In this document: piece by piece, positions 1 to 64,000 of the stretch
Numbering within the stretch: position 1 is the stretch's first letter
Layout: each line of letters opens with the position of its first letter
NCBI GenBank assembly: GCA_964536925.1
Contig: CAZHZF010000008.1
Coordinates: 7,479-71,478 of the forward strand
Reading direction: 5' to 3'
DNA length: 64,000 bases
Source of the DNA: an uncultured Dehalococcoidales bacterium
GTDB lineage: Bacteria > Chloroflexota > UBA6077 > FW602-bin22
Notes under the pieces: generated by a model
Database searches by the model: none
What the model saw: only the letters and a program-made list of their open reading frames with translations
Told to the model about the DNA's origin: nothing
Translations under genes and position numbers: made by a program

Positions 1-860
1 ATGGCGTGGACGTGCTCGTTCTGGAACGAATGGCCCCGGGCGGGCAACTGCTCAACGTCGAATCGATCGAGGACCTCCCCGGGCACCCGCGGGGCGTCGC
101 AGGCTACGACCTCGGGCCGATCCTTCACGAGCAGGCCGAGGCCGCCGGCGCTCGATTCGCACTGGCCGAGGTCGTCGGTCTGCGGCACGGGCAGGGGGAA
201 TGGCACGTCGACGCGGGGCGCGACTCCGCCTCGGCCCGATTCATTATTGTCGCGACGGGATCGATCCCCCGCCTTGCGGAGATCGCCGGGGTCGAGTCGC
301 TGGCGGGACGTGGCGTGAGCCACTGCGCGAGCTGCGATGCGCCGCTCTACCGTGGGCGCAACGTTGCTGTCATCGGCGGTGGCGACTCGGCGTTTCAGGA
401 AGCGCTGACCCTGGCGGGCCACGCCGCCGACGTCGCCATCCTCGCGCGGACCGTGCGGGCTCAGCGCGTCTATCGCGACCGGTGCGCTGAGCACGCCCGC
501 GTCCGCGTTCTCGACGGCGCAACAGCCGTGGCGGTCCGCGGCGCCGATGCGGTCGAAGGCGTGGACGTGATCGGGGTGCCCGGAATGGAGAGCCTCGAGG
601 TCTCGGGGGTCTTCCTCTCCATCGGCTCCGATCCTGCCACAGCCTGGCTGCCGCTCGGGGTCGAGCGCGACGGGGCCGGACATATCGCGGTCGATCTCTC
701 CCTGCGATCCACTGTGCCTACGATCTATGCGATCGGCGCTGCCCGGGCGCACTTCTCTGGTCAGGCGGTGTCTGCGGCTGGCGATGGCGCGACCGCGGCG
801 ATAGCAATCGCGCGCAGGCTGCGATCGGCGGAAGGTCAGGCGAGCGCGAGAGCGAGTTGA
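1..860 (+). CDS. Thioredoxin-disulfide reductase-like flavoprotein, 5' partial (N-terminus upstream of window)
   Basis: Frame of ORF 6..860 is open to the window edge. Redox CxxC in GVSHCASCDAPLY, NAD(P)H-binding VAVIGGGDSAFQEA, C-terminal IYAIGA...GDG motif. The N-terminal FAD GxGxxG is missing, so the gene is truncated by the window. Confidence 0.8.
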   Translation, partial: GVDVLVLERMAPGGQLLNVESIEDLPGHPRGVAGYDLGPILHEQAEAAGARFALAEVVGLRHGQGEWHVDAGRDSASARFIIVATGSIPRLAEIAGVESLAGRGVSHCASCDAPLYRGRNVAVIGGGDSAFQEALTLAGHAADVAILARTVRAQRVYRDRCAEHARVRVLDGATAVAVRGADAVEGVDVIGVPGMESLEVSGVFLSIGSDPATAWLPLGVERDGAGHIAVDLSLRSTVPTIYAIGAARAHFSGQAVSAAGDGATAAIAIARRLRSAEGQASARAS

Positions 861-1729
861 CGCGCTGGAGGCCGGGTCGGTTCGGGCCGGGCCGCCGCGG
901 TGGGCACTCCGTAGCGGATGGATGCAGCCTCGATCGCGGCGCGGATTCTCTCGCGCGAGCCGCGTACGGTCGTGTCCGGGCCCAGATAGCGGCCGATGGC
1001 CCGGGCCAGGGCGGGGCGATGATCCGCCAGCCGCGTGAGAAAGTATTCCCGCACCCCGGGCGCCAGCCGGAGGGGAATCCCATTCACGAAGGCCGCGCCC
1101 GCGTCCGCCGCCGCCCGCACGACGTCGTCGATGCCGCGTGGATCGCCCGTCAGTTCCGGGATCAGCGGTGCAAGCAGCACCCCGGCGTGGATGCCCGCGT
1201 CACGCAGCTTCGCGAGCGCGCGGAGGCGCTGCGCCGGCGGTGGGGTGCCTGGCTCCGTCTGTGAGGCGATCCGTTCATTCACCGTCGGGACGGAGAGGCA
1301 GACCGTGACGCCGGCGGTCGTCTGGAGGTCGGACAGGACGTCGAGATCGCGTACGACGAGTGTCCCCTTCGTGACGATGGTGGCGGGAGTTCCATTCTCC
1401 GCGAGGGCGGTGAGGCAGCCACGCGTGAGCCGCCATCTCCCCTCGGCGGCCTGGTAGGGGTCGGTAGCCGTTCCGACCGCCACGAGTTCGCGCTTCCAGC
1501 CGCGTCGCGAGATCTCGGCGCGCAGGAGGGGAACGATCCCTTCCTTGACCAGGATGATGTTGCTGAAATCGTTGCCCGCGTCGAGCTGGAAGTACCCGTG
1601 CGTCGGTCGCGCGTAACAGTAGATACAGGCGTGCCGGCATCCGCGATAGGGATTCAGAGACCAACGAAACGCCATGCCCTTGACCGGGTTGAGTGCCGAT
1701 CGCACCCCGATGACCTCGTAGGTGGCCAT
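836..1729 (-). CDS. Radical SAM protein (SPL / Rv2578c-like family)
   Basis: 297-aa ORF with the CxxxCxxC cluster motif in YRGCRHACIYCYARP. Its 3' end overlaps the convergent trxB-like gene by 25 nt. Confidence 0.8.
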   Translation of the reverse strand: MATYEVIGVRSALNPVKGMAFRWSLNPYRGCRHACIYCYARPTHGYFQLDAGNDFSNIILVKEGIVPLLRAEISRRGWKRELVAVGTATDPYQAAEGRWRLTRGCLTALAENGTPATIVTKGTLVVRDLDVLSDLQTTAGVTVCLSVPTVNERIASQTEPGTPPPAQRLRALAKLRDAGIHAGVLLAPLIPELTGDPRGIDDVVRAAADAGAAFVNGIPLRLAPGVREYFLTRLADHRPALARAIGRYLGPDTTVRGSRERIRAAIEAASIRYGVPTAAARPEPTRPPARQLALALA

Positions 1730-1851
1730 AGGCTGGATTCTCGGGCGTGGCCCGCCGGCGCACTCGTCGCGGATGCCCGGTGACCGATGGTCGCGTCACC
1801 CGGCGTTCAGGCGTGACGGCAGTCTGCAAGCCCCGGCGCGCTTCCGTCCGT

Positions 1852-2217
1852 TCAGGGCTCGTCGACCGCGTCGATCGGCGCCCAGCCGCGGATGAGGTTC
1901 GTATCGAGCAGATACCAGCCGTTGCTCTCCGCCACCGCCTGGGCAAAGATGCCCGCGGGAACGCGGCTGAGCGGTTCGATCTTGGCCGCGTCTGCACGCG
2001 GCTCGCGCAGGAGGTCCACTTCGACACGCACGCGAACCCGATGTGGCGTGAAGGGCTCCCGCGTCGCGCTCGTCGCCCGCGGTACGAGCACCTGCGCGGA
2101 ACGCGGCGCATCGATCTCCTCCGCGGCCCGAGCCGCCTTCCACTCGAGGTACTTCTCGTTCGCAGTCAGGAGGATCGCGAGAATCGCCAGGAAGATGAGG
2201 AGGGCCCGACTGGCCAC
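1852..2217 (-). CDS. Hypothetical membrane-anchored protein with SH3b-like C-terminus
   Basis: 121-aa ORF with an N-terminal TM helix (ALLIFLAILAILLTA) and a C-terminal NGWYLLDTNLIRGWAPIDAV resembling bacterial SH3. GC3-rich codons. Confidence 0.5.
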   Translation of the reverse strand: MASRALLIFLAILAILLTANEKYLEWKAARAAEEIDAPRSAQVLVPRATSATREPFTPHRVRVRVEVDLLREPRADAAKIEPLSRVPAGIFAQAVAESNGWYLLDTNLIRGWAPIDAVDEP

Positions 2218-2241
2218 CCGCTCACTCTAGCAAGGCCCATC

Positions 2242-2270
2242 TTGACCCTCCGAAGAGCGGTCGGTATGAT
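2242..2270 (+). promoter_or_regulatory. Sigma-70-like promoter for the tatA-like/rhodanese pair
   Basis: TTGACC (2242-2247), 17-nt spacer, TATGAT (2265-2270). SD GGAGGG follows at 2281-2286. Confidence 0.5.
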
Positions 2271-2290
2271 GCCGCGGCGCGGAGGGACCT

Positions 2291-2476
2291 CTGGACGTCG
2301 GCGGCATCGACCCGATCTATCTGGTCGTAGTTCCCGCCATTATCGCGATCGTGTTCGGGCCAAGCCGGTTGCCGCGCGCGCTGGCCGAACTCAATAGAGT
2401 GCGCGCGGCGTGGCGACAGGCCGTCCGCGAGGCGGAGGGGGCGCCCGCAGATTCCCCGCTGGAGGCGCCGCGATGA
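2291..2476 (+). CDS. TatA/E-like small membrane protein (61 aa), CTG start, absent from the ORF track
   Basis: Own translation: (M)[60 protein letters not shown]. It has a TM helix, an FGPxxLP hinge and an amphipathic helix, as in TatA. In-frame stop at 2267-2269, with no ATG/GTG/TTG before the TM helix. SD GGAGGG lies 4 nt before CTG 2291. The stop overlaps the rhodanese ATG (ATGA at 2473-2476). Confidence 0.6.
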   Translation: MDVGGIDPIYLVVVPAIIAIVFGPSRLPRALAELNRVRAAWRQAVREAEGAPADSPLEAPR

Positions 2477-3306
2477 CCGCGACGGAGTATGCTCGACCTG
2501 AGATCCTCGTCGAAACGACGTGGCTCGCCGCGCACCTCGACGATCCTTTGGTGCGCGTGGTGGATGCGGACTATCCGCAGTCGTACGCCCGGGCGCACAT
2601 TCCCGGCGCGGTCGGCCACCTCGACGCAAACATCTATCTCAAGTCGGAAGATGGCGCGACTCTGATGATGGACCCCGAGCGGTTCGCGCAGACGATGGCG
2701 CGGCTGGGGATCGGGAATGACACGACTGTCGTCGTGTACGACAGCCATACGAGCCTCTATGCGGCCCGCTTCTGGTGGATGCTCAAGGTCCACGGACATC
2801 GCGATGCGCGCATTCTCAACGGCGGCTGGCACAAGTGGCTTGCCGAAGGCCGGCCGATGACGATGGCGCGTGCGGCGCCCCGTGCGGCGACGTACCAGCC
2901 CGAGTTCGTCGATTCGTTGCACACCAGTTGCGATCTGCTGCGCGAGGCGATCGGTCGATCCGATAGCGTGATCGTCGACGTACGGAACATCGCCGAGTAC
3001 ACCGGTCAGAACGATCGGGGGAACAAGCGCCGCGGGCACGTCCCCGGCGCGATCCATCTCGAGTGGCTGGACTTCATGACCCAGGACGAGACCCACGTGG
3101 TTCGCCCGGCCGCGGAACTCCGCGCGATGCTCGAGAGTCGCGGGATCACCCGGGACAAGAACGTCTACGTCTATTGACAGGGCGGCATCCGTGCGGCGCA
3201 CGGAACTTTCATTCTCACTCTGCTGGGGTACGACCGGGTGCGCAACTACGACGGGTCCATGCGCGAGTGGGCGAACCGCGAGGACACGTCGCTCGTCGTG
3301 CCGTAA
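2473..3306 (+). CDS. Two-domain rhodanese (thiosulfate/3-mercaptopyruvate sulfurtransferase type) interrupted by in-frame TGA at the catalytic Cys position (Sec candidate or pseudogene)
   Basis: [32 protein letters not shown]... The track ORF ends at TGA 3175-3177. The same frame continues [42 protein letters not shown] to TAA 3304-3306, giving the active-site loop VYVY-[TGA]-QGGIRA. Confidence 0.85.
3188..3204 (+). other. Perfect 7-bp hairpin 10 nt downstream of the in-frame TGA (candidate bacterial SECIS-like element)
   Basis: TCCGTGC-GGC-GCACGGA; all 7 pairs are Watson-Crick and the apical loop is G-rich. Confidence 0.3.
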
Positions 3307-3345
3307 TCCCCGCCCTCGATCTGGACGAACGGCGGGTGCCGTGCG

Positions 3346-4347
3346 TTACACGGCCGCGCGTGTGGGCTCCAGTTGGGCCATCTCGCTGAAGAGCGCCCGA
3401 TGCCGCTCGGTGAGGGGCGTGGGTAGGTGCACCGCGATCTCCGCGAGAAGGTCGCCCCGCTCATCAGGGCGGTTCAACCGCGGCATACCCTGACCGCGCA
3501 GCCGAAAGACGCGGCCGCTCTGCGTCTCTGGCGGGATCTTCAGCGCCAGCCTGTTGCCACGTGGCGTCGGGACCTCGATCTCGCCTCCGAGCGCCGCGAC
3601 CGTCACCGGGACCGGGACCCGAGAACGAAGATCGTCCCCTTCGCGGACGAATACGGGATGCGGGCGGATCGATATCAGGAGCATCAGATCGCCGGGCTGC
3701 GCCTTGCCCAGCCCCGGGCCACCCTGACCCGCAATGCGCACGCGTGCGCCGTCCGCAACGCCCTGGGGGATCTTGACCTCGATGCGCCGGGCGCGTTGCG
3801 AGCGCTCGTCGGTCAGCTGGACGACCCGCGTTGCGCCGGTAAACGCCTCTTCGAGAGAGATCTCCACCGGTTGCTCGACATCCATGCCGCGCTGCCCGAT
3901 CGAACTCGCACCCCCGCCACCTGGCCCACCGCTTCCCCGTCCGAAGAAGGTCTCGAAGAAGTCCGAGAAGGTTGACGATCCGCCACCGCCGGCTCGGCTC
4001 CGCCCGAGCAGGTCGCCGAGATCACCCACGGTAAAGGTGGTGCCGCCGTCTCCTCCGAACAGGTCACCCACGTCGCCTGTGCGGCCTGTGGCCGGTCCGC
4101 CAGGCCGCCGCGCGGTCTCGAAGTTCTTCCAGTTGGCGCCGAGCTGGTCGTAGCGAGCCCGCTTCTCCTTATCGGAGAGAACCTCGTACGCCTCGTTGAT
4201 CTCCTTGAATCGTCGCTCCGAGTCCTTATCGCCGGGCCGCCGATCCGGATGGAGGTCGCGCGCGAGTTTCCGGTAGGCGGAGCGGATCTCCTTCTCGGTG
4301 GCGGTGCGAGCCACGCCCAGCACCTTGTAGTAATCCTTGTACTCCAC
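3346..4347 (-). CDS. dnaJ: DnaJ-family co-chaperone, class II (J-domain and G/F region, no CxxCxGxG zinc finger; CbpA-like)
   Basis: [35 protein letters not shown] with HPD motif, a Gly/Phe-rich linker, and no cysteine repeats. Confidence 0.9.
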
Positions 4348-4406
4348 CGGCGAAAGCCTCCACGCCCGGCGGGTGGGATCGCCGCGATCCCACCCGGGAC
4401 TCGATC

Positions 4407-6317
4407 TTAGACCTCGCGGAACTCACCCTCGACGGTACCGGTCTGGCCGCCGCTCGTCGCCCCCGCGGAGGAGCCGCTGGGAGTGCCCGCACCATCCTGC
4501 GGCGCTGCGCCGGACTGATACGCGGCTGTACCCACCTTCTGCAGCGTCTGGGCGAGATCGGTCTGCGCGGAGCGGATGGTGTTGACATCGCCCGACGTCA
4601 GAGCCGAGCGCGCCGCCGCCACCTTGCCCTCCACCTCACTCTTGAGGTCGGCCGCGATCTTGTCGGAGTTCTCCCGCAGCAGTTTCTCGGCCTGATAGAT
4701 GAGCGAATCCGTCCGGTTCCGCTCCTCGATCTCTTCGCGCCGTCGCGCGTCGTCCTCGCGGTGCGCCTCCGCCTCGCGCACCATCCGCTCGACCTCCTCC
4801 TTGGCGAGCCCGGACGACGCCTGGATCGTGATCTTCTGTTCCTTACCGGTGGCCTTGTCCTTCGCCGAGACGTTGAGGATTCCGTTCGCATCGATGTCGA
4901 AGGTGACCTCGACCTGGGGCACCCCCCGTGGGGCCGGCAGGAGTCCATCGAGGACGAATCGACCGATCGTCTTATTCTCGTTCGACATGGGGCGTTCGCC
5001 CTGGAGGACGTGCACCTCCACGCTCGTCTGACCGTCCGCCGCGGTCGTGAACGTCTCGGTCTTGGTTGTCGGGATCGTGGTGTTGCGTGGAATGAGGGGC
5101 GTTGCCACACCGCCGTAGGTCTCCAGACCGAGGGTCAGGGGAGTGACGTCGAGGAGCAGGACATCCTTGACCTCTCCCTTGAGCACGCCTGCCTGGATCG
5201 CCGCGCCGATTGCCACCACCTCATCGGGGTTGACGCCCTTGTGGGGTTCCTTGCCGAACAGTTGCTTCACCTTCTCGACGACCGCGGGCATCCGCGTCTG
5301 ACCGCCGACCAGCACCACCTCGTCGATCTGGCTGGCGTTGAGTCCAGCGTCCTTGAGCGCCTGATGGCACGGCACCGCGGTCCGTTCGATCAGGTCGGCC
5401 GTCAGTTGCTCCAGCTTCGCGCGCGTGAGAGTGAGGGCAAGGTGCTTCGGTCCCGACGCGTCCGCGGTGATGAAGGGGAGGTTGATCTCGGTCTGCATGA
5501 CCGAGCTCAGTTCGACCTTGGCCTTTTCACCGGCCTCCTTGAGACGCTGGAGGGCCATGCGATCCTGCTTCAGGTCGATGCCCTGCTCGCGTCGAAACTC
5601 GTCGCAGATCCAGTCGATGATCTTCTGATCGAAGTCGTCGCCGCCGAGGAAGGTGTCGCCGTTCGTCGAGATGACTTCGAAGACTCCCTCTCCGACGCGC
5701 AGGATCGAGACATCGAACGTGCCGCCCCCGAGGTCGTAGACCGCGATGGTCTCCTCGCGCCCCTTTCGATCGAGGCCATACGCGAGCGACGCGGCCGTCG
5801 GCTCGTTGATGATCCGCAGGACCTCGAGACCTGCGATGGTGCCGGCGTCCTTGGTCGCCTGACGCTGCGAGTCATTGAAGTACGCCGGCACGGTGATCAC
5901 CGCCTGGGTGACCTTCTCGCCGAGCTTTGCCTCGGCGTCGGCCCGAAGCTTGGCCAGCACCTGGGCGCTGATCTCCGGCGGCGCGTACTCCTTACCGGCC
6001 ATGAGCACCCGCACGTCGCCGTTCGACGCCGCCTTCACCTTGTAGGGCACGTGCGGCAGCGAGCGCTGGACCTCCGCGTCGGTGAACTTCCGCCCCATGA
6101 ATCGCTTGATCGAGAACAGGGTGTTCTCAGGATTCGTGATCGCTTGCCGCTTCGCGACCTGCCCGACGAGTCGCTCGTTCGTCCTCGCGTTGACCGCGAC
6201 GATCGACGGCGTCAGGCGGTTGCCCTCCGCATTCTCGATCACGGTCGGCTCGCCAGCGTCCATCACCGCGACCACCGAGTTGGTCGTCCCCAGATCGATT
6301 CCCAGAACCTTGGCCAT
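4407..6317 (-). CDS. dnaK: Molecular chaperone DnaK (Hsp70)
   Basis: [18 protein letters not shown]..., [22 protein letters not shown]; 636 aa. Confidence 0.98.
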
Positions 6318-6337
6318 CCTGTTTCCCCCTGATTCGC

Positions 6338-6700
6338 TTAGCTATCGAGTTCGAGTTCGCGGAGTGCGTCGTCCAGCCGTCGCACGATGTTCTGCTGCTG
6401 CTCGGGAACGCGACGACTCATCTCACCATCCTGCACGACATCGTCACGCAGGCGCCGCAACTCCCGAGCCACCTTCAGCGCCAGGCGTATCCCGGCGACG
6501 TTGACCCCACGCTCCTCGCTGAGGACGCGGATCTGACGGAGTCGCGCGATGTCTTCATTGGAGTAGAGCCGAAGGTTACCGGTCGTTCGCGCCGGGCTCA
6601 GGAGTTTTTCGTTCTCGTACTTCCGCAGCGTGTTGGCGTGCATCCCGACAAGACGGGCCGCGACGCTGATGACGAAGACGGCATCATTGTCACGCATCAT
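6338..6700 (-). CDS. hspR: MerR-family heat-shock repressor HspR
   Basis: MerR HTH ([46 protein letters not shown]) directly upstream of dnaK. Start chosen at ATG 6700, 5 nt after SD GGGAGG; the track ORF extends to 6724. Confidence 0.8.
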
Positions 6701-6923
6701 CCCGGCCTCCCATGTGACGAGCACACTATATCACACGGTCCGTGGAGGGGGGTCCGATTCCGGGCCAGATCGATCGGCACTGCGCCCCCAGGGGGGCCGC
6801 CGCCGAGCCTGATTTTACCGGCAGTTAACTGACACTTAATGACGCCTTGATTGCGCGTTTCTAGGATGGGGGGCCGTAGAATGATGCCACGAACCGCTTG
6901 AGACAGATTTGGGGTAACGGCGC

Positions 6924-7484
6924 GTGAGTGGGGGAGTCCCGCGGCTGATCGTTCGTGGCATCGCGATGCTGCTTCTCGGCGTGGTCCGGAGCCGACGCTG
7001 GGTTCTGTTCGGGGCCGCCGGAGTGGCCGCGGCAGTCCTGGTCGTCGCCAATGCCGATCGTCTGCCCGGGATTGGTCCCGCGATCGCGGCGGGCAGGGCG
7101 GCGACGAGTGCGACCGTGAGCGGGGTGACAGTCAATCGCCCCACCGGAATGAGCGGCCAATCCGTCGTCGCAGTGGACGAATACCTGCAGGGAATGGTCG
7201 AGTTCGATGCCCGCAAGATGTGGGGCGCGATGTCGGATGAGTTGATCGAGATGACCAAGGCGCGCGGTGGAACGCTCGAGGGACTGCAGCGCGGCCTCGA
7301 CGAGGCGAAGCGGCAGGGCGGTCGCTACGAGGACATCACGATGATCGCCAACTATCCGCTCCAGGACGGGCGGAAGTTTCTCTTCTACGTGTTGTCGCGG
7401 CGCGGGTTCGGGTCTCCCCAGCTCGAGCAGGTTTTCTACGTCTTCACCGTAGGGGCGAACGGCAAGATCTCGCGGATCGATTGA
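6924..7484 (+). CDS. Hypothetical membrane-anchored protein
   Basis: 186-aa ORF with an N-terminal TM segment and a C-terminal globular part. It lies 13 nt upstream of the FtsH-like gene, on the same strand. Confidence 0.6.
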   Translation: MSGGVPRLIVRGIAMLLLGVVRSRRWVLFGAAGVAAAVLVVANADRLPGIGPAIAAGRAATSATVSGVTVNRPTGMSGQSVVAVDEYLQGMVEFDARKMWGAMSDELIEMTKARGGTLEGLQRGLDEAKRQGGRYEDITMIANYPLQDGRKFLFYVLSRRGFGSPQLEQVFYVFTVGANGKISRID

Positions 7485-7497
7485 GGAGGCCGGACCA

Positions 7498-9405
7498 GTG
7501 ATCGGACAGCGTGTCGAGGGCCCTCGCAGACAGGATACCGAACTCGTTCAGGTCGAGCGCCTGGTCGACACGGTGATCAGCGGCATCATCCGCGCGTGGA
7601 AGCGGATCATCATCACGATCGCGGTGTTCGCTGGTCTGTACCTCATCGCCGCACCGTTCTTCCCTGGTGCGTGGCAGTACGTGCTCTACGGCATGCTGCT
7701 GCTGTTCCAACTCTTCTTCGCGATCATCTTCATGATCGTCCAGTTCGTCGCGCTGTTCTGGTTCCTCGGACGCCCGCGTATGTACTGGATCATGCCCGGT
7801 GAGACGGGCGTCGGATTCAAGGATTACAAGGGCAATCCCGAGGTGCTCGACGTGGCGCGCCGCGTGGTCACGTTGCTGCGTGGTGTGAAGGAGTTCCGCG
7901 AGATGGGTGGCGAGGTCACCCGCGGCGTGCTCCTGATCGGTCCCCCCGGAACGGGTAAGTCCTATCTCGCGCAGTGCATCTCCACCGAGGCGGGTGTCCC
8001 CTTCGGCTACCTCTCCGCGCCGTCCATTCAAGGCATGTTCTGGGGCATGGACGTCCTGCGGGTCTGGGGCCTCTACAACAAGGCGCGGAAGCTGGCGCGG
8101 AAGTACGGCGCCTGCATCCTGTTCCTGGATGAAATCGATGCCATCGGGAAATCGCGCAGCGGCATGGGCGGTATGGGCATGGGGTCGATGGGCGGGCTCA
8201 TGGGCGGAGGAGGCGGCGCGCTCAACGAACTGCTCAACCAGATGGATCCGCTGCCGCGCGACGATAGCCTCAAGGCCAAGTTGCTCCGAAAGCTCGGTCT
8301 GAGGACCACTAAGGCGGTGATCCCGGCCGTCCTCACCATGGGCGCGACGAACATCGCCGAAGTTCTCGATCCTGCTCTGCTGCGCCCCGGCCGGTTCGAC
8401 CGGAAGATCGTTGTCGATTACCCCGACTTCGATGGCCGCAAGGAGATCATCGAGTACTACCTGAGCAAGGTCACTCACGAGGACATGGATCTCGATCGCT
8501 TCTCCAATGACACGATCGGTTACTCGCCCGTAGCGATCAAGCACATCATCAACGAGGCCGTCGTCAACGCCCACTTCAATGGCCGCGACAAGGTCCGCTA
8601 CCTCGACATCACGCGCGCTCGCGAGGTCCACGAGTGGGGTCTGCGTCAGCCAATCAAGAGCCAGACCGTGGAAGAGCGGCGCATGCTGGCTTATCACGAG
8701 GTCGGCCATGCGATCGCGCAGTACTACCTTGGCGCGCTGAACGACGAGCCCTTCGCGAAGGTGACGATCATTCGCCACGGTCAGGCGCTGGGTCTGAGTT
8801 CCGGTCGGCCGACGCACGAACGGCTCGTGCACGACCGACAGTACTTCCTCAACGACATACAGATCTCGCTGGCGAGCCGTGCCGCCGAGGAGCTCTTCTG
8901 CGACTCCGCAACCAATGGCGTCACGTCCGACTTCCGGAGCGCCACCTACCTCGCCGGGCTCTACCTCGGTGTCTGGGGTATGAACGGCACGTTCTACTCC
9001 GGCCTCGCGTTCGGCCAGGTGGTGCCCGATCCGCCCATCAAGCGCGAGATCGACAAGCTGCTCCGCGAACAGTATCGTGCGGTCAAGGACCTTCTCCTGG
9101 AGCACTGGGACGAGTGCGTCGCGGTCGCGGAGACACTACTCGAGCGCCTCGAACTCGATGCCGAAGAGGTCGACATCATCATCAGCGAAGTGCGACGCCG
9201 GTCCCGGGAAGGCGTCCGCATGTTCCGGGTGCCGGCGCTCGATGCCCCCCCGCGCGCGCTGGACTTCGGTGTTCTTCCGCCTCCACCGGACGATATTCCG
9301 CGCATTCCACCGAAGCCGAAGCCCCAGCGCAAGGTGGCGGCCTCGACACCGCGCCCGGAGGGTGTGTCGACGGATTCCAGCACGGGAGCCGCCGCGGGCG
9401 GCTAA
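7498..9405 (+). CDS. Atypical FtsH-like AAA+ / M41 zinc metalloprotease
   Basis: Walker A GPPGTGKS, Walker B ILFLDEID, SRH LDPALLRPGRFDR, HEXXH as HEVGH. Two adjacent TM helices with almost no loop between them. SD GAGGAGG before the GTG start. Confidence 0.85.
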   Translation: MIGQRVEGPRRQDTELVQVERLVDTVISGIIRAWKRIIITIAVFAGLYLIAAPFFPGAWQYVLYGMLLLFQLFFAIIFMIVQFVALFWFLGRPRMYWIMPGETGVGFKDYKGNPEVLDVARRVVTLLRGVKEFREMGGEVTRGVLLIGPPGTGKSYLAQCISTEAGVPFGYLSAPSIQGMFWGMDVLRVWGLYNKARKLARKYGACILFLDEIDAIGKSRSGMGGMGMGSMGGLMGGGGGALNELLNQMDPLPRDDSLKAKLLRKLGLRTTKAVIPAVLTMGATNIAEVLDPALLRPGRFDRKIVVDYPDFDGRKEIIEYYLSKVTHEDMDLDRFSNDTIGYSPVAIKHIINEAVVNAHFNGRDKVRYLDITRAREVHEWGLRQPIKSQTVEERRMLAYHEVGHAIAQYYLGALNDEPFAKVTIIRHGQALGLSSGRPTHERLVHDRQYFLNDIQISLASRAAEELFCDSATNGVTSDFRSATYLAGLYLGVWGMNGTFYSGLAFGQVVPDPPIKREIDKLLREQYRAVKDLLLEHWDECVAVAETLLERLELDAEEVDIIISEVRRRSREGVRMFRVPALDAPPRALDFGVLPPPPDDIPRIPPKPKPQRKVAASTPRPEGVSTDSSTGAAAGG

Positions 9406-9430
9406 GGCGGGGCAGAAGCAGATTCCGTAG

Positions 9431-9468
9431 ATCGGCTCCGGAACATCGAGGGATGTTCCGGAGCCGAT
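9431..9468 (+). terminator. Perfect 17-bp stem / 4-nt loop hairpin after the FtsH-like gene
   Basis: ATCGGCTCCGGAACATC-GAGG-GATGTTCCGGAGCCGAT, 26 nt after the stop. There is no clear U-tract (TTGCTATACT follows). Confidence 0.5.
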
Positions 9469-9489
9469 TGCTATACTCGCCTGCACCCC

Positions 9490-9561
9490 GGGGGCGTAGC
9501 TCAGTGGGAGAGCACTGCGTTCGCATCGCAGGGGTCAGGGGTTCGAATCCCCTCGCCTCCA
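9490..9561 (+). tRNA. tRNA-Ala (anticodon CGC)
   Basis: Hand-folded cloverleaf: acceptor GGGGGCG/CGCCTCC with the G3:U70 Ala identity pair, anticodon loop TTCGCAT, T-loop TTCGAAT. CCA is not encoded. A -10-like TATACT lies at 9472-9477. Confidence 0.95.
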
Positions 9562-9595
9562 CCGAATCCTGGGTGTCTGTCCCGTCGATCCGAGC

Positions 9596-9620
9596 CCGCC
9601 GTCCGACGGGAGGACGGCGG
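9596..9620 (+). terminator. GC-rich 9-bp hairpin downstream of tRNA-Ala
   Basis: CCGCCGTCC-GACGGGA-GGACGGCGG; no U-tract. Confidence 0.3.
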
Positions 9621-9830
9621 CGTGATGGGGCATCACGACCCCGGACTGGCCGTCGCCCGCCCACCATCGGCAACCGTCCCCGAACCGAGGGGTATTGGCG
9701 CGCACCGGCTCACACGACGGCGCGCGTGTAACGTGACCCTGACCGGATCGACCGCGGCTGGGGATAGAAGCGGAGACTCCTCCGCGACGCCGTGTGTGGC
9801 GCGGAGGATCGTCCGCGACGCGCCGGGGCG

Positions 9831-10487
9831 CTACTCTGGCGTCGGTCGAAGGGTGCGCTGACGGATCATCCGATGGACCATCTCTCGATTGTCGCGATAG
9901 AGGTGGAGCGCGGCCGGCGCGACGGAGATCCCAACGATCAGCGCGATGACGGGTAGGAGGAACTTGTCGACCTGCTCCGGCTTCAACATGCTTCCAAACA
10001 GGTAGCCGCCGCCCACCATCGAAACGGTCCAGAACAGCCCGCCACCCACGTTGAAGGCGAGGAATCGCGGGTAGTGCATCTCACCGACACCGGCCACGAT
10101 CGGTGCGAACGTGCGAACGATCGGTACGAAGCGGGCGATCACGATCGTCTTTCCGCCGTGTTTGACATAAAAGGCGTGCGCGCGTTCGATGTTGCGCCGG
10201 TGGAAGAAGAAGGAGTCCTCGCGCTGGAACAGGCGCGGGCCAACCCTCCGGCCGAACGCGTACCCGACGCTGTCCCCACTGATCGCCGCGACTGCGACCA
10301 CCACCATCGTGGTCGTCAGGTCGAAGAATCCCAGAGCCGGCGCCGCCAGGAGGCCGGCCGTGAACAGCAGACTGTCGCCCGGGAGGAAGAAGCCGACGAG
10401 GAGGCCGGATTCCGCGAACACGATCGCGAACAGTCCAACGTAGCCGACCGTGCGGAGGAGCTCCTGAAGATCGACACCCGGCAGCAT
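9831..10487 (-). CDS. DedA-family (VTT domain) membrane protein
   Basis: GYVGLFAIVFAESGLLVGFFLPGDSLLFTAG signature; multiple TM helices. Confidence 0.85.
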   Translation of the reverse strand: MLPGVDLQELLRTVGYVGLFAIVFAESGLLVGFFLPGDSLLFTAGLLAAPALGFFDLTTTMVVVAVAAISGDSVGYAFGRRVGPRLFQREDSFFFHRRNIERAHAFYVKHGGKTIVIARFVPIVRTFAPIVAGVGEMHYPRFLAFNVGGGLFWTVSMVGGGYLFGSMLKPEQVDKFLLPVIALIVGISVAPAALHLYRDNREMVHRMIRQRTLRPTPE

Positions 10488-10909
10488 CAGGCTGGTCGCT
10501 CGGTCAGATGGAAGCGAAGCCCCTCCGTGGTCGCGGGATCCATGTAGATGAGACGGGCGCCCTCAGCGTTGCGGCGCGGTTCGGGCCAGAGACGCCGCAT
10601 CCCCTTACGCTCCAGTTCGGCCAGGCGGGCATCGAGGTCGGCCACGACGTAGCCGACGTGATCGAGGACGAGCAGCGGTCCGGCGCGGAGCGGGGCCACA
10701 TCCGCCGGCTCGATCAATTCGATCTCGGTGCCGCCGATCCGAAGAAAGGCGAGGTGTGCTCCGTCCGGGTTCTGCGTCTCCAGTTTCAATTCGGCCCCAA
10801 ACACCGAGCGGTAGAACGCGATGGCAGCGTGTCGGTCACGCGTCTGGTACCCGATGTGATAGACGTCCTCGAACACCTGTCTCCCCGTGGGCAGCGTGAT
10901 GTCGGCCAA
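10487..10909 (-). CDS. VOC-family (glyoxalase / methylmalonyl-CoA epimerase-like) protein
   Basis: 140 aa with paired beta-alpha-beta-beta-beta modules (HIGYQTRD..., LDHVGYVVADLD). Its stop shares one base with the DedA ATG. Confidence 0.8.
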   Translation of the reverse strand: MADITLPTGRQVFEDVYHIGYQTRDRHAAIAFYRSVFGAELKLETQNPDGAHLAFLRIGGTEIELIEPADVAPLRAGPLLVLDHVGYVVADLDARLAELERKGMRRLWPEPRRNAEGARLIYMDPATTEGLRFHLTERPA

Positions 10910-10958
10910 GGGTAACGAACCAGGCCCACCCTGGTCCCCTTTCTACAATGCGCTCCGC

Positions 10959-11948
10959 GTGCGTATCGCGCTGATCGGCAGTGGTTCCATCGCCGCCGCA
11001 CACGCGCGAGCGCTTCGCCGGATCGGCGAGAGCGACGCGGCGCTGAATCTCCAGCTTGTCGCCGTCGTCGGACGCGAGCAGGCCGGTACGGATCACTTTG
11101 CACGCGAACACGGCATCGATTGGGCGACGACAGAGTTCGATCGCGTTGTCGAATCCGCGGATATCGACGCCACGATCGTCTGCTCCCCCAGCGCGGTCCA
11201 CGCCGAACAGAGCCGGCGCGCGCTCCTCGCCGGCAAGCACGTCCTCTGCGAAATACCCGTGGCGCTGTCTCTGGCCGAGGCCGACGAACTCGCGGCGCTC
11301 GCGGCCGCGCACGGGCGGATCCTGATGGTGTGCCACACACAGCGGTACTACCCGGCGCTGGTCGAAGCGCGACGTCTCATCGCGGAGGGGGCGCTCCACC
11401 CCCACGCCCTGATCGCGCGATACGGCTTCCTGCGTCGCGAGAACGTGAATTGGATGGGGCGCCGCCGCACGTGGACCGATGACCTCATCTGGCATCACGG
11501 TGGCCACGCCGTCGACACCGCGCTATGGCTGCTGGGGCATCCGGTTGCGGCGGTGCGGGTGCTGATCGCCCAGCGGGACGATCGCCTCGGCATCCCACTC
11601 GACTACGGCATCCTCCTGCGAACGGTGCGGGATCAGATCGTCACCATCGCGATGTCCTACAACACGCACATCGCCGTGCACGACTATCTCGTCGTGGGCG
11701 AGGAGCGATCGATCCAGTATGTCGATGGCGAACTGCGCGATGCGTCCGGCACCCTCGTGCCACGCCCTGGCTCAGGCCCCGTGTCCGAACCAATCGTCGA
11801 GCAGGATCACGATTTCCTCCGCGCGGCGTGCGGTCAACGCGCATGTACGCTGGGAGTGGGTGACATCCGGCCGTCGCTGGAGGCGCTCCAGGTCCTCCAG
11901 CAGGAGTTCGACCGCCGGAACGAGGGCCACCACCCGCGCTACCCCTGA
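10959..11948 (+). CDS. Gfo/Idh/MocA-family oxidoreductase
   Basis: Rossmann N-terminus (M)RIALIGSGSIAAAHARAL. Start placed at GTG 10959, 9 nt after a TACAAT box. The track start at 10887 would overlap the divergent VOC gene. Confidence 0.8.
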   Translation: MRIALIGSGSIAAAHARALRRIGESDAALNLQLVAVVGREQAGTDHFAREHGIDWATTEFDRVVESADIDATIVCSPSAVHAEQSRRALLAGKHVLCEIPVALSLAEADELAALAAAHGRILMVCHTQRYYPALVEARRLIAEGALHPHALIARYGFLRRENVNWMGRRRTWTDDLIWHHGGHAVDTALWLLGHPVAAVRVLIAQRDDRLGIPLDYGILLRTVRDQIVTIAMSYNTHIAVHDYLVVGEERSIQYVDGELRDASGTLVPRPGSGPVSEPIVEQDHDFLRAACGQRACTLGVGDIRPSLEALQVLQQEFDRRNEGHHPRYP

Positions 11949-12625
11949 GGGAAGATCGGGTGGGCGCGCAGGTAGTCGCGCACGATCGGTGGCGTTTCCG
12001 CGGCCGCGCCGCGACGGACGCGGGTGGAAGAGAGGGCGCGGAGGCCAGGCTCGAGATCGAGCGGACCGACGAACTCCCGGTACGGCGTGTTCTCCGGCCG
12101 CGCCATCAGGTCATCGATATCGGTGAAGGTGGTGTCCGCGCGCGGGGCGACGAGGATCCGCGCCAGACGGAAAAGGTCTCGCAGCGCCGCGTCGCGATCG
12201 TCGTAGTAGCGTGGATCAAGGATCTGCACGATCTTGTCGAAACCCACGAGAAACGTGAGTCGCGCCGAAGTCACCCGGGTCACGGCCCGGGCGATCTCCA
12301 CGTAGAGGCCGCGATTGAGGAGGAGCACCCCATCATCGGAGTCCGCGGCGAGCCTCCGAAGAAGGTCGAGGCGATCGAGCAGAGGGATGCCCGTCACGAC
12401 CTCTTTGTCTACCGTCCTCGCGGCCAGAACGTAGGCGACCGCGTCGAGTCCGGCAGCTCTGCCGGAACGAGCGAGCCCTACGTGCGCCAGGGTTGGCGGA
12501 TTGAAGGATCCTGGCAGCAGACCGAGATGAGCGACCGGCCGACTGGGTCGCCGAATCCAGTCTGCCTGAGGCGGCAGCGCGGGATTGGCACCCTCCAGGA
12601 CGGCCCTCAGATCCATCGCGCACAC
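11939..12625 (-). CDS. Cytidylyltransferase-fold nucleotidyltransferase (NadD/NMNAT-like)
   Basis: GSFNPPTLAH (H/T-x-G-H class motif) and C-terminal SSTRVRR (ISSTxxR-like). Confidence 0.7.
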   Translation of the reverse strand: MCAMDLRAVLEGANPALPPQADWIRRPSRPVAHLGLLPGSFNPPTLAHVGLARSGRAAGLDAVAYVLAARTVDKEVVTGIPLLDRLDLLRRLAADSDDGVLLLNRGLYVEIARAVTRVTSARLTFLVGFDKIVQILDPRYYDDRDAALRDLFRLARILVAPRADTTFTDIDDLMARPENTPYREFVGPLDLEPGLRALSSTRVRRGAAAETPPIVRDYLRAHPIFPQG

Positions 12626-12670
12626 GTTAGCTGAGTGCCGGCGGGCGATACCCTCTCTAGAATCGACGGT

Positions 12671-14287
12671 ATGACCCGGCGCGTCTTTCTCTCCCTGGCT
12701 GTGGTCGTCTCACTTGTGACGATGGGGTGCGGGGCAATCGTCGGCACCGCGGAACCCGCCACGCCGACGCCGGTGCCCCAGGCCGATGACGCGGGTAAGC
12801 AGACCTATGTCGTCGAGCGCGGCAGCATCTTCGACACGATCAAGGGGCTCGGACGCATCGCCGCTCAGACGGAGACGCCGCTCTACTTCAAGGAGGCCGG
12901 TCGTATTGGCTCGGTCAATGTGGAGATCCTCGATAGTGTGAAGAAGGGCGATCTTCTCGCCCAGCTGGATGCGGGCGATCTTGGCACCCGTATCGAGCGG
13001 GCGCGCATCGAGATCGACATCGCGCAGATCGAGCACGCACGCACCGTGGCGAACTCGGCCTCGGCGAGGTCGGACCTTACCGCGGCCAGCGCGTCGCTCG
13101 TTGGGGCCCAGAACGCACTCACTCGAGCGCGCGTCGAACTGGCGCGCCTCGAAGAAGGCCCGACCGCGGAGCAACTCGATGCGGCCCTCGCCTCGCGCGA
13201 TGGCGCTCTCGCCACGTACCATCGCGCTTCGGCCCATCTCGCGAACCTGCGGGAGAACGCGCCGCGCGAGGCGACCATCTCCGCGGAGCTGGGCGCTGCG
13301 CGCGCCCTTGCCGCTCTCGCGAGGGCCCAGGCCGACTACGACGCGGTGGCGTGGCGCCCGGGGGTTGGCGCATCCGCCGCCGCACTCGCGCTGGCACAGG
13401 CGACCGCGGACAACGACGCGGCACAGGCCGCGCTTCGCATTTCCCGACGCACCTCCGCGGAGGACCTGACCCTGGCCGAACGATCCGCCGAGGCTGCGCT
13501 CGAGGCTTACCGCGCTGCGGAATCGCGACTCGAACAGGTCCGTTCTGGCGCCCGGAGCGAGGATGTCGCGGTGGCGCGGTTGGGGGTTGCGAGAGCCGAG
13601 GCGGCGCTGGCCGATCAACAGGCGGCGTACGAGGCGGCCGCGGCGAACGCCCGAGTCGATACGGCGAGTTTCGACGTGCAGATGGCCGCGAAGCGCCTCG
13701 AAGCGGCCCGTGTACGCCTGCGCGGCCTGGAGGAAGAACTCGAGGCCAAGCGGGTTCGGGCACCGTACGATGGTGTGATCACCTTCATCACCGGCAAACA
13801 AGGCGAGCAGTTCCAGGCGTTCACGCCAATTGCGATCATCTCCAACCCCAACACCCTCGAAGTCTCGGTGGAGTTCGATGGCGCCACACTCGCACGCGTG
13901 AACACGGGACAACAGGCGGTGGTGATGACCGACGCGTTCGGAACCACCGAGATCCGTGGCAGGGTGGTTCGGCTGCCGACGACCGGCGCCGCACCGGTCG
14001 GGCCGCAATCGGCGACGAACCCCCGGGCCATACGCGTGAGTTTTGAGCCGCCGGGTCCGGGGGCTCAGGTCGGCCAGCTGGCGCAGGTGACGGTGGTGAC
14101 GCAGCAGAAGGATGATGTCATCCTCGTTCCGAACTCCGCGGTTCGGCGATTCGGTTCGCGCCGTTACGTTCAGACACTCGTGGACGGCCGTCGGCGGGAT
14201 GTCGATGTCGAGACAGGCCTTGTTACCGAAACGGTGACCGAAGTCACCAAGGGTCTGAGCGCGGGTCAGATCGTCATCGTCCCGTGA
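12671..14287 (+). CDS. HlyD-family periplasmic adaptor lipoprotein with a long coiled coil
   Basis: Start at ATG 12671 gives MTRRVFLSLAVVVSLVTMGCG (lipobox). Lipoyl-like GDLLAQLD, about 300 aa of Ala-rich coiled coil, and beta-barrel YDGVITFI. Confidence 0.8.
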   Translation: MTRRVFLSLAVVVSLVTMGCGAIVGTAEPATPTPVPQADDAGKQTYVVERGSIFDTIKGLGRIAAQTETPLYFKEAGRIGSVNVEILDSVKKGDLLAQLDAGDLGTRIERARIEIDIAQIEHARTVANSASARSDLTAASASLVGAQNALTRARVELARLEEGPTAEQLDAALASRDGALATYHRASAHLANLRENAPREATISAELGAARALAALARAQADYDAVAWRPGVGASAAALALAQATADNDAAQAALRISRRTSAEDLTLAERSAEAALEAYRAAESRLEQVRSGARSEDVAVARLGVARAEAALADQQAAYEAAAANARVDTASFDVQMAAKRLEAARVRLRGLEEELEAKRVRAPYDGVITFITGKQGEQFQAFTPIAIISNPNTLEVSVEFDGATLARVNTGQQAVVMTDAFGTTEIRGRVVRLPTTGAAPVGPQSATNPRAIRVSFEPPGPGAQVGQLAQVTVVTQQKDDVILVPNSAVRRFGSRRYVQTLVDGRRRDVDVETGLVTETVTEVTKGLSAGQIVIVP

Positions 14288-15236
14288 GACCGGGCTGAGC
14301 TCCCGGTATCAGCGGTCGCGCTGCCGGCAGCCTCAGCAGATCGGCGCCGGGCCCAATCCGGTCCTCGACCAGGCCGTCGCGCACGAGCGATTGGAGCGCC
14401 GCCTCGACCGATTGTTCGTCGACGGCCAGGGCGTCGGTCACCCGTGCGATCGCGAACGCCCGGTCGAGCGGCTCAGGAAAACGATCCCGAAGGAGGTCGA
14501 CGATTCGGCCGCGAACCTGCCGGGAGGAGCCGGGGAAGGGTCCCTGGCGGCGGCCGTGTCTGGCACCAGCCTCGATCGTCTCCCCGGTCGCCCAGCGACA
14601 TTCCGGTTGGATCGGGCACACGAGACAACGGGGACGTCGCGGGATGCAGGTCGTCGCGCCGAGGTCCATCAGCGCCTGGTTCCACTCTCGCGCGCGTCCC
14701 GACGGAATGATCGACTGCGCGGCCGCCGCGACCTCGCGGTCCTGGTCCCCCTCCCGGCCAAGGAGCCAACGACCGAGGACGCGGCGCAGGTTGACGTCGA
14801 TCGTCGCCACATCGTGGCCCAGAACAAAGGCACGTATCGCGCTGGCGGTATAGGCTCCCACCCCCGGCAGGCGACGCAGAGCCTCCGGTTCCTCCGGGAG
14901 CGTTCCCCCGCGATCGACCACCGCCCGGGCGAGTTCGCGCAGGCGCAGCGCACGACGGTTGTAACCTAGACCGCGCCAGGCATCGATCGCCTCGCCGGGC
15001 GCCGCCTCGGCCAGCGCGGACCACGTGGGGAATCGATCCACGAACGGCCGCCACTTCTCCGAGACGCGTCGCACTGTGGTCTGCTGCAGCATGAACTCGG
15101 CCACGACGATCGCGTACGGGTCCCGGGTGTGGCGCCAGGGGAGGTCGCGCGCCTCCCGGCCATACCACGCCAGCAGAGCTGTCGTCGCATCCACGGGCAA
15201 ACGATAACCGCGCATCCAGGTTCCCCGGGCGCCCAA
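14274..15236 (-). CDS. mutY: A/G-specific adenine DNA glycosylase MutY
   Basis: LLAWYGREARDLPWR, an HhH-GPD region, and an Fe-S ligand pattern CIPRRPRCLVCPIQPEC. The start may be at the internal ATG 15215. Confidence 0.85.
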   Translation of the reverse strand: MGARGTWMRGYRLPVDATTALLAWYGREARDLPWRHTRDPYAIVVAEFMLQQTTVRRVSEKWRPFVDRFPTWSALAEAAPGEAIDAWRGLGYNRRALRLRELARAVVDRGGTLPEEPEALRRLPGVGAYTASAIRAFVLGHDVATIDVNLRRVLGRWLLGREGDQDREVAAAAQSIIPSGRAREWNQALMDLGATTCIPRRPRCLVCPIQPECRWATGETIEAGARHGRRQGPFPGSSRQVRGRIVDLLRDRFPEPLDRAFAIARVTDALAVDEQSVEAALQSLVRDGLVEDRIGPGADLLRLPAARPLIPGAQPGLTGR

Positions 15237-15300
15237 CTACACTCGCCAGAGGTGCGGTCCGCCACGGATCCCCACGATCGTTATCGGGAGTTGCCGTCAA

Positions 15301-15753
15301 TTGGAACGAACCCTCGTCATCGTCAAGCCCGATGGTGTCCAGCGTGGTCTCGTCGGGGAGGTCCTGCGCCGGTTCGAGACTCGAGGACTACGTGTCGCCG
15401 GCCTGCGCCTCATGCGCATCGACCGCGATCTGGCGGCGCGGCACTACGCGGTTCACCAGGGAAAGTCGTTCTACGACGGCCTCGTCGCGTACATCACCTC
15501 TGGTCCGGTTGCCGTCGCGGCGATCGAGGGGCCGGACGCGATCCAGGTCGTGCGGCGCATGGTCGGCGCGACACGCTCGAACGAGGCCGCGCCAGGAACG
15601 ATCCGCGGCGACTTCGCGCTGACGGTCGGGCGCAACATCATTCACGCGAGCGATGCGGCGGAGACTGCGGCGTTCGAGGTCGGCCTCTACTTCGGTCCGT
15701 CCGATCTCCACGCCTACGAGCGGGCGACCGATCCCTGGGTGTATCCCGCCTGA
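15301..15753 (+). CDS. ndk: Nucleoside-diphosphate kinase
   Basis: (M)ERTLVIVKPDGVQRGLVGEV..., NIIHASD; TTG start. Confidence 0.95.
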   Translation: MERTLVIVKPDGVQRGLVGEVLRRFETRGLRVAGLRLMRIDRDLAARHYAVHQGKSFYDGLVAYITSGPVAVAAIEGPDAIQVVRRMVGATRSNEAAPGTIRGDFALTVGRNIIHASDAAETAAFEVGLYFGPSDLHAYERATDPWVYPA

Positions 15754-15799
15754 GCGTCGCGGTTCTGAGTTCGTCGGTGCCTGGGCGGCTCCGACGGGA

Positions 15800-17017
15800 T
15801 CAGGCGCCGTACTTGGTCAATTTACCGGTTGCCGCCAGGGCGAGTTGCATGGCTGCCTCCGCCGGGAAGGTCCCAAGGCGCCCCTCGGCGCAGGCGCGCT
15901 CGCCGAACGCCTGACACCGATCGGCGATCTCGTGGCGGCCGTGCAGGAGGAACGGCACCGGATGCCACGAATGCTGGCGCAGTATGGCGGGTGTCGAATG
16001 ATCGCCCGTGATCATGAGGCAGTCGGCTCCGAGATCGAGAAGCGCGGGAATGGCGCCGTCGATCCCCTCGAAGAGATGCACGCGCCGTGCGAAGTCCCCG
16101 TCCTCGCCCGCGGCGTCCGGCGCTTTGACGTGGATGTAGAAGTACGTGAACTGGTTCCAGGAGCGGCGCGCCGTCTCGATCTGCTCGGGCAGCGACGGGC
16201 CGGAATCGAGCACGCTCATGCCGACGAGTCGGCTCAGGCCGCGGTACATCGGGTAGATCGCGATGGAGGCGGCTACCAGGCCGTACCGCTCGCGGAAGGT
16301 CGGAAGGGCCGGCCTTCGTGCGAAACCGCGAAGCAGCACGCCATTGGCCGGCCGCTCATCGTGGAGCGCCTCGTGTGCCGCGGCGACCCAGCGATTCAGG
16401 AGACGTGCCGTCGCCTCGGCGCCGGCATCGGTCGCGGTGATGGCGTGGGCCGGGACGCCGGTCTGCTGAGGATCGGTATCGCCGAGATGATCGGAGAGCC
16501 CTTCGGCCCGGAAGACGGCCATCGCGCGGTGCTCGCTCTCTGTCTCCAGGAAGACCTCCAGCCCGGAAACCCGTATCGTGCGCAGCAGATCGACCAGGCG
16601 TCGGTTCTCCGCGGTGGAGATGCGCCCAGCCCGTCGATCGCTCACATTGCCTCGATCGTCGAGCGTCGCGAAGTTGATGCGCGCCGCCACATCGCTTGCC
16701 TCGAGCGGAAAGTCGATGCCCAGTGCGGAGAGGATCCCGCGCCCGACGAGGTGGGCGATCGGGTCGTATCCGAATAGCGCGAGGTGTCCGGGACCGCTCC
16801 CCGGCGTGATCCCGGCACCGACCGGTTCGGAGAGACCGCACGTCGATCGCGCGGCGAGCGCATCCAGATGCGGCGTCCGCGCGGTCTCGAGTTCGGTCAG
16901 GCCCGTTGCGGGGAAGGGCAGTCCGCCCAAGCCGTCGATCACCAGCAAGACGATCTTCTGATCGTTCTCGACGATCAGTTCGGTCAGAAGTTCCGGTGGA
17001 ATCGTGCGCGGACTCAG
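15800..17017 (-). CDS. apgM: Cofactor-independent phosphoglycerate mutase, ApgM type
   Basis: KIVLLVIDGLGGLPFP...TPHLDALA...ITGDHSTP. The 563-aa track ORF is an upstream read-through. Proposed CTG start at 17017 after SD GAGGGGGAG, overlapping the upstream TGA (CTGA). Confidence 0.85.
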   Translation of the reverse strand: MSPRTIPPELLTELIVENDQKIVLLVIDGLGGLPFPATGLTELETARTPHLDALAARSTCGLSEPVGAGITPGSGPGHLALFGYDPIAHLVGRGILSALGIDFPLEASDVAARINFATLDDRGNVSDRRAGRISTAENRRLVDLLRTIRVSGLEVFLETESEHRAMAVFRAEGLSDHLGDTDPQQTGVPAHAITATDAGAEATARLLNRWVAAAHEALHDERPANGVLLRGFARRPALPTFRERYGLVAASIAIYPMYRGLSRLVGMSVLDSGPSLPEQIETARRSWNQFTYFYIHVKAPDAAGEDGDFARRVHLFEGIDGAIPALLDLGADCLMITGDHSTPAILRQHSWHPVPFLLHGRHEIADRCQAFGERACAEGRLGTFPAEAAMQLALAATGKLTKYGA

Positions 17018-17427
17018 CGTTCTCCCCCTCTTTCCGGCCGCGATCCTGGTGGATCGAACGCAAGCACCGGTGGTATGAGCGATAGGCGCATCAGAGGATA
17101 GACAAACCAGACGGTCGCGCCGCCGAACAGGATCCCCGTCAGTGTGCGCAGCAGTGGCGTCGATTCGCGCAGACCGAGAGTCGCCGTGCCTCCGTCCACG
17201 AGGATCGGCAGACTCAGGAGCGCGTAGGTGATCGCGGAGGGTGCGGTGGGCAGACGGCGGCGCCATTGGAGGAACGTCAGGGTCGCGAGCATCGAACCGT
17301 AGATCGCGACATCGCGCTGGCAGATGGCCATCGGATAGCCCAGGACCCACCAGGAGGCGAATGGATCCTGGTGACATACGAACCGGAAGAGATTCCGGAC
17401 GGATATTGCCGCCACGTCGTGCCCCAT
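17014..17427 (-). CDS. DUF2085-like membrane protein (start unresolved, may extend to about 17560)
   Basis: FRFVCHQDPF...MAICQRDVAIYG plus several TM helices. This is the C-terminal part of track ORF 17014..18279, whose N-terminal part is antisense to the SDR gene. Confidence 0.6.
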   Translation of the reverse strand: MGHDVAAISVRNLFRFVCHQDPFASWWVLGYPMAICQRDVAIYGSMLATLTFLQWRRRLPTAPSAITYALLSLPILVDGGTATLGLRESTPLLRTLTGILFGGATVWFVYPLMRLSLIPPVLAFDPPGSRPERGGER

Positions 17428-17607
17428 CCAGGCGAGGATCGGCGCCCCGAACGACAGGCCGAGGGCGAGCGCGAGGAATGCCGTGAAGCATCCGCCCCAG
17501 TATCGGCCGATGAGCAGAAGCAGCCGAGCGGCGATAGCCTGGATACCATACCCGGGCGGCCGGGCGTCGGACCAGAATAGCCCCGCAGCCAGCCAGGAGG
17601 TCGGCAG

Positions 17608-18393
17608 ATGGCGAACGAGTCGGGAGCGCTGGCGGGTCGTGTCGCCGTGATCACGGGGAGCGGAACCGGGATCGGCGCCGGCATCGCGGAGGCGTACGCG
17701 GAGGCGGGCGCAGCGGTGGTCATCAGTTACCACAGCAATAGCACGGGCGCGGAGGCGCTGGCGCGCCGGCTCCAGGCACGGGGAACGCAGGTCCTGGTCC
17801 ATGGCTGCGACGTGCGCTCCTACGGCGCGGTACAGAACCTCTTCGACGCCACCGTAGCCCTGTTCGGCCGCGTCGACATCCTCGTCAACAACTCGGGCAT
17901 CACCGAACCGCACTCGATCCTCGAGATGACGCCCGACGATTGGGACAAGACGCTGAACATCAACCTGCGCGGCATGTTCTTCTGCACGCAGCGCGCTGCC
18001 CGAGAGATGATCCGAGTCGGCCGCGGCGGCAGGATCATCAATCTCAGTTCGGTTCACGGCTTCGCCGCCGTGCCGAACCACAGCCACTATGAGGCGAGCA
18101 AGGGCGGAATCAATCTCTACACCAAGGCCTGCGCGATCGAGCTCGCACCGCACGATATCCAGGTCAATGCCATCGCCCCGGGTGCCATCGAGGTCGATCG
18201 GTACTATGGCTTTCCCGGCGGATACAACCGGGATGAGTGGGGAGCCCGAATCCCAGCCGGCCGAGTGGGACTTCCGCACGATATCGGACCGCTCGCGGTG
18301 TTCCTCGCGAGCCCCGGTGCACAGTACATCACCGGTCAGATCATCTGGGTCGATGGTGGCATGACGAGCCGGCTGCCAGGCCTGAACAACTGA
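17608..18393 (+). CDS. Short-chain dehydrogenase/reductase (SDR)
   Basis: TGSGTGIGAG, NNSG, YEASKGG catalytic motif; SD GGAGG before the ATG. Confidence 0.9.
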   Translation: MANESGALAGRVAVITGSGTGIGAGIAEAYAEAGAAVVISYHSNSTGAEALARRLQARGTQVLVHGCDVRSYGAVQNLFDATVALFGRVDILVNNSGITEPHSILEMTPDDWDKTLNINLRGMFFCTQRAAREMIRVGRGGRIINLSSVHGFAAVPNHSHYEASKGGINLYTKACAIELAPHDIQVNAIAPGAIEVDRYYGFPGGYNRDEWGARIPAGRVGLPHDIGPLAVFLASPGAQYITGQIIWVDGGMTSRLPGLNN

Positions 18394-18498
18394 TGAAGAG
18401 GCTCCGGATGTAACCGGCCGAGCCGTGATCGATTACCGGTCCGGCCGCCTCGGCTGTGCTAGCCTCTTGCCCCAGAGCGCACGTTTTTCGGAGATCCG

Positions 18499-19908
18499 GT
18501 GACCTCAGTTCCGACCAGACAGCGCGGCCGCATCTTCAGTCGTCGGTCCCTCCTGGCGGGCGCCGGAATCGCCATCGCCAGCACTCTGGGGGCCTGCGTG
18601 GCTCAGGGAGTGGTGCCCGCGCCGCGCGTGTCCACGGGTGATTCGCCGGCGCCGGCACGCGTTCCGCCCGAGATCGTGTCGGTCCCGGTGCCGATTGCCA
18701 CTCTGGCACCGCGCGCCGAGATGATGCCCACACCGACGGCGGTCACGCAGCGCGCCATCCCGCAGGCGCTGCTACCCGCGGTCGCCACGCGGGTCCCCAC
18801 CGCCGCGGTGCCGGTCGCGACCGCAACCGTTCCCGCTCCGACACCGACGGTGAACGTGGCGATCTACGACGAACAGCGCCTCAAAGATCGCCTGGGCAGT
18901 GCCCAGACCTCGTACGCCGGCTCCATTCCCGAGCGCGCTCACAACGTCGAACTGGCGGCGAAACGGCTCGATGGCGCCCGGATCGCTCCGGGTGAGGTGT
19001 TCAGTTTCAATAAGGCCGTCGGTCCGACCACGCTCCTGGCGGGGTATAAGAAGGGCTACGGGATCACCATCAAGGACGATCGACCGGAGACGATCCCGTC
19101 GATCGCCGGCGGCATCTGCCAGATCGCTACGACAGTCTTCCAGGCGGCGTTCTGGGCCGGGCTACCGTTTGTCGAACGGCACTACCACATCTACTGGATC
19201 CCTCGCTATGGCGTTCCGCCCTCGGGGCGGCTCGGCTACGACGCCACCGTCGACGATCCAGGTGTCGATCTGAAGTTCAGGAACACCACCGGTGATTGGA
19301 TACGCCTCTCGTCCTGGTTCGATGGCGCGAACGTTGGCTTCGTGCTGCACGGCGTCAATCCCGGGTGGAAGGTAGAGGCCGCACCGTCGACCGTGCGCGA
19401 CATCGTCAGGGCGGACACAAAGATGTTCTTCCAGGATGACCCGACCATGCCCGCTGGCCGCCAGCTGGAGGTCGAGCACGCGGAGGACGGGTTCACGCTC
19501 ACCGGCTATCGAACGGTCAGCAGGGATGGCAAGATCGTGGACGAATATGTGTTTACGAATCGCTATCTACCGGCGCGAAACGTCACCCTCGTCGGCACGC
19601 TGGGTGCGACACCGACGCCATCTCCCGTGCCAACCGCGACGCTGACTCCGCTGCCCGGTCCCGTGGGTCGTACGCAGAACGGACGGGTGATTGTGCCGTC
19701 TCTGGTGGGTATGTCGGAGACACACGCCCGCGCGGTGATCGCCCAGTATGAATTGACCGCCACGTATACGAATTACCAGGGCCCGTCCGAGGTGCCTCCG
19801 CACATCCTGGCGTCGGTGCCACCGGGGCACGTCCTCAGCCATCAGCCGGCGCCCGGCAGCGAAGTCTTCCCCGGAACGCCTGTTCATCTGGCTGTGCGCG
19901 CGCGCTAA
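18499..19908 (+). CDS. VanW-domain protein with C-terminal PASTA domain and Tat-like signal
   Basis: RRSLLAGAGIAIAS signal, GEVFSFNKAVGP...GGICQIATTVFQAAF (VanW), and C-terminal VPSLVGMSETHARAVIAQYELT...GTPVHLAV (PASTA-like). Confidence 0.85.
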   Translation: MTSVPTRQRGRIFSRRSLLAGAGIAIASTLGACVAQGVVPAPRVSTGDSPAPARVPPEIVSVPVPIATLAPRAEMMPTPTAVTQRAIPQALLPAVATRVPTAAVPVATATVPAPTPTVNVAIYDEQRLKDRLGSAQTSYAGSIPERAHNVELAAKRLDGARIAPGEVFSFNKAVGPTTLLAGYKKGYGITIKDDRPETIPSIAGGICQIATTVFQAAFWAGLPFVERHYHIYWIPRYGVPPSGRLGYDATVDDPGVDLKFRNTTGDWIRLSSWFDGANVGFVLHGVNPGWKVEAAPSTVRDIVRADTKMFFQDDPTMPAGRQLEVEHAEDGFTLTGYRTVSRDGKIVDEYVFTNRYLPARNVTLVGTLGATPTPSPVPTATLTPLPGPVGRTQNGRVIVPSLVGMSETHARAVIAQYELTATYTNYQGPSEVPPHILASVPPGHVLSHQPAPGSEVFPGTPVHLAVRAR

Positions 19909-19915
19909 CCGTCCC

Positions 19916-20761
19916 TCAGGGAGGCGCGTCTCCGAGCGCGCAGTTGTCGATCAGCCGCACGCGGTCGACCCGCGCGGCGACAAGGATGCGCGTCTCCGCG
20001 GTCAGCGTCGCAGCCGGGGCAAGGTTCGCCGGATCCACGACCGCGACGTAATCCGCGAGGAGGCCGGATTCGTCGAGTTCGCGCTCCACGGCGGCGCGGA
20101 TCGTCTCCGGATCCCGCTCGCCCTGCCGAAAGAGGGCCGCCGCCCGCCGAAGCCCTCGCGAGATACCGAGCGCCCGCTGTCGGGCCGGCGAGTCCAGATA
20201 GGCGTTGCGCGACGAGAGAGCGAGTCCGTCCGGATCCCTGATCGTCGGACATCCGACGATGTCGGTCGCAAGATCGAGATCGCGCGCCAGCCGGCGCACA
20301 ACCTGCAGTTGCTGGTAATCCTTCTCACCGAAGTACGCGACGTGCGCGGTCGTCGCGATCAGCAGTTTCGCGACGACCGTAGCGACGCCCGTGAAATGCC
20401 CAGGACGATGCTCACCCTCCCACCGCGCGCTCACGTCCCCTACCGAGACAGACGTGTCGAATCCCGGCGGGTAGATCTCCTCGACGGGTGGGTGAAACAT
20501 GAGGTCCACGCCCTCGGCTTCACACAGGCGCAGATCGGCCGCGAAATCGCGCGGGTACCGCGCGAGGTCTTCCGCAGGGCCAAACTGAGCGGGGTTCACG
20601 AAGAGAGTCAGGATCACACTGGCGCTCTCCGACCGAGCCCGGCGCATGAGACTGGCGTGACCGGCGTGAAGGAAGCCCATCGTGGGCACGACGCCGACCG
20701 GACCACGCATGGCGGCGCGGCGATCGCGGAGGGCGGCGAGTGTCGCGACGACTTCGGTCAC
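19916..20761 (-). CDS. panC: Pantoate--beta-alanine ligase
   Basis: GVVPTMGFLHAGHASLM. GTG start at 20761, 7 nt after the panB stop; the track ORF is an upstream extension. Confidence 0.92.
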   Translation of the reverse strand: MTEVVATLAALRDRRAAMRGPVGVVPTMGFLHAGHASLMRRARSESASVILTLFVNPAQFGPAEDLARYPRDFAADLRLCEAEGVDLMFHPPVEEIYPPGFDTSVSVGDVSARWEGEHRPGHFTGVATVVAKLLIATTAHVAYFGEKDYQQLQVVRRLARDLDLATDIVGCPTIRDPDGLALSSRNAYLDSPARQRALGISRGLRRAAALFRQGERDPETIRAAVERELDESGLLADYVAVVDPANLAPAATLTAETRILVAARVDRVRLIDNCALGDAPP

Positions 20762-20768
20762 GTTCGAT

Positions 20769-21635
20769 TCAGGCGGGAACCGCCTCTGGCCGCAACTGTG
20801 AGACGAACTCACGCAATTCCGAGGAGCCGTTGAAGGCGTTCCCGGGCGCGGGAAATGTCCCGGCGCGCACGTCGGACGCGTATCGCTCGATCGCCTGGCG
20901 AATCGTCGTCGAGATGTCGGCGTAACGACCGGCGTGCCGCGGGACGTGGTCCTGACCGGGATGGGCGACGAACCCAAGGAGGTCGTGCAGTACCTGGATC
21001 TGGCCGGAGCAGCCCGCGCCCGCGCCGATGCCGATCGTCGGCACGGTCAGGCGCCCCGTCACCACTTCGGCCAGAGCGGCCGGAACCAGCTCCAGAACGA
21101 CCGCGAACACCCCCGCGTCCTCCAGCGCAGCCACGTCATCGAGCAGGCGTTGCGCCGCCGCGCCCGAGTTCGCCTGGAGCCGATAGCCGCCAAGGGCGTG
21201 GACCGACTGGGGTGTAAGCCCGACGTGACCCATCACCGGGATACCCGCATCCACGATGCGCCGGATCGTTGCGGCCACGGTTCGGCCGCCCTCGAGTTTG
21301 ACCGCGCCCGCGCCACCCTTCTGAATGAGCGTTGCCGCGCCACGTATCGCCTGCTTGGCGCTGACCTGGTAGGTCAGAAACGGCATATCCGCAACTACCA
21401 GGGTGGATCGGACGGCGCGCGTGACCGCTGCCACGTGATGGCGCATCGCCGCGAGGGTGACGGGTACGGTCGATGGATAGCCGAGAACGACCATACCCAG
21501 GGTATCGCCGACCAGGAGGGCGTCGATTCCCGCCGCCTCAGCGAGTGCCGCGGTCGGGTAGTCGTAGGCGGTGACCATCGCGATGCGCGCCCCGGTAGCC
21601 TTGAGGCGGGCGAAGTCCGCCGCGGTATGAGCCAT
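20769..21635 (-). CDS. panB: 3-methyl-2-oxobutanoate hydroxymethyltransferase
   Basis: MVTAYDYPTA...LLVGDTLGMVVLGY...VKLEGG. Confidence 0.95.
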   Translation of the reverse strand: MAHTAADFARLKATGARIAMVTAYDYPTAALAEAAGIDALLVGDTLGMVVLGYPSTVPVTLAAMRHHVAAVTRAVRSTLVVADMPFLTYQVSAKQAIRGAATLIQKGGAGAVKLEGGRTVAATIRRIVDAGIPVMGHVGLTPQSVHALGGYRLQANSGAAAQRLLDDVAALEDAGVFAVVLELVPAALAEVVTGRLTVPTIGIGAGAGCSGQIQVLHDLLGFVAHPGQDHVPRHAGRYADISTTIRQAIERYASDVRAGTFPAPGNAFNGSSELREFVSQLRPEAVPA

Positions 21636-21769
21636 TGTGGCTCCTCACGAAAGGCTCGCGGCCGCCAGGGCGGTCCACGGCAGGCCGATTATATGGCTAC
21701 TATCCGGTCAGCCACGGGTCGCCAACCGAGCGCGGCCGGGTTCCCCCATCCTCTGGCGGAGCACGACAG

Positions 21770-22837
21770 ATGTACCACGCGGTGATCCTGTGCGGTGGCT
21801 CCGGAACGCGCCTCTGGCCGCTGACTCGCGCGGCGCGGCCCAAGCAGTTCCTGCCGCTTCTCATCGATCGGCCGCTCCTGCGCGAGACGATCGATCGCAT
21901 CGCGAGAACGGTGCCGAACGATCGCATCTGGGTCGTGACAGGTCGGGCGCACGCCGACGGCGTGCGCGCGATCGCCACCGACCTCGACGAACGTAACATC
22001 GTCGTGGAGCCCACGCCGCGAGACTCGGCCGGGGCCATCGGCCTGGCGGCCTCCCGGCTCAGCCGAGTAGACCCCGAGGCGACTTTCACCGCGTTCCCCG
22101 CCGACCATCTGATCCGCAACGCGGCCACGTTCGACGCGGCGCTGCGCCTGGCGAGCACGCTCGCTCTCGGCCGCACGATCGTCTGCATCGGCATCACTCC
22201 CACCCATCCTGATCCCGGCCTCGGGTACATCCAGCGCGGAGTGGCCGAGCGAGAGGCAGAAGGACTCGTCGCCTATCGGGTCGATCGCTTCGTCGAGAAG
22301 CCCGATCTCGTCCGCGCTACAGAGTTCGTCCGCAACGGAGGCTACCTCTGGAACGCGGGCGTGTTCACGTGGTCGGCCGCGTATCTGCGCGAGCTTTTCG
22401 CCGAACACGTCCCGGGATCGGTGGAGATCTTCGATCGTACGGAGAGTCTGCTCGGGATCGACGAGGCCGCCGCCGAGAGCGCGTTCGCGTCGCTTCCCAG
22501 AATCTCGGTCGACTATGCGATTCTGGAGAAGGCACCCGATCGCCTGGTCGTCCAGGCCGACCTGGGCTGGCTCGACATCGGCAACTGGGACGCCGTGTAT
22601 GGCGCCTCGCCGCAGGACGGCCAGGCGAACGCGGTGCCGACGAACAGCGTCCTGGTCGACACCCATCGCACGTTCGTCGATTCGCGCACTGGTCGCACGA
22701 TCGCCCTCATCGGGGTGGACGATCTCGTGGTGGTGGATACGGCCGACGCGCTGCTTATCTGCCGTCGCGATCGTCACCAGGACGTGCGGCGCGTCGTAGA
22801 CGAACTACGCGCGCGCGGGTTGGACCACCTCCTTTAG
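21770..22837 (+). CDS. Mannose-1-phosphate guanylyltransferase (no PMI cupin domain)
   Basis: MYHAVILCGGSGTRLWPLTR. Start at ATG 21770. Its 3' end overlaps the convergent coaBC by 33 nt. Confidence 0.85.
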   Translation: MYHAVILCGGSGTRLWPLTRAARPKQFLPLLIDRPLLRETIDRIARTVPNDRIWVVTGRAHADGVRAIATDLDERNIVVEPTPRDSAGAIGLAASRLSRVDPEATFTAFPADHLIRNAATFDAALRLASTLALGRTIVCIGITPTHPDPGLGYIQRGVAEREAEGLVAYRVDRFVEKPDLVRATEFVRNGGYLWNAGVFTWSAAYLRELFAEHVPGSVEIFDRTESLLGIDEAAAESAFASLPRISVDYAILEKAPDRLVVQADLGWLDIGNWDAVYGASPQDGQANAVPTNSVLVDTHRTFVDSRTGRTIALIGVDDLVVVDTADALLICRRDRHQDVRRVVDELRARGLDHLL

Positions 22838-24019
22838 CGCCAGCAATCCGACGACCCTATCGAGGATCTCGTCCGCGACTGCGCTCTTCGCCTGGAGAGG
22901 GCGCACGTCGACGCGCCCATCCGGGAAGACGAACGTGACCCGATTGGTGTCCGTCCCGAAGCCGCTTCCCTCCTCGCTCACGTCGTTGGCGACGATGAGA
23001 TCGACCTTTTTGGCGGTGACCTTGCCGCGGGCGCTCTCGATGAGATTGTCCGTCTCTGCGGCGAAACCGATCTTGATGCCGTGCCAGTCGGCGAGACCGG
23101 CCAGGATGTCCGGATTCGGCACCAGATCCAGGGTGATGGACGTACGACGTTTGATCTTCTGATCGGCGATCGCGGACGGACGGAAGTCTGCCGGCGCCGC
23201 GGCCATCACCAGGGCGCTCGCCGTCTCGATGGCGGCGTGGATCGCCTCCTCCATCTCGCGCGTCGACTCGACCGCCACGGCATCCACGCCCGCTGGCAGG
23301 GCCACCTGGAGCGGGCCGTGGATCAGCGTCACCCGCGCGCCGCGTCGTCGCGCCTGCTCGGCCACGGCCACACCCATCTTGCCGGAGGAACGGTTCCCGA
23401 TGAAACGTACCGGATCGATCGCCTCGCGGGTGCCCCCGGCGGTGACGACGACGTGCCGTCCCGCTAGATCGCTGCCTCGCCCGAACTCGCGTGCGATCGC
23501 ATCCACGATCTCCTCCGGTTCGGGCAGGCGCCCGCGACCGACCTGACCCGATGCGAGGCGGCCCTCGCCCGGTTCCATCACGATCGCGCCCCGGCGGCGC
23601 AGCAACGTCACGTTATCGACTGTGGCGGCGGCGGCCCACATCCTTGGCTCCATCGCTGGCGCGATCAGGAGTGGCGCGGTGGACGCCAAAACGGTGGCCG
23701 CCAGCGCGTCGTCGGCCAGACCGTGGGCGAGTCGGGCGATCGTGGCTGCGGTTGCCGGCGCGATAACGATCAGTTCGGCGGCGCGCCCCAGCGCGACGTG
23801 GCCGATCGCATCCGACGAGTCCTCGTCCCAGAGTTCGGTCAGGATGGGCCGCCCGGTGATAGCGCGGAACGAGAGCGGGGCGATGAAGCGGCGGGCGCTC
23901 GGCGTCATCACCACGTCGACCGACGCCCCGGCCTTCACAAGCTGGCTGGCGAGCGCAACCGCCTTGAACGCGGCGATCGAGCCGGAGACTCCGAGGACGA
24001 TCCGCCTTCCGGAGATCAC
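22805..24019 (-). CDS. coaBC: Bifunctional phosphopantothenoylcysteine decarboxylase / synthetase
   Basis: GVSGSIAAFKAVALASQL flavoprotein N-domain and CoaB C-domain. The GTG start overlaps the coaX stop (GTGA). Confidence 0.95.
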   Translation of the reverse strand: MISGRRIVLGVSGSIAAFKAVALASQLVKAGASVDVVMTPSARRFIAPLSFRAITGRPILTELWDEDSSDAIGHVALGRAAELIVIAPATAATIARLAHGLADDALAATVLASTAPLLIAPAMEPRMWAAAATVDNVTLLRRRGAIVMEPGEGRLASGQVGRGRLPEPEEIVDAIAREFGRGSDLAGRHVVVTAGGTREAIDPVRFIGNRSSGKMGVAVAEQARRRGARVTLIHGPLQVALPAGVDAVAVESTREMEEAIHAAIETASALVMAAAPADFRPSAIADQKIKRRTSITLDLVPNPDILAGLADWHGIKIGFAAETDNLIESARGKVTAKKVDLIVANDVSEEGSGFGTDTNRVTFVFPDGRVDVRPLQAKSAVADEILDRVVGLLALKEVVQPARA

Positions 24020-24795
24020 GCCGCCGCTCCGTCGGGCCGGTTGATCTCCCAGAGCAGTCGCAGCCCCTGCAGCGTCAACTGCCGATCGACCGTATCGATC
24101 GCGGCGGTCTCCCGCGCGATGTAGTCCACCAGACCCCCGGTGCCGATCACTCGCGCCGGCCCGATCTCCTCCTTGATGCGCCGGACGAGTCCCTCCACGA
24201 GTCCACAGTACCCGAAGAGAAGCCCTGACTGAACGTTCGTGGCCGTGTTCTTCCCGATCGCGCTGCGCGGACGGCTGAGATCGACCCGGAAGAGTCTCGC
24301 CGCGCGTGAGAAGAGCGCCTCCATCGAGATCTCGAGGCCCGGCGCGATCGCCCCGCCCAGGAAATCACCACCCTCGGAGATCACATCGAACGTCGTCGCG
24401 GTACCGAAGTCGACCACGATCGCCGGTCCACCGTAGAGGCGGTGGGCCGCGATCGAGTTTGCGATGCGATCGGCGCCGACCTCGCGCGGGTTGTCCACCA
24501 TCAGGCGCACGCCCGAACGAATGCCCGGGCCGACGATCGTCGCCGCGACGTGGAGGTAACGCTCCGCAAAATCGGCCAGCGTGGCGGTCAACGGGGGCAC
24601 GACGCTGCCGATGATCACCGCGTCGAAGCAATCCAGGGCCAGCCCGGCCTGCGCGACGAACGAGTGCACGAGCACGGCGTGCTCATCGGCCGTGCGGTCG
24701 GGATCGGTGCGAATGCGCCAGGTCTGACGGAGATCGGTCCCCGCGAACGCGCCCAGAACCGCCTGCGTGTTGCCGACGTCGATCGCGAGGAGCAG
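24016..24795 (-). CDS. coaX: Type III pantothenate kinase
   Basis: Own translation from CTG 24795: (M)LLAIDVGNTQAVLGAFAG..., then VVDFGTATTFD. SD GGAGGA lies 5 nt upstream. The track ORF (start 24675) lacks the DVGNT phosphate-1 motif. Confidence 0.9.
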   Translation of the reverse strand: MLLAIDVGNTQAVLGAFAGTDLRQTWRIRTDPDRTADEHAVLVHSFVAQAGLALDCFDAVIIGSVVPPLTATLADFAERYLHVAATIVGPGIRSGVRLMVDNPREVGADRIANSIAAHRLYGGPAIVVDFGTATTFDVISEGGDFLGGAIAPGLEISMEALFSRAARLFRVDLSRPRSAIGKNTATNVQSGLLFGYCGLVEGLVRRIKEEIGPARVIGTGGLVDYIARETAAIDTVDRQLTLQGLRLLWEINRPDGAAA

Positions 24796-24809
24796 GGTGG
24801 TCCTCCGCG

Positions 24810-25742
24810 CTAGAAGATCGCGCTGACCGACTCGCCGAGGTTGATCCGCCGAATCGCTTCGCCGAAGATCGGGGCGATCGACAGAACCCGGAGGTTCGGC
24901 AGCCGTTTCTCGGCCGGAATCGGCACGGTGTTCGCGGTGATGATCTCATCCACTTCCAGAGCCGCCAAGCGCTCGACTGCTGGGCCCGAGAGGACGGGAT
25001 GCGTGCAGGCGACGGTGATGCCGGTGACCCGGCGTTTCCGCAGCAGTCGCGTCGTCTCCACGATGGTGCCCGCGTTCGCGATCTCATCGTCGAACACGAT
25101 CGCGTGCCGATCGGCGACATCTCCCACGATATCGTCGATCTCCACGCGATCGTCCGCGACACGACGCTTGTTTCCCGCCGCGAGCGGCACACCCAGGCGG
25201 CGCGCCAGTTGACTCGCGCGCTTCGCGTTGCCGATGTCCGGCGTCACGACGATCGTATCGGCAAGTTCCTGGACGCCGAAATGACCGGCGAGCACTGGCT
25301 GCGCCGTCAGGTGATCCACGGGCATGGAGAAGAACCCGTGCACCTGCGCGGAGTGCAGGTCCATCGTCAGAAAACGGGACACGCCAGCGCTCTTCAGCAG
25401 ATCGGCGACCAGACGCCCGGCGATTGAGATGCGCGGCTCGTCCTTCTTGTCGCTGCGCGCGTACGAGTAGTAGGGCACCACGGCGGTGACGCGACTCGCC
25501 GACGCGTCGCGGGCTGCGTCCACCATCATCAGAAGTTCGAACAGGTGGTCCTGCACCGGCGGGCTGAACGTCTGGACGATGTAGACGTCGTGTTCGCGCA
25601 CGCTCTCGCGAAGCTGGATATACAGGTTGTCGTTGCTGAAGCGGCGGTGCACCGATGGACACAGTTCGACGCCAAGGTACCGGCAGATCTCCGCCGCGAG
25701 TTCGGGGTGCGAACTCCCGCTGAAGACCTTGATCGAGCGCAT
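24810..25742 (-). CDS. prs: Ribose-phosphate pyrophosphokinase
   Basis: MRSIKVFSGSSHPELAAEI...; PRPP-binding loop DDEIANAGT. Confidence 0.95.
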   Translation of the reverse strand: MRSIKVFSGSSHPELAAEICRYLGVELCPSVHRRFSNDNLYIQLRESVREHDVYIVQTFSPPVQDHLFELLMMVDAARDASASRVTAVVPYYSYARSDKKDEPRISIAGRLVADLLKSAGVSRFLTMDLHSAQVHGFFSMPVDHLTAQPVLAGHFGVQELADTIVVTPDIGNAKRASQLARRLGVPLAAGNKRRVADDRVEIDDIVGDVADRHAIVFDDEIANAGTIVETTRLLRKRRVTGITVACTHPVLSGPAVERLAALEVDEIITANTVPIPAEKRLPNLRVLSIAPIFGEAIRRINLGESVSAIF

Positions 25743-25747
25743 GGTGC

Positions 25748-26890
25748 TCAGGTCCGAGCGCCTGTCGCGAAGGCCTGCAACAGGCGATCGATCACGATCG
25801 CCTCCTCGCCTTCCTCCAGCGTCTGCGGGTTGACGTAGATTCCGTCCCGACCCGAGGGAGACACCTCGACGTACGGGTTTCCCTCGCGCAGACGCGCGAC
25901 CAGAGTGTCCCGATCGATCCCGGCCGCACCGGCGTCGATCTCGATCTGCGCGCGGGGCATGGGCTGACCGGCTTCGCTCGGGAAATCACGCCGCGCGAAG
26001 ACCCCGCGCACGGCACGCATCGCTTCGACGACCCGCGAAACCTGTCGCTCGTAGCGGGCGATGAGGGCTGGTTCATCGAGACTGAGGTACCACTCCACCG
26101 CGGCGACGATGCCGGCGATCTCCTCCTTACCCACCTTCATTGGGCGCCCGATCGCGTTGTTCGGTGGCCCGTTGAGGCGAACCCCTTCGATGAGGTCGGC
26201 GCGCCCGACGATGAGCCCGGAGGACTGCGGCCCGCGCAATCCCTTGCCGCCGCTGAATACCGCGAGATCCGCGCCTGCCTCCGTATAGGCCCACAGGTTC
26301 GAGATCGGTGGGATCTGCGCGGCGCCATCCACGATCACGGGGACCGATCGCGCGTGGGCGATCTCGACCACGCGCGCCAGGGGAAGCGCCCCCTGCTCGA
26401 AGTGATACCCCGCAAAGTACACCACCGCCGCCGTCCGCTCGCTGAGAGCGGCCTCGAGTTCCCAGGCGTGGGTCACGCCGCGAAGGCCGATCTCGACCAG
26501 GCGGACGCCGGTCTGGCGTACCGCGTGGTCGTAGCCGTTCCGCTGGCAGCGATGGATGACGACCTCGTTCTTCAGTCCGGTGAGATCGTTCGGGAGGCGC
26601 GCGATGAGCGCCGGATCGGTGCCGGTGATGCATGCCGCGGTGCTCAGAGTCAGACCGGCAGCCGCACCGTTGCACAGGTATGCGGCCTGATTACGGGTCA
26701 TCCGCGCGACGCGCTGGCCCGCGGCCGCCTGGAGTGCCGGCACATCGATGAAGCTGCGCGACGCCCTGACCATCGCCTCGATCACGGGCGCGGGCATGAT
26801 CGAGCCGCCCAGGCGCGTCAGGGTAGCCGAGGCATTGATGACACGCCGGAGGCCGAGTTCATCGTAGAGATCGAGCTTGCTGACGGTCAC
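25748..26890 (-). CDS. SelA-family (COG1921-like) PLP-dependent enzyme lacking the SelA N-terminal domain
   Basis: FSGGKGLRGPQSSGLIVGR matches the SelA PLP-lysine region (FSGDKLLGGPQAG). About 380 aa from GTG 26890, which lies 5 nt after SD GGGAGG. Confidence 0.75.
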   Translation of the reverse strand: MTVSKLDLYDELGLRRVINASATLTRLGGSIMPAPVIEAMVRASRSFIDVPALQAAAGQRVARMTRNQAAYLCNGAAAGLTLSTAACITGTDPALIARLPNDLTGLKNEVVIHRCQRNGYDHAVRQTGVRLVEIGLRGVTHAWELEAALSERTAAVVYFAGYHFEQGALPLARVVEIAHARSVPVIVDGAAQIPPISNLWAYTEAGADLAVFSGGKGLRGPQSSGLIVGRADLIEGVRLNGPPNNAIGRPMKVGKEEIAGIVAAVEWYLSLDEPALIARYERQVSRVVEAMRAVRGVFARRDFPSEAGQPMPRAQIEIDAGAAGIDRDTLVARLREGNPYVEVSPSGRDGIYVNPQTLEEGEEAIVIDRLLQAFATGART

Positions 26891-26939
26891 GACGGCCTCC
26901 CGCGCCACTCGATGGTAGCAAGGCGCCCCCTCGGCCGCC

Positions 26940-27731
26940 TCAGGCCCGAATGACCAGTTCGACTCCCATGACGATGAGGTCGAGATCCTGGATCCCGTTG
27001 AGGGCGGCGAGATCGGCCACGGTGACACCGTGCGCCTCCGCGATCTGCCTCAGGGTATCGCCGGGTTTCACGACGTAGGTCACCCGTTGCGATCGGAGGC
27101 GCAGGGTCTGCCCCACCGCGATGAGGTCGGGGTTGGTGAGTTCGTTGAGCGCGATGAGATCCGAAACCGGCACGGCGTACCGGCGCGCGACCGCGTGCAG
27201 AGTCTCGCCCGCCGTAACCGCGTGCTCGATCGGCTCCGGCGTCGGCGTCGGAACGGGCGTTGCCGTGGGCGGGGGACGTGGTGGCACGGGCGGGGCGACC
27301 GCGCGCGACTGAGGCGCAGCTACCACAGGTGTGCCATCGGGCCCCGACACGACGTGGTACTCCACCGTGAATCCCCAGGAGTTCGGCGGGTCGAGCGCGA
27401 AGAAGGCCGCGCGGGAGAGATCGAGCGCGTGGGCGAATCCGCCGCGATCGCGCACCTGGACGATCACGAACCGCCCGTTCGCCGGGTTGATCACCTTCAG
27501 CCAGGTGCCGAACGGATACTGGTTCGAGGCAGTGGTGGTTGGATCGTTCTCGTCGAAGATCTGGCCATTCGCCATCACGTTGCCGTGAAATCCCGGCCCG
27601 TACCAGGTGGCATAGCCCGTCTCGGCCGAGGCCGGCACGATGACGGATGCGAGAAGGAGCAGAGCGCAGACGACAGCCGTTGTCAGTCGCCCCGCGACGC
27701 CGCGGGAAGCCATTGCCGGGCAGGCTAACAA
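26940..27731 (-). CDS. RlpA-like double-psi beta-barrel protein with two C-terminal LysM domains
   Basis: GYATWYGPGFHGNVMANGQIFD...VIVQVRDRG (DPBB) and two LysM repeats (VTAGETLHAVARRY..., VVKPGDTLRQIAEAHG...). Confidence 0.85.
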   Translation of the reverse strand: MLACPAMASRGVAGRLTTAVVCALLLLASVIVPASAETGYATWYGPGFHGNVMANGQIFDENDPTTTASNQYPFGTWLKVINPANGRFVIVQVRDRGGFAHALDLSRAAFFALDPPNSWGFTVEYHVVSGPDGTPVVAAPQSRAVAPPVPPRPPPTATPVPTPTPEPIEHAVTAGETLHAVARRYAVPVSDLIALNELTNPDLIAVGQTLRLRSQRVTYVVKPGDTLRQIAEAHGVTVADLAALNGIQDLDLIVMGVELVIRA

Positions 27732-27824
27732 ATGCCGTTGCAGGCAGTCAACGCGCGACGGATGAGAGCGCCGTTGGAGAAAGGTCGTGTGGGCAGGTCC
27801 GCGCGATCGTGGATCTGCCCGGCA

Positions 27825-28967
27825 TCATCCGCGTCGGAGGATGAGCGGAGCGACCGCGCCTCCGATCAGCCCGGTGATCCCGGCGAGAATGAAGGCGGTT
27901 GGCAGGTCAGCGGCCTGCGAGACAACGCCTGTCGCGATCGCGCCGCCGCCGATCCCGAGTTCGAGGAGCACGCCGGCCGTGCCCATCGCGACTCCGGAAC
28001 GGCCTGGTGCGGCCCGATCAACAGCCGCCGCGAAGAGCGCGGTGGTCGAAGCGCCAAGGCCGAATCCGAAAAGCGCAGCGCCCAGCAGCAGGGACCATGC
28101 CGGGAGAAATGGTGTGAGCAGCACTCCGACGCCTCCCAGCGCGAGGCCCGGGGCGATCACCCAGGTCCGTCCGAACCGGTCGCTCGCGCGGCCTCCCGCG
28201 AACTGGCCCGCGATCATCGCCGCGGAGAAGGCGGTGAAGTACAGCCCCGCATTTTCGAGTCCGGCGACCCCGGCCTGGATCGGCACGAACGAGGTCACTG
28301 CGCCGTAGCCGATCTGCGCGACGCCCAGGAGCGCGCCTACCGCAACGGCCGACGAGTCCCAGGGGAGCCAGGCGCGGACCGGGGCGTCCGACGTCTCCGC
28401 GCTCCGGTCGCGGCGAGGGACCGCGATCCGCATCGCGACGAGCGCTCCGACTGCACCAAGCGCTCCGGACCACACGAAGACCGCCGAGGTTCCGGCGGCC
28501 TGCGCCAGCGTGAATCCGATCGCCGGCGCCACACCACCGGCGAGAACCTGCGCACTGTACTGGAGGGCGATCGCCTCGCCGCGGCGTCCGGCCGGCGCCA
28601 GCCGGTCAGCCAGCAGAGGGATCGTCGTGGCGGCGAGTGCCATTCCGATGCCGTGGAACACGCGCACGGCGATAAGGGCGCCGATCGAGTTCGCCGGGAT
28701 GTAGAGCACCGAAGCCGTCGCGAAGACCAGGCCGCCGCCCACGAGGAGGGCACGATGCTGCTCGCGATCGAGCAGCAGTCCGACGAACGGTCGCCCCATC
28801 ATCGCCGAGAGGGCGAACACCCCGAGCATGAGGCCGATCTCGCCGGGTGCACCGCCCAGGTGCACGGCCTGGAGCGGCACGACCGCGAGCATCAGAAAGA
28901 AGCTGCTGAGAATGGAGAAGCCAGCCGCCCACAGGAGAACGGCGTCGCGGGTGAGAAGGGCGAGAAT
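27825..28967 (-). CDS. MFS transporter (5' end unresolved)
   Basis: Multi-TM MFS-like sequence. The track ORF starts at ATG 28892, inside predicted TM1. The frame is open upstream, across the response-regulator stop, and encodes LLTRDAVLLWAAGFSILSSFFL. Confidence 0.75.
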   Translation of the reverse strand: MLALLTRDAVLLWAAGFSILSSFFLMLAVVPLQAVHLGGAPGEIGLMLGVFALSAMMGRPFVGLLLDREQHRALLVGGGLVFATASVLYIPANSIGALIAVRVFHGIGMALAATTIPLLADRLAPAGRRGEAIALQYSAQVLAGGVAPAIGFTLAQAAGTSAVFVWSGALGAVGALVAMRIAVPRRDRSAETSDAPVRAWLPWDSSAVAVGALLGVAQIGYGAVTSFVPIQAGVAGLENAGLYFTAFSAAMIAGQFAGGRASDRFGRTWVIAPGLALGGVGVLLTPFLPAWSLLLGAALFGFGLGASTTALFAAAVDRAAPGRSGVAMGTAGVLLELGIGGGAIATGVVSQAADLPTAFILAGITGLIGGAVAPLILRRG

Positions 28968-28969
28968 GA

Positions 28970-29629
28970 CTAAGCGCCCGTCGCGGTGAGCAGCCCCTTG
29001 CGCAGGGCGTACTGGATCAACTGCGAGCGGTGATGGATGTCCAGCTTGTCCATGATCCGCTGGCGGTAGGTGTCGACAGTCTTGGCGCTGATGATCAGGC
29101 GATCCGCGATCTCCTGGGCCGAGTAGCCTTCCGCGGTGAGCTTGAGGACCTCACGCTCTCGCTCCGAGAGCCCATCCGCGGCGCGCGAGTCCTGGAGGAC
29201 GCGGCGGCGGTAATCGTCGAGGAGTTGACTCGCCGCTGATGGGCTGAGGACGGCGTCGCCCGCGTGGGCGCTCCGTATCGCCGCGATCAACTCCGTGTCG
29301 GCGGCCTGTTTGAGGACGCAACCCACGCTACCGGCCTGAAGCACCGGCAGGATGTACTGCTGCTCGGCGTGCATGGTGAGGACGACGACGCGGACATCCG
29401 GCGCGAGCGCCCCGATCTGGCGGGTAGCCTCCAGGCCTCCCATCACGGGCATGGAGAGGTCCATCACCACGAGGTCGGGCTTGAGGTGGATCGCCGCCTC
29501 AACCGCCTCGCGGCCGTTGCCGGCTTCGCCCACGACCACCATGTCCGGTTCGGCATTCAGGAGCGCCCGGAGCCCGGACCGCAGGACGGCGTGGTCATCG
29601 GCCAGAACGATGCGGATCGGTTCGCTCAC
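28970..29629 (-). CDS. NarL/FixJ-family response regulator (REC + LuxR HTH)
   Basis: IRIVLADDHAVLRSGL...DLVVMDLSMP...LSEREREVLKLTAEGYSAQEIADRL. The GTG start overlaps the kinase stop (GTGA). Confidence 0.9.
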   Translation of the reverse strand: MSEPIRIVLADDHAVLRSGLRALLNAEPDMVVVGEAGNGREAVEAAIHLKPDLVVMDLSMPVMGGLEATRQIGALAPDVRVVVLTMHAEQQYILPVLQAGSVGCVLKQAADTELIAAIRSAHAGDAVLSPSAASQLLDDYRRRVLQDSRAADGLSEREREVLKLTAEGYSAQEIADRLIISAKTVDTYRQRIMDKLDIHHRSQLIQYALRKGLLTATGA

Positions 29630-30768
29630 GAGGTCTGACCTGCCAGGGCCCGTCTGGGCGCACGCTCTGAGGTGGGGATCGACGACTGCCACGCCTCGTG
29701 AGGCACACGCGCATTGACCCGCGCGCCCCCGAGCGGCGACCGCCCGAACGCGATCGATCCGCCGACCAGTTCGACCCGTTCGCGCATCCCGAACAGCCCC
29801 AGTCGCTGAGTATCGTCGCCGCCGGGCTCGGTGGGAAAGCCGACTCCATCATCATCCACCGTCAGCGTCACCTCGTCGCCCTCGAAGGCGAGGCGCACGT
29901 GCGCACGCCCGGCACGCGCGTGGCGCGCCACATTGGTCAGCGCCTCCTGTGCGACGCGATAGATGACCAATTCCACCTGTTCGTGGAGCCTCCCTCGGGC
30001 GCTGTCCACGCTGAACTCGACCTCGATCCCGCCGCGCTGCTGCCAGTCCCGACAGTGTTCCTCCAGCGCCGCCACGAGGCCGAGATGATCCAGCAGCGTC
30101 GGCCGCAATTCGATCGCGAGCTTCCGCACGTCCTCGAGCGCCGCCATAGTGATCTCTCGGGTGGCGGAGAGGCCGGCGCGTACCTGGGCGAGATCGCTGG
30201 CCGACTGGAGGACGCGGAGGTGGACGACGATGGAAGTGAGGGCCTGCGCGGTCTCGTCGTGCAGTTCGCGCGCGATCCGCAGGCGCTCCTCCTCCTGCGC
30301 CCGAATCACCTGCGACGACATCGCGCGCAGGCGGGACCGGTAGGTCACCAGCTCGTCGAGCATGCCATTCAGCGTGTCCCCGAGCTGATCGATGGAGGGA
30401 TCGGAGGTGGCCAGGCGTCGCGCGCGGGTGGTGAGGTCGCCTCGCCGTACCGCGGAGACGGTGCGTTCCAGGGCGCGAAGCGGTGCGAACGCCGCTCGGA
30501 GTACCGCGTGATTGACCGCCACACTGAGGATCGTTCCGATCGCCCCGAGCACCAGGACGAGATCGAGGTAATCGGTCGCCGGATCCAGCCGGACGAGGGT
30601 GGCCGTCAGCCAGGTGCCGATCGCCGCCCCCATCACCACGATGACGGTATTCGCCACGAGGACCTTCGTCGCGATCGGTAGACGGAGGAGGCGGTCACTC
30701 AGGCCGCGAGTGCTCCGAGCCATTGCGGAGATCATAGGGAGCGCTGTCGGGAAAGGTCCGACAAGCAT
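29626..30768 (-). CDS. Sensor histidine kinase (HAMP + HisKA_3 + HATPase_c)
   Basis: RLRIARELHDETAQAL H-box, two N-terminal TM helices, and a C-terminal ATPase with DDGVGF and GLFGMRER. Confidence 0.85.
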   Translation of the reverse strand: MLVGPFPTALPMISAMARSTRGLSDRLLRLPIATKVLVANTVIVVMGAAIGTWLTATLVRLDPATDYLDLVLVLGAIGTILSVAVNHAVLRAAFAPLRALERTVSAVRRGDLTTRARRLATSDPSIDQLGDTLNGMLDELVTYRSRLRAMSSQVIRAQEEERLRIARELHDETAQALTSIVVHLRVLQSASDLAQVRAGLSATREITMAALEDVRKLAIELRPTLLDHLGLVAALEEHCRDWQQRGGIEVEFSVDSARGRLHEQVELVIYRVAQEALTNVARHARAGRAHVRLAFEGDEVTLTVDDDGVGFPTEPGGDDTQRLGLFGMRERVELVGGSIAFGRSPLGGARVNARVPHEAWQSSIPTSERAPRRALAGQTS

Positions 30769-30783
30769 TCCGCCTCGGGCGGC

Positions 30784-30813
30784 TTGACACCCCCGAAAAG
30801 TCGCCCATAGTAT
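30784..30813 (+). promoter_or_regulatory. Sigma-70-like promoter of the cytochrome bc operon
   Basis: TTGACA (30784-30789), 18-nt spacer, TAGTAT (30808-30813), 30 nt before the TTG start. Confidence 0.45.
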
Positions 30814-30843
30814 CTGGCGCTACTCCCTTCTCAGGGGTCTCCG

Positions 30844-31578
30844 TTGCGTCAGTACACGTTCGACGAGATCTCCCACTCGGTGCGAAACAGCCGGGTATGG
30901 CGATCGTTCTTCAGGCACGGCTGGCCGGAGACATCACGGGCCAAGGCGCTGACCGTGATGAACAACTTCTTCCTGCACGTGCACCCGACCCGTTTGCCCG
31001 CCCACGCGCTGAAGGTCACGTACACGTTCTGCCTTGGCGGCCTCTCGTTCTTCCTGTTCCTGATGCTCACGCTGACAGGCATCCTGCTCATGTTCTACTA
31101 CGTACCTGACATCAATCGTGCCTACACGGACATGAAGGCGCTGGAGTCGGCGGTCAACTTCGGGATGCTGATGCGCAATGTCCACCGATGGGCGGCCCAC
31201 GGCATGGTGATCACCGTATTCCTCCATATGTGCCGGGTCTTCTACACCGGCTCGTACAAGCCCCCTCGCGAGTTCAACTGGGTCATCGGGGTGGCGCTGC
31301 TGCTGGTCACATTCCTCCTGTCGTTCTCGGGGTACTTGCTACCGTGGGATCAGCTGTCGTTCTGGGCCATTACCGTGGGCACGGGTCTGGCGACCTACGC
31401 GCCGTTCATCGGTCCGGAGATTCGCTTCCAGCTCATCGGCGGCTACGAGGTGGGTCAGAACGCGCTGATCCGCTTCTACACTCTGCATGTCATCGGTCTG
31501 CCGACGGTCGCGCTGTTGCTGATGTTCGTCCACTTCTGGAGGATCCGGAAGGACGGCGGCATCTCGCGGCCGCTCTGA
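30844..31578 (+). CDS. Cytochrome b6-type (split cytochrome b, N-terminal four-helix half)
   Basis: [25 protein letters not shown]...[12 protein letters not shown]...[15 protein letters not shown]...FYTLHV, with conserved haem-ligand His positions. Confidence 0.9.
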
Positions 31579-31602
31579 TCGCGGGCGCGGGGAGGGATCG
31601 AG

Positions 31603-32412
31603 TTGGCGGAAGCAGGCGCTGAGCGGCAGATGCCGATGGCGGCGGATGCTGCCACGGGCGGAAGCGGTAACAGGCTGCTGGAGGCGGCGCGCCGTGTCGA
31701 ACGGCGGGAGCCGGCCGCGGCGTCTCCGGGCCAGGGCAAGCAACAGGACATGGTCATGGTCTGGCCGCAGCTCGTCTCGATCGAGTTCGTGGCGATGCTC
31801 GTGTTCACGATCATGCTCCTGCTCCTCGGTACCTTCGTCAACTCGCCGTTGGCGCTCCTCGCCAACCCGGACTCGACGCCGAACCCGTCGAAGGCGCCCT
31901 GGTACTTCCTGAACCTGCAGGAACTGCTCCTGCACATGCATCCCACGCTCGCCGGCGTCCTCGTACCGGGTGGTGCGCTCCTGCTCCTGGCGGCGATCCC
32001 GTACGTCGACAACACGCCGGCGGGCACGGGGCGCTGGTTCACCAGCACGATGGGCCGCGAGATCACGGTCTTCTCGATGATCTATGCGACCGTCCTCAAC
32101 ATCGCGATGATCCTCTTCAACGAGTACGTCGGCGTCCGCCGCCTCCTCCAGCCTCTGCCGCTCCCGTCGTTCATCACGGTGAGCATCATCGAGATCGTGA
32201 TACCGGTGGCACTGATGTACGGTCTCTCGCACCTGCTTGTGGTGTGGGTCCGGAGACGTTGGCCGGGTGCCGATACGCGCCATTGTCTGATCGCGCTTTT
32301 CAGCGGGTTCGTGGCGACCTATATCGTCCTGACGATGAGCGGGACCGCGTTCCGAGGTGAGGGAATGCATCTCTTCTGGCCGTGGGATGTGACCACCCAC
32401 GGACTTCACTGA
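31603..32412 (+). CDS. Cytochrome bc subunit IV-like protein (C-terminal half of cytochrome b), extended
   Basis: SKAPWYFLNLQELL (PEWY-type motif) and multiple TM helices. The N-terminal start is uncertain. Confidence 0.8.
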   Translation: MAEAGAERQMPMAADAATGGSGNRLLEAARRVERREPAAASPGQGKQQDMVMVWPQLVSIEFVAMLVFTIMLLLLGTFVNSPLALLANPDSTPNPSKAPWYFLNLQELLLHMHPTLAGVLVPGGALLLLAAIPYVDNTPAGTGRWFTSTMGREITVFSMIYATVLNIAMILFNEYVGVRRLLQPLPLPSFITVSIIEIVIPVALMYGLSHLLVVWVRRRWPGADTRHCLIALFSGFVATYIVLTMSGTAFRGEGMHLFWPWDVTTHGLH

Positions 32413-32425
32413 CAGGAGTCCGCGG

Positions 32426-32965
32426 TTGGCGCATGAGATGGCCCATCCCGGGGCGCACGTCGTGGGCGGCCCATGGGGCATCACCCGGCGATGGTTCCTC
32501 CGACTCGCGGTGCTCGGCAGCCTCGGCGCGGTCGCCACGCAGGCGATCGGGTGCTTCATCCATTTCTACTACCCGACGCGCGTCGGTACATTCGGCGGCC
32601 GCGTGCTGGCCGGTAAGCCAGAGGACCTGAAGGTCGGTGACACGAAGTATGTGCGCGAGGGCAAGTTCTACCTGACGCGGGTGCCGGATGGATATCTGGC
32701 GCTCTTCCAGAAATGTCCGCATCTCGGCTGCGTCGTGCCGTGGAAGCCGGATGACCCGACGGAGGACAACCTGGCGGCCAAAGGCCGCTTCAACTGCGGC
32801 TGTCACGGCTCGATCTACGATCGGTATGGCGTCCTCAAGGCAGGCCCGGCGCCACGGCCCATGGACTTCATGCCCATCACGATCGAGAACGGCAATCTGA
32901 TCGTCGATACCGGGAGAGCCACCACACGCGCGGCATACGATCCATCTCAGGCGCTCCCGGTCTAG
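32426..32965 (+). CDS. Rieske [2Fe-2S] protein with Tat signal
   Basis: TRRWFLRLAVLGSLG; CPHLGC...CGCHGS Rieske boxes. Confidence 0.9.
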   Translation: MAHEMAHPGAHVVGGPWGITRRWFLRLAVLGSLGAVATQAIGCFIHFYYPTRVGTFGGRVLAGKPEDLKVGDTKYVREGKFYLTRVPDGYLALFQKCPHLGCVVPWKPDDPTEDNLAAKGRFNCGCHGSIYDRYGVLKAGPAPRPMDFMPITIENGNLIVDTGRATTRAAYDPSQALPV

Positions 32966-32968
32966 CGG

Positions 32969-33937
32969 ATGGGCCAGTACTTCGTTCTTCTGACCGGCGG
33001 CGCACCCGCGGCACCACCGTCCTCGTCCGGGGGCGTGCATCTCGACGAGAACCTTCTGCAGGCCGGCTTCCTCGTCCTGATCCTCGTCGGTATCGCCCTG
33101 GCCGCGGCGCTCTACGTCGCGAATGTCCTCGACGTTCCGTGGCGACGCGCGATGTCGAACACCGATCGTCAGGCGATCGTCAACGGACTGATGATCACGT
33201 TCATCGCGGTCATCGTCGGGATCTATACGCTCGTCGAGCCGGCGCGACTCGCGGGCGCCACGAATCGTCAGATGGACTACTCGATAAACCGTGGAATGAA
33301 CCTCTACGGGCAGTACTGCATTGGCTGCCATGGTCTTCAGGGGCAAGGAGGGCCGGTCCCCGCCGACATCGCTGAGGGTGCGTTCGCGCCGCCCCTCGCC
33401 GGCCGCGCCGACCTCCGACCCGAGTCCCAGGCGGAGATGACGCAGAAGGCCGAGTTCCTCCGTAAGGTGATCGAGCGTGGGCGGCCAAACACCGCGATGC
33501 CCGCGTGGTCGATTACGGAGGGAGGCGCTCTCAACAGCCAGGACGTCGAGAACCTCGTTGACTTCGTGCAGCGAGGCGACTTCGCCTCCGTCACATCCGT
33601 GATGAGTGCCGAGGCAGTCGCCAAGGCAGAGGCGACCGCGGTCGCGGGAGGAGCCGCGATCTCCTCAGGTGGTCCGGGCCGGGCGCTCTTCCTCTCCAAG
33701 GGGTGTGCGGCGTGCCACACGATCCAGGGTGTGTCGTCGGGTACGGTGGGCCCCGCGCTCACGACGCAGGGTTCCAACCCGCAGATTGCAGGCGTGCTGG
33801 AGAACACTCGGGAGAACCTCATCCGCTGGATCCTCGATCCTCCCGCCGTGAAGCCGGGCACCCAGATGCCGAAGCTGGCCACGATCACGCAGCAGGACGC
33901 CGAGGTTCTGGCGGATTACCTGCAGTCGCTGAAGTAG
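32969..33937 (+). CDS. Membrane-anchored dihaem cytochrome c
   Basis: Two CxxCH motifs (CIGCH, CAACH) and two N-terminal TM helices. Confidence 0.85.
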   Translation: MGQYFVLLTGGAPAAPPSSSGGVHLDENLLQAGFLVLILVGIALAAALYVANVLDVPWRRAMSNTDRQAIVNGLMITFIAVIVGIYTLVEPARLAGATNRQMDYSINRGMNLYGQYCIGCHGLQGQGGPVPADIAEGAFAPPLAGRADLRPESQAEMTQKAEFLRKVIERGRPNTAMPAWSITEGGALNSQDVENLVDFVQRGDFASVTSVMSAEAVAKAEATAVAGGAAISSGGPGRALFLSKGCAACHTIQGVSSGTVGPALTTQGSNPQIAGVLENTRENLIRWILDPPAVKPGTQMPKLATITQQDAEVLADYLQSLK

Positions 33938-33947
33938 GAGCGTACCG

Positions 33948-34064
33948 ATGGTCTTCGGCGAGATTGGTGAGACACTCGAACTGTTCATGATGATCGGGGC
34001 GGTCGTCGCCTCGATCGCGGTGATCTACTGGATCCAGCGAGTCACGGGCACGGGGAGCGACTGA
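33948..34064 (+). CDS. Small single-TM peptide (38 aa) coupled to the bc operon, not in the ORF track
   Basis: Own translation MVFGEIGETLELFMMIGAVVASIAVIYWIQRVTGTGSD. SD AGGAG lies 7 nt before the ATG, immediately after the cytochrome c stop. Confidence 0.5.
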   Translation: MVFGEIGETLELFMMIGAVVASIAVIYWIQRVTGTGSD

Positions 34065-34089
34065 GCCCCGCAACCGGTGAGGTGATGAG

Positions 34090-34848
34090 GTGCGTCTGAC
34101 CGCCCTCGTCGGCGCCATTCTCGTCGGCACGATCCTGTTGATCGGCGTACTCGTGTCGGGTCTCACCGCGATGCCACGCATCGTCGACTCAGCAGGCACC
34201 GGGCCAGTCTCCTCGGCGTCGAGCCGTGTCTCCGTCGTTGAGAACGGTCCATCGGGTGGCGATTCGGTCGGCCTGACCGAGGATCGCCGATGGATTCGCG
34301 GGGTCTCTTCGTCGGCCGTAACCGTGCAGATCATTCCGCGCCGTGTGGACGCCGCGGCGATTGTGGCGGCGGAGCTGGCCATTCCGCCCCGACGCCCGGC
34401 GCCCACTTCCGTGCCGCCGACCCCGACACCACCGCCGCGCGGGCCGCTCTCTTTCCACGAGCAGCCACTCGGACCATCGGTCCCCGATCGAATCCGGCGG
34501 TGGGAGGACCTCATCGTGCGGCACGCGCGTACCTACAACCTGGACCCCGCGCTGTTGGCCGCGCTCATGCAGACCGAGAGCGGCGGTGATCCTCACGCGC
34601 TCAGCGGTGCCGGCGCGGTCGGACTCATGCAGGTACTCCACGGCTCATTCGATCCAGAGGAGAACGTCGAGAGCGGCGCGCGGATCCTCGCGCGCAACCT
34701 CGCGATGTTCGGCCGGGTCGATCTGGCGCTCGCCGCCTACAACGCGGGGCCAGGTAACGTGCGCGAGCACGGTGGAATCCCCCCGTTCGAGGAGACGCAT
34801 CTCCACGTATCGCGCACGCTCGCGCACTATGAGGCGTTCCGCGCCTGA
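34090..34848 (+). CDS. Lytic transglycosylase (SLT domain) with Pro-rich linker
   Basis: LLAALMQTESGGDPHALSGAGAVGLMQV...AYNAGPGNV. Confidence 0.85.
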   Translation: MRLTALVGAILVGTILLIGVLVSGLTAMPRIVDSAGTGPVSSASSRVSVVENGPSGGDSVGLTEDRRWIRGVSSSAVTVQIIPRRVDAAAIVAAELAIPPRRPAPTSVPPTPTPPPRGPLSFHEQPLGPSVPDRIRRWEDLIVRHARTYNLDPALLAALMQTESGGDPHALSGAGAVGLMQVLHGSFDPEENVESGARILARNLAMFGRVDLALAAYNAGPGNVREHGGIPPFEETHLHVSRTLAHYEAFRA

Positions 34849-34888
34849 TGCCGGGATCGCCGCCTCGATGCGGGACCGGCCCGGACTA

Positions 34889-35824
34889 TCAGCTCGCCGG
34901 CGCCAGCGCGCGCAGCCGGGTGAACTCGGCGACCTTAGCCTCCTCCTCGGAGGTCAGGTTTCGGAGCGGCGCGGAGACCGTGCTCGTCGTGAGGATCCCC
35001 TGAGCCTTCAGCGCCGCCTTCATCGTCGCGAAGTTCGCCGCCGTCGCCGAGCCGCCCCGCGCGAGGGACGAGATGCGCGTGGCCTCGATGATGCGATCCG
35101 TCGCCGCGTCGGCCGCGGCGAAATCCTTGCGCCGCGCGGCGTCGTAGCAGGCGACGCAGTCGCGGGCGGCAATGTTGGCGATGCCCGGAATGGCGCCGTG
35201 CGCTCCGGCGAGAATCCCGGCGTCGATCAGGTAGCGGGTTCCGAGGAAGCCGCGCAGTCCGATCCCGCGACTGCGTGCGCCGCTCATCACCTGCCGGAAC
35301 CAGTCCAGGTCGTTCTGGCTGTCCTTCAGGCCCACGATCGCGCCCTCTTGCCCTAGCCTCAGGATCGTGTCGGGAGTGAACCGCACCTTGACGTTCTGCG
35401 GGATGTTGTAGGCGAGGAGCGGCAGGTCGACGGCCGCGCGAACCCGGCGGAAGTGATCCAGTAGTTCATCCTGCTCGTTGGCGTAGTAATACGGCGGGAG
35501 GAGCGCGATCGCGTCGGCGCCCGCCGCGGCGGCATCGCGCGCGTGCTCGATCGCCAGACGTGTCGCCGCGTCGGAGATGTTGACGACGACGGGAACCCGA
35601 CCATTCACGGCCTCGACGGTGGTGTGGACCGCCTCGGCCCGCTCGCGCCGCGAGAATGACGCGAACTCGCCGGTGGTCCCCAGCACCCAGATGCCGTGGA
35701 CTCCGGCCTCAATGAGATGGTCGATCAGTCGGCGGAGCGATGGGTGATCGATCGTCTCATCGGACGCGAGCGGCGTGACGATGGGCGGCACGATCCCGTG
35801 CAGGCGATTCAGGTCGAGCATCAT
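34889..35824 (-). CDS. Dihydrodipicolinate synthase / N-acetylneuraminate lyase family aldolase
   Basis: PPIVTPL..., VLGTTGEF, YNIP motifs. Confidence 0.85.
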   Translation of the reverse strand: MMLDLNRLHGIVPPIVTPLASDETIDHPSLRRLIDHLIEAGVHGIWVLGTTGEFASFSRRERAEAVHTTVEAVNGRVPVVVNISDAATRLAIEHARDAAAAGADAIALLPPYYYANEQDELLDHFRRVRAAVDLPLLAYNIPQNVKVRFTPDTILRLGQEGAIVGLKDSQNDLDWFRQVMSGARSRGIGLRGFLGTRYLIDAGILAGAHGAIPGIANIAARDCVACYDAARRKDFAAADAATDRIIEATRISSLARGGSATAANFATMKAALKAQGILTTSTVSAPLRNLTSEEEAKVAEFTRLRALAPAS

Positions 35825-35857
35825 GTTCTCCTTCGGCGCACTGGCGAGGATATCTGT

Positions 35858-36775
35858 TCAGACCCTCGTATCGCCGGCGAGCGCGAGTGCGCCCACGATG
35901 CCCGGACTGGGATCAATCCACCGTGGCGCGACGAGGTAGCGCTCGGCCCCGTCGAGGATCACCTCCCGTCGAATGTACCCACCCAGCGCCTCCACCAGAT
36001 ACGCCCGGACGCGCGGCAGGAGCCACTCCGCCCGCGACTCGACGACGCCTCCGCCGAGCGTGATCCGCCGCGGCGAAAGCGCGAACGTGACTGCCGCCAC
36101 GCCGAGCGCGAGGTAGCGCGCCTCCACGTCGAGTGCCGGATCGTCGTCCGCGAGATCCGCGCCCGGGCGCCCGGCCCGCGCGGCGAGGGCGGGCCCGGTC
36201 GCGCGAGACTCCCAGCAGGTATCGTGAAAGGGGCACACACCGCTGCGAAACGTATCCACGCTGCCATCGGGCAGAGCGACCGCGGGGAGCGGCAGATGCC
36301 CGATTTCCGGGTGCAGCAACCCGCGCACCGGGGCGCCATCGATGAGCACCCCGCCGCCGATACCGGTCCCTACCGTGATGTAGATGTAGGGACTGACGCC
36401 CTGGCCCGACCCGCGGCGAAACTCGCCGATCGCGGCCGCGTTCACATCCAGTTCCCAGCGTGCCCGATCCGCGCGCAGGTCGAGGCCATCGAGCAGCGTC
36501 GCCAGCACCGGCGCGCCGATCCACCCTGCCTTCGGCGTGTCGAGCACACAGCCGAACATGGGTTGGGTCGGATCGAGTTCGACCGGCCCGAAGTTCGCCA
36601 CTCCCAGTCCATCGATCGCGTGACCCCGGAAGAACTCGACGACCTGCCGGAGCGTCTCCTCGGGCGTGGTGGTGTCAATGCGGGCCGACGCGACGATCGA
36701 GGCCGGGTCGCTGCTGCGCGCGAGGACGCACAGATACTTCGTACCGCCGCCCTCGACCGCACCGAGATACATCAC
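35858..36775 (-). CDS. ROK-family sugar kinase (fructokinase-like)
   Basis: GAVEGGGTKYL, TVGTGIGGG, Zn motif HPEIGH...CPFHDTCWE. Confidence 0.85.
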   Translation of the reverse strand: MMYLGAVEGGGTKYLCVLARSSDPASIVASARIDTTTPEETLRQVVEFFRGHAIDGLGVANFGPVELDPTQPMFGCVLDTPKAGWIGAPVLATLLDGLDLRADRARWELDVNAAAIGEFRRGSGQGVSPYIYITVGTGIGGGVLIDGAPVRGLLHPEIGHLPLPAVALPDGSVDTFRSGVCPFHDTCWESRATGPALAARAGRPGADLADDDPALDVEARYLALGVAAVTFALSPRRITLGGGVVESRAEWLLPRVRAYLVEALGGYIRREVILDGAERYLVAPRWIDPSPGIVGALALAGDTRV

Positions 36776-36809
36776 ACCGCTCCCGATCAGAACGCCGCCG
36801 TTTCAGGAC

Positions 36810-37610
36810 TCAACGATACCAGCGGTGATAGTGATGCAGCGGCCCGTGCCCGTGGCCCAGTCCCCAGGCAGCGACGATCGCCTCGTGCAGGTAGGTCTTC
36901 GCGAACGCGACCGCAGCGGGAACGTCGTCCCCGTGGGCGAGTCGTGCGGCGATCGCGGCCGCGAAGGTGCATCCGGTCCCGTGCGTGCTGGTGGTGGCGA
37001 CGCGAGATGCACGGAACTCCCAGAACCGATCGCCATCGTGGAGCAGGTCCACCACCTCAACACCGCTGCGATGCCCCCCCTTCATCACCACCCAGCGGGC
37101 ACCGAGGCGGACGATCTCCCCGGCGGCGGCGCGGACCGCCTCGTCCGATTCGATCGGGTGCCCGACGATCACCTCTGCCTCAGGGTGGTTCGGCGTCACG
37201 ACCAGGGCCCGCGGAATCAATCTCCCCCGCAGCGCACTCACCGCATCCTCGGCCAGCAGGCGGGCGCCGCTCTTCGCCACCATCACCGGATCGACGACGA
37301 GGCGAGAGAACGCGTGTCGATCGGCCAGGCCCGCGACCAGGTCGATGATCGTCGCGGTTCCCAGCATGCCGGTCTTCACCGCATCGACGCCGATATCCTC
37401 GACCACGGCGTCCACCTGCGCGGCGATCAGATCGTTCGAGAGAATCTCCGCCGCGCTGACCGCGCGCGTATTCTGGGCCGTGACCGCGGTGATCGCGGTC
37501 ATGCCGAACACGCCGAGGGCGCCGAAAGTCTTGAGGTCGGCCTGGATGCCGGCGCCGCCGCCCGAATCGGAGCCGGCGATCGTCAGCGCCCGTGGATGGG
37601 CCGCGTTCAT
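36810..37610 (-). CDS. thiD: Hydroxymethylpyrimidine / phosphomethylpyrimidine kinase
   Basis: ALTIAGSDSGGGAGIQADLKTF. The ATG overlaps the thiL stop (ATGA). Confidence 0.92.
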   Translation of the reverse strand: MNAAHPRALTIAGSDSGGGAGIQADLKTFGALGVFGMTAITAVTAQNTRAVSAAEILSNDLIAAQVDAVVEDIGVDAVKTGMLGTATIIDLVAGLADRHAFSRLVVDPVMVAKSGARLLAEDAVSALRGRLIPRALVVTPNHPEAEVIVGHPIESDEAVRAAAGEIVRLGARWVVMKGGHRSGVEVVDLLHDGDRFWEFRASRVATTSTHGTGCTFAAAIAARLAHGDDVPAAVAFAKTYLHEAIVAAWGLGHGHGPLHHYHRWYR

Positions 37611-38599
37611 GGTGCACTCCTTCGGAAGTGATCGTGCCCCCGAGGTGCCAGTGTGCGGACGGTGTCGCCCTCGCGCAATCGCAATCCGGGCTCGGCGTCG
37701 AGGTGCCCGATCGGATGGACGGGCAGACCGATCGCCGCGCCGACGGCGATGATCTCGGCGACTCGACTCGGACTCGCCGACACGAGAAGTTCGTACGCTT
37801 CGCCGCCGGTCAGGACGTACTCCAGCGCCGACGAACCGAGGGAGAACGCGATCCGTCTCGTCTCGTCGTCGATCGGGAGAGTCGAAACCTCGAGCGTCGC
37901 GCCGACCCCGCTCTCGGCCAGGATGTGCCCGAGATCCGCGGTGAGTCCATCACTGATGTCGATCGCGCAGCGGGCCAGGCCCCGTTCGAGAAGCGTGCGC
38001 CCGAAGTCGACCCGCGGTTCGGGGAAGAGGTGAGCTTGTCGCGCCGGGGAGTCCATCGCGGTCGAGGCGTCGCGTTTCAGCATGGCGTCCAGATACGCCG
38101 CACTCCGCCCTGGATAGCCGGTGACCAGGACGGCGTCACCCGGTGCTCCGACCGATCGGCGCAGCGACTGGCCCGCGGGGACATCGCCGATCGCAGTGAC
38201 GTCGATCACGATCGTCGGTCCGCGTGCGATGTTCCCGCCGACGATCGCGGCGTCGAAGCGTGTCGCCAGCGTCCGGATCGCGCCGAAAGCGGCGTCGATC
38301 CAGTCGAGCGGCAGGTCGGCGGGCAGGGTCAGGGCCACCAGGGCCCAGCGCGGCCGGGCTCCCATCGCTGCCAGATCGCTGAGGTTCGTCGCGAGCGCGC
38401 GGTGTCCCACCGCCTCGGGCGGGGTGAGGTCGCGGAGGAAGTGGCTCCCCTCCACCTGGCCATCGACCGTGAGGACGGCCTCGCGCCCAGAGTCGAGGGA
38501 GACGATCGCCGCGTCGTCACCGATCCCGGCGCGCACATCGGGACGCGTACCGAGGCTCTCGGTGAGGCGGGCGATAAGGGAGAACTCGCCGAGGTCACC
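37607..38599 (-). CDS. thiL: Thiamine-monophosphate kinase (start codon unresolved)
   Basis: GDLGEFSLIARLTESLG...GIGDDAAIV...; the conserved N-terminus begins right at the thiE stop. The 441-aa track ORF is an Arg-rich read-through across thiE. Confidence 0.85.
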   Translation of the reverse strand, partial: GDLGEFSLIARLTESLGTRPDVRAGIGDDAAIVSLDSGREAVLTVDGQVEGSHFLRDLTPPEAVGHRALATNLSDLAAMGARPRWALVALTLPADLPLDWIDAAFGAIRTLATRFDAAIVGGNIARGPTIVIDVTAIGDVPAGQSLRRSVGAPGDAVLVTGYPGRSAAYLDAMLKRDASTAMDSPARQAHLFPEPRVDFGRTLLERGLARCAIDISDGLTADLGHILAESGVGATLEVSTLPIDDETRRIAFSLGSSALEYVLTGGEAYELLVSASPSRVAEIIAVGAAIGLPVHPIGHLDAEPGLRLREGDTVRTLAPRGHDHFRRSAP

Positions 38600-39240
38600 T
38601 ACGCGATCCGTCGTGCTGCCTCCACGGCCTCGCGCAGGGCGCGTGCGGCGGCGCGCGGATCCTCGGCACCGACGATTGCGGAGATCACCGCCACGCCATC
38701 GGCGCCCGCCGCCAAAGCGGCCGGTATCAGATCCCTCGTGATCCCCCCGATCGCCACGATCGGCCGATCGGTCAGCGCGCGCACGGCCCCAATGCCCGCG
38801 GCACCGATCGCCGCGCCGGCGTCTGACTTGGAGGCGGTGGCGGCGAACGGGCCGACCCCGAGGTAATCGGCTCGCGCGCCGTCGCCCGCGGCGAACTCGT
38901 CGGTGTTCCCGGCGGAGATGCCGACCAGACAATCCCCAGGTAGGATCGCGCGGGCGATGGCGACGGAGAGATCGTCCTGACCCAGGTGCACGCCGTCCGC
39001 GTCGATCGCCAACGCGAGATCGATCCGATCGTTGCAGATCAGTGCGACGCCCATGACTCGGGTCAGATCCCTGAGCTGGCGCCCGATCGCATACTGCTCG
39101 CGCGCGCTGAGGTGCTTGTCGCGTAGCTGCACGGCTGTCGCGCCACCCTCGATCGCGGCCCGCGCGATCTCGATCGATGACCGCCCCCGCGAGAGCCGCT
39201 CATCGGTGATCAGGTAGAGGGTCGGGTCGAACGCGCGCAT
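38599..39240 (-). CDS. thiE: Thiamine-phosphate synthase
   Basis: LYLITDERL...GATAVQLRDK...GVHLGQDD. Confidence 0.92.
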   Translation of the reverse strand: MRAFDPTLYLITDERLSRGRSSIEIARAAIEGGATAVQLRDKHLSAREQYAIGRQLRDLTRVMGVALICNDRIDLALAIDADGVHLGQDDLSVAIARAILPGDCLVGISAGNTDEFAAGDGARADYLGVGPFAATASKSDAGAAIGAAGIGAVRALTDRPIVAIGGITRDLIPAALAAGADGVAVISAIVGAEDPRAAARALREAVEAARRIA

Positions 39241-39247
39241 CGCACGA

Positions 39248-41164
39248 TTATGCGCGGTCGGCGATGACGTCCCAATCGCGAGTCGCGCCCTCGATCGCGC
39301 CCTGTACCGCCGACAGCCGTTCCACGACCAGACGCGCCTGGTTGACGTCCTTCCAGAGTTCCGGATCGAGTAGGCGCTGCTCGAGATCCGTGCGTTCGGC
39401 CTGCAGGCTCTCCAGTTGCGTCTCGATGCGCTGAAGTCGCGCGTTGTCTGCCCGAACTTTGCCCGCGTTCACCGGCGTCGGAGAATCGACCCGCCGGGCA
39501 GTCGGTACGGCGACGACGGCGGACGCGACCGGCGGCGCGGCGCGCTCAGAAGCAGATACCGACGGCAACCCGCGAGCGACCCGCTCGCGATACCGCGCGT
39601 ATGTCCCGGGAAAGGAGCGCACCGCCCCGTCGCCGACCGAGAGGATCCTCGTCGCGACCCGTTCGAGCAGGTATCGGTCGTGAGAGGCGATGAGGACGGT
39701 GCCCTCGAACGCGAGGATGGCTTCCTCGAGAACCTCTCGCGAGGGAATGTCGAGGTGATTGGTCGGTTCATCGAGGAGGATGACGTTGGCGGACTGGAAC
39801 CCCAGGCGCGCAAGTGCGAGCCGGCTCCGCTCTCCGCCGGAGAGGCGTCCGGCCGATTGCAGCGCCATCTCCCCCCTCAGCCCCACCGCACCGAGCGCCC
39901 CGCGCGCCTCGGTCTCGCTCACGCGTTCGGCGCGCGTTCCCAGCAGGATCGTGTAGGCGGACGTCTCACCCGCGAAGGCGTCGGAGGCGAGCTGTTCGTA
40001 GTGCACCAGATCGACGGCGTGTCCGCGCGTGATGGTGCCGCGGTCGGGCCGTTCCGACCCGGCGATGAGACGCAGCAGCGTCGACTTTCCCGCGCCGTTC
40101 GGACCAACGATCCCGACCCTCTCACCTCGCGCGATCTCGAAGGAGACATCCCGCAGTACGCTCAACCCGTCGAATCCCTTCTCGACGCGATCGAGCGACA
40201 GGACCTGCTGACTGCTGAGGCGCGAGAGCGGGAACGCGAGCGAGATGGATCGCTCCGCGGGCGGCGTGCCGATGCGCTCGATGCGATCCAGTCGCTTCTG
40301 CTGGCTGTGGGCCAATGAGGCTCGACTTGGCTTCGCGCGGAATCGGTCGATCGACGCCTGCTGACGCGCGATGTCGCGGGCCTGGCGCTGGGCGCTCACC
40401 CGCTGGCGATCGTCTCGCGCGCGCCGTTCGACGACGTACTGCGAGTAACGCATCGGAAAGTCCGTGACCTGACCCTGCCGTAGTTCCAGCGTGCGGGTCG
40501 TCACGCGGTCGAGGAAGAACCGATCGTGCGAGACGACGAGGACTCCGGCGGGGCACGCGCGCAGATACTCCTCGAGCCAGTCGGTCGCCGCATCGTCGAG
40601 GTGATTGGTCGGCTCGTCCAGCAGCAGGTACTCCGCGCCGCGCAGGAGCAGGTGTGCCAGTGCGACACGAGCGCGCCAGCCGCCGCTGAGCGTGGCGACC
40701 GGCTGGTGCATCGCCTCCTGCGTGAAGCCGAGCCCGGCCAGCGTCTCCGCGATGCGCGCCTCGATGGTGTATCCGTCGAGCCGCTCCATCTCGCCGTGCA
40801 GCGCGCCCTGGTGGCGCAGCAACGCCTCGCGGTCGCCGGCGTCCTCGCGCGCCAGCTGGGCCGCGACCTGCTCCAGTTCCCGTTCGATCTCGATGACGCG
40901 CTGGAAGGCGGCGCCAGCCTGCTCCCACGCGGTCGCCGTGGTATCGAGCGTCAGGCTCTGTTCGAGGTAGCCGATCGTGCCATCGCGGCGGATCGCGCCG
41001 CTCGTGGGCTCGAACAGGCCGGCCGTCACGCGCAGAAGCGTGCTCTTCCCCGCGCCGTTCGGACCGATCAGAGCGACCCGCTCGCCCCGGCGAACCGCGC
41101 ACGAGACACGGTCGAGGATGATGGTATCTCCGAAGAGGACCGTGACCTGATCGAGCGTCAGCAT
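39248..41164 (-). CDS. ABC-F family ATPase (duplicated ABC domains, no TM)
   Basis: Two Walker A sites (GPNGAGKST twice), two LSGG signatures, and a C-terminal coiled coil. Confidence 0.92.
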   Translation of the reverse strand: MLTLDQVTVLFGDTIILDRVSCAVRRGERVALIGPNGAGKSTLLRVTAGLFEPTSGAIRRDGTIGYLEQSLTLDTTATAWEQAGAAFQRVIEIERELEQVAAQLAREDAGDREALLRHQGALHGEMERLDGYTIEARIAETLAGLGFTQEAMHQPVATLSGGWRARVALAHLLLRGAEYLLLDEPTNHLDDAATDWLEEYLRACPAGVLVVSHDRFFLDRVTTRTLELRQGQVTDFPMRYSQYVVERRARDDRQRVSAQRQARDIARQQASIDRFRAKPSRASLAHSQQKRLDRIERIGTPPAERSISLAFPLSRLSSQQVLSLDRVEKGFDGLSVLRDVSFEIARGERVGIVGPNGAGKSTLLRLIAGSERPDRGTITRGHAVDLVHYEQLASDAFAGETSAYTILLGTRAERVSETEARGALGAVGLRGEMALQSAGRLSGGERSRLALARLGFQSANVILLDEPTNHLDIPSREVLEEAILAFEGTVLIASHDRYLLERVATRILSVGDGAVRSFPGTYARYRERVARGLPSVSASERAAPPVASAVVAVPTARRVDSPTPVNAGKVRADNARLQRIETQLESLQAERTDLEQRLLDPELWKDVNQARLVVERLSAVQGAIEGATRDWDVIADRA

Positions 41165-41234
41165 CGCCGCCTCACGCTAGCACGCCCCGCCACACCGAGA
41201 CGGGACGCGGCGCCTGCCTATACTGCGGGCCGTT

Positions 41235-41789
41235 GTGCCCCGCCTGGAGCCATTCCTGCTGGAGGGCGAATCGCTCGACGCGGAGCTTCATTCGGGATCG
41301 ACCTCGCTCGGTCTGACTCGAACCCGGCTGGTGCTGCATCGCGTTGGTTTCGGTCGGGACGTGCGTGATCTCGTCCTGGCGGATGTTCGATCGGTGCGCC
41401 TCGCAGAGAGTCCCGACTGGCGACTCGTGTGGTGCGCGCCTCTCTTCCTGGTCGCGGCGTTGCTCTTCCCGAACCTGGCCCGCCAGGGACTGGTGGCTGC
41501 GGCGGTCGCGCGACCGCTCCGCTTCACGGATGCTGGCGAGCAGTATCTCGCCGCCACGGCCATCGGCTGCGCGTTGGTTGCCGTGATCCTTCTCGTCGTC
41601 GGACTCATACGGCGGCGCGCCTGGCTTTCGCTCGCCGGTGTCGGTGCCCTGGGGATCGGCGCCGAACGCCGTGCCTGGTGCGTCCCCGTGCGGGTGCCCG
41701 CCGAGGGTCGATCGTTCGCGTTGAGGCTCCGCCAGAACGTCGAGGCGCTCGCCCGAGATCGCGCCGAAAGTACTGCCCGACTGGCCTGA
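41235..41789 (+). CDS. Hypothetical membrane protein with bacterial PH-like N-terminus
   Basis: 184-aa ORF: LLEGESL...TRTRLVLH, then two or three TM helices. The GTG start lies 10 nt after TATACT. Confidence 0.55.
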   Translation: MPRLEPFLLEGESLDAELHSGSTSLGLTRTRLVLHRVGFGRDVRDLVLADVRSVRLAESPDWRLVWCAPLFLVAALLFPNLARQGLVAAAVARPLRFTDAGEQYLAATAIGCALVAVILLVVGLIRRRAWLSLAGVGALGIGAERRAWCVPVRVPAEGRSFALRLRQNVEALARDRAESTARLA

Positions 41790-41828
41790 TTACCCCACCC
41801 GAAACGGGGTGACAACGATTGTGCCCCC

Positions 41829-43067
41829 GTGGGGCCGACCGTAGACTCGCCTGAAGCGGAAGGTGAGGCGAACGGCGTGAAGCGGCTCCTCCTGGATTCG
41901 GTCGCCGACGGCTCCACACTCGGGCGCACGCTGCTCAACGAGCGCGGAGATGTCCTCCTGCGCCGCGGCGCCATGCTCAACCGGCGGTACATCGAGTCGC
42001 TGCGCGACCGTGGCTTCCGCACCCTCTACATCGCCGATGGTCCCGACGACGATCTGGCACCGGACGAGATCGTGAGCGAGCACGTTCGCGCGAACGCGAC
42101 TGCCTCCGTCCATCGCTTCCTCAACGTCGTCGCCACGGCCAGCCTCGATCGGCGGACGGGAGCGTCGGCCGATCGGGCGATGTCCGCGGAGGCGTCGCGC
42201 ACGCTCAGTGCCGGAGTCGCCAGCCTGCGCTCGGTCGTCGAGAGTGTGATCGACGAGGTGCTTCAGGCGAACAACCTCTCCGGCCTCACCGAACTGAAGA
42301 CCCACGACAACTACACCTTCTGCCACTCAATCGAGGTGACGATCACGGCGATCATGATCGGGCGCAAGCTCCATTTCGATCGTGCCGCCCTGCGGGAGCT
42401 GGCGATGGGTTGCATCCTGCACGACGTCGGCAAGATGTTCATTGCCCCGCAGATCCTCAACAAGCCGGGCCGGCTGACGGCCGAGGAGATGGAACTCGTC
42501 AAGAGCCACCCCGGCGAGGGCTACCGCTTCCTGCGTGGGTTCCAGCCAGACGCCTACCTCATCAATCACGTCGCGTACCAGCACCACGAGCGGCAGGATG
42601 GCACTGGCTATCCTCGAGGGCTCACCGGTCACAACCGGATCGGCAGGGAGGGACGGGGCAGCCGCGGGGAGATGTTGCTCATCGCCGAGATCGCCGCGGT
42701 GGCGGACGTCTACGATGCTCTGAGCAGCGACCGTCCGTACCGTCCCGGAATGGCGCCGGACCAGGTGGTCGAGGTGATCCGTTCCATGGCGGGCACACAC
42801 CTGAATCGAGAGGTCGTCAACGGTTTCCTCTCCATCGTCCCGGCATACCCGCTGGGGAGCGCGATCCACGTCACCGAGGGGCCGTTCACCGGATACCGAG
42901 GCGCGGTCATCGATCTCAACGCCCGGGCGCTCGACCGTCCGCGCATCCGTCTGGACCGGGATCGATCTGGCCGACGCATCGATCCGCTCGAGATCGATCT
43001 GGTCTGGGAGCCGCAGACGCAGATCGCGATCACCCTCTTCGACCGGGAGTGGCGCCAGGCCAGTTGA
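41829..43067 (+). CDS. HD-GYP domain phosphodiesterase with KOW-like C-terminal tail
   Basis: HDVGK...HHERQDGTGYPRGL. The true start is probably GTG near 41877 (VKRLLLDS). Confidence 0.85.
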   Translation: MGPTVDSPEAEGEANGVKRLLLDSVADGSTLGRTLLNERGDVLLRRGAMLNRRYIESLRDRGFRTLYIADGPDDDLAPDEIVSEHVRANATASVHRFLNVVATASLDRRTGASADRAMSAEASRTLSAGVASLRSVVESVIDEVLQANNLSGLTELKTHDNYTFCHSIEVTITAIMIGRKLHFDRAALRELAMGCILHDVGKMFIAPQILNKPGRLTAEEMELVKSHPGEGYRFLRGFQPDAYLINHVAYQHHERQDGTGYPRGLTGHNRIGREGRGSRGEMLLIAEIAAVADVYDALSSDRPYRPGMAPDQVVEVIRSMAGTHLNREVVNGFLSIVPAYPLGSAIHVTEGPFTGYRGAVIDLNARALDRPRIRLDRDRSGRRIDPLEIDLVWEPQTQIAITLFDREWRQAS

Positions 43068-43082
43068 GTTCGGCCCTGCCCC

Positions 43083-44366
43083 TCAGAGGAGCGGCGTCCG
43101 GACGATCGTGCACTCCCGGTGAAGTCCGACTGTGACGATCGCCGGAGGACAGCCGATCAGTTGCCCGACGCGATCGACATAACGCTGGGCATCGCGGGGG
43201 AGATCCTCCCACCGCCTCGCCGCGGTCGTCGGTTGGCGCCACCCGGGGAGGTCCTCGTAGATCGGGCGGCAGCGGGCGAGAACGTTCATGTCGGCCGGCA
43301 CGCGATCCAGGCGCCCGGTATCGTGCTCGTAGCCGACGCAGATCCGGATCGTCTCGAACTCGTCGAGGACATCCAGCGCGTTGATGACGAAGTGATCGAA
43401 GCCGTTGAGTCGCGCCGCGTATCTCCCCAGCACGGCGTCGAACCAGCCGACCCGTCGTGGCCGACCCGTGGTGGTCCCGTACTCGTTGCCCCGCTTGCGG
43501 ATCGTCTCGCCCAGCGCGTTGTCCAGTTCGGTCGGGAACGGGCCGTTGCCGACGCGGCTGTAGTACGCCTTGAAGACTCCGATGACCCGGTCGATCGCCT
43601 TGGGTGGGAGGCCAGTACCGATGCACGCCGAGCCGACGCTGGGCGCGGAAGAGGTGACCGTGGGGTAGGTGCCGAACTCGATATCCAGCAGCGTCGCCTG
43701 AGCCCCCTCGAGGATGACGTTCTTCCCCGCTGCCACGGCATCCTGGAGCAGTTCGACCGTGTCGCACACGAACGGCTTCAGTCGCCGCGCGTAGACCGCG
43801 GTTCGCTCCAGAACCTGAGCAAAGGAGATCGGTGCGGCACCGTAGACGCTGGAGAACAGGCGATTCTTCTCGCCGACGACGTAGCTCAGCCGATCGTGCA
43901 GGTTCTCCGGGTCGATGATGTCGCACATACGCAGGCCATCTCGCGACGCCTTGTCCGCGTAGGCGGGGCCGATGCCGCGAAGAGTGGTCCCGAGCTTCCA
44001 CTCGCCCCGGCTCTGTTCCTGCAACTGATCCTGGATCTTGTGATAGGGCAGCACGACGTGCGCCCGATCGCTGATCTTGAGGTTGGTGACCGGGATGCCG
44101 CGCCGCTCCAGTTCATCGATCTCCTCGATCACGACCTCGGGATCGACGACCACGCCGTTGGCGATGACCGACGTGATCCGCGGATCGAGCACCCCCACGG
44201 GCAGCAGGTGGAGGGCAAACTTCCCACGCTCGTTGACGACGGTGTGCCCGGCATTGGAGCCGCCCTGGAAGCGCACCACGAAATCGGCGCGGTCGGCCAG
44301 ACCATCGACGATCTTCCCCTTGCTCTCGTCGCCCCACTGGGCGCCGATGACCGCCACGACCGTCAC
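43083..44366 (-). CDS. purA: Adenylosuccinate synthetase
   Basis: VVAVIGAQWGDESKGKIVD...GTTLRGIGPAY...TTGRPRR. Confidence 0.97.
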   Translation of the reverse strand: MTVVAVIGAQWGDESKGKIVDGLADRADFVVRFQGGSNAGHTVVNERGKFALHLLPVGVLDPRITSVIANGVVVDPEVVIEEIDELERRGIPVTNLKISDRAHVVLPYHKIQDQLQEQSRGEWKLGTTLRGIGPAYADKASRDGLRMCDIIDPENLHDRLSYVVGEKNRLFSSVYGAAPISFAQVLERTAVYARRLKPFVCDTVELLQDAVAAGKNVILEGAQATLLDIEFGTYPTVTSSAPSVGSACIGTGLPPKAIDRVIGVFKAYYSRVGNGPFPTELDNALGETIRKRGNEYGTTTGRPRRVGWFDAVLGRYAARLNGFDHFVINALDVLDEFETIRICVGYEHDTGRLDRVPADMNVLARCRPIYEDLPGWRQPTTAARRWEDLPRDAQRYVDRVGQLIGCPPAIVTVGLHRECTIVRTPLL

Positions 44367-44390
44367 AGCCCGGCGAGTATAGAGACTCCC

Positions 44391-44654
44391 CTAGCGCTCC
44401 CCTCCCTGCCAGAAGATGCCTTCCTCGAAGTGGCAGTAACTCTCAACCAGGCTCCGATTCAACGTGGCGTAACCGGACTCGACGCATGCGCCGAGGATCC
44501 TGCGGAACCTCCTGCGAGCGATGCCGCTGAAGCGCGCGTGCCAGTTCTCGGGCCGTGGTTCCGCGAGGAATACGACGCCGCCACCCACGTCCAGGAACCC
44601 GCCCTTTCCGTCCGGGGCGATGAGGCGGAAGAGCACGATTGCGAAGCGCTCCAA
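44391..44654 (-). CDS. Hypothetical 87-aa protein
   Basis: TTG-start ORF with strongly GC3-biased codons like neighbouring genes. No motif recognised and no clear SD. Confidence 0.4.
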   Translation of the reverse strand: MERFAIVLFRLIAPDGKGGFLDVGGGVVFLAEPRPENWHARFSGIARRRFRRILGACVESGYATLNRSLVESYCHFEEGIFWQGGER

Positions 44655-44679
44655 TGTGGCAATCTCTACAGTAGATCAC

Positions 44680-47600
44680 GTGGCATCTCGTTACCTCGAT
44701 GAGTTGGCTCGGCGGGTCCTCGTCTTCGACGGTGCGATGGGGACGTCGCTGCAGAAGTTCGCGCTCTCGGCCGAGGACTTCGGCGGTAAGGAAGGCTGCA
44801 ACGACTACCTATCTGTGACCAGGCCAGATGTGGTCGAGCAGGTCCACGATGGCTTCGCGCGCGTGGGCGTGGACGTTCTCGAGACGAACACCTTCGGTTC
44901 GACCCTATTCAAACTGCGTGAATACGACCTCCAGGATCGCCACGACGAGATCAACCTCGCCGCGGCGCGTCTGGCCCGGCAGGTTGCGGATCGGCACGCC
45001 ACGCCCGATCACCCAATCTTCGTCGCCGGGTCGCTGGGTCCATCCGGGATGCTCCCCTCTTCAGACGATCCAGTCCTGGGCAACGTCACGTTCGAAGAGC
45101 TCGCGGTGTCTTTCGGCGAGCAGGCGCGCTCCCTCATGGAGGGCGGTGTCGACGTCCTGCTCATCGAGACCGCCCAGGACATCCTCGAACTGAAGGCCGC
45201 GGTCGTCGGCATCCAGAGGATGTTCCGGCGATTGGGGCGCCGGGTCCCGATCCAGGCGCAGGTGACGCTCGATACCACGGGCCGTATGCTGCTCGGCACC
45301 GACATCAGCGCCGCGGCGGTCACTCTTCAGGCGCTGCCGATCGATCTCATCGGCATCAACTGTTCCACGGGCCCGGAGCACATGCGCGAGCCGGTGCGGT
45401 ACCTCGCCGAGCGATGCGCCCTCCCCATCTCGGTCATCCCGAACGCCGGACTGCCGATCAACACGCCGACGGGTGCCCACTACCCGCTGGAGCCCGCCCC
45501 GCTCGCCGAGGCGCTCCTCGAGTTCGCGGCAAGCTTCGGCGTGGCGGTGGTTGGCGGTTGCTGCGGCACCACGCCCGACCACATGGCCGCGGTCGTGGCT
45601 GCAATCGACCGACGTCCGCCGATCCGCCGGGAGGTCATTCGGGTGCCGATGGTCTCGAGCGGGATGCGTGCTACCGCGCTGCATCAGGAGCCGGCCCCGA
45701 TGATGGTCGGCGAACGGGTCAACTCGGTCGGTTCGCGCGCGGTCAAGCGGATGCTCCTGAAAGACGACTACGACGGGGTGCTGCAGGTCGCGCGCGATCA
45801 GGTCGAGGGTGGCGCTCACACGCTCGATGTGTGCGTCGCGACGACGGAGCGTACCGACGAGGCCGACCAGATGCGCCGTCTGGTGAAGAAGCTCGCGGCT
45901 GGTGTCGACGCGCCGCTGATGATCGATACCACCGAGTGGCAGGTGGTCCAGGCGGCACTCGAGCAGTATCCCGGTCGGGCGATGATCAACTCGATCAACC
46001 TGGAGAATCGGGCGGCGAAGGTCGACACCGTCCTCCCTCTTGCGGTCGAGCACGGCGCCTGTGTCGTCGCGATGACGATCGACGAAGAGGGCATGGCCAG
46101 GACAGGTCCCCGTAAGTACGAGATCGCGCAGCGGATCTACGACATTGCGGTCGGCGAGTACGGGTTGCCGGCCGACGCGCTGATCTTCGATGTGCAGACG
46201 TTCCCGGTCGTCACGGGCCAGGAGGAACTCGTCGATAGTGCTCTCGAGACGTTCGAGGGCATACGCCTCATCAAGGAACGACTTCCCGGCGTCTCGACGG
46301 TCCTGGGCGTCTCGAACGTCTCCTTCGGCGTCGGCACCGAGGCGCGCGGGGTGCTCAACAGCGTGTTTCTCTATCACGCGGTCCGCCACGGCCTCGATCT
46401 CGCGATCGTGAACCCCGCGCACGTCACGCCCTATGCCGACATCGATCCGGAGAGCCGTGCCCTGGCCGAGGACCTTCTCTACAACCGTCGGCCCGATGCC
46501 CTCGCCCGGTTCATCCAGCACTTCGAGAGCCGTGGCCCGGCCGAGACCGGTCCGGCCGTCGATCCCTATGCGGGACTGACGACGGAGCAGCGGATCCACC
46601 AGCAGATCCTCCATCGCAAGAAGGACGGCATCGAGGCGCTCATTGACGATGCGCTGACCCGCCGCTCCGCTGTCGCGGTCCTCAACGAAGTGCTGCTGCC
46701 GGCGATGAAGGACGTGGGCGATAAGTTTGGAGCCGGAGAGCTCATCCTGCCCTTCGTCCTCCAATCCGCCGAGGTGATGAAGCGATCGGTCGCACACCTC
46801 GAGCAGTTCCTCGATCGGCAGGAGGGGTACACGAAGGGGCGCGTCGTCGTGGCGACGGTCTTCGGCGACGTCCACGATATCGGCAAGAACCTCGTCTGCA
46901 CGATCCTGGGCAACAACGGATACACCGTCTACGACCTGGGGAAGCAGGTTCCGCTCAATACGATCATCGACAAGGCGCGCGAGGTCGATGCCACGGCGAT
47001 CGGTCTCTCCGCGCTCCTCGTCTCGACCTCGAAGCAGATGCCGCTCTGCGTGCAGGAACTGCACCGGCGCGGGCTGAACTACCCGGTTCTCATCGGCGGG
47101 GCGGCGATCAACCGCTCGTTCGGCTACCGGGCGCTCTTCGTGAGCGACGAGTCCGAGTATGCCCCGGGCGTCTTCTACTGCAAGGATGCGTTCGAGGGGC
47201 TCGAGACGGTGGATCGGCTCATCGACCCCCAGCATGCCGCCACATTCGTGGCCGAAGTCAAGGCGAAGGCGCGCGCGGATGTCCATCGCGGCCTGGGTCG
47301 GCGGACCGATGGCCCGGCGACGACCGCGGTCGCGCCCTCATCGGTCCATCGGGCGGCGGCGATCCCCCGGGCCCCGTTCTGGGGGTGGCGCATCCTGGGT
47401 GGCTCGCCGTCGGCGCGCGCGCGGCGGGGTGCGACCGCGGACGCCGCTCGGGGCACGATCCCCCTCGATGAGATCTTCCGGTGCCTGGATCTGAAGACGC
47501 TCTTCCGTCTCCACTGGGGCGCGCGCGGGCGCGACGGGGCGGAGTTCGATCGCCTCGTCGACGAGGAGTACCTGCCGGCGCTCGATCGACTCAAGCGCGC

Positions 47601-48255
47601 GGCACGTGCCGGGGAGAACGTCGAGCCCGCCGCGGTCTACGGGTACTTCCCCTGTCAGAGCGAAGGGAACGACGTCATCGTGTACGACCCGACCGATCAA
47701 GATGGCCTGCGGCGGCTCGAGCGCGTGGGCGCCGGACCCTCCGAGGCGCGCGCCATCGAGCGGTTCACGTTCCCGCGGCAGCCCGCCTGGGACCGCCTGT
47801 GCCTCGCTGACTACTTCGCGCCGACAGGCTCGGGGCAGATCGACGTGCTGCCCCTGCAGGTCGTCACCGTCGGCGCCCGCGCCGACGACCTGGCCGACCG
47901 GCTCAACCAGTCCGGCGACTACACCGAGGGCTACTACCTCCACGGCTTCGCCACTCAGTGTGCCGAGGCGACCGCGGAGTATCTGCACGGTGTCATCCGG
48001 CAGGAACTGGGTATCGGCGCGGCGCAGGGCCGCCGGTACTCGTGGGGATATCCCGCCTGCCCCGACCTGGAGGATCACGTGCGGGTGATGCGCCTGCTCC
48101 CGGCCGATCGTATCGGCGTCTCCCTCACCTCCGCCTGGCAGTTCATCCCCGAGCAGACGACCGCGGCGCTGGTCGCGCACCACCCGGACGCGAAGTACTA
48201 CTCGACGCTCAGCCCGGCGGCCGAAACGCCGGCCGCGGTGGGCGCTGCACCCTAG
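44680..48255 (+). CDS. metH: Cobalamin-dependent methionine synthase
   Basis: Hcy-binding, pterin-binding, B12-binding (DVHDIGKN = DxHxxG) and AdoMet-activation modules. The start is approximate (GTG 44680 or 44656). Confidence 0.95.
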   Translation: MASRYLDELARRVLVFDGAMGTSLQKFALSAEDFGGKEGCNDYLSVTRPDVVEQVHDGFARVGVDVLETNTFGSTLFKLREYDLQDRHDEINLAAARLARQVADRHATPDHPIFVAGSLGPSGMLPSSDDPVLGNVTFEELAVSFGEQARSLMEGGVDVLLIETAQDILELKAAVVGIQRMFRRLGRRVPIQAQVTLDTTGRMLLGTDISAAAVTLQALPIDLIGINCSTGPEHMREPVRYLAERCALPISVIPNAGLPINTPTGAHYPLEPAPLAEALLEFAASFGVAVVGGCCGTTPDHMAAVVAAIDRRPPIRREVIRVPMVSSGMRATALHQEPAPMMVGERVNSVGSRAVKRMLLKDDYDGVLQVARDQVEGGAHTLDVCVATTERTDEADQMRRLVKKLAAGVDAPLMIDTTEWQVVQAALEQYPGRAMINSINLENRAAKVDTVLPLAVEHGACVVAMTIDEEGMARTGPRKYEIAQRIYDIAVGEYGLPADALIFDVQTFPVVTGQEELVDSALETFEGIRLIKERLPGVSTVLGVSNVSFGVGTEARGVLNSVFLYHAVRHGLDLAIVNPAHVTPYADIDPESRALAEDLLYNRRPDALARFIQHFESRGPAETGPAVDPYAGLTTEQRIHQQILHRKKDGIEALIDDALTRRSAVAVLNEVLLPAMKDVGDKFGAGELILPFVLQSAEVMKRSVAHLEQFLDRQEGYTKGRVVVATVFGDVHDIGKNLVCTILGNNGYTVYDLGKQVPLNTIIDKAREVDATAIGLSALLVSTSKQMPLCVQELHRRGLNYPVLIGGAAINRSFGYRALFVSDESEYAPGVFYCKDAFEGLETVDRLIDPQHAATFVAEVKAKARADVHRGLGRRTDGPATTAVAPSSVHRAAAIPRAPFWGWRILGGSPSARARRGATADAARGTIPLDEIFRCLDLKTLFRLHWGARGRDGAEFDRLVDEEYLPALDRLKRAARAGENVEPAAVYGYFPCQSEGNDVIVYDPTDQDGLRRLERVGAGPSEARAIERFTFPRQPAWDRLCLADYFAPTGSGQIDVLPLQVVTVGARADDLADRLNQSGDYTEGYYLHGFATQCAEATAEYLHGVIRQELGIGAAQGRRYSWGYPACPDLEDHVRVMRLLPADRIGVSLTSAWQFIPEQTTAALVAHHPDAKYYSTLSPAAETPAAVGAAP

Positions 48256-48271
48256 AATCGCGCCTCCAGCC

Positions 48272-49777
48272 ATGGCCGAGCCGATCGATCCCCTGGAGGA
48301 ACTCGACGAGCACCGGCGCGTGCGTCTCGGCAAACTGAACGAACTGGAGTCGCGCGGCATCGACCCGTACCCGCCGCGCGTGGATCGGACCCACAATGCC
48401 GCCGCGGCCCTGGCGCTGTTCGACCCGGCCGCCGAGACTCAGGCCGAGGTCGCGGTCGCCGGTCGCATCGTGACCCAGATGAAGCGGTTCGGCAAGCTCG
48501 TCTTCTGCCACATCGCCGATGGGTCGGGCCGCATTCAGCTTGCCTGCCGCTTCGACGTTCTGGGCGCTGCCGGATTCGCGCTGCTCGACTCTCTCGAGAT
48601 GGGCGACTTCGTCTCCGCCCGCGGGCACATCTTCAGGACCCGCACCGGTGAGATCAGCGTGGATGTGGCGCGGTTGACGCCCATCTCCAAGGCGCTACGC
48701 CCCCTGCCCGAGAAGTTCCACGGCTTGACCGACGTGGAGAAGCGGTATCGTCAGCGCTACCTGGATCTCATCGTCAACCAGCCGGTCCGCGACGTGTTTG
48801 TGACGCGTTCCCGGATCATCGCCGCGATCCGGCACTTTCTGGACGATCGCGGATTTCTCGAGGTCGAGACCCCGATCCTCCAGCCGCTCTATGGCGGCGC
48901 CGCCGCCCGCCCGTTCGAGACTTTCCACAATGCGCTCGATCGCCGGCTCTACCTGCGGATTGCCACCGAGCTGTATCTGAAGCGGCTCCTCGTCGGCGGC
49001 CTCGACCGGGTGTATGAGATCGGGCACAACTTCCGCAACGAGGGCATCTCAGCCAAGCACAACCCGGAGTTCACCGTCCTCGAGTCCTATCAGGCGTATG
49101 CGGACTACCAGGATGTGATGGCGATGGTCGAGGAAATGGTCGCCCATGTCGCCACCACGGTGCTCGGCACGCTGACCGTGCCCTTTCGCGGCGCCGAGAT
49201 CTCCCTGCGCGCGCCCTGGCGTCGCTGGCCGATTCTGGAGGCGATCGCGGAGTACTCGGGGATCGACGTGGAGGGCCACCCGACCGCCGAACTACTCGCG
49301 GGCGCGGCCCGGCGGAGCGGCGTTCCGATCCCGCCGGACTGGAACCGTGGCAAGATCATCGACGAACTGCTCTCGACCTTCGTCGAGCCGCGCCTGACCC
49401 AGCCGACGTTTCTGACTGACTACCCCGTCGAGTTTCCCGGGTCCACACTGGCGAAGCGCGCACGGGGGAGCGACACGTCGGTCGAGCGGTTCGAGGGATT
49501 CGTCGGTGGCTTCGAGATCTGCAACGCGTTCAGCGAACTCAACGACCCGCGCGATCAGCGCGCGCGGTTCGAGGAGCAGGCCGAACTCGGGCGGGGCGGC
49601 GACGACGAGGCCCATCCGGTGGATGAGGACTTCCTCACCGCCCTGGAGCATGGCATGCCCCCGGCTGGCGGCCTGGGCGTGGGCATCGACCGCCTGGTGA
49701 TGCTGCTCACCGATCAGCACTCCATTCGCGACGTCATCCTGTTCCCCCAGATGCGCGACGTGGAGGCCGCGCCGTGA
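48272..49777 (+). CDS. lysS: Lysine--tRNA ligase (class II)
   Basis: OB-fold N-domain; FRNEGISAKHNPEFT (motif 2) and GVGIDRLVM (motif 3). Confidence 0.95.
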   Translation: MAEPIDPLEELDEHRRVRLGKLNELESRGIDPYPPRVDRTHNAAAALALFDPAAETQAEVAVAGRIVTQMKRFGKLVFCHIADGSGRIQLACRFDVLGAAGFALLDSLEMGDFVSARGHIFRTRTGEISVDVARLTPISKALRPLPEKFHGLTDVEKRYRQRYLDLIVNQPVRDVFVTRSRIIAAIRHFLDDRGFLEVETPILQPLYGGAAARPFETFHNALDRRLYLRIATELYLKRLLVGGLDRVYEIGHNFRNEGISAKHNPEFTVLESYQAYADYQDVMAMVEEMVAHVATTVLGTLTVPFRGAEISLRAPWRRWPILEAIAEYSGIDVEGHPTAELLAGAARRSGVPIPPDWNRGKIIDELLSTFVEPRLTQPTFLTDYPVEFPGSTLAKRARGSDTSVERFEGFVGGFEICNAFSELNDPRDQRARFEEQAELGRGGDDEAHPVDEDFLTALEHGMPPAGGLGVGIDRLVMLLTDQHSIRDVILFPQMRDVEAAP

Positions 49778-49817
49778 TCGACGACGCGGTGGCCGTCCCG
49801 ACGATGGGAGGGGGCCG

Positions 49818-51101
49818 GTGCTGAGCATCCAGCTCATCCGGGAGTCGCCCGACCTCGTCCGCCGGGCGATCGCGCGGCGCCACGAGTCGCCGCCGCTGGA
49901 CGAAGTGCTGGCGCTGGATGAGCGGCGCCGCCTGTTGCTGGCCGAGGTGGAAGCGCTGCGGGCACAGCGGAACGAGGTCTCCCGGCAGATCGGGCGGCAG
50001 GGAGGCGACCGGGCGGCGATCGATCGCATCCGTGAGGAGATGCGCGCGGTCGGCGCGCGCATCGAGGCGCACGAGGCCGAACTGTCGACACTCGAGGTGA
50101 ATCTGCGCGCGCGACTCCTGGAGATCCCCAATATCCCCCATGACTCGACGCCGGATGGCGCGTCGGAGGACGAGAACGTCGTCATCCGGACAGTCGGGAC
50201 CCCGCCCGATCTCGGGTTTCCGCCGAAGCCCCATTGGGAGCTCGGCGAGTCGCTGGGCCTCCTCGACTTCGAGCGGGGCGTCAAGCTGGCCGGCACCCGG
50301 TTCTACGTGATGCGGGGCGGCCTCGCCCGCCTTCAACGAGCGCTCATCTCCTGGCTCGTCGATCTGCACACGGTAGAGCACGGCTATACCGAGATGAACG
50401 TGCCCTACCTGCTGAAGGGGAACGCGCTCGTCGGCGCGGCGCAACTGCCCCGCTTCGCGGGCAACCTCTACCACGATGTGGAGAGCGACCTCTGGCTGAT
50501 TCCCACGGCCGAGGCAGCGCTGGCGAACATCTATGCCGACGAGATCATCGAACCGGGCAGGCTCCCGATCAAGATGGTCGCCTACACCGCCTGCTTCCGC
50601 CGCGAGCAGTTCGCCTCCGGTCGCGACACGCGCGGGATCAAGCGCGGCCACCAGTTCGACAAGGTGGAGATGTTCCGCATCGTCGAGCCCGAGACAGGGC
50701 TCGAGGCGCTGGAGGAGATGGTCGAGGAAGCCGCCAACTGCCTCAAGCGGCTGGGGCTTGTCTACCGCGTGAAGGCCCTCTGCACCGCCGACATCGCCTT
50801 TCAGTCAGCCAAGACCTACGACCTGGAGGTGTGGGCGCCGGGCGTCGCCGAGTGGCTGGAGGTCTCGAGTTGCTCGACGGTGACGGATTTCCAATCACGA
50901 CGGGCGAATCTCCGCTTTCGACGCGCGGCGGGAGCGCGGCCCGAGTTCCCCCACGAATTGAATGGGTCCGGCCTCGGTATCCCGCGGACCATGATCGCGA
51001 TCGTCGAGAACTATCAGCGCGCCGATGGATCGATCGACGTGCCCGAGGTCCTGCGGCCGTACATGGGCGGGCTCGCCCGGGTGGAGGCCGCCCCCGCGTG
51101 A
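49818..51101 (+). CDS. serS: Serine--tRNA ligase
   Basis: MLSIQLIRESPDLVRRAI coiled-coil arm and a class II core (FRRE..., GSGLGIPRT). Confidence 0.95.
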   Translation: MLSIQLIRESPDLVRRAIARRHESPPLDEVLALDERRRLLLAEVEALRAQRNEVSRQIGRQGGDRAAIDRIREEMRAVGARIEAHEAELSTLEVNLRARLLEIPNIPHDSTPDGASEDENVVIRTVGTPPDLGFPPKPHWELGESLGLLDFERGVKLAGTRFYVMRGGLARLQRALISWLVDLHTVEHGYTEMNVPYLLKGNALVGAAQLPRFAGNLYHDVESDLWLIPTAEAALANIYADEIIEPGRLPIKMVAYTACFRREQFASGRDTRGIKRGHQFDKVEMFRIVEPETGLEALEEMVEEAANCLKRLGLVYRVKALCTADIAFQSAKTYDLEVWAPGVAEWLEVSSCSTVTDFQSRRANLRFRRAAGARPEFPHELNGSGLGIPRTMIAIVENYQRADGSIDVPEVLRPYMGGLARVEAAPA

Positions 51102-51772
51102 GGGTGGGGAGCGCCGTCGGCGCTCTGGCGCTACTCAGCCTCCTCTGTCTCGGGTGCGCCGATCTGGCGTTGCCCACCCCGACGGTCGCCCGTCTCCCCA
51201 CGGCGATCCCGCGCGCGGTGGCCCCACCGGTCCGCGAGGCCGCGGCGACCGCGGCGCCCCGCATCTCCGCGCCCGCGACCGCCAACCCGGCCGTTTCGTC
51301 CGCGGCGCCGAGCGCGCCGACGGTCACATCATCCAGTGTGGCAGTCGCGCCGTCGAACGTCGCTCTGCCCACCGCCGCGCCGGTCACCAGAACCAGCGCT
51401 GCTGTCGCGCCCGCAACCGCCACCCGACCATCGCCGGCTCCGCCGATCGCGACCCGTCCATCCGGGGCGACTCCCACGACCGCGCGGACACCCAGCCCGC
51501 GACCCGCCGTCACCGGCACCGCGACCGCGGCGTCCGTCCCCATCATCGGATCGGGCGGCACCCCGACGAGAACGCCGACCCGCACGGGGACACCCACGGG
51601 CGACCCCGCCACCGCCGATCTCTACAACTGCTCCGATTTCGCCAGTCAGGCGGAGGCACAGCAATTCCTGCGTCGTTATCCGAACGATCCGAGCCGTCTC
51701 GACCAGGATCGCAACGGCATCGCCTGCGAGTCCAATTCTCCGCCGCGCGATCTCACGCCGATCCCGCGCTGA
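51098..51772 (+). CDS. Lipoprotein with Pro/Ala/Thr-rich linker and C-terminal Excalibur Ca-binding domain
   Basis: The GTG start overlaps the serS stop (GTGA). Lipobox LLCLGCA; C-terminal YNCSDFASQAEAQQFLRRYPNDPSRLDQDRNGIACES. Confidence 0.75.
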   Translation: MRVGSAVGALALLSLLCLGCADLALPTPTVARLPTAIPRAVAPPVREAAATAAPRISAPATANPAVSSAAPSAPTVTSSSVAVAPSNVALPTAAPVTRTSAAVAPATATRPSPAPPIATRPSGATPTTARTPSPRPAVTGTATAASVPIIGSGGTPTRTPTRTGTPTGDPATADLYNCSDFASQAEAQQFLRRYPNDPSRLDQDRNGIACESNSPPRDLTPIPR

Positions 51773-51822
51773 TCGGGGCGCGAAACCCGCCCCGCCCGGC
51801 CCCGCTTGCTACGATGGGTGAT

Positions 51823-51906
51823 GGAGGGATGGCTGAGCGGTCGAAAGCAGCCGTCTTGAAAACGGCCGGGTGATGAGCCCCGGGGGTTCGAATCCCTCTC
51901 CCTCCG
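51823..51906 (+). tRNA. tRNA-Ser (anticodon UGA), type II with long variable arm
   Basis: Hand fold: acceptor GGAGGGA/TCCCTCC, anticodon loop CTTGAAA, long variable arm, T-loop TTCGAAT. CCA not encoded. TACGAT box 7 nt upstream. Confidence 0.93.
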
Positions 51907-51970
51907 CCCTCTGAGGGGATCCGGCAGGCCGGCGAGTGTGAGACCCGCCGATCTGCCCTTCACCCGGATA

Positions 51971-53296
51971 TCACTCGTGCCGTAGCGCCTCGATCGGGTC
52001 GAGCCGCGCCGCCGAGCGCGCCGGGTAGAACCCGAAGAACACGCCCACGACGGCGGAGAAACCGAACGCCAGGCCGATCGCCGGGAGCGTCACCGCGGTC
52101 GCCCATCCCGCCAGGCTGGCGAGCGCGTAGGAACCGCCCACGCCGAGCAGGATGCCGATTATCCCTCCGACCAGGCTGAGAGCGATCGCCTCGATGAGGA
52201 ACTGGGTCATGATGTTCGATCCCCGCGCGCCAATCGCCATCCGGATGCCGATCTCCCGGGTACGCTCGGTCACCGACACGAGCATGATGTTCATGATGCC
52301 GATGCCGCCGACGATGAGCGACACCGCGGCGACACCCGCCAGGAGGTAGCGCATCGTGTCACTCGTCCCCTGAACCGTGTCGATGATCTGATTGTTGTTC
52401 CGCACCGTGAAGTCGTTCGCTGCCGTGCCGGTCAGGCGGTGCCGCGCCCGCAGCAGGTCGGTGATCTGACTCTGGACGGTCGCGATCTGATCCGCGCTCG
52501 CAACCTGCACGGCGATCTCCTGGACCGTCGTCTGGTTGAACAGGCGGACCTGCCCGGTGCTGAACGGGATCATCACCACGTCGTCCTGATCCTGAAAGCC
52601 GTTGGAACCCTTCGCGGCCAGGACACCCTTGACGGTGAACTGGACGTTCCGGATGAGGATCCTCTGCCCGACGGGGTCGGTCGCGCCGAACAGGTTGGTC
52701 GCGACAGTCTGCCCGATCACGGCGACGAGGGCACCGCTGTCCTGATCGGCCTGATCGAACGCCACGCCACGGGCGATCTGCCACGACTGAATGGCGAACA
52801 CGCTCGGGTAGTACGCCCGGACCGTCGTGCTCCAGTTCTTGTTCGCGGCCTGCACCTGCGTGCCGTTCGCCATACGGCTCGGCGTCAGCAGGGCGATGCC
52901 CGGGACCTGCGCCTGGATCGCCAGGGCATCCGCCTCGGTGAGCGTCTGCTGCGTCCCGGCCGCGGTGCGGACCGCGCCCGGACCGAAGCCGCTCCCCGGC
53001 GAGATGGTGAGCATGTTCGTGCCCAGGCCGGCCAGTCGGGCCTGGAGCGACTGACTCGCGCCCTCCCCGAGCGCGATCATCACGATCACCGAAGCGACGC
53101 CGATGATGATGCCCAGCGCGGTCAGCAACGAGCGCAGTTTGCGCGCCAGGAGCGCATCGAGCGCCGAGGCGACGCTCTGCCCCAGGGCGATCGTGCCCCG
53201 GGTGTCAGCCGGCAGCGGCTCCGCCAGGACCTCCCAGGCAGTCGGTTCTGACGATAGGGATTCGGCGAGGACCGCCGTGCGCGTGGAAGCGATCAC
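51971..53296 (-). CDS. MacB-type ABC transporter permease (FtsX domain + periplasmic core)
   Basis: 441 aa: TM1, a large periplasmic domain, and three C-terminal TM helices with an FtsX-like signature. Confidence 0.9.
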   Translation of the reverse strand: MIASTRTAVLAESLSSEPTAWEVLAEPLPADTRGTIALGQSVASALDALLARKLRSLLTALGIIIGVASVIVMIALGEGASQSLQARLAGLGTNMLTISPGSGFGPGAVRTAAGTQQTLTEADALAIQAQVPGIALLTPSRMANGTQVQAANKNWSTTVRAYYPSVFAIQSWQIARGVAFDQADQDSGALVAVIGQTVATNLFGATDPVGQRILIRNVQFTVKGVLAAKGSNGFQDQDDVVMIPFSTGQVRLFNQTTVQEIAVQVASADQIATVQSQITDLLRARHRLTGTAANDFTVRNNNQIIDTVQGTSDTMRYLLAGVAAVSLIVGGIGIMNIMLVSVTERTREIGIRMAIGARGSNIMTQFLIEAIALSLVGGIIGILLGVGGSYALASLAGWATAVTLPAIGLAFGFSAVVGVFFGFYPARSAARLDPIEALRHE

Positions 53297-54048
53297 GCTG
53301 CCACCTCCGTGGGAGTCTGTGACGTCTGGTGCGCGGTCAGGACGTGAAGCGCGCTGACGGGCTCCAGGTTCGCGCGATCCTCGATCACGCGCCCGTCGAA
53401 GAAGCGGATCAGGCGCGAGCAGTAGGCGGCGATGTCGTGCTCGTGGGTGACGATGACGATCGTGATGCCACGCCGATTCAGTTCCTGGAGGATTGCCATC
53501 ACCTCGGCGCTCGTGCGGCTATCCAGATTTCCCGTCGGCTCGTCCGCCAGGATCAGCGCGGGGCCGTTGACGAGCGCGCGCGCCACGGCAACCCGCTGCT
53601 GCTGCCCGCCAGACATCTCCGCGGGAAAGTGGTCCGCCCGCTCGGCGAGACCGACGGTCCCGAGCGCCGCCTCGACGCGTGCGGCCATCACCTCCTCGGC
53701 GACGCCGGCGTACAGCATGGGCAGGCGCACGTTGTCCCGGGCCGACAGCCGCGGCAGCAGGTGGAACCCCTGGAAGACGAAACCGATCTTGCGGTTGCGG
53801 ATCGCCGCCTGCGCGTCCCGATCCAGCGAGGCGACGTCGACCCCTTCCAGACGATAGGCGCCACTGGTCGGCCGATCGAGGCAGCCCAGCAGGTTCATGA
53901 AGGTCGACTTGCCCGAACCAGAGGCCCCCATCACGGCCACGAACTCTCCGGGCATCACCTCAAGCGAGACGTCGCGCAGCGCCTGCACGACGTTCTCACC
54001 CCGCACGAAGTCCTTGGTCAGGTTCTCGACACGGATGATCGGTTCCAT
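53293..54048 (-). CDS. ABC transporter ATP-binding protein (MacB/LolD type)
   Basis: GASGSGKST, MSGGQQQR, LILADEPT. 4-nt overlap with the permease gene. Confidence 0.93.
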   Translation of the reverse strand: MEPIIRVENLTKDFVRGENVVQALRDVSLEVMPGEFVAVMGASGSGKSTFMNLLGCLDRPTSGAYRLEGVDVASLDRDAQAAIRNRKIGFVFQGFHLLPRLSARDNVRLPMLYAGVAEEVMAARVEAALGTVGLAERADHFPAEMSGGQQQRVAVARALVNGPALILADEPTGNLDSRTSAEVMAILQELNRRGITIVIVTHEHDIAAYCSRLIRFFDGRVIEDRANLEPVSALHVLTAHQTSQTPTEVAA

Positions 54049-54059
54049 CGAACGTCCTC

Positions 54060-55913
54060 CTAAACCTTCGGAACGCCCGCGCCCGGTCCGCTGGGCGTGA
54101 GCGGGCTGGTGGAGGTCGTGGCCGCCGGGCGCGTTCCCGTGCCGGCGCTGGATTGGCCGCTGACGACGACCTGTCCCTCGGCCAGTCCGGCGAGGATCTC
54201 AGTCGTGGCGCCGTCGGTGATGCCCACGGTGACTCTCGTCGCGGTCGGCTGACCGTTCTCGATCCGTCGCACCGTGCCGTTCGCGACCGCGTTGGCGGGC
54301 ACCACGAGGGTGTCCTTGCTCTCGGCCGTCGTGATCGTCACCGTCGCGGTCATGCCCGGGTAGAGCGTCACGCCCTCAGTGGAACGGATCGAACTGGTGA
54401 CCCCGTAGGTGACGACGTTGGATGTCGTCGTGCCCACCGGCTGGATCTGGGCCACCTCGCCGCCGAAGGTCTTGCCCGGGAATGCGCTGACCGTGAACGT
54501 CACGGGGTCGCCGACGGTGACCTTCCCGACGTCCGCCTCGTTCACCTGGGCGGTCACCTGGAGGCGATCGAGCGTGACGAGGGTGATGAAGGAGTTGGAG
54601 ATCGCCTGCCCCACCGTGCCGCTGATGGATGCGACCGTGCCTCCGATCGGGGCGCGGATCGTCGTCGCGGCGAGCTCGGTCTCAGCCTGGGCTAGAACCA
54701 CTTTCGCGCTGGCGATCTGCGCCGCTGCGCTCTCGAACTCCGCCTTCGTGGGACCGGCCGCCGTAACGGCGAGGCTCGCCTCCGCCGAGCGCACCTGATT
54801 CTGCGCGCTGTTCGCCGAGGTCTGGGCGCTCTGCGTCGTCGCGGCAACCGCGGCCTCGGTCTTGGCGGCGCTCGCCTGCGCGCTGGCGACCTGCCGTTCC
54901 GCCGCGCGGACCGCGTTCTCCGCCGACGCGACGCTTGCCCCGAGAGTGACTTCATCACTCGCCAGGTTCGCTCGAGCCGTTGCCACGGACGCCCGGGCCT
55001 GCTGGAGCGTCTGCTCGGCCTGCTTCTGCGCCTGGACGATCTGCGCGGCGACGTTGTTCACGTTCGTCTCCGCCGCTGCGACCGACGCGTTCGCCGCCTC
55101 GCATGAGGCGCCGGGCCCCCGGCCGCACGTCGCGTCCCGGCTGATCTGTTGCGCCCACAGCGTGTTCTTCGCCTGGTCGAGCTGCTCCTTGTGGATCGCC
55201 GGCTGGGCGGCGATGACGGCTTCTGTCGCGGCCAGCGATCTCTCGGCGTTCTCGATTGCGAGACGATCCGCGGCCAGCCTCGTCCCTCGCTGGGCGATCG
55301 CCGCGGCAAGGTTGTCGCGCGCGGTCGTGAGTCCCGTCTGCGCGGTGTCCACCGCGGCGGCGGCCGAAGCCAGATCGCGCCGCGCGCTCTCGGTGGCGAG
55401 TTCGGCGTTGCGCGCGGCGTCTGCCGCGGAGCGCTGCGCGTTCTGGAGCGAGACTTCGGCCGCGGCGCGCGCCTCGGCGGTGGCGCCCTCCTGAAGCCGG
55501 GCGTAGCTTGCCTCGGCCTGCACCAGGCTGGCACGGGCCTTCTCGACCGCGGCGCTCAGATCGGTGGTCTCGAGTCGCGCCAGGGCATCACCCGGGGCCA
55601 CGACCTGGCCAATCGCCACTTCGAGCGCCGCGAGCGTCCCGGCCGTGCGAGGACCTATCGCGAGGGTCTGAGCGGCCGCGACTGGCCCGGTCGCGGTTAC
55701 CGTCTCCGCGACGTTTCCCCGAGTGACGGTCGCGGTCTGGAAGGTCGGCGCGGCGGTACCGCCGCTCGATGCACGGAACGCGTACAGGACGCCACCAGTC
55801 GCCAGGGCCGCGGCTACCGCGAGCAGGGCGATGTGAGTGGCTGAGAGCCGGCGTCGGATGCCGCCGTTCGCGTTTCGGGCCGCACCCAGTGGCCGCGAGT
55901 TCGGTATTGCCAT
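54060..55913 (-). CDS. HlyD/MacA-family periplasmic adaptor with a very long coiled-coil hairpin
   Basis: 617 aa: N-terminal TM anchor, lipoyl half-motifs (GDALARLE / APIGGTVASI), and about 300 aa of Ala/Gln/Glu-rich heptads. Confidence 0.85.
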   Translation of the reverse strand: MAIPNSRPLGAARNANGGIRRRLSATHIALLAVAAALATGGVLYAFRASSGGTAAPTFQTATVTRGNVAETVTATGPVAAAQTLAIGPRTAGTLAALEVAIGQVVAPGDALARLETTDLSAAVEKARASLVQAEASYARLQEGATAEARAAAEVSLQNAQRSAADAARNAELATESARRDLASAAAAVDTAQTGLTTARDNLAAAIAQRGTRLAADRLAIENAERSLAATEAVIAAQPAIHKEQLDQAKNTLWAQQISRDATCGRGPGASCEAANASVAAAETNVNNVAAQIVQAQKQAEQTLQQARASVATARANLASDEVTLGASVASAENAVRAAERQVASAQASAAKTEAAVAATTQSAQTSANSAQNQVRSAEASLAVTAAGPTKAEFESAAAQIASAKVVLAQAETELAATTIRAPIGGTVASISGTVGQAISNSFITLVTLDRLQVTAQVNEADVGKVTVGDPVTFTVSAFPGKTFGGEVAQIQPVGTTTSNVVTYGVTSSIRSTEGVTLYPGMTATVTITTAESKDTLVVPANAVANGTVRRIENGQPTATRVTVGITDGATTEILAGLAEGQVVVSGQSSAGTGTRPAATTSTSPLTPSGPGAGVPKV

Positions 55914-56061
55914 CGTCGTTCCTCCGCCGTGAAGTCCTCTCTCCTTCTAGGGGCGCTGCCTTGGACGGACCTGTCTCCCGCCTGTGAGCGAGCTTTGATC
56001 GGGAAACTCTTCTCCGCGGCAGGGCCGCCGCCCCATTCCTCCCGACTACGATCCCGTCCCC

Positions 56062-57297
56062 GTGCCGCTCGGACGCCTCGCGCAGGTCTGGTACGGGTGG
56101 TGGCTCGTCGCGATCACGACCGCGCTCATCGCGCTTCAGTCGGCGGTCTACGTGTTCGGCTTCGGCGTGTTCTTCGCGCCGATGGTCGCGGACTTCGGAT
56201 GGTCCCGCGCCGCGGCGTCCGGGGCCGTCTCTCTAGCCCGCCTCGAAGGAGCGATGACCGGTCCGTTCGAGGGTTGGCTGATCGACCGGTACGGACCGCG
56301 GAGGATCATGCTCGTCGGCGTCCCCCTGTTCGTCCTCGGCTGGATCGCTCTCAGCCAGGTCGATACGCTCCTCGCGTACTACCTGGTCTACATCGTCCTG
56401 CTCTCGCTGGGGAGTTCGCTCGGGTTCTTCAACGCCTGTTCGACGGCGGTAGCGAACTGGTTCGTGCGCCGCCGCTCGCTGGCGCTCGGCATCATGTCCT
56501 GTGGCATCGGGATCGGCGCCCTGTTCGTGCCGGGAGTATCCGCGCTCGTCGAGACGCTCGGGTGGCGTCAGGCCGCGATCGTCGTCGGCGCGATCGTGTT
56601 CTGTATAGCGATACCGCTGGTGTGGCTGGTGCGCCATCGGCCCGAGCGGTACGGGCTGGCGCCGGATGGGGCGTTGGCCACGGCGGCGCGCCCGACGGAG
56701 TCGGCGCTCACCGCCCGACAGGCGCTGCGCAGTGCCACGTTCTGGATCCTCGCCTTCTCCTTCGGCATCCGCATCATGGCGACCACTGCGATCTCGCTCC
56801 ACTTCATTCCATTGATGATCGACATCGGCCTCGGCGCGGCGGCCGCGGCCTGGGCGACCGCGGTGCTGGGGGTCGTGAGTATCGTCGGGCGCCTCGGGAT
56901 GGGCGCGCTCGCCGATCGGATCGGGCAGCGCACCGTCTACGCGGGAGGTCTGGTCGCCCTCGCCGCCTCATTCGTCGTCCTCGCCCGCGCCGACTCGCTG
57001 CTGTTCATCGCCATCTTCCTCGGCCTGTACGGGCCGGCGTACGGTGGTCTGGCGACTCTGATGCTCTCGATCCGGGCCGACTACTTCGGGCGCCAGTCGT
57101 TCGCGACGATCGGCGGTCTCATGACGCCGGTCATGACGATCGGCACGCTCTCCGGCCCCATCTTCGCGGGGTGGGTCTTCGACACATCGGGTAGCTACCG
57201 CGGCGCGCTGTACGTCTTCGCCGCGGCGATGGCGCTGGCGCTGATCCTCCTGCGTTTCCTCCCCACTCGGCCCGTCGTCGCGCGGCCACATGCCTGA
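56062..57297 (+). CDS. MFS transporter
   Basis: 411 aa with 12 predicted TM helices and an MFS loop motif GWLIDRYGPRR. Confidence 0.85.
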   Translation: MPLGRLAQVWYGWWLVAITTALIALQSAVYVFGFGVFFAPMVADFGWSRAAASGAVSLARLEGAMTGPFEGWLIDRYGPRRIMLVGVPLFVLGWIALSQVDTLLAYYLVYIVLLSLGSSLGFFNACSTAVANWFVRRRSLALGIMSCGIGIGALFVPGVSALVETLGWRQAAIVVGAIVFCIAIPLVWLVRHRPERYGLAPDGALATAARPTESALTARQALRSATFWILAFSFGIRIMATTAISLHFIPLMIDIGLGAAAAAWATAVLGVVSIVGRLGMGALADRIGQRTVYAGGLVALAASFVVLARADSLLFIAIFLGLYGPAYGGLATLMLSIRADYFGRQSFATIGGLMTPVMTIGTLSGPIFAGWVFDTSGSYRGALYVFAAAMALALILLRFLPTRPVVARPHA

Positions 57298-57340
57298 GAA
57301 GTCGCCAGCGGTAGGCGACAATGGCCTCTGGAGGCAGACG

Positions 57341-58381
57341 ATGACCGAGCAACAGCCCCTGGTTTCGGCGACGCGAATCGCCGGCGGCATTCCCGAGACG
57401 TTCGATCCCGGGCGGTACGACGGCCGCATGCCCTACCGCCGGACGGGGCGCAGCGGCCTGCACCTGCCGGCGATCTCACTTGGCGGCTACGAGACGCTCG
57501 GCGGGTATCGCGACGCCGACGTCTCGGAGGCGATCCTGCGCCGGGCCTTCGATCGCGGCATCACCCACTTCGACTTCGCCAACAACTACGGCACGCCCTT
57601 CGGCAACTCCGAGATCATCTGTGGTCGGATCCTCCGCCAGTTCCCGCGCGATGAACTGATTCTCTCGAGCAAGGCCGGGTTCCGGATGTGGCCCGGTCCG
57701 TACGGCGATTACTTGAGCAAGAAGTCGATCGTTGCCAGTTGCGAGCAGAGCCTGCGCCGGCTCGGCGTCAGCTACCTGGACATTTTCTACCTGCACCGCG
57801 CCGACCCCGTCACCCCACTCGAGGAGAGCCTCGGCGCTCTCGACCTTCTCCTCCGCCAGGGAAAGGCGCTCTACGCCGGTGTGAGCAACTTCAACGGGGC
57901 GCAGTTCGCGGAGGCCGCCCGCATCTGCGAGCGCGAGGGGCTATCGCGCCTCACCATCCATCAGCCTGCCTACAACCTGCTCGATCGGCGGATCGAGGCC
58001 GATCTCCTGCCCCACCTCGAACGCGCGGGCACCGGCGCGATCGTGTACGCGCCACTCGCCCAGGGTGTCCTGACCGACCGGTATCTGGATGGTGACATCC
58101 CGGCGGACTCGCGCGCCGCGCAGTCGTGGGGCGAGGAGGCCACGCGCCGCCGGCTCACGCCCGAGCGGCTCGACCGTGCCCGACGCCTCAACGCGCTCGC
58201 CGCCGAACGCGGGCAGTCGCTGACGCAACTCGCCATCCAGTGGATCCTGCGCCTGCCGGCGATCGCGAGCGTCCTCATCGGCGTCTCCTCGGTCGTGCAG
58301 CTGGATCAGAACCTCGCCGCAATCGATGGACCCGCGCTGACCGAGGATGTCCTGGCGAGGATCGACCAGATCGTGCGGTGA
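57341..58381 (+). CDS. Aldo/keto reductase
   Basis: LGGYETLGG..., FDFANNYG, SSKAG, and the C-terminal AKR signature. Start at ATG 57341 after SD GGAGG. Confidence 0.9.
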   Translation: MTEQQPLVSATRIAGGIPETFDPGRYDGRMPYRRTGRSGLHLPAISLGGYETLGGYRDADVSEAILRRAFDRGITHFDFANNYGTPFGNSEIICGRILRQFPRDELILSSKAGFRMWPGPYGDYLSKKSIVASCEQSLRRLGVSYLDIFYLHRADPVTPLEESLGALDLLLRQGKALYAGVSNFNGAQFAEAARICEREGLSRLTIHQPAYNLLDRRIEADLLPHLERAGTGAIVYAPLAQGVLTDRYLDGDIPADSRAAQSWGEEATRRRLTPERLDRARRLNALAAERGQSLTQLAIQWILRLPAIASVLIGVSSVVQLDQNLAAIDGPALTEDVLARIDQIVR

Positions 58382-58482
58382 CCCCCCAGGGGCGTCCGCA
58401 GACCGGCGGGCTTTTGATAGAGAATGTTTGCGAATGCCGGCGCAGCCCCTGAGGCGCGACCGGACATGGAGGGAATGCACCG

Positions 58483-58932
58483 ATGCCGATGGCGGAGCGA
58501 CGGGCTGAGGTCGTCTGGGAGGGGAATCTCGTTCAGGGCAAGGGCAGCGTGACGAAGACAGGGAGCGGCGCGTTCGCGGCCGGCCTGCCGGTCACATGGG
58601 CCTCACGTGTCGAACGATCCGACGGGCGCACAAGCCCGGAGGAGCTCATCGCCATGGCCCACGCGAGCTGCTATGCGATGGCGCTCTCTCACACGCTGAA
58701 CGAGGCGGGCACGCCGTCCACCCGGCTCGAGGTGAGTTCGGTGGTGACGGTCGAGTCGGTGCCCGGCGGCATCAAGGTCGGTGAGAGCCGCCTCGAGGTC
58801 CGCGGTCGGGTGCCAGGAATCGATCAGGCGAGGTTCGAGGCGCTCGCCCGCCAGGGCGAGCAGGGCTGTCCGATCTCGAACGCGTTGCGTGGCAGTGTGT
58901 CGATCTCGCTGAAGGCGACACTCGAGGGCTAA
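58483..58932 (+). CDS. OsmC-family peroxiredoxin
   Basis: TSPEELIAMAHASCYAMAL...GCPISNAL (two conserved Cys). Confidence 0.9.
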   Translation: MPMAERRAEVVWEGNLVQGKGSVTKTGSGAFAAGLPVTWASRVERSDGRTSPEELIAMAHASCYAMALSHTLNEAGTPSTRLEVSSVVTVESVPGGIKVGESRLEVRGRVPGIDQARFEALARQGEQGCPISNALRGSVSISLKATLEG

Positions 58933-58938
58933 CCCCAC

Positions 58939-61110
58939 TCAAGCACTCCCATCTGCGCGCGGAGCGATCTCGACGAAGATCGGGCTGGTCCAGGCCATCT
59001 GGCCGTCGATCTGCTTCGCGCGCAGGTGGTAGGCGTTCCACCCCGGGAGCGGGGACGGATCCGTCCACGCGAACGCGACTTCGGCCGGCCCCGGCGCCGC
59101 CGGCAATCGCTCCACGACCACGGCGCGATCGACGCCGCCCGCGGGGTACTCGCGGCGATCGACGAGATCGGCCAGGTCGAGTGTGAAGGTGCAGACATCG
59201 GTCGTGAATGCGAGCGTTCCGTGAGAACCATCATCGAGAAGTAGGTCGACCCCATCCTCGTCGCCGGCGGTGCGCGATCGCCACCGGACTGCGCGGTCCG
59301 ATTCCAGCGTCACCGCCTCGTTCGGTTCATCCAGTGCGTAGCCGCGCGCCTCGCGGATGCGCGCGCCATCGACGCTCAGTGTTCCGTCCCAGACCTGCTG
59401 ACGGTTCCGATCCAGGATTCGTGCGCCGCGCCAGGCGACCCGGATCGCATCGCGCGAGGGGCGTCCGCCGAGATCGTGTCGGTACACCGTCTCCGTCCCG
59501 CGCAAGATCGTGACCTCGGCGAGCGGCACCAGGCCGATCACGCGCACCTCCAGGCGGGGCGCAACGGTCTGGCCAGGAATTTCGTCGCCCATCCACCTGC
59601 CGTCGGCGGTCAGCAGTCGGGCGATGATGCGCGCGCCGGTGGTGCAGGAAGTCCTGCGGGCCCGGAGTGCCTCCCATAGCGCCTCGCGGCTCAGGTTGCG
59701 CGCCCACACACAGGTGAGGCCGCCGCGGACGGCGAACGAGCCCGATCCGGGCGCAGCCGCGCCCGGCCGACCCTTGTGGTCGTCGCTGCCGGCGGTGAAT
59801 CCGACGCGGAGGCCGCGCCGCATCGCCTCGTCGCGGAACCACTCGAACGTCCCCCAGCAGGAGTGGATCTCGATAAGTCGTTCGAGATGCGGATCGTGCC
59901 ACGCCAGTTCGGCCCGTCGGCCGCCGATGTGCGGCACGAGCATCACATCCGCGCTCCCGGCAAACGCGGAATACAGCGCGTCGATCGGGTAAGCGTCGGA
60001 CGCGGCGTCGGTCCGATCCTCGATCTGCCAGTGACTGGTGCGATGGAGTGGGCCATCGTCGCCGCAATAGAGCACGTTGTGGTCCCCGCCGGCGGCCGTG
60101 ATCGCCGACCACTCGATGCCCAGGAACGTGACGAACCTGCCGGGCGCGTGGAAGGCGGCTGTCTGCCGACGTATCTCCGCCCAGATGGCCGGCGTCACCT
60201 GGAAGTCGTTGCCCTGGTGGGCGGCGAAGTCGACTCCGGCGACATCGCGCGCGTACGCAAAGTACTCCTCGATCGTGCCAGACCCGATCGTCTCGCCGCT
60301 CTGGCCATGGAGATCGCCCCAGTAGGGGCGGAACTCTGGCCCCTCGGTGGCGACTTCGAGCGGATTGGCAGGAACGGTCGCACTCTCTCCCCAGCGCGCA
60401 ATCGCCCTGGCGATTCCGGGGAGATCTGGCGCGCGGGCGTCGAGTGTCGCCGTGGGGCCGGTCGCCCGCGCGGTGGCGAGTGGTGCGCCATTCTCCGCGA
60501 CGAGCATCACCGTGCCATCGGTCGGGGCCGCGGGATTTCCCCACCGATCTTCGAACGCGACGTGGTAGGCGACGGATTCGCCGGGCCTGGCGTGCGACGG
60601 TCCGTGCACCCGGATGGTTTCCGCGGCCGCCGCGATGAGGGGGAACCCCAGATCGTCGGGAACCTCCTGGAAGAGATCCGTGCCGAAGGGATCGACAAAC
60701 AGGCGGAAGCGGAAGCGGGTCTCGCGGAAGGTCTGGGCGCGCGCCCGCTGCCAGACGAAACAGATCGTCTCGCCCTCGCGCAGGAAACCATCGACGACCC
60801 GAACCCGGACGGTGCGCATCCACGGTCGCACGTTCCCCCGCGCGTCGTAGCGGAGGTCGAGGCGCGCCGCGCCATCGGTGGTGACCGCGAGGTGCGAGGG
60901 CGCCGCCGGATCCGCGAACTGAGGTTCGGACCAGTCGGAGGCAAACCTCCAGGAGAGCCGCAGCGCCCCACCATCGTCGAAGCAGGAGCGGCCGACCGTG
61001 TAGACGATCGACCACTCACCGATCGATCCGGCGACCACGGGCACCTGGGGCGCCAGGCGGGCCCGGCCGATGAACGCGCCGTCGCCGAGCGGGTAGGGCA
61101 TGGTCCGCAT
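58939..61110 (-). CDS. Large hypothetical protein with weak PHP/DUF3604-like central region
   Basis: About 724 aa from ATG 61110 (MRTMPYPLG). Central YWGDLHGQSGE...AGSDDHKG hints at a metal-dependent hydrolase. The track ORF start (61431) overlaps the divergent gene. Confidence 0.7.
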   Translation of the reverse strand: MRTMPYPLGDGAFIGRARLAPQVPVVAGSIGEWSIVYTVGRSCFDDGGALRLSWRFASDWSEPQFADPAAPSHLAVTTDGAARLDLRYDARGNVRPWMRTVRVRVVDGFLREGETICFVWQRARAQTFRETRFRFRLFVDPFGTDLFQEVPDDLGFPLIAAAAETIRVHGPSHARPGESVAYHVAFEDRWGNPAAPTDGTVMLVAENGAPLATARATGPTATLDARAPDLPGIARAIARWGESATVPANPLEVATEGPEFRPYWGDLHGQSGETIGSGTIEEYFAYARDVAGVDFAAHQGNDFQVTPAIWAEIRRQTAAFHAPGRFVTFLGIEWSAITAAGGDHNVLYCGDDGPLHRTSHWQIEDRTDAASDAYPIDALYSAFAGSADVMLVPHIGGRRAELAWHDPHLERLIEIHSCWGTFEWFRDEAMRRGLRVGFTAGSDDHKGRPGAAAPGSGSFAVRGGLTCVWARNLSREALWEALRARRTSCTTGARIIARLLTADGRWMGDEIPGQTVAPRLEVRVIGLVPLAEVTILRGTETVYRHDLGGRPSRDAIRVAWRGARILDRNRQQVWDGTLSVDGARIREARGYALDEPNEAVTLESDRAVRWRSRTAGDEDGVDLLLDDGSHGTLAFTTDVCTFTLDLADLVDRREYPAGGVDRAVVVERLPAAPGPAEVAFAWTDPSPLPGWNAYHLRAKQIDGQMAWTSPIFVEIAPRADGSA

Positions 61111-61201
61111 CGTAGCCCGCCCGCGCGTGGGTGCGCCGCGTCGAACCCGCCGCGCGCTGGTACCATCGCCCACCGATGACGCCGGCTGAGGGTTCCGTTC
61201 C

Positions 61202-62227
61202 GTGAGCGCGGCCGCCGCGTTCGAGGTCGTCGCGCGCGCAATCGATGAGGGGAAGATCGTCGGTGCGGCCGCGGCGGTCGGCGATGTCGCCTCGACCGAT
61301 ACGTGGGTGGGCGGCACGGTCGCCAGTGGCGGGGACGACGTTACGATCGATACGGCGTACGACCTCGCCTCGCTGACCAAGGTCCTCGCGACGACGACGC
61401 TACTCCTGCGTGCGATTGGCAGGGGCCGCATCGATCCCCGCGAGCCGCTTGCGACCTACTTGCCCGAGGCCTCCTGGCTGCAGACAGGCCCACGCGCCGC
61501 CGACGCGACGATCCTGGATCTGGCGAGCCATTCCTCCGGTCTGGTCGCGTGGTCGCCGCTCTACACGCTGGGACTCGATCGGTCGACTCTGCTCGCGCGC
61601 GTCGTGCAGTGGCCGCTGGAGGGGAAGCGCGGGGCGGTCGTCTACTCCGACCTCGGTTTCATCCTGCTGGGCTACGTCCTGGAGCGCGTGCACGGTGATC
61701 CGCTGGACCGCCAGTTTGGCGACCTTGTGACCGAGGCGGGGATCGCCCCGCGGATCGGGTTCGGCCCCTTCGCCGCGCCGGTCGCGCCGACCGAGGAGTG
61801 CCCCTGGCGGGGACGGCTGATGCGCGGCGAGGTCCACGACGAGAACGCCTGGGCGATGGGCGGTGTCTCCGGGCACGCTGGCCTCTTCGGCTCGATGGCG
61901 GCGCTGGTCTCATTGGCGCGGGCGCTGCTCGCGGGAAGACTTCTGTCCGAACCGCTCCTCGCTCTCGCGGCTCAGGCGCACGCCACAGGGGAGGATGGCC
62001 AGCGGCGCGGGTTCGGTTGGGCGCTGCCCTCTGCCGGGTGGAGTGGCGGCGATCTCTTCTCGGCACGGGCCATCGGACACACCGGGTTCACCGGTACCGG
62101 CATGTGGCTTGACCTCGAGCGGCGCCTCTACACGATCCTGCTCACGAATCGCGTCTATCCGACTCGCCACCGCGAATCCGGCATCGTCGGCCTGCGCCGG
62201 CGCTTCAACAACGCCGCGCTTGCCTGA
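61202..62227 (+). CDS. Serine hydrolase, beta-lactamase/transpeptidase fold
   Basis: SxxK as DLASLTKVLATT; later HTGFTGT (KTG-like). Confidence 0.85.
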   Translation: MSAAAAFEVVARAIDEGKIVGAAAAVGDVASTDTWVGGTVASGGDDVTIDTAYDLASLTKVLATTTLLLRAIGRGRIDPREPLATYLPEASWLQTGPRAADATILDLASHSSGLVAWSPLYTLGLDRSTLLARVVQWPLEGKRGAVVYSDLGFILLGYVLERVHGDPLDRQFGDLVTEAGIAPRIGFGPFAAPVAPTEECPWRGRLMRGEVHDENAWAMGGVSGHAGLFGSMAALVSLARALLAGRLLSEPLLALAAQAHATGEDGQRRGFGWALPSAGWSGGDLFSARAIGHTGFTGTGMWLDLERRLYTILLTNRVYPTRHRESGIVGLRRRFNNAALA

Positions 62228-62400
62228 CCGGCCCCGTGGCGCAGCGGCACGACGCTGCCGGGGGTGTGGGGTGTCCCCATAGACGTCCTCCCCTTCCCGA
62301 ACGATGCAGCGGACATATCGGGACGAGGCACGAGCCTGCCGCGCGGGATTGCCGGGACGGCGGTGGTCGGATCAGGCCGGAGGCCGGTCCCGCGGGCGGC

Positions 62401-62655
62401 TCAGTTCCGGCCGGGGACGCGCGGTGCGACCTCGGCGCAGTCCTCCAGCAGCGCCTCGGCGGAGAGTGCCAGGCGCAGCGCCATCCGATGCTCGATGGTG
62501 GAGAGGCGCTCATCGACGTGTCCGAGGATGCGGCGCACCATCCCCTCGTTGAAGTACGCATCGGCGAGATGCCGCTCGATCGCCGGCGCGGTGACGCCGG
62601 CCTGGCGCAGGTGGACGATGTCGACGACGGTGCGGATGAGTGCTCGGGAGTCCAT
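62401..62655 (-). CDS. Hypothetical 84-aa protein
   Basis: ATG ORF with GC3-rich codon usage. No recognised motif and no obvious SD. Confidence 0.5.
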   Translation of the reverse strand: MDSRALIRTVVDIVHLRQAGVTAPAIERHLADAYFNEGMVRRILGHVDERLSTIEHRMALRLALSAEALLEDCAEVAPRVPGRN

Positions 62656-62748
62656 AGGCGAACGGGAAGGTACGAGTGGGGATGTCGTGCCCGTGTAAGA
62701 GACGGCCGCGACCCCCTTAGGCCATCGTGAGGCACGCGACGTAACGGT

Positions 62749-62925
62749 TCAATCGGCCGAACCGACGGTCTCGCGGATCCGCTCCTCGATCAGTTCGACC
62801 TGGGTCTCGAGCCAGAGCAGGCGCCGTCGGCCGACCTCGTCGAGCGGCGGCGCGCCAGGAGCGATCATCCGCTCGGCCTCCCGGATCAACGCCGCCCGCC
62901 AGGCGGCAAGCTTCGCCAGGTCCAC
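62749..62925 (-). CDS. Hypothetical 58-aa helical protein
   Basis: GTG 62925 lies 5 nt after SD GGGGGAG: (M)DLAKLAAWRAALIREAERMIAPGAPPLDEVGRRRLLWLETQVELIEERIRETVGSAD. The longer track ORF overlaps nadK in antisense. Confidence 0.4.
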   Translation of the reverse strand: MDLAKLAAWRAALIREAERMIAPGAPPLDEVGRRRLLWLETQVELIEERIRETVGSAD

Positions 62926-63007
62926 GCGCGCTCCCCCGCGGATTCGCCCGAAGGCGGCGTCACGACAACGAGTAGGATAGGCGTGTGGCGATGGCGGCGT
63001 CCGGTCG

Positions 63008-63913
63008 ATGAGCGTCGATCGCGTGGACACCGCGGCTCGTCTCCTCAGCGATCGACTCCGCTCGGGCAAACGCGCCGTGGCGATCCTCGCCCATCGCGAG
63101 AGCGCGACCGCGGCCGACCTGGAACCGGAAATCCGCACCTGGCTGGTGCAGCGCGGCGTGCGCGTCGCCGACGATGCCGCGCCGGCGGATCTCGGCCTGT
63201 GCCTCTCTCTGGGCGGTGATGGCCTCATGATGCGCGCCGCGCGCCGCTACCCCGACGTGCCCGTGCTGGGCGTGAACTTCGGCAACTTCGGGTTCCTCAC
63301 CGCGGCCGAAGCGGGCGAATGGCGCGAGGCGCTCGGACGCCTGCTCGCCGGGGACTTTCACCTGCGCGTCGGCCCCACGCTGGCCACCACGCTGCGCCGG
63401 GTCGAGTCCGGCCGGGTGGAAGACCTTGGCTGGGCCGTCAACGATGTGGTCGTCCACGGTGAGATGCGCTTCGTCCAGCCGTCGCTCTTCATCGACGGGC
63501 AGTACGTCAACGACTACCCGGGAGATGGCATCATCCTCTCCACACCGGCCGGTTCGACCGCGTACTGTATGGCCGCGGGAGGACCGGTGCTCCTCTCCGG
63601 TGTGGGCGGATTCGCGGTCGTGCCCATCTCCTGTCATTCGCCGATCCGCGTGTCGCTGATCGTGCCTGAGGATGTGGAGGTGGGGATCAAACTCGAGGGG
63701 CGGCACGGCGCCAGCCTGATTCTCGACGGTGAACCGGAACAACAGCGCGCACTGGTTCCCGGCGACATTGTCCTTATGCGCAAGGGTCCCATCGCGTTCC
63801 GCCAGGTCTCCTTCCGCTCGTTCGACTGGTTCAGCGCCTTCCAGTCGAAGTTCAACTATCAGATCCGACGGGCCGGCCGCTCGCCGCTCGTGGGAAGCAG
63901 GGAGCACGCGTGA
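63008..63913 (+). CDS. nadK: NAD+ kinase
   Basis: LSLGGDGLMMRAA (GGDG), NDVVV, STPAGSTAY. Confidence 0.92.
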   Translation: MSVDRVDTAARLLSDRLRSGKRAVAILAHRESATAADLEPEIRTWLVQRGVRVADDAAPADLGLCLSLGGDGLMMRAARRYPDVPVLGVNFGNFGFLTAAEAGEWREALGRLLAGDFHLRVGPTLATTLRRVESGRVEDLGWAVNDVVVHGEMRFVQPSLFIDGQYVNDYPGDGIILSTPAGSTAYCMAAGGPVLLSGVGGFAVVPISCHSPIRVSLIVPEDVEVGIKLEGRHGASLILDGEPEQQRALVPGDIVLMRKGPIAFRQVSFRSFDWFSAFQSKFNYQIRRAGRSPLVGSREHA

Positions 63914-64000
63914 GGTTCGGCTACACGACCTGGAGCATGCAAAGCGTTCCCGCCGAGGTCTCGATTCCCACCCTGGCCGCGATCGGATTCGACTCGGTCG
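63910..64000 (+). CDS. Sugar phosphate isomerase/epimerase-like (xylose isomerase TIM barrel), 3' partial
   Basis: The GTG start overlaps the nadK stop (GTGA). (M)RFGYTTWSMQSVPAEVSIPTLAAIGFDSV resembles the N-terminus of this family. Truncated by the window. Confidence 0.55.
   Translation, partial: MRFGYTTWSMQSVPAEVSIPTLAAIGFDSV

Follow-up and report, generated by a model that had tools for sequence, protein, structure and literature searches.

A rhodanese-type sulfurtransferase gene of an uncultured Dehalococcoidales bacterium with a predicted selenocysteine at the catalytic position

The locus studied here raises the question of how an in-frame TGA in the active site of a rhodanese is read, that is, as a stop, as a lesion, as an ordinary sense codon, or as selenocysteine (Sec). 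The window, i.e., the whole stretch of 64,000 nucleotides that was analysed, belongs to an uncultured Dehalococcoidales bacterium. On its plus strand, a rhodanese frame starts with ATG at 2473 and meets a TGA at 3175-3177, past which 42 further codons follow in frame before the TAA at 3304-3306; a preliminary description of this DNA had reported the ORF ending at the TGA and the open codons beyond it, and these coordinates were confirmed. Translation through the rhodanese reading frame gives ...[48 protein letters not shown]. Judging from sequence comparison, we consider it very probable that 2473-3306 forms a single gene, the product of which would be a two-domain rhodanese-type sulfurtransferase of 277 residues with selenocysteine as its catalytic nucleophile. 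The features to which the text refers are as follows.

6..860, plus strand: thioredoxin-reductase-like flavoprotein (TIGR01292, 203 bits, under its cutoff; NCBIfam)
2270..2476, plus strand: small ORF, diverged TatA-like membrane peptide; its stop overlaps the rhodanese ATG (ATGA)
2473..3306, plus strand: complete predicted selenoprotein CDS of 277 codons, Sec being codon 235; two-domain rhodanese-type sulfurtransferase
3175..3177, plus strand: UGA predicted to be read as selenocysteine (Sec235); catalytic Cys column, loop U-Q-G-G-I-R-A (UxxG)
3178..3303, plus strand: 42 post-UGA codons; active-site loop, last strand and helices of the catalytic rhodanese domain
3188..3204, plus strand: predicted bacterial SECIS upper stem-loop; 7-bp stem UCCGUGC/GCACGGA, apical loop GGC
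3304..3306, plus strand: TAA, predicted true stop of the selenoprotein

The product contains two stretches of the Rhodanese family (PF00581, E 5e-39; Pfam), among NCBIfam models it matches PRK11493/SseA best (residues 10-273), and two-domain rhodaneses of the PDB align from end to end. Together these matches identify the protein as a tandem of two rhodanese domains, of the COG2897/SseA class. The N-terminus, MTA(A/T)EYARPE, is a common start among orthologues. In the alignment with the Thermus rhodanese 1uar (E 2e-53, residues 6-269), the catalytic Cys pairs exactly with the TGA ('vvyCRiaeRs' against 'yvy[TGA]QGGIRA'), in agreement with the earlier placement of the TGA on the catalytic Cys column, and the post-UGA stretch follows the 1uar core as far as residue 269. 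The fold is shared with the Cys rhodaneses 1uar (Thermus thermophilus), RhdA 1e0c (Azotobacter), 1rhd (bovine) and SseA 1urh (E. coli), with E values from 2e-53 to 6e-33, and so is the domain order of the solved two-domain rhodaneses, with an inactive N-terminal and a catalytic C-terminal domain. The active-site loop has six residues with Arg at +5, as in RhdA (CQTHHRS) and 1uar (CRIAERS), and differs from the CG[ST]GVTA loop of mercaptopyruvate sulfurtransferases. The SseA equivalog (3-mercaptopyruvate sulfurtransferase, NF008557) was reached with only 140.4 bits against a cutoff of 250 and is a relative only. A further difference lies in the nucleophile, which is predicted to be Sec in the window, whereas the solved rhodaneses 1uar, 1e0c, 1rhd and 1urh use Cys.

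One objection is that TGC or TGT is the normal codon here and that the TGA stems from a recent nonsense mutation, from decay of the gene to a pseudogene, or from a mistake in sequencing or assembly. On the one hand, TGC and TGT are one substitution away from TGA, and the family does have Cys forms. On the other hand, at the DNA level TGA occupies the catalytic column at 161 of 167 related loci and TGC or TGT at 6; for the family at large this share of Sec forms is too high, because the loci were retrieved by peptide patterns mostly derived from TGA forms. These loci are 40-90% identical, lie mainly in Chloroflexota/Dehalococcoidia MAGs and come from independent short-read and long-read assemblies, including complete long-read chromosomes. 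Such conservation rules out the nonsense mutation or base-call error that the preliminary description had kept as an alternative. The tail is moreover under purifying selection at the protein level, and a hairpin co-occurs specifically with the TGA, so that we leave practically no probability to this explanation. The comparison of orthologues at this column, which had been proposed earlier, favours selenocysteine.

The same pattern is visible in the protein database, where about 40 of the best 120 homologues (57-90% identical) are called at approximately 233 aa, and all 19 short homologues whose sequence was read end with the residue one before the TGA column. In full-length Cys homologues, the active site reads [10 protein letters not shown]. 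The UGA thus aligns with a conserved functional Cys of homologues (a Sec/Cys pair), and other organisms have UGA orthologues in which the sequence is kept on both sides of the UGA. Orthologue tails are 40-47 codons long and are always closed by a real stop, with the consensus [20 protein letters not shown]. Across 146 distinct orthologue tails, the entropy is 1.28 at the third codon position, against 0.66 at the first and 0.56 at the second. By this measure, the tail beyond the UGA is translated and evolves with codon periodicity.

If the organism read TGA throughout as Trp or Gly, with no special recoding, the frame would likewise stay open past the TGA, and this open frame is the only point in favour of such a code. 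However, TGA ends 31 of the 52 coding-like ORFs of the window, as expected from the earlier remark that it is an ordinary stop elsewhere; the three GTGA/ATGA overlaps cited for that remark were confirmed and lie on the minus strand. When the window was scanned for TGA codons flanked by coding signal on either side, only 3175-3177 lay inside a domain, and the homologue column holds Cys, not Trp or Gly. A change of code is therefore hardly conceivable here. The other in-frame TGA candidates of the window proved to be gene boundaries, namely a split cytochrome b and a ROK/DHDPS pair.

If the UGA is recoded as selenocysteine, a SECIS element is expected to lie nearby. The hairpin TCCGTGC-GGC-GCACGGA begins 10 nt past the TGA, with a distance of 17 nt from the UGA to the loop, and is both the MFE and the centroid structure (-10.7 kcal/mol), so that the perfect 17-nt hairpin first noticed at 3188-3204 stands in sequence and in fold. 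Taken alone, it is thermodynamically unremarkable (z = -0.59 against dinucleotide shuffles), and comparative evidence is the decisive part; a 7-bp stem at the same place has p = 0.02 against synonymous recodings of the same peptide. Over the 45 nt past the UGA, the MFE is on average 0.58 sd below that of synonymous recodings (z = -0.58). Since the whole-segment MFE separates the Sec forms poorly, we used a positional stem-length test in its place, which asks whether a hairpin with six or more unbroken base pairs starts 10-19 nt past the UGA. This test is passed by 134 of 136 distinct TGA forms, with loops GGC, GUC, GUU, GUG or AGUU, and the mean stem of the TGA forms is 6.85 bp as compared with 4.18 bp in synonymous recodings. 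Among the Cys forms (n = 10 DNA sequences, all Cys controls), the hairpin is found in one, and the mean stem is 3.9 bp. Four unrelated hairpin sequences occupy this one position in clades with differing peptide (HG, NS, QS and VA). We regard different hairpins at the same position, in clades that differ in peptide, as structural replacement.

Codon usage within the stem points in the same direction. The Arg codon in the stem is CGT in 116 of 138 sequences, as compared with a gene-wide background of 10%, GCG is used for both Ala residues in 136 of 138 (background 32%), and the His codon is CAC in all 116. The Gly codon beside the stem varies freely (GGC 48, GGT 38, GGA 23, GGG 10). Where Cys forms encode the same IRAAHG peptide, they do so with CGG/CGC/CGA, GCC/GCA and CAT, and the stem is gone. 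By these counts, synonymous sites are frozen solely at the hairpin codons of TGA forms.

The earlier proposal that the hairpin should co-vary among orthologues held in one part. The hairpin is kept in TGA forms and nearly absent in Cys forms, but pair-by-pair covariation is absent for the main hairpin in the orthologue alignment, because the main hairpin hardly varies. RNAalifold on 138 UGA-downstream sequences returned no consensus structure, since several hairpin types are mixed in the alignment, and an Rfam search around the UGA site gave no match, even at E <=10. A lower-stem extension (columns 10-18 with 37-48) was rejected, as it was paired in 79.6% against 78.9% in shuffles and its covariation score was not significant.

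The window hairpin resembles the E. coli fdhF SECIS in being a stem-loop within the coding region whose short upper stem carries a G-rich apical loop, and it starts 10 nt past the UGA where that of fdhF starts at approximately 11 nt. The fdhF SECIS has a bulged U and a GGUC-type loop; in the window hairpin, the bulged U is absent, the loop is GGC rather than GGUC-type, and the 7-bp stem is perfect. The hairpin agrees with the general bSECIS model and not with the E. coli element. According to this model, the loop has 3-9 nt with G in the first two loop positions and the upper stem has 4-16 bp, with a UGA-loop distance of 16-37 nt and an MFE of -7.5 kcal/mol or lower (PMC13188914). Compared with the model as quoted, the window hairpin lies within every limit (GGC loop, 7 bp, 17 nt, -10.7 kcal/mol).

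The remaining alternative is that the TGA terminates translation and yields a 234-residue rhodanese without the catalytic loop, the conserved downstream sequence being expressed only through occasional SECIS-independent readthrough (by near-cognate Trp, Cys or Arg) or having another role. In its favour, gene callers and GenBank give the truncated product, e.g., MBM4418105.1 ending ...VHVY, and we found none of selA, selB, selD and tRNA-Sec among the window ORFs screened (about 32 of the 52 called) or in the flanks of related loci (1.9 Mb in all). ARAGORN and Rfam gave no tRNA-Sec in the window, ARAGORN gave none in 60 related-locus flanks, and a tblastn search with E. coli SelD as bait had no match in the 1.9 Mb of related loci. 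One ORF (25751-27049) matched PF03841 (SelA) and was assigned to the DgaE/selA_rel lyases, with 226 bits to TIGR01437 against 50 bits to TIGR00474. Against termination, a product without the active-site loop, last strand and helices that belong to the 1uar core would be catalytically dead, and yet full protein-level constraint is kept on the tail. Stem-specific synonymous freezing and replacement hairpins are a prediction of SelB-dependent recoding, and a UGSC selenoprotein gene lies close by in the nearest relatives. Considering these points together, we find termination improbable and keep to the reading of the UGA as selenocysteine.

These nearest relatives are the loci L003 and L007, in which the rhodanese is 90% and DnaK 99% identical to those of the window. 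Both carry, approximately 3.2 kb upstream of the rhodanese, a UGSC-family gene with an in-frame TGA and an H-U-S-T-C motif. In the closest relatives, the thioredoxin-reductase-like gene is located directly 3' of the UGSC-family gene, the homologous place of which falls just beyond the window start. Dehalococcoidia MAGs with 46-49 selenoproteins appear in the BSepDB listing, and together with the UGSC-family gene this suggests that Sec is in use in the lineage. The preliminary description had further held the rhodanese gene to be translationally coupled to a tatA-like ORF. The overlap is real (ATGA, 2473-2476), but the likeness to TatA is weak: the upstream ORF scores 17.8 bits to TatA_B_E against a Pfam cutoff of 21, where the orthologous ORF of the related locus L001 scores 57.9 bits. 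The ORF also has no ATG, GTG or TTG before the GTG at 2351, a canonical start being absent at the homologous position, where the TTG start of L003 is GTC in the window. The synteny of TatA, UGSC, TrxR-like and DnaJK genes is confined to a close clade, and no family-wide conserved neighbour gene was found among the related loci.

During translation, the hairpin at 3188-3204 would act as a bacterial SECIS, as the comparative pattern suggests. When the UGA at 3175-3177 enters the ribosomal A site, Sec would be inserted instead of termination taking place, and the ribosome would then melt the hairpin, translate it as I-R-A-A-H-G and continue to the TAA at 3304. The double-displacement mechanism of rhodaneses is established and provides the basis for the chemistry proposed for Sec235. 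Sec has a lower pKa and a higher nucleophilicity than Cys. In the U-Q-G-G-I-R-A cradle, the selenolate of Sec235 may take sulfane sulfur (or selenium) from a donor, and the resulting Se-S (or Se-Se) adduct on Sec235 would hand the sulfur or selenium to an acceptor.

Rhodanese-related sulfurtransferase selenoproteins (COG2897/cd01449, UxxG) were predicted in Sargasso Sea metagenomes in 2005 (PMC1088965) and also in GOS metagenomes (PMC2398784), so that the earlier mention of metagenome-predicted rhodanese-like selenoproteins was correct. The published counts are 3 and 8(+1) marine sequences (PMC1088965, PMC2398784), and a 2026 review distinguishes the UxxG rhodanese-like forms 2 and 4, form 4 being the Sargasso COG2897 family (PMC13188914). 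Like this family, the window gene is of rhodanese type (COG2897/PF00581), has a predicted Sec for Cys and many Cys homologues, carries a SECIS hairpin just downstream with G in a small apical loop, and is predicted by bioinformatics only. In contrast to the marine family as published, the Sec form is seen here at at least 160 loci, mainly of Chloroflexota/Dehalococcoidia, from lakes, groundwater, soil and ocean. By COG class and motif, the window gene probably belongs to the published COG2897 UxxG subfamily, the representatives of which are AACY01016424, MCY3690685.1 and MBM9537886.1. Since this kind of selenoprotein is already published, we see in the gene an ordinary, though mis-annotated, member of it. 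The rhodanese-related (seleno)protein NF041203 (form 3 of the review) likewise combines a rhodanese fold with Sec close to the active site, but it is single-domain with an LYCAU / CxU motif, whereas the window has UxxG. Membership in NF041203 was rejected (33.1 bits against a cutoff of 115), the match covering residues 68-129 of the inactive N-terminal domain.

A broader reading would combine several claims, namely that throughout Chloroflexota/Dehalococcoidia the standard catalytic residue of this sulfurtransferase subfamily is Sec and not Cys (79 of the 80 nearest genomes at species level), that the recoding signal was rebuilt at least four times, each time as a different hairpin sequence, and that the enzyme may act on selenium, as a carrier that holds it as a Se-Se perselenide and supplies selenophosphate synthesis or a redox relay of UGSC/TrxR-like type, and not as a plain thiosulfate sulfurtransferase. 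Taken as a whole, we regard this joint reading as speculative and rather unlikely.

In summary, the gene changes no current concept, and its significance lies in annotation and in the family as a material for study. The GenBank entries MBM4418105.1 and TAK21567.1, both named 'sulfurtransferase', end with ...V[HY][VT]Y at the UGA. Because public annotation cuts these genes at the UGA, hundreds of Chloroflexota genomes list a catalytically complete enzyme as one that lacks its active site. With the family comes a clean natural Sec/Cys pair, in an enzyme whose persulfide chemistry is simple and well understood, and natural SECIS variants are available on one protein scaffold. These may be used to ask why selection favours Sec over Cys and which features SelB requires in non-model phyla.

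The gene at window 2473-3306 very probably encodes a rhodanese-type sulfurtransferase that would use selenocysteine (Sec) as its catalytic nucleophile. Comparison with its relatives showed that a UGA occupies the catalytic column, that the tail reads as translated, and that a SECIS-type hairpin is specific to the UGA forms. On these three lines of evidence, we consider that the preliminary description was right in proposing selenocysteine at this position. The window was read again at 2200-3700 and translated at 2473-3306, and all of the coordinates previously assigned to the gene were recovered:

2473, + strand: start codon ATG of the rhodanese gene
3175-3177, + strand: in-frame TGA
after the TGA, + strand: tail of 42 sense codons, running to TAA 3304-3306
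3188-3204, + strand: palindrome TCCGTGC-GGC-GCACGGA, beginning 10 nt past the TGA

When Cys was put at the TGA, the product was a two-domain rhodanese (Pfam PF00581, two stretches, E 5e-39). The best solved relative was the Thermus rhodanese 1uar (E 2e-53, residues 6-269 aligned). Its catalytic Cys is the exact partner of TGA 3175-3177, in agreement with the column first proposed, and the 42-codon tail pairs with the active-site loop and the rest of the catalytic-domain core. TGA is also an ordinary stop elsewhere in the window, as had been claimed: it terminates 31 of 52 coding-like ORFs, and the gene overlaps cited for this claim exist. No other in-frame TGA with coding signal on both sides inside a domain was found in the window. 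The in-frame TGA between two same-frame parts of cytochrome b was rejected as a candidate, since it is the normal boundary between the genes of a b6-type split:

30811-33937, + strand: operon of a split cytochrome b, then a Rieske protein and a di-haem cytochrome c
30811-31578, + strand: N-terminal, b6-like part of cytochrome b
31579-32412, + strand: C-terminal, subunit-IV-like part of cytochrome b

Approximately 40 of the best 120 protein homologues (57-90% identical) were called at about 233 residues, and the remainder were full length. All 19 truncated homologues that were read end in ...V[YHFV][VTAI]Y, which is the residue preceding the Cys column. At the DNA level, 166 related loci and the window were compared, with the Cys-column codon placed by tblastn. 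This codon was TGA in 161 of the 167 sequences, TGC in four and TGT in two, a ratio that holds for the sampled subfamily rather than for every relative, since the loci were fetched with peptide patterns mostly from TGA forms and a large Cys subfamily (YRRAH + VPGA[KR]H) was left out. In GTDB, the matches were nearly all Chloroflexota/Dehalococcoidia MAGs, including several closed long-read chromosomes, and a few were labelled Binatia or Deltaproteobacteria. Two alternatives had been named, a base-call error at 3175-3177 and a very recent nonsense mutation; both are ruled out because TGA is retained at 40-90% protein identity across independent assemblies. In 155 TGA loci the tail was readable as far as its stop (146 distinct sequences, 40-47 codons; TAG 72, TGA 45, TAA 38), and its consensus contains RNYDGSM.EWANR.D. 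Its variability is codon-periodic: over codons 10-36, entropy is 0.66 at position 1, 0.56 at position 2 and 1.28 at position 3, a pattern indicating that the tail is translated.

On the one hand, the hairpin at 3188-3204 is both the MFE and the centroid structure (-10.7 kcal/mol), with z = -0.59 versus dinucleotide shuffles, and the MFE of the 45 nt past the UGA lies 0.58 sd below that of synonymous recodings. The thermodynamics by themselves are not convincing as a basis for the SECIS reading. On the other hand, the comparative evidence argues strongly for SECIS behaviour. The stem codons are frozen among 138 distinct TGA forms: the stem Arg is CGT in 116 of 138 (CGT background in these genes, 10% of Arg codons), both stem Ala codons are GCG in 136 of 138 (background 32%), the stem His is CAC in 116 of 116, and the stem-closing Gly is GGA in 82 forms (background 12%). 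The Gly codon two positions upstream is unconstrained (GGC 48, GGT 38, GGA 23, GGG 10). Third-position entropy is 0.10-0.79 across the five codons making most of the stem and 1.2-1.85 on either side. Where Cys forms encode exactly the same IRAAHG peptide, their codons are CGG/CGC/CGA, GCC/GCA and CAT, and the stem is lost.

Of 136 TGA forms, 134 have an unbroken stem of 6 bp or more that starts 10-19 nt past the UGA and closes a 3-4 nt loop, as against 1 of 10 Cys forms. The hairpin thus follows the UGA, as the preliminary description had suggested checking. The mean stem was 6.85 bp in TGA forms versus 4.18 bp in their synonymous recodings, and 3.9 bp in Cys forms; for the window alone, this positional test gave p = 0.02. 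The two TGA forms lacking such a stem are related loci L051 (10715-10783), in which CGC for CGT creates a C-A mismatch mid-hairpin, and L106, with a weakened stem; either selenoprotein genes in decay or errors of assembly could account for them.

Clades with a changed peptide bear another hairpin at almost equal distance from the UGA:

peptide NS: GGCGAACA-GUY-UGUUCGUC
peptide QS: AGCGCAG-UCU-GCGCU
peptide VA: CGCGGC-AGUU-GCCGCG

The loops are GGC, GUC, GUU, GUG or AGUU, so that a G always stands within the first two loop positions. The published bSECIS model specifies a loop of 3-9 nt with a G within its first two positions, a stem of 4-16 bp, 16-37 nt from UGA to loop and an MFE of -7.5 kcal/mol or lower (PMC13188914), and the window hairpin fits all of these, with a UGA-to-loop spacing of 17 nt. 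The main hairpin varies too little to yield pair-by-pair covariation, RNAalifold returned no consensus structure for the mixed hairpin set, and support for a candidate lower stem was weak.

Considering bacterial Sec insertion, SelB-GTP-Sec-tRNA(Sec) would bind the loop of 3188-3204 and deliver Sec while UGA 3175-3177 occupies the A site, and the ribosome would next unwind the stem and translate its sequence. By analogy with rhodanese double displacement, Sec235 in the U-Q-G-G-I-R-A loop would take up sulfane sulfur as a Se-S adduct and then hand it to an acceptor. The Azotobacter RhdA loop, CQTHHRS, shares the Q at +1 and the R at +5. The window protein falls under the SseA equivalog cutoff.

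Among about 30 of the 52 window ORFs, spanning the expected size classes of SelA and SelB and most of that of SelD, Pfam and NCBIfam scans found no sel genes. The PLP enzyme at 25751-27049 (- strand) was considered as SelA (PF03841, 43 bits), but scored 226 bits with TIGR01437 versus 50 with TIGR00474; by these scores it belongs to the DgaE/selA_rel lyases, which are easily mistaken for Sec machinery. The only window tRNAs are tRNA-Ala and tRNA-Ser. ARAGORN also called an 84-nt tRNA-Arg(CCG) at 20953-21036 (- strand), but this call is dubious: it falls within the coding-like ORF 20769-21644 (- strand), Rfam gave no tRNA there even with the threshold relaxed to E ≤ 1, and it probably represents a false positive. 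The flanks of related loci were scanned as well: none of 60 genome loci had a tRNA-Sec, and tblastn with E. coli SelD as bait found no SelD.

Indirect support for Sec use comes from BSepDB, which lists Dehalococcoidia MAGs bearing 46-49 selenoprotein genes, and from a neighbouring gene with an in-frame TGA. In L003 and L007 (VGOZ01000027.1, a Chloroflexi MAG), the closest related loci (rhodanese 90%, DnaK 99% identical), this gene occupies the stretch that would lie just before window position 1, and the more distant locus L001 has a copy 79% identical to it:

L003 5635-7281, + strand: UGSC-like gene of 547 codons with in-frame TGA (GVGH-U-STC), 3.2 kb upstream of the rhodanese

Its N-terminal 170 residues match NF041046, 'UGSC family (seleno)protein' (59.9 bits, E 3e-16; cutoff 125), the C-terminal part of about 400 residues has no NCBIfam match, and gene callers report two separate ORFs (97 and 438 aa) instead of one gene. 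It probably encodes a second selenoprotein in this lineage. In the closest relatives it precedes the TrxR-like gene that comes first in the window (6-860), and the order continues with a radical SAM gene, a 121-aa ORF, the TatA-like ORF and the rhodanese, then DnaJ-DnaK-HspR on the opposite strand. This UGSC-to-HspR synteny is confined to the close clade, and no neighbour is conserved family-wide. The only recurrent one is an arylsulfotransferase (ASST, PF05935/PF14269)-like gene (for example, L070 10695-12137, + strand), directly downstream in 17 of 63 loci, about a quarter of Dehalococcoidia loci.

The tatA-like ORF described upstream stood in part:

2270-2476, + strand: small TatA-like ORF, its stop overlapping the rhodanese ATG (ATGA)

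The overlap was found as described, but the TatA likeness is weak (17.8 bits in the window, versus 57.9 in L001, a clear TatA), and the ORF has diverged in the window and L003/L007 (17.8 bits or no match). The TTG start of L003 is GTC in the window, leaving GTG 2351 (41 aa) as the sole canonical start. The window ORF may be in decay, or its initiation may be unusual.

Rhodanese-like selenoproteins have indeed been predicted from metagenomes, as had been suggested. In 2005, 'Rhodanese-related sulfurtransferase' (COG2897) was reported from the Sargasso Sea as a new selenoprotein family of three sequences, with a predicted SECIS displayed for AACY01016424 (PMC1088965), and in 2008 it was found again in GOS (cd01449, eight sequences; COG2897, one; PMC2398784). 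In a 2026 review, UxxG is the motif given for rhodanese-like forms 2 and 4 (PMC13188914), and U-Q-G-G agrees with it; the window protein is not of the single-domain LYCAU/CxU type of NF041203. Subfamily identity with the published family is suggested by domain class and motif rather than by alignment. GenBank records give these genes as truncated 'sulfurtransferase', and the selenoprotein is unrecognised in two public records ending at the Sec codon: MBM4418105.1 (L007; 303 aa, of which 69 N-terminal residues are a spurious extension) and TAK21567.1 (related loci L002/L009, SCUE01000031.1; 232 aa, 'sulfurtransferase'). The window gene itself is likewise entered in the protein collection as a 234-residue product.

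In summary, the window gene adds one more, mis-annotated member to a family of predicted selenoproteins, and for this reason will be of little surprise to the specialist. Our study shows the scale on which the Sec form occurs in Chloroflexota, and contributes a clean contrast between Sec and Cys forms in synonymous-site freezing, and four alternative SECIS hairpins on a single scaffold.
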